DNA of 12,099 nucleotides from Candidatus Latescibacterota bacterium. Its GTDB lineage: Bacteria; Latescibacterota; UBA2968; GCA-2709665. The notes beneath the pieces were generated by a model that did no database searches, had not been told where the DNA came from, and saw nothing but the letters and a program-made list of their open reading frames with translations. The position numbers and the translations under genes are program-made. Position 1 is the first letter of the stretch. Each line of letters starts with the position of its first letter. Shown one piece after another: positions 1 to 12,099 of this stretch. Where the stretch lies: the NCBI GenBank assembly GCA_963662665.2, contig CAXXJS010000002.1:1-12099 (forward strand), written 5' to 3'.

Positions 1-2
1 AT

Positions 3-812
3 GCCTTCAAGCGGATCTTCGAAGAACAGGCGAAAGACCTCGTACTCCTGATGCTATGGAACCAGGGCGAACCCTTCATCAACAAGCGGCTGACCGACAT
101 GGTCCGTCTGGCCAGGGCACACAACGTCCCCACAATCACCAGCACCAACGTCCACTACATACGAAGCCGAAGCGATGCCGAAGATATCGTCACCTCCGGT
201 CTGGACGAAATCGTGGTCTCCCTGGACGGGGTAACCCCGGAATCCTACGTCAAGTACCGCGTTGGCGGCAACTTCGACCGGGTGCTGGACGGAATCCGTC
301 TTCTCAGCACGGCAAAGAAGACGCTGAATGCGGACCATCCCGTCATCCACCTGCAATTCATCATTTTCAAACACAACGAGACCGAAATTGACGCCGCCCG
401 GAACCTGGCGAGGGATCTCGGCGTCGACCGCCTTTCGCTGAAAACGGCTCAGGTCTATTCCGATACGGAAGCGCAACAGTACCTGCCTGAAAACGAGTCT
501 TTCAGCCGCTATCGTTACGATGCGGAACAACTCACAATGAACGGCAGGATCACCAATTCCTGCAGGCACCTCTGGTACAGTACAGTCGTCAACTGGGACG
601 GGGCCGTGTCACCGTGCTGTTTCGACAAAGACGTCCATTACGGCCTGGGAAACACGCTGGAAGAGCCGGACTTCGACAACATCTGGTCCGGTGCGGCCTA
701 TACCGACTTCAGAAACGCCATCCTCAAGGACCGGTCTTCGGTACCCATTTGCAATAACTGCTCCGAAGGCATCAAAGGCATGTTCTACGATATCGAAGAG
801 GTGAAACATTAG
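3..812 (+). CDS. Radical SAM protein with C-terminal SPASM/twitch domain (5'-partial)
   Basis: Frame is open from base 3 (AFKRIFEEQAKDLVLLM...), so the start and the CxxxCxxC motif lie outside the window. Contains NQGEPF (GGEP-like), STN, VSLDG and YRVGGNF motifs of the rSAM barrel, and C-terminal CRHLW...NWDGAVSPCCFD...IW...PICNNC typical of SPASM/twitch Fe-S domains. Confidence 0.88.
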   Translation, partial: AFKRIFEEQAKDLVLLMLWNQGEPFINKRLTDMVRLARAHNVPTITSTNVHYIRSRSDAEDIVTSGLDEIVVSLDGVTPESYVKYRVGGNFDRVLDGIRLLSTAKKTLNADHPVIHLQFIIFKHNETEIDAARNLARDLGVDRLSLKTAQVYSDTEAQQYLPENESFSRYRYDAEQLTMNGRITNSCRHLWYSTVVNWDGAVSPCCFDKDVHYGLGNTLEEPDFDNIWSGAAYTDFRNAILKDRSSVPICNNCSEGIKGMFYDIEEVKH

Positions 813-993
813 CGACGGCACCCCGCGGCTGCAATGCGCGCGCAAGGGTACGACTCGTATCCGGACCCCGGGCCTCCGCATGGCTGCCTTACAACCGCTG
901 CGGTTGCACTGACCCGGGATCGCCTACCGCCACCGACCGGTTTTCGTTGTTTCGCATCGCTCATTTTCCAGTCGCCCCCGACCCCGGATTTCC

Positions 994-2172
994 GTGTCGA
1001 CCTCCCTGATCAATTCGTTACTGCTGGCTTCAACGGCAATCTACCTCGGCGCCGCCGTGGCATTTCTGATTGGCCTGCGGCGAAAGAACCGGCCCGCTCG
1101 CAGCCGCTCGCGGCCGTTTGTGTCCGTTGTGATCGCGGCGAGAAACGAAGCGGACTACATCGCCGATTGCCTCGCGGGGCTGGTTAACCAGACGTATCCC
1201 GCCGACCGATACGAAGTCCTGGTCGTGGACGACGGTTCAACCGACCCCACGCCGCTCATTTCAGCCGGGTATTCCGCACGGCATTCCCGGGTTCGAAACA
1301 TTGAAGTCACGGACGCCTTTCAACATATGGCCGCGAAGAAACGGCCGCTGTCCGAGGGCATAAGGGCCGCGCGAGGCAGTATCATCTTAACGACAGACGC
1401 GGATTGCGCCGTGCCGAACACGTGGGTCGCCGGCATGGTCTCGCAGCTCGAGGCCGGCGCGGAGGTCGTCATCGGCTTTTCGCAGGTCAAGACCGGACAG
1501 GACAGGTTGATGCCCGCCGAACGGTTGCAGGCATTCGACTTTCTCGCCCTCATGTCCGCTTCGGCCGGTGCCGCAAACCTGGGGATGCCGCTGGCCGCGA
1601 CCGGCCAGAACCTGGGCTACCGGAAGGCGCTCTTCGAACGCGTTGACGGCTTCGAGAAAATCGCCCATTGCCCGTCCGGTGACGACGTACTCCTGCTCCA
1701 GCTGTTCCGGCGGGCAGGCGCGACGGTCGTATTTGCAGACCACCCGGACACATTTGTCAACACCCGGCGCGCGGAATCCATGGCCGGTTTCTGGGCCCAG
1801 CGGCGCCGATGGGCGTCGAACGCCCGACACGTCTTGACGCTCCATCCCCTGTTTTTCGTCTATCTCGCGAATGTCTTTCTGCTCAACCTTTTGATACCTG
1901 CAGCCGCGGTCCTGGGTGTGGGCGGGAAAGCCTACGGCCTCGCGCCGGCCTGTTTCGCGGTCAAAATCCTGGCGGACCTTTGCGTGGTATGGAAGGGCGC
2001 CCGCCGGTTCGGCCGGACCGACCTCCTGCCTGTGCTGCCGGTATGGGAAATCGTGCAGATTCCTTACACGGTTCTGGTGGGGTTGTTCGGATCGTTCGGC
2101 AGTTTCGTCTGGAAGGGAAGGGTCCACAACCCGCGTGAGACGGGGAAATCGCGTGTTCTGGCTCTAAAATAG
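994..2172 (+). CDS. Membrane-bound glycosyltransferase family 2
   Basis: N-terminal TM segment, VSVVIAARNE, VVDDGSTD, TDAD (DxD), SGDD and QRRRW (QxxRW) motifs, C-terminal hydrophobic helices. GTG start with no obvious SD, so the start is less certain. Confidence 0.92.
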   Translation: MSTSLINSLLLASTAIYLGAAVAFLIGLRRKNRPARSRSRPFVSVVIAARNEADYIADCLAGLVNQTYPADRYEVLVVDDGSTDPTPLISAGYSARHSRVRNIEVTDAFQHMAAKKRPLSEGIRAARGSIILTTDADCAVPNTWVAGMVSQLEAGAEVVIGFSQVKTGQDRLMPAERLQAFDFLALMSASAGAANLGMPLAATGQNLGYRKALFERVDGFEKIAHCPSGDDVLLLQLFRRAGATVVFADHPDTFVNTRRAESMAGFWAQRRRWASNARHVLTLHPLFFVYLANVFLLNLLIPAAAVLGVGGKAYGLAPACFAVKILADLCVVWKGARRFGRTDLLPVLPVWEIVQIPYTVLVGLFGSFGSFVWKGRVHNPRETGKSRVLALK

Positions 2173-2214
2173 GTTGCCTGAATTCGGTCAGCGAGAAACA
2201 GCTGTCAGCTAAAG

Positions 2215-2239
2215 GCGGTGAGACGTGTGACGGTAGAGG
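2215..2239 (+). repeat. 25-bp direct repeat copy 1 (heptamer-based)
   Basis: GCGGTGAGACGTGTGACGGTAGAGG, 23/25 identical to 2418-2442. Confidence 0.8.
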
Positions 2240-2297
2240 ATCACCCCGCGTCCACAGGATATCGATACGGCCTGGCGAGATGCCTTCGCCAATGCGC

Positions 2298-2410
2298 AGA
2301 CCTCTCCCCCCGGCCCCCTCTCCTAAAGGAAAGGGGGAGAAAACCAGTTGTCCATCCAGCGATGGCAGTTTCCCCCATCCTTCAGGAAAGGGGAATAAGG
2401 GGGTAGGTCT
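2298..2410. repeat. REP/REPIN-like imperfect inverted-repeat element
   Basis: Ends AGACCT...AGGTCT. Left arm AGACCTCTCCCCCCGGCCCCCTCTCCTAAAGGAAAGGGGGAGAAA aligns with the reverse complement of the right arm (AGACCTACCCCCTTATTCCCCTTTCCTGAAGGATGGGGGAAA). Each arm carries its own CCCC..GGGG hairpin. Confidence 0.7.
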
Positions 2411-2417
2411 CGAAAAA

Positions 2418-2442
2418 GCGGTGAGACGTAAGACGGTAGAGG
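2418..2442 (+). repeat. 25-bp direct repeat copy 2 (heptamer-based)
   Basis: GCGGTGAGACGTAAGACGGTAGAGG; related units occur inverted at 2511-2546. Confidence 0.8.
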
Positions 2443-2510
2443 GGGAAAATTGCCTGCCCCGTGCGGTTTCATTTCTTGCCGGTGGCATAGAGGAATAATT
2501 AATCGGGCAA

Positions 2511-2590
2511 GGACGTCTTCTCACGTCTCCCCTCTACCCTCTCCCCGCTTTTCGAAAAGGGCAGGGGAAAAGGGGAATTTAAAGGGATTA
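2511..2590. repeat. Inverted heptamer-unit array followed by a REP-like hairpin
   Basis: Minus strand reads GGAGAGG GTAGAGG GGAGACG TGAGAAG ACGT. Followed by CCCCG-CTTTTCGAAAAG-GGCAGGGG (12-bp palindrome 2548-2559) and a G-rich tail similar to the right arm of 2298-2410. Confidence 0.55.
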
Positions 2591-2700
2591 GAGAGGTGAA
2601 GCCTGAGACCGCCCGGAACACAGTTCCCAATAGGCGTAATTGGTGAGAAGTCACGAGTGGCACAGTTCGTTTTCCAACCTTGAATCAGGTCCTTGATTTC

Positions 2701-3852
2701 ATGCGCTTTTGTTCACACCTGCGTCATTGGGGTCTCGCCCTCCTCATCCTCGTGCTCTGCTCAGACGCCCGGGGCGCCGAACGCCCGCGCGCACGCGGTC
2801 TCGGTATCCGCATCGGCGTGCTTTCGCCCGGCCCTTTAAATGCGATTACCGACGTTGCCGGCGTCCAGGTGGGTCACGTCACGCTCATTCGCGGCGAGGG
2901 GAACCTGGTTGTTGGGAAGGGGCCCGTCCGCACAGGCGTCACCGCCGTGGTGCCCCACCCGGACGACGTCTATCTGAACCAGGTTTTCGCGGCGGCCGTA
3001 GCGCTCAACGGCAACGGCGAGATGACAGGTATGGAGTGGATCAACGAGAGGGGCCTGCTGGAGGTGCCCGTGGTCCTCACCAACACACTCAGCGTCGGCG
3101 AGGGGTACAGCGGCGTCGTCGCCTATATGCTCAAACAGGACGCCGGGCGTGTGCCCCTGCCCGTTGTGGCCGAATGTTACGACGGCGGCCTCAACGATAT
3201 CGCTGGCCGCCACGTGAAGGAGGAACACGTCGTCCGTGCGATCGAATCCGCGGCGGGGGGCCCGGTTGACGAAGGATCGGTAGGCGCGGGCACGGGCATG
3301 CGGGCCTATGGCTTCAAGGCGGGCGTGGGGACTGCATCGCGGGTACTCACGAAAGCCCAGGGCGCGTATACCCTGGGCGTGTTCGTCGTGGCAAACTGCG
3401 GACGACGTCCCAATCTTGTCATCGACGGAGTTCCGGTCGGACAATACCTGCCGATTGCTCCTCGAACGCCGGCCCGCGACGGCTCCATCGTCATCATCAT
3501 CGCCACCGACGCTCCGCTGATCCCCATTCAACTCAGGCGGCTCTGCAAACGGTCCGCCCTGGGCGTGAGCCGTACCGGCACGTTCTCGCGAACCAGCAGC
3601 GGCGACCTGGTTCTCGCTTTTTCCACCGCACGCCGCATCCCCCGGGACGCGGCGTTGGCGGATACCGTACACACGCTGCGCGACCATCGCCTGAATCCGC
3701 TGTTACAGGCAACGGTCGAGGCCACTGAAGAAGCCATCGTCAACGCGCTGTGCGCCGCGGACACGATGAAGGGGCGGGACGACAGGACCATGCCCGGCCT
3801 GCCCCGGGATCGATTGGTCGAAATACTGAAACAACACAACCGCATAGAGTGA
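2701..3852 (+). CDS. DmpA / P1-family (MEROPS S58/P1) aminopeptidase with putative signal peptide
   Basis: RARGLGI...GPLNAITDVAGVQVGH, RTGVTAV, NGNGEMTG, GAGTGM, G-S autoproteolysis site in DGSIVIIIATDAPL, SSGDLVLAFST, EATEEAIVNAL. ATG 2701 chosen over TTG 2680; start uncertain. Confidence 0.92.
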   Translation: MRFCSHLRHWGLALLILVLCSDARGAERPRARGLGIRIGVLSPGPLNAITDVAGVQVGHVTLIRGEGNLVVGKGPVRTGVTAVVPHPDDVYLNQVFAAAVALNGNGEMTGMEWINERGLLEVPVVLTNTLSVGEGYSGVVAYMLKQDAGRVPLPVVAECYDGGLNDIAGRHVKEEHVVRAIESAAGGPVDEGSVGAGTGMRAYGFKAGVGTASRVLTKAQGAYTLGVFVVANCGRRPNLVIDGVPVGQYLPIAPRTPARDGSIVIIIATDAPLIPIQLRRLCKRSALGVSRTGTFSRTSSGDLVLAFSTARRIPRDAALADTVHTLRDHRLNPLLQATVEATEEAIVNALCAADTMKGRDDRTMPGLPRDRLVEILKQHNRIE

Positions 3853-3873
3853 ATCCCGATACAGGGTCTTGAC

Positions 3874-5328
3874 ATGCCCAACCTGTCCATCGTCCTTGGT
3901 CTCTCCGCCTACGTTCTTCTCACCCTTGGGGTGGGGGTCTACGCGGGTCGGCGCGTAAAAGGCTCGGCCGACTTCATCGTTGCCGGCCGGAGGCTGGGCA
4001 TCTGGTTGGCCACCGGAACGCTGGCGGCCACCTGGTTCGGCGGCGGCATCGTCATCGGCGCTGCCAGCGAGGCCTACAAGAAAGGATTTCTTGGCGTTAT
4101 CGCCGATCCGTTCGGAGCCGCCCTGTGTCTCTTTCTGGCCGGGCTCTTTTACGTCAGGGTGATGCGCAGGATGGGCCTGACGACCATCGCGGGCTTTTTT
4201 GAAAGCCGCTTCGGGCGCTCAGCGGGCGCCGTGGCCGCATTGTGCACCATCCCCGCGTATCTGGGATGGGTGGCGTCCCTTATGGTCGCCTTCGGCCGGG
4301 TCATCCAGTCGCTCACCGGACTCGACCCGACCCTGGGCATCTGCATAGGCGCCGCGATCGTACTCGTCTACACAACCGCGGGGGGCATGTGGGCCGTCAC
4401 GCTAACCGACTTCATCCAGGTTGCCGTTCTAACCGTTGGGCTCCTGGTCATCACGCCGCTATTGCTGAACGACATGGGCGGGTGGTCGGCCCTCAGTGCG
4501 CGAATCCCTGAGGACCGGTTTTACCTCTATCCCCGAAACGCCGGTGCGCCCGGCTGGTTCGCCTACGCCCGGGACTGGCTCGTAATCGGCCTGGGGAATC
4601 TGGCCGGACAGGACCTGATCCAGCGCAGCCTGTCGAGCAGAAATGAATCCGTCGCCCAGAACAGCGCCTACCTTGCCGGCGCGCTTTACCTGACCGTGGG
4701 GCTACTTCCGGTTTTTCTCGGCATCGCCGGCACCCTCATCTTTCCCGACATTGCCGACCCGGATATGATCATGATGCGGCTGGGCATGAAATATCTTTCG
4801 CCCCTGGCAATGGCCGTATTTCTTGGCGCGCTCGTATCCGCCCTGATGAGCAGTGCGGACAGCGCCCTGCTCGCCCCGGCCAGCGTGATCGGATGGGACC
4901 TGGTCCGTTACGTCCGCCCGGACGCCGGCGAACGCTTTGTGTTGCGGACCTGCCGCGTCAGCGTACCTATTCTGGGTGTGATTGCCCTCTACCTCGCACT
5001 GGCGCACAATACGGTCTATTCGTTGATGGTGAATTCGTGGTCGATCCTGCTGGCCACCCTCTTTGTGCCGCTAACCGCCGGCATCTGGTGGTCTCGAGCC
5101 AATCTGCCCGGCGCGCTTGCGGCCATGGTTTCGGGCTTCATCGCCTGGATCTGTTTCATCTATCTGACGCCGAACCTGCCCGCGGACCTTCTGGCCGTGC
5201 CGGTGGCGCTGATCTGTCTTGTGATATTCAGCCTGAAAACGAAGGGCTCATCTCCGGCGCGACCGCTCGCGGATACCTCCGGACGCCCCGTTTCCCTGAC
5301 TAACCGCCTGGGCTTCGGACGCGGTTAG
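3874..5328 (+). CDS. Sodium:solute symporter family protein
   Basis: Polytopic membrane protein with DFIVAGRRL, TLAATWFGGG, YTTAGGMWAVTLTDFIQ, QDLIQR, SALMSSADS SSS motifs. 21 bp downstream of the peptidase gene. Confidence 0.93.
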   Translation: MPNLSIVLGLSAYVLLTLGVGVYAGRRVKGSADFIVAGRRLGIWLATGTLAATWFGGGIVIGAASEAYKKGFLGVIADPFGAALCLFLAGLFYVRVMRRMGLTTIAGFFESRFGRSAGAVAALCTIPAYLGWVASLMVAFGRVIQSLTGLDPTLGICIGAAIVLVYTTAGGMWAVTLTDFIQVAVLTVGLLVITPLLLNDMGGWSALSARIPEDRFYLYPRNAGAPGWFAYARDWLVIGLGNLAGQDLIQRSLSSRNESVAQNSAYLAGALYLTVGLLPVFLGIAGTLIFPDIADPDMIMMRLGMKYLSPLAMAVFLGALVSALMSSADSALLAPASVIGWDLVRYVRPDAGERFVLRTCRVSVPILGVIALYLALAHNTVYSLMVNSWSILLATLFVPLTAGIWWSRANLPGALAAMVSGFIAWICFIYLTPNLPADLLAVPVALICLVIFSLKTKGSSPARPLADTSGRPVSLTNRLGFGRG

Positions 5329-5331
5329 CGG

Positions 5332-6108
5332 CTACGTACCTTTTCCGCCCGGGTCCTGCACCCGCGTGACGAGACTCGCAAAAAAGCCCGCGCCGAATCC
5401 GTTGTCGATATTTACAACGACCACCCCCGGCGCGCAGGAATTCAACGTTCCCAACAGCGCGGCCAGCCCGCCAAAACTGGCGCCGTAGCCAACGCTGGTT
5501 GGCACAGCAACCACGGGGACGTCCACCAGCCCGCCCACTACCGAAGGCAGCGCGCCCTCCATTCCCGCCACCACCACAATGACCGCGGCCCGGTCGATCC
5601 GGTCACGATATGCGAACAACCGGTGGATCCCCGAAACGCCCACGTCGTACAGCTTCGTCACCCGGCTACCCATCGCCTCCGCGGTCACCACGGCCTCTTC
5701 GGCAACCGGCAGATCGGAAGTCCCGGCTGAAATAACCAGGACCTCTCCGGTCGTCGCTGTTTCGCCCAAATCGCTTCCGCGTATCAACAACGTCCGCGCC
5801 AGCGGGTTGTAGTCCACGCCGGACAGGGCGGAACCCACGGCGTCAGCCTGGGCGCCGTCGGCCCTGGTTGCCAGAAGCGTGGATCCCGCGTCAGAAATCC
5901 GACGTGCGATTTCGACCACCTGTTCGACGGTCTTGCCCTGGCAGAAGATCACCTCGGGGAATCCCTGCCGCATGGCCCTGTGATGATCCACGTGCGCGAA
6001 TCCCAGGTCTTCAAACGGCAGATTCTTCAACCGCTCCATCGCGCCGTCCACGTCCAGCTCGTTTTCGCGCACCGCCTCCAGCACGCGCCGGATTTGCTCA
6101 GGCGTCAC
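5332..6108 (-). CDS. larB: Nickel-pincer cofactor biosynthesis protein LarB (AIR-carboxylase-like)
   Basis: FAHVDHHRAMRQGFPEVIFCQGKT, SAGTSDLPVAEEA, DVGVSGIHRL, AGMEGALPSVVGGL, PTSVGYG, NSCAPGVVVVNIDNGFGAG. GTG start preceded by GGAGGAGG; overlaps the dusB end by 11 bp. Confidence 0.93.
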   Translation of the reverse strand: MTPEQIRRVLEAVRENELDVDGAMERLKNLPFEDLGFAHVDHHRAMRQGFPEVIFCQGKTVEQVVEIARRISDAGSTLLATRADGAQADAVGSALSGVDYNPLARTLLIRGSDLGETATTGEVLVISAGTSDLPVAEEAVVTAEAMGSRVTKLYDVGVSGIHRLFAYRDRIDRAAVIVVVAGMEGALPSVVGGLVDVPVVAVPTSVGYGASFGGLAALLGTLNSCAPGVVVVNIDNGFGAGFFASLVTRVQDPGGKGT

Positions 6109-7081
6109 CGGACACCTCCTCCGCCTTCCGACGAATGGCGTTCAATATGCCTTCAACCGCCTCCGGATCGTCCTGGGTCATCAACGCGCGGCGAAACTGC
6201 GCAGCCCCATCGATGCCCTTGATATACGCGGCCAAATGCCTTCTCATCTCATGGACCCCAGCGGGCAACCCTTTGTTTTCAACGGAGAGCCGCAGGTGCC
6301 GGATGGCCACTCTCACACGTTCGCGCGCCGGCGGCGGCGCCAACGGCGCGCCGGTCGCCAGAAAGTGCTCGATCCGTCCGAACAGCCACGGGTCTCCAAT
6401 GGCCCATCGACCCACCATGACCAGATCGCATCCCGTCTGCTCCATCATGTCCCTGGCGGCCTGCGGGCTCCTGACGTCGCCGTTGCCAATGACGGGAATC
6501 GACACGGCTTCGGACACTTCGCGGATCACGTCCCAGTCCGCCCGGCCGGAAAACCCGGCCTGTCGCGTCCGGCCGTGCACGGCGATTGCCGCGGCGCCCA
6601 TGTCTTCAGCCAAACGGGCGACCTCCGATGCCCGGTTGGCATCGTCCCACCCGCTGCGGATCTTCAGGGTAACCGGGATTGACACAGCCCGCGCCATCGC
6701 CGAAACGATCCTGCCCAGCCGCGACGGGTCCTTCAGCAGGGCAGCGCCCGCGCGCCGGTTTACGATCTTCTTTACAGGACAACCGCAATTGATATCCAGC
6801 ATATCCGGATTGCGTTCGGCGGCAACCCGCGCGCCTTCGGCCATTTCATCGGCTTCCGACCCGAATATCTGCACGGAAATCGGATGCTCGTCGGCATCGA
6901 AATCAAGGTAACGGCTGGAACGCTCGCTCCCGTCGGCCAGTCCGCGGGCGCTCACCATCTCCGTCACGGCCAGACCCGCACCCTGCTCCCGGCACAATAA
7001 CCGGAACGACCGATCCGTTACGCCCGCGAGCGGGGCGAGCACGGTCGACCCGGGGATTACCGTTTTTCCAACGTTTACCAT
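6098..7081 (-). CDS. dusB: tRNA-dihydrouridine synthase DusB
   Basis: LAPLAGVTD, TEMVS, VQIFG, DINCGCP, GAALL, VTLKIRSGWD, VHGRT, IGNGDV motifs. ATG 7081 has GGAG upstream and overlaps the upstream stop (ATGGTAA). Confidence 0.93.
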   Translation of the reverse strand: MVNVGKTVIPGSTVLAPLAGVTDRSFRLLCREQGAGLAVTEMVSARGLADGSERSSRYLDFDADEHPISVQIFGSEADEMAEGARVAAERNPDMLDINCGCPVKKIVNRRAGAALLKDPSRLGRIVSAMARAVSIPVTLKIRSGWDDANRASEVARLAEDMGAAAIAVHGRTRQAGFSGRADWDVIREVSEAVSIPVIGNGDVRSPQAARDMMEQTGCDLVMVGRWAIGDPWLFGRIEHFLATGAPLAPPPARERVRVAIRHLRLSVENKGLPAGVHEMRRHLAAYIKGIDGAAQFRRALMTQDDPEAVEGILNAIRRKAEEVSGDA

Positions 7082-7923
7082 GTCAGAACTCCGCGCGTCC
7101 ATTCCACGGATTCGATCAATCGTCTCACCTTCTCCGCCCCGATCCGGGCGACCTCTCGAGCGTCCTGTCGCCACAGGTCTTCATTGAACAATTCGAGAGA
7201 GACAGGACCGGAGAACCCCTGGGATGCCAGTAACACGAGCATGTTTTCCAGGTTCAGAATCCCGTCGCCGGGATACACCCGGTCTCCGTCCGTAAGGGTC
7301 TCCCTTTGGCGGCCGGTTTGCGGCGCATCGTCAATGTGGAAAATGGACACCTGCGCTCCGGGGACCTTCAGGATATCCTTGTCCCGTCCGCCGCCTCGAT
7401 AGATGTGAAACGCATCCATTACAACGGTGGTCTCGCTGTGGTCCGCAAGGTTGACGATCTCCATCAACGTATTCACGTTATTCACGTGGTCTACAAAACC
7501 GAGAAACTCCAGGGTGGGCAGACATCCGATCTCCTGCCCGAGTTCCATCAGCCTGACGAAGCGGTCCGCCGCCCGATTCAGGTCGACCTGCCCGTGAGCG
7601 GGCCCGGCGATGATCCGCGGCGCCCCGACGGCCATGCCCTGCTCCATCAGCCGCCGGGCTTCTGTGAGAAGGTCTGTTTCGAATAGCGAATCGGTGGCGT
7701 CCATCCACCCGGAAAAGTGAACCAGGTCGGGCACCGTGAGATTGTGGTCGTCGAGCATCCGCCTGACGTCGGATAAACTCCCGCCGCCCCGTTCCCATTG
7801 GGTCAGGTCTTCGTTCCAGAGTTCAATCGCCTCGTATCCCGCGTCGCCTGCCGCCCGAATCTTCTCGTCCAGGGACGCGGGCTTGATCGTACTGGTATTG
7901 AAACACAGCTTAAACCTGGCCAT
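7075..7923 (-). CDS. Sugar phosphate isomerase/epimerase (xylose-isomerase-like TIM barrel, IolI-like)
   Basis: AGYEAIELW, metal-binding LEFLG, DAFH, HIDD, DRVYPGDG, SLELFN. GGAGG SD before ATG. Confidence 0.88.
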   Translation of the reverse strand: MARFKLCFNTSTIKPASLDEKIRAAGDAGYEAIELWNEDLTQWERGGGSLSDVRRMLDDHNLTVPDLVHFSGWMDATDSLFETDLLTEARRLMEQGMAVGAPRIIAGPAHGQVDLNRAADRFVRLMELGQEIGCLPTLEFLGFVDHVNNVNTLMEIVNLADHSETTVVMDAFHIYRGGGRDKDILKVPGAQVSIFHIDDAPQTGRQRETLTDGDRVYPGDGILNLENMLVLLASQGFSGPVSLELFNEDLWRQDAREVARIGAEKVRRLIESVEWTRGVLTW

Positions 7924-8584
7924 CCCGTCCTCCAGTTTCGCAAATCGCGTTCAGCGCGCACTGATCGCATATGGGTTTTGGCAGGCAGACGCGCTTGCCG
8001 AGGGCCACGATCAGGGCATGAAACTCGTTGTAGACACGCGTGTCCGCCGGTAACGCGGCTTCGAACCGGCGCTGTACCTCCTGGTAAACGAGCGCCCTGT
8101 CGATCATTCCCAGCCGCCCGAACACACGCCGCGTATATGCATCAATAACAAAACTCGGCTTATCGAGCGCATAGAGAAGAATGCAGTCCGCGGTTTCAGG
8201 CCCGATTCCGTGTACCTCCACCAGTTCCTCGCGCAGCCGCCCCGTGGGCGCAGCCTTCATCCGGGCAACGTCCGCGCCGTAACATCCTACGAAGAATGCC
8301 AGGAACGCCTTGAGCCGCCTGGTTTTTACGCGGAAGGTCCCGGCGGAGCGGATGAGTGTTTCCATTTCGCCGTCGGGCATGTGCAGCATGGTCCGGGCAT
8401 CGAGCAACCCGGCCGCCTTTAGCCCGCCCAACACCCGCTCCACGTTCGCCCAGGCCGTATTCTGGGTGAGTATAGCCCCGACCATCGTTTCGAACGGGGT
8501 TTCCGCGGGCCACCAGCCCTGTGGTCCGAACGCATCCAGCAACCGGCTGAAGACCGCACTAATCCTGTTCTGTCCGGAGGGCAT
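7910..8584 (-). CDS. Endonuclease III-related HhH-GPD DNA glycosylase with C-terminal 4Fe-4S motif
   Basis: WWPAETPFETMVGAILTQNTAWANV, HhH VHGIGPETADCILLYA, FVIDAYTRR, CLPKPICDQCALNAIC. Start placed at ATG 8584 because the TTG at 8623 coincides with a candidate -35 box. Confidence 0.9.
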   Translation of the reverse strand: MPSGQNRISAVFSRLLDAFGPQGWWPAETPFETMVGAILTQNTAWANVERVLGGLKAAGLLDARTMLHMPDGEMETLIRSAGTFRVKTRRLKAFLAFFVGCYGADVARMKAAPTGRLREELVEVHGIGPETADCILLYALDKPSFVIDAYTRRVFGRLGMIDRALVYQEVQRRFEAALPADTRVYNEFHALIVALGKRVCLPKPICDQCALNAICETGGRDGQV

Positions 8585-8594
8585 AACGGGCCGA

Positions 8595-8623
8595 AATCTA
8601 ACGAATCGACGGGTGATGAGCAA
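8595..8623 (-). promoter_or_regulatory. Candidate sigma70-type promoter of the glycosylase-isomerase-dusB-larB operon
   Basis: TTGCTC (8623-8618), 17 bp, TAGATT (8600-8595), 10 nt before ATG 8584. Confidence 0.45.
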
Positions 8624-8695
8624 CCCTATTCATTTCCCGGGGACGTATTTGCGTTGGGATTCAGTGGGTTCCGAAGCCCGCCCGCCAGGGCTGTA

Positions 8696-8737
8696 AAACA
8701 ACAGAAAAGCGCCCGGACCGTGGTCGTCCGGGCGCTT
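8696..8737 (-). terminator. Rho-independent terminator downstream of the small ORF
   Basis: Perfect 12-bp inverted repeat AAGCGCCCGGAC (8707-8718) / GTCCGGGCGCTT (8726-8737), running into a U-rich TTTTCTGTTGTTTT on the minus strand. Confidence 0.8.
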
Positions 8738-8740
8738 ATT

Positions 8741-8768
8741 CAGTAGACAGTTCGCAGTGGTCAGTTCG
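8741..8768 (+). repeat. Tandem heptamer array CAGTnnn x4
   Basis: CAGTAGA CAGTTCG CAGTGGT CAGTTCG. Confidence 0.55.
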
Positions 8769-8889
8769 GGTGGGTGTAGAGTTTCTTCCAAAGCTGAATG
8801 ACCCTCAACTGGTGCCGAACCCAGCAGTAACGTTTCAGGATTTCGATGATCTTCAGACGTAAGGCAAATTCACGCAGATCCGCGGACAT
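8761..8889 (-). CDS. Small basic protein of unknown function, 42 aa (MSADLREFALRLKIIEILKRYCWVRHQLRVIQLWKKLYTHPN)
   Basis: Strong SD AAGGAAGGAGG a few nt before ATG 8889, upstream TTGACA-17bp-TATATA, terminator 23 nt after the stop. No family recognised. Confidence 0.65.
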   Translation of the reverse strand: MSADLREFALRLKIIEILKRYCWVRHQLRVIQLWKKLYTHPN

Positions 8890-8924
8890 GCCGCCCTCCT
8901 TCCTTTTGCAGGTCTCATGCTTCA

Positions 8925-8953
8925 TATATACGGATGCGGCGTTCAAATGTCAA
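8925..8953 (-). promoter_or_regulatory. Candidate sigma70 promoter for the small ORF
   Basis: Perfect TTGACA (8953-8948), 17-bp spacer, TATATA (8930-8925; lacks the -7 T). Confidence 0.6.
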
Positions 8954-8978
8954 GCGGTCCGGCACCGGGGCTTTCCGC

Positions 8979-9007
8979 TTTACACGGTTTCCGTGACGGC
9001 CTATATT
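8979..9007 (+). promoter_or_regulatory. Candidate sigma70 promoter for the aldolase gene
   Basis: TTTACA (8979-8984), 17-bp spacer, TATATT (9002-9007). Confidence 0.6.
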
Positions 9008-9055
9008 GAACGAATCAGCCGTTCTATTGATCCGACCCCTGTCGCGGAGATGTCC

Positions 9056-9817
9056 ATGTCTGAAATCAGCCTGAAAGCCAAACTGCAAGCCGGCGAGGTT
9101 GTCCTGGGTCCCTTTGTCAACCTCGCTTCCGGCGCACTCATCGAAATCGCCGCGTACGCCGGATTCGACTTCGTCATTCTGGATACCGAACACGGTCCGC
9201 TGGACATCGAAACCACCGAGAACCTCTGCCGCGTGGCGAAAGGCGCGGGTATTTCCCCCATCGTGCGCGTCCGGGACAACGACCCGCCCCAGGTGCTCAG
9301 AGCGCTGGACATAGGCCCGGAGGGCGTCCAGGTACCCCAGATACGCACCCGATCAGACGCCGAGTCCCTCGTCCAGGCGGCAAAGTACGCCCCAATCGGG
9401 ATGCGGGGCGTCTCTCCCTACACCCGCGCGGCCAGGTACTTTTCGGAAGGCGGCCAGATCTTCGAGCGCCTGAACAGGGAATCCATGGTTCTCATTCACG
9501 TGGAGGGCGTAGATGGTCTCGAGAATCTCGATGCCATCATCGCTGTGCCCGGCCTGGACGTCGTTTTCCTCGGTCCGTACGACCTCTCACAGTCGCTGGG
9601 CATCCCGGGCCAGGTGCACGATCCCAGGGTGGTGGACCGGATGCGGGAGGCCACCGTTGAGATCAACAATGCCGGCCTCACCGTGGGCACCTTTGCGGAC
9701 AGCCCCGACGCCGCGAAACGCTGGATCGACGCCGGCGTACGTTACATCGCACTGTCGGTGGACACGGGCATCTACCTTCACGGCTGCCGCGATATGGTCA
9801 AAGCCATGAGGGGGTGA
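9056..9817 (+). CDS. HpcH/HpaI-family class II aldolase
   Basis: GFDFVILDTEHG, IVRV, LDIGPEGVQVP, YAPIGMRG, HVE (QIE position), FLGPYDLSQSLG. GGAG SD 6 nt before ATG 9056 (ATG 9050 is an alternative). Confidence 0.92.
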   Translation: MSEISLKAKLQAGEVVLGPFVNLASGALIEIAAYAGFDFVILDTEHGPLDIETTENLCRVAKGAGISPIVRVRDNDPPQVLRALDIGPEGVQVPQIRTRSDAESLVQAAKYAPIGMRGVSPYTRAARYFSEGGQIFERLNRESMVLIHVEGVDGLENLDAIIAVPGLDVVFLGPYDLSQSLGIPGQVHDPRVVDRMREATVEINNAGLTVGTFADSPDAAKRWIDAGVRYIALSVDTGIYLHGCRDMVKAMRG

Positions 9818-9879
9818 GAGGCGGTCCGAAAAAAGGCAGACGGCGCCGGCTCACAAAGAACGCGAAAGAGATTCGACAG

Positions 9880-9922
9880 AAGCAAAAGGGGCGACTCCCA
9901 CTGGAGTCGCCCCTTTTGCTTT
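9880..9922. terminator. Strong, probably bidirectional intrinsic terminator
   Basis: Perfect 19-bp inverted repeat AAGCAAAAGGGGCGACTCC / GGAGTCGCCCCTTTTGCTT with a 4-nt loop, T tracts on both strands, between the convergent aldolase and brnA genes. Confidence 0.85.
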
Positions 9923-9983
9923 CAATCCACACGATCCAAATGAATCATCGGCAATCACAGCACACGTCGGATACCACCGTCAT

Positions 9984-10091
9984 GTAGGGGCCTGCCCGTC
10001 CCGTGGTAGACCTCGTGCCGCATGTGTTTTGGGATGGACCCCCTGGCGGTTCGGCTCGTGCGAGTAAACCGGTCTTTCATGGACCGGCTAC
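9984..10091. repeat. Pair of inward-facing GTAG-type REP-like hairpins
   Basis: Plus: GTAGGGGCCTGCCCGTCCCGTGGTAGACCT (degenerate stem, from 9984). Minus: GTAG-CCGGTC-CATGAAA-GACCGG (10091-10069). Confidence 0.45.
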
Positions 10092-10115
10092 CGCAATGCC
10101 TTGCAGTAGGATCTG

Positions 10116-10373
10116 TCAAGCCACGTCGTGCCGTTTGATCCAGTCGCGCAGGGCGTTGTCGATCCGTGTCTGCCAGCCGCGCCCTCCGGCGCGAAAATGA
10201 TCGACGACCTCCTGGGACAACCGGATGGTGGTCGATACTTTTGGTCGCGCCTTAGGGGGACGGCCCCGACGTACGGGCGCCCTGGCGAATTTCTCCGGCC
10301 AGCCGTCCTTCGAGAGATCGGGTGCGGTGTCGGGGTCAAAACCTCGGGCCGTAGAGCCGTCGTTCTCGTTCAT
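10116..10373 (-). CDS. brnA: BrnA antitoxin family protein
   Basis: DTAPDL...RGRPPKARPKVSTTIRLSQEVVDHFRAGGRGWQTRIDNALR is the typical BrnA C-terminal RHH signature. GAGGAGG SD inside brnT; 38-bp overlap. Confidence 0.92.
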   Translation of the reverse strand: MNENDGSTARGFDPDTAPDLSKDGWPEKFARAPVRRGRPPKARPKVSTTIRLSQEVVDHFRAGGRGWQTRIDNALRDWIKRHDVA

Positions 10374-10605
10374 TTGCCCTCCTCATGCTAATGATCCTGT
10401 GGGCGTCGCCGCGACACGTCCAGACGAGCACCACCATCGCATCATTCAGAAAACCGATGGTGATGTGGCGAACCTCACCGTAGTCCTGCCGATCATCCTC
10501 GACGGTCAGCGTCGTGCTGGCGAATACGTCCGCCGCCCGGGCCATGTCCAGCCCTCGGACCTGGATCGTCTCCGCGCGCTTCGCCTCGTCGAACTCGATC
10601 CGCAT
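10336..10605 (-). CDS. brnT: BrnT family ribonuclease toxin
   Basis: MRIEFDEAK...RGLD...DDRQDYGEVRHITIGFL...VLVWT.RG...RIISMRRANERE. Confidence 0.93.
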   Translation of the reverse strand: MRIEFDEAKRAETIQVRGLDMARAADVFASTTLTVEDDRQDYGEVRHITIGFLNDAMVVLVWTCRGDAHRIISMRRANERERRLYGPRF

Positions 10606-10610
10606 GATTA

Positions 10611-10638
10611 ATGTTACTACAGAAATTCAGGATGTCAA
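10611..10638 (-). promoter_or_regulatory. brnTA promoter with overlapping imperfect palindrome (candidate operator)
   Basis: TTGACA (10638-10633), 16 bp, TAACAT (10616-10611), 5 nt before ATG. TGTAGTAACA (10621-10612) overlaps the -10 box. Confidence 0.6.
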
Positions 10639-10979
10639 GGACAATTCCGGGGCACCGAGTATTTCGAGACCGAAGACCGGGGCGTCCGGGTGGACGGTGA
10701 GTATGGACATACCCCCGGGCCGGGAGATGAAATTGCCCAGGCCGTGGACCGTCTGCGCCCTGGATACGGCGGCCCGGTCAATCATTCATTTCCTCATGGC
10801 TTCGATCCTTCCAGAAGGCGCCACATAACCTCTCAGATGGCAGCAGGCGCATGGACCGGCGCCACATTGTGGCAGATCGCTTAGCCTATCCCTGGACGGG
10901 GTCGGAAAGGCCGGCCTGCACGTAGTCCTGATTTTTTCGCGCCAACGCCATCTACTGTCCCGAATCCGATCCCCGCACT

Positions 10980-11005
10980 GTAGGGGCAACCCTTGTGGTT
11001 GCCCT
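10980..11005 (+). repeat. GTAG-family REP-like element
   Basis: GTAG followed by the 8-bp stem GGGCAACC-CTTGT-GGTTGCCC. Confidence 0.7.
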
Positions 11006-11103
11006 GGTTTGCGCAACAGCCCTCAACCGCAATTCCTGTCCGCCGTCAGACGATTCGTCCGAATATAGGCAAAAAAGCGAAGCAGTCGTACGCTCGGTAT
11101 CTC

Positions 11104-11298
11104 CTACGATTTCCCGGAAGGACCGCTCTTGGTAAGTTGTGCGGCAACTTTCTCGATCAGATTTCGTTCCTGTTGGAGTCGCTCAACGCAGGCGTCCAGA
11201 TCCACCATCCCCTTGGCGTCAACTGCCAACCACGCGCCGCTGCTCGCCAAATGTGACGACTGCGACAGACGTAGCCTCTCCGACCCCTTATTTTCCAC
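11104..11298 (-). CDS. Hypothetical 64-aa protein or gene remnant
   Basis: Co-oriented with neighbours, protein-like helical C-terminus (LDACVERLQQERNLIEKVAAQL); GTG start without a clear SD. Confidence 0.3.
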   Translation of the reverse strand: MENKGSERLRLSQSSHLASSGAWLAVDAKGMVDLDACVERLQQERNLIEKVAAQLTKSGPSGKS

Positions 11299-11367
11299 AT
11301 CATGGTTACATTTCGTCTAGAGGCCCCGCATCGACGCGAGATACAACCCCGAATTCTTATACTTCCG

Positions 11368-12099
11368 TCAGGAAATTCCGTCCAGCCTAAACAGCAGTTC
11401 TGGTGCGTTCTTTAACACGAACTTCGCAACATCATCGGCAGCCAGTAAATCTATTGGTCGATCTATGGCCTCGGATGTTTCACGAATCTTGTTTTCCAAT
11501 TTTTCGGTCTTCTGCGCTGTTGTTATAATCATTCCGGCAGTACCATTGAATTTCTCAATTCCCGCTTTTACCTGATCAACAGCGCCGACGTCGTTGTGGC
11601 TGCCCGAGAAGGACTTGATCTGAACGATGATCTTGTTTTCAATCTCCAAGTGTCCCAAGGGCGAGCGCATTGTAACAATAAGGTCGGCACCATGATCGCT
11701 TCTCCAACCAGAACCGTTTTCGTCGACATTTACCACGCCAGGTATTTTTCGGAAGACCCTTGCAAGAAATGGTTCAAGTCGCTTTCCTTTGTGGTTTTCG
11801 TGGATTAGTCTTGCAATCTCAGAAAGATATGGGTTCGTCCCAATCTTCAGGTGGTTTTCTTCCCAGCTTTCTCCAGGTTTGAGGTTGATCACGTTTTGTT
11901 TCAAATTATCAATTGACTTTAAAAAGTCCTCAGATTTGTAGACTCTTTGATACCTATATCTGGGATTTAAATTGACTGTTGGTAGAACATTTGGATCCCC
12001 CCGGTCAAATTCAACGATCGTTTCAACGTCGATTTCGAAACAATGTCTAAAGTCCTTCCCCCATGGGACATCCAACCCTTCGTCGAAACCGTAATCCGA
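11368..12099 (-). CDS. Mrr-like (PD-(D/E)xK) restriction endonuclease domain protein (5'-partial)
   Basis: Frame is open to the window end (SDYGFDEGLDVPW...). C-terminal LE..LA.VF, DHGADL...IIVQIKS, AVDQV, GMIITT match the Mrr_cat D-(Q)xK pattern. AT-rich. Confidence 0.8.
   Translation of the reverse strand, partial: SDYGFDEGLDVPWGKDFRHCFEIDVETIVEFDRGDPNVLPTVNLNPRYRYQRVYKSEDFLKSIDNLKQNVINLKPGESWEENHLKIGTNPYLSEIARLIHENHKGKRLEPFLARVFRKIPGVVNVDENGSGWRSDHGADLIVTMRSPLGHLEIENKIIVQIKSFSGSHNDVGAVDQVKAGIEKFNGTAGMIITTAQKTEKLENKIRETSEAIDRPIDLLAADDVAKFVLKNAPELLFRLDGIS

What the first reader, a model, noticed from the sequence alone, without database searches (positions are those of the whole stretch)
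8696..8953. Self-contained transcription unit for an unrecognised 42-aa cationic small protein
Seen: TTGACA-17-TATATA, a ~30-nt leader with AAGGAAGGAGG, ORF MSADLREFALRLKIIEILKRYCWVRHQLRVIQLWKKLYTHPN, then a 12-bp stem with a U tract. These are among the strongest expression signals in the window. The peptide has 9 K/R versus 3 D/E, two Trp, two Tyr, one Cys and no TM-length hydrophobic run. Inference: a highly expressed small protein that gene callers would probably miss; could bind nucleic acid or the ribosome, or be a membrane-active leaderless peptide. I recognise no family.
Basis: partly seen in the sequence, partly recalled or inferred. Interest (0 to 1): 0.7.

Follow-up and report, generated by a model that had tools for sequence, protein, structure and literature searches.

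The report
Class-wide 42-residue protein of Latescibacterota
This is a conserved gene for a basic 42-amino-acid protein that occurs once in nearly every genome of one class of uncultured Latescibacterota bacteria and matches no catalogued family; the protein is predicted to be a single helix that likely docks onto a housekeeping machine, with the ribosome as the best guess.

Summary
The promoter-like sequence, ribosome-binding site, 42-codon ORF (8889-8761, minus strand) and terminator hairpin are all present. The ORF is a real protein gene: dN/dS is 0.06 over 15 congeneric genomes. One copy is found in 128 of 132 genomes of this Latescibacterota class, the same count as ribosomal bS21, and none credibly in 36 genomes of other classes. 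Length (mostly 39-43 aa), the motif DLxKLALRLKVIExL and a tail W-x(3-4)-L/W-I-x-P-N-stop are kept; 114 of 114 database homologues checked end in Asn. The promoter is kept in 35 of 35 stand-alone loci. No significant Pfam, NCBIfam, PHROG, PDB or viral match. AlphaFold gives one helix; there is no transmembrane segment. It is not an sRNA, and a leader peptide, mobile toxin or microcin-C precursor is unlikely. Function is not shown. Best guess (about 30%): a lineage-specific ribosome or translation accessory protein. Rivals are a protein regulator acting through its Asn tail, or a membrane-surface helix. It has decayed or is missing in three genomes, so it is probably dispensable. Transcription is untested. 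The scan's earlier notes held nothing on this sequence.

The parts
8948..8953 (-). -35 hexamer TTGACA of a sigma-70-type promoter (inferred)
   Evidence: Sequence; TTGAC(A/T) with a 17-nt spacer in 35 of 35 loci of f1, f2 outside g6, and f3; background 0.49%
8925..8930 (-). -10 hexamer TATATA (non-canonical last base); predicted start of transcription near 8918
   Evidence: TATATA in 15 of 15 genus genomes, TAnnnT at the same register in the other 20 loci. Start site inferred from usual spacing
8895..8905 (-). Shine-Dalgarno AAGGAAGGAGG, 5 nt before the ATG
   Evidence: SD-like word in 21 of 22 f1, 10 of 10 f2 (outside g6), 3 of 3 f3 loci
8761..8889 (-). CDS of the 42-aa basic small protein, predicted single helix (residues 2-39)
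   Evidence: dN/dS 0.06; pLDDT 89.9; 128 of 132 class genomes
8836..8880 (-). Codons 4-18: most conserved motif D-L-R/H-K-L/F-A-L-R-L-K-V/I-I/V-E-M/I-L, hydrophobic on two opposite helix faces
   Evidence: Column profile of 190 sequences; hydrophobic moment 0.12-0.17
8764..8790 (-). Codons 34-42: tail motif W-x(3-4)-L/W-I-x-P-N with Asn as last residue
   Evidence: W34 and N42 invariant in alignments A2, A3, A5; 114 of 114 end in N, 91 of 114 in PN
8695..8737 (-). Intrinsic-terminator-like hairpin (12 bp, 7-nt loop) with interrupted U tract
   Evidence: 98.8% of cells paired over 16 f1/f2 sequences, 3 pairs with two-sided changes
8979..9007 (+). Divergent promoter-like site (TTTACA-17-TATATT) for the HpcH/HpaI aldolase gene at about 9050-9817; context, not part of the unit
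7910..8623 (-). Downstream HhH-GPD (endonuclease III-like) gene, followed by a TIM-barrel gene, a Dus gene and an AIRC-family gene; context, possibly reached by read-through

Best explanation
The unit encodes a conserved 42-residue basic protein that is predicted to fold as one long helix and likely works in trans in the cytoplasm by docking onto a housekeeping machine, most likely the ribosome or its assembly line. Shown: real coding gene under purifying selection, one copy per genome, class-wide and vertically inherited, near-fixed length, invariant terminal Asn, no transmembrane segment. Predicted: single helix. Inferred: the N-terminal motif, conserved on all faces, is buried against a partner; the Arg/Lys-rich middle contacts RNA; the W...IxPN tail inserts its free carboxylate end into a pocket. 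The ribosome as partner is a guess from profile and context. That it is a real trans-acting protein gene I put at about 0.95; the confidence below is for the ribosome reading.
For: Retention 128 of 132 class genomes (129 with G119, cut by a contig end), equal to bS21 at 128 of 132. One strong match per genome; no paralogue in G000. Net charge +3 to +11 in 168 sequences, pI 10.3. Promoter - small basic gene - terminator - housekeeping genes is the layout of rpsU-type loci (recalled). The gene stands directly before obgE in 3 of 3 f3 genomes and 3 of 28 metagenome loci, and before dusB, directly or within the same-strand run, in many f1/f2 loci. Class-restricted small ribosomal proteins exist: bL38, 5.6 kDa, ubiquitous in Bacteroidia (PMC11851116, passages). 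Between this genome and f4 it is 34-41% identical, near bS21's 40-47%.
Against: No direct binding evidence. Not in a ribosomal-protein operon in any locus mapped. Less basic and more hydrophobic than bS21 (K/R 21% vs 33%; hydrophobic 52% vs 34%) and faster within f1-f3 (52-55% vs 75-91% identity). Not found in G023 (98% complete, 2 contigs) or G032 and degenerate in G106, all of which keep bS21. It does not replace bS21, bL34, uL29, uL30 or RNA polymerase omega, which are present. In f4 its neighbours are envelope genes, not translation genes.
Confidence: 0.3

Rival explanations
1. A regulator of a protein machine that acts through its C-terminal tail, as LarA activates Lon protease through its last five residues, or a small inhibitor of ATP synthase or another enzyme.
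For: Helix followed by a short unstructured tail with an invariant last residue resembles the LarA anatomy described in PMC10665427 (passages). Lon and F-type ATP synthase gamma are in G000. The ESM Atlas gave a weak feature likeness to clusters where 24% of members carry the ATP-synthase gamma family (score 0.94, 153 of 256 features).
Against: LarA's degron ends in His, not Asn; passages of PMC11986505 gave no Asn rule. C-terminal Asn is not enriched in G000 (ratio 1.01, 121 of 3925 putative ORFs). No protease or atp gene is a recurring neighbour. The Atlas hit lies under the tool's 170-feature guide and within its chance range.
Confidence: 0.25
2. A peripheral membrane protein: the amphipathic C-terminal half lies on the inner face of the membrane and the N-terminal motif recruits an envelope-related partner.
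For: C-half hydrophobic moment 0.38-0.48 with charge +3 to +4 and an invariant Trp. In f4 it follows a 1160-aa PD40/peptidase-MA protein with an aromatic outer-membrane-type C-terminus and precedes putative lipoprotein and TPR genes.
Against: In G000 the orthologue of that large gene lies on another contig with no copy behind it; f1-f3 place the gene elsewhere. Mean hydrophobicity of the C-half is negative. A membrane-surface role does not explain an invariant terminal Asn.
Confidence: 0.15
3. A small basic oligomeric DNA-binding (nucleoid or transcription) protein.
For: Basic long helix with heptad-like hydrophobic spacing; a DksA/TraR gene lies within 1.7 kb upstream in many f1/f2 loci.
Against: No helix-turn-helix, zipper or ribbon family match; 18 of 85 f4-type sequences have a Pro inside the helix.
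Confidence: 0.1
4. A RiPP precursor of the microcin C type (C-terminal Asn adenylated by MccB), or a leaderless antimicrobial peptide.
For: A C-terminal Asn is the only strict feature of McC precursors and a 42-aa precursor is known from Yersinia (PMC8323819, passages). Cationic and amphipathic.
Against: The minimal cluster is mccABC; no ThiF or exporter gene among the recurring neighbours. Of two ThiF hits over cut-off in G000, both on other contigs, the one inspected sits in an unrelated cluster. Class-wide single-copy vertical inheritance; no viral copies.
Confidence: 0.04
5. A cis-acting leader or ribosome-arrest peptide controlling the genes behind it.
For: Trp plus Pro next to the stop codon, and a terminator 24 nt downstream, recall TnaC-type leaders (recalled); a coding gene follows on the same strand in f1-f3.
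Against: Downstream genes differ by lineage and are convergent in most of g6; f4 mostly lacks the terminator (5 of 36); all three stop codons are used; the N-terminal half is the most conserved part.
Confidence: 0.04
6. A non-coding RNA or a chance ORF.
For: Short unit between promoter and terminator.
Against: dN/dS 0.06-0.28 in four lineages; variable columns 15/7/29 by codon position; RNA fold z = -0.5; no Rfam match at this place.
Confidence: 0.01

Closest known systems
Lineage-restricted small ribosomal proteins (bL38 of Bacteroidia; bS22, bL37, bTHX)
   Same: About 5 kDa, basic, near-universal in one class and absent outside it (bL38 facts from PMC11851116 passages; bS22 from a search listing; bL37 and bTHX named in the same passages)
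   Different: No sequence match; bL38 is a beta hairpin plus helix encoded in the rpmB-rpmG operon, whereas this is one predicted helix outside ribosomal operons; ribosome binding untested
LarA (Caulobacter Lon activator) and HspQ
   Same: Small protein whose C-terminal helix and short conserved tail carry the function (PMC10665427 passages)
   Different: LarA is 89 aa and ends in His; no homology; no link to lon in gene order
MccA precursors of microcin C
   Same: Invariant C-terminal Asn; a 42-aa example exists (PMC8323819 passages)
   Different: No adjacent mccB/mccC; core single-copy gene with its strongest conservation in the N-terminal half
Ribosomal protein bS21
   Same: Small, basic, helical; identical retention count in the class (128 of 132)
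   Different: No Pfam match; a true bS21 is present separately

Membership tests
Any catalogued protein family (Pfam, NCBIfam, PHROGs, PDB) | Profile match at or near the curated cut-off | tested here: not met
   Pfam: 0 for the query, best stray E 0.048 in 1 of 42 members; NCBIfam 0 of 42; PHROGs best E 0.016, unnamed family, 8 of 62 members; PDB sequences best E 0.28 and 1.7
Lineage-specific ribosomal protein | Near-universal single-copy retention in its clade | tested here: met
   128 of 132 class genomes, as bS21
Lineage-specific ribosomal protein | Basic composition | tested here: met
   pI 10.3, net +3 to +11; K/R share lower than bS21
Lineage-specific ribosomal protein | Encoded with ribosomal-protein genes | tested here: not met
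   No ribosomal-protein gene among recurring neighbours within 3-4 kb; obgE or dusB follow in f1-f3
Lineage-specific ribosomal protein | Stoichiometric binding to a ribosomal subunit | not testable with these tools
   Needs gradients, mass spectrometry or cryo-EM
Microcin C precursor (MccA) | C-terminal Asn | tested here: met
   114 of 114
Microcin C precursor (MccA) | Clustered mccB (ThiF) and mccC exporter | tested here: not met
   None among recurring neighbours; G000 ThiF hits lie on other contigs
Microcin C precursor (MccA) | An MccB-type enzyme elsewhere in the genome | tested here: inconclusive
   PF21475 found nothing but rang in no control; only one of two ThiF hits over cut-off was inspected
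Type I toxin or membrane small protein | Transmembrane helix | tested here: not met
   Best 19-residue KD mean 0.47 here, at most 1.11 in 117 homologues
Leader or arrest peptide | Constant co-oriented downstream target | tested here: not met
   Targets differ; convergent gene in most of g6
Lon regulator (LarA/HspQ type) | Tail-dependent binding to Lon | not tested
Known fold | Specific structural match | tested here: inconclusive
   Foldseek 0 matches; VIA-align best Z 5.5, tied among unrelated long helices

The most novel reading that the evidence does not exclude
An undescribed class-specific subunit or regulator of a core machine (ribosome, or an AAA+ protease or ATP synthase) in Latescibacterota that is recognised through a new C-terminal signal, W-x(3-4)-L-I-x-P-N-COOH, whose free Asn is read or chemically used (for example cyclised or modified) by the partner.
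Probability: 0.25. Interest if true: 0.7.

Novelty: new member of a known kind. Interest (0 to 1): 0.42.

Why it matters
It adds an unnamed core gene family to an uncultured bacterial class: kept as often as a ribosomal protein, yet matched by no family library searched. It is usable now as a class marker and for correcting gene calls. If it proves to be a ribosome subunit it would join the few lineage-specific bacterial ribosomal proteins; if the terminal Asn is a recognition signal it would be a new C-terminal motif. At 42 residues it can be synthesised and tested directly. Interest is limited by the lack of any functional evidence and of a cultured host; conserved small proteins of unknown function are a known and large category.

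Tried and rejected
Expression: no RNA holder listed among 5 runs, which is no evidence either way; two runs laid as contigs cover the stretch with no differences but may be this DNA's source. Complex prediction (homodimer) was not available, so oligomer state and partners are untested. Fold searches uninformative. ESM Atlas did not hold the window protein; two homologues gave unnamed clusters (0.95-0.96), a weak ATP-synthase gamma lead, and no usable named hit once that family was skipped. Replacement of bS21, bL34, uL29, uL30 or omega: rejected, all present (omega first looked absent but is only divergent). Fusion to long proteins: long open frames in G159, G164, G166 are only stop-free upstream sequence in another frame than the neighbour gene; 7 longer database hits end with the same domain and look like over-extended starts. 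The 54-aa and 61-aa in-frame extensions start inside the promoter and are rejected. Four hits outside the class (E 0.005-0.04) are partial and lack start, length or terminal Asn; P0026 is a repeat protein. Viral contigs: 0 of 50 pattern matches confirmed. Obligate partnership with the second small ORF of f4: rejected, 23 of 76 f4 genomes and none credible in f1-f3. Genome-wide Asn C-degron: no enrichment. Conserved Cys or Trp23: not conserved. Literature searches listed no paper on this family; earlier scan notes held nothing on it.

Full report
Observation. All listed elements are in the sequence on the minus strand: TTGACA 8953-8948, 17 nt, TATATA 8930-8925, AAGGAAGGAGG 8905-8895, a 42-codon ORF 8889-8761 and a 12-bp hairpin 8737-8707, the longest terminator-like stem of 9 found in the window. 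The promoter scan did not list this promoter because TATATA lacks the last T. The neighbours are a divergent HpcH/HpaI aldolase gene and, downstream, HhH-GPD, TIM-barrel, Dus and AIRC-family genes. Record titles of close relatives name Candidatus Latescibacterota (some Gemmatimonadota).

It is a real protein gene. The DNA is found in 14 of 14 congeneric genomes. Over these and G000 the frame is intact, variable columns fall 15/7/29 on codon positions 1/2/3, and dN/dS is 0.059. It is 0.17 in genus g6 (19 sequences), 0.28 in g31 (6) and 0.21 in g25 (6). Codon usage is gene-like (0 of 1000 shuffles as high; GC3 0.69 vs 0.70). The transcript has no excess structure (z -0.5) and no Rfam match at this place.

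Distribution. With a 62-sequence profile, 128 of 132 genomes of the class have one strong match (f1 22 of 22 with G000, f2 29 of 31, f3 3 of 3, f4 74 of 76); 4 of 36 genomes outside the class gave partial hits at E 0.005-0.04, which on inspection lack the start, length or terminal Asn. bS21 is found in 128 of the same 132. Of the four misses, G119 has the gene cut by a contig end and G106 has a degenerate remnant at the syntenic site; in G023 (98% complete) and G032 (91%) neither gene nor its junction was found. So it is probably dispensable. The search of 1.84 billion representatives, run with the narrower order-level profile, gave 23 hits, 22 of this family and one repeat protein; the word-indexed search gave 138, of which 120 were listed, every named one 'hypothetical protein'. 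All 28 metagenome loci show one of the neighbourhoods known from the class; no viral copy was confirmed. A tree of 71 sequences (a subset, 42 columns, many forks unresolved) needs 4 label changes for 5 lineage groups, the minimum; f4 (97/99) and g6 (100/93) are supported, f1 is unresolved. This fits vertical inheritance. No paralogue in G000.

Anatomy. Lengths are 39-42 in the 47 distinct proteins and 40-43 in 39 f3/f4 loci (four g25 loci lack a start at the usual place and two of them have one seven codons upstream). L10, W34 and N42 are invariant in 117 aligned sequences. All 114 newly listed homologues end in Asn, 91 in Pro-Asn; exceptions seen elsewhere are P0017 and P0018, which run on past the motif, and the G106 remnant. 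The profile includes this Asn, so some selection is possible. AlphaFold2 gives one helix, residues 2-39, pLDDT 89.9, pTM 0.51; Foldseek found nothing and VIA-align only generic helices at Z 5.5. Residues 4-21 are conserved on all faces with hydrophobic residues on two opposite sides (moment 0.12-0.17), the middle is variable and Arg-rich, and the C-terminal half is amphipathic (0.38-0.48); there is no transmembrane stretch. Cys is present in only 22 of 117.

Expression signals and context. TTGAC-N-17-TA stands upstream in 22 of 22 f1, 10 of 10 f2 (outside g6) and 3 of 3 f3 loci, against 0.49% of random windows, and in 0 of 19 g6 and 0 of 36 f4 loci; a crude hairpin-plus-U test passed in 18 of 22, 9 of 10, 3 of 3, 9 of 19 and 5 of 36. 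The terminator stem is 98.8% paired over 16 sequences with 3 two-sided pairs (related sequences inflate this). Contexts: f1/f2 between divergent hpcH (dksA beyond) and nth-like/dusB/larB-like genes; g6 behind a sulfatase with mostly convergent genes after it; f3 directly before obgE; f4 directly behind a 1160-aa PD40/peptidase-MA protein, before putative lipoprotein and TPR genes. In G000 that large gene lies elsewhere with no copy behind it. The gene thus moves between loci while its sequence stays, which points to a product acting in trans. The gene names dusB, larB, nth, obgE and dksA are my labels for the Pfam families found.

Mechanism. Not shown. A helix conserved all round, of near-fixed length and with an invariant last residue is best read as a docking peptide (inference). 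I favour the ribosome (0.3) because of bS21-like retention, basicity, the promoter-gene-terminator layout and obgE/dusB neighbours, with bL38 as precedent for a class-restricted 5.6-kDa ribosomal protein (PMC11851116, passages). Against: lower K/R share and faster change than bS21, loss in three genomes, no ribosomal operon, envelope neighbours in f4. It replaces none of bS21, bL34, uL29, uL30 or omega. A tail-dependent regulator like LarA (PMC10665427, passages) is close behind (0.25), though no Asn rule was found in PMC11986505 (3 passages) and terminal Asn is not enriched in G000. A membrane-surface helix (0.15) and a DNA-binding oligomer (0.1) remain. The microcin C precursor likeness (terminal Asn; 42-aa example; PMC8323819, passages) fails on gene context.

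Known or new. No significant match in Pfam, NCBIfam, PHROGs or PDB sequences. Five literature searches (listings and abstract starts only) showed no description; the library lacks most subscription journals, and small-protein catalogues in supplements were not searched, so the family may be listed there unnamed. The scan's own notes held nothing on this sequence; one search returned only RNA genes of the phylum, which I did not use.

Verdict. Observation confirmed; interpretation partly supported. An unnamed, class-wide core family of 42-aa basic helical proteins with an invariant C-terminal Asn; new family, known kind; function open. Interest 0.42.

Noticed in passing
L111:2981-3172 (-), L113:463-648 (+) and other f4 loci; not in the window: A second unannotated 51-71-aa ORF (MLKL..P.G.NRNR...LFRRFW) starts within about 15 nt of this gene's stop; found in 23 of 76 f4 genomes at the same place, no credible copy in f1-f3, no significant Pfam match, not homologous to the 42-aa protein.
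   Followed up: partly
L219 (G106) and L156 (G107): In genus g23 the 42-aa gene is diverged (G107) or degenerate without terminal Asn (G106) at the syntenic site: a natural loss usable for co-loss analysis.
   Followed up: partly
G000:C10:466142-466420 (-): RNA polymerase omega is very divergent in this phylum: only 18 of 168 genomes pass the Pfam cut-off; the G000 candidate (E 0.045) lies between guanylate-kinase-like and CoaBC-like genes.
   Followed up: partly
window 10116-10605 (-) and 11368-12099 (-): BrnT/BrnA toxin-antitoxin pair and an Mrr-type endonuclease gene in lower-GC DNA, where relatives often carry dksA beyond hpcH; no dksA match in G000 by tblastn.
   Followed up: partly
window 8846-9817 (+): The hpcH frame is open 200 nt upstream of its likely start (9050/9056) and overlaps the small gene antisense, which could make gene callers drop or mis-start it.
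   Followed up: no
L175, L176, L183 (f4 genomes): bS21 of family f4 is divergent and some copies have long Gly/Arg-rich C-terminal tails.
   Followed up: no
L163:964-2606 (G000 C31): A 410-aa protein with a C-terminal ThiF domain followed by a 137-aa Cys/His-rich ORF, resembling ubiquitin-like E1/E2 defence loci (likeness recalled).
   Followed up: no
window 3-2172 (+): Radical SAM/SPASM gene (cut by the contig start) followed by a family 2 glycosyltransferase; 8 kb from the small gene, no link examined.
   Followed up: no
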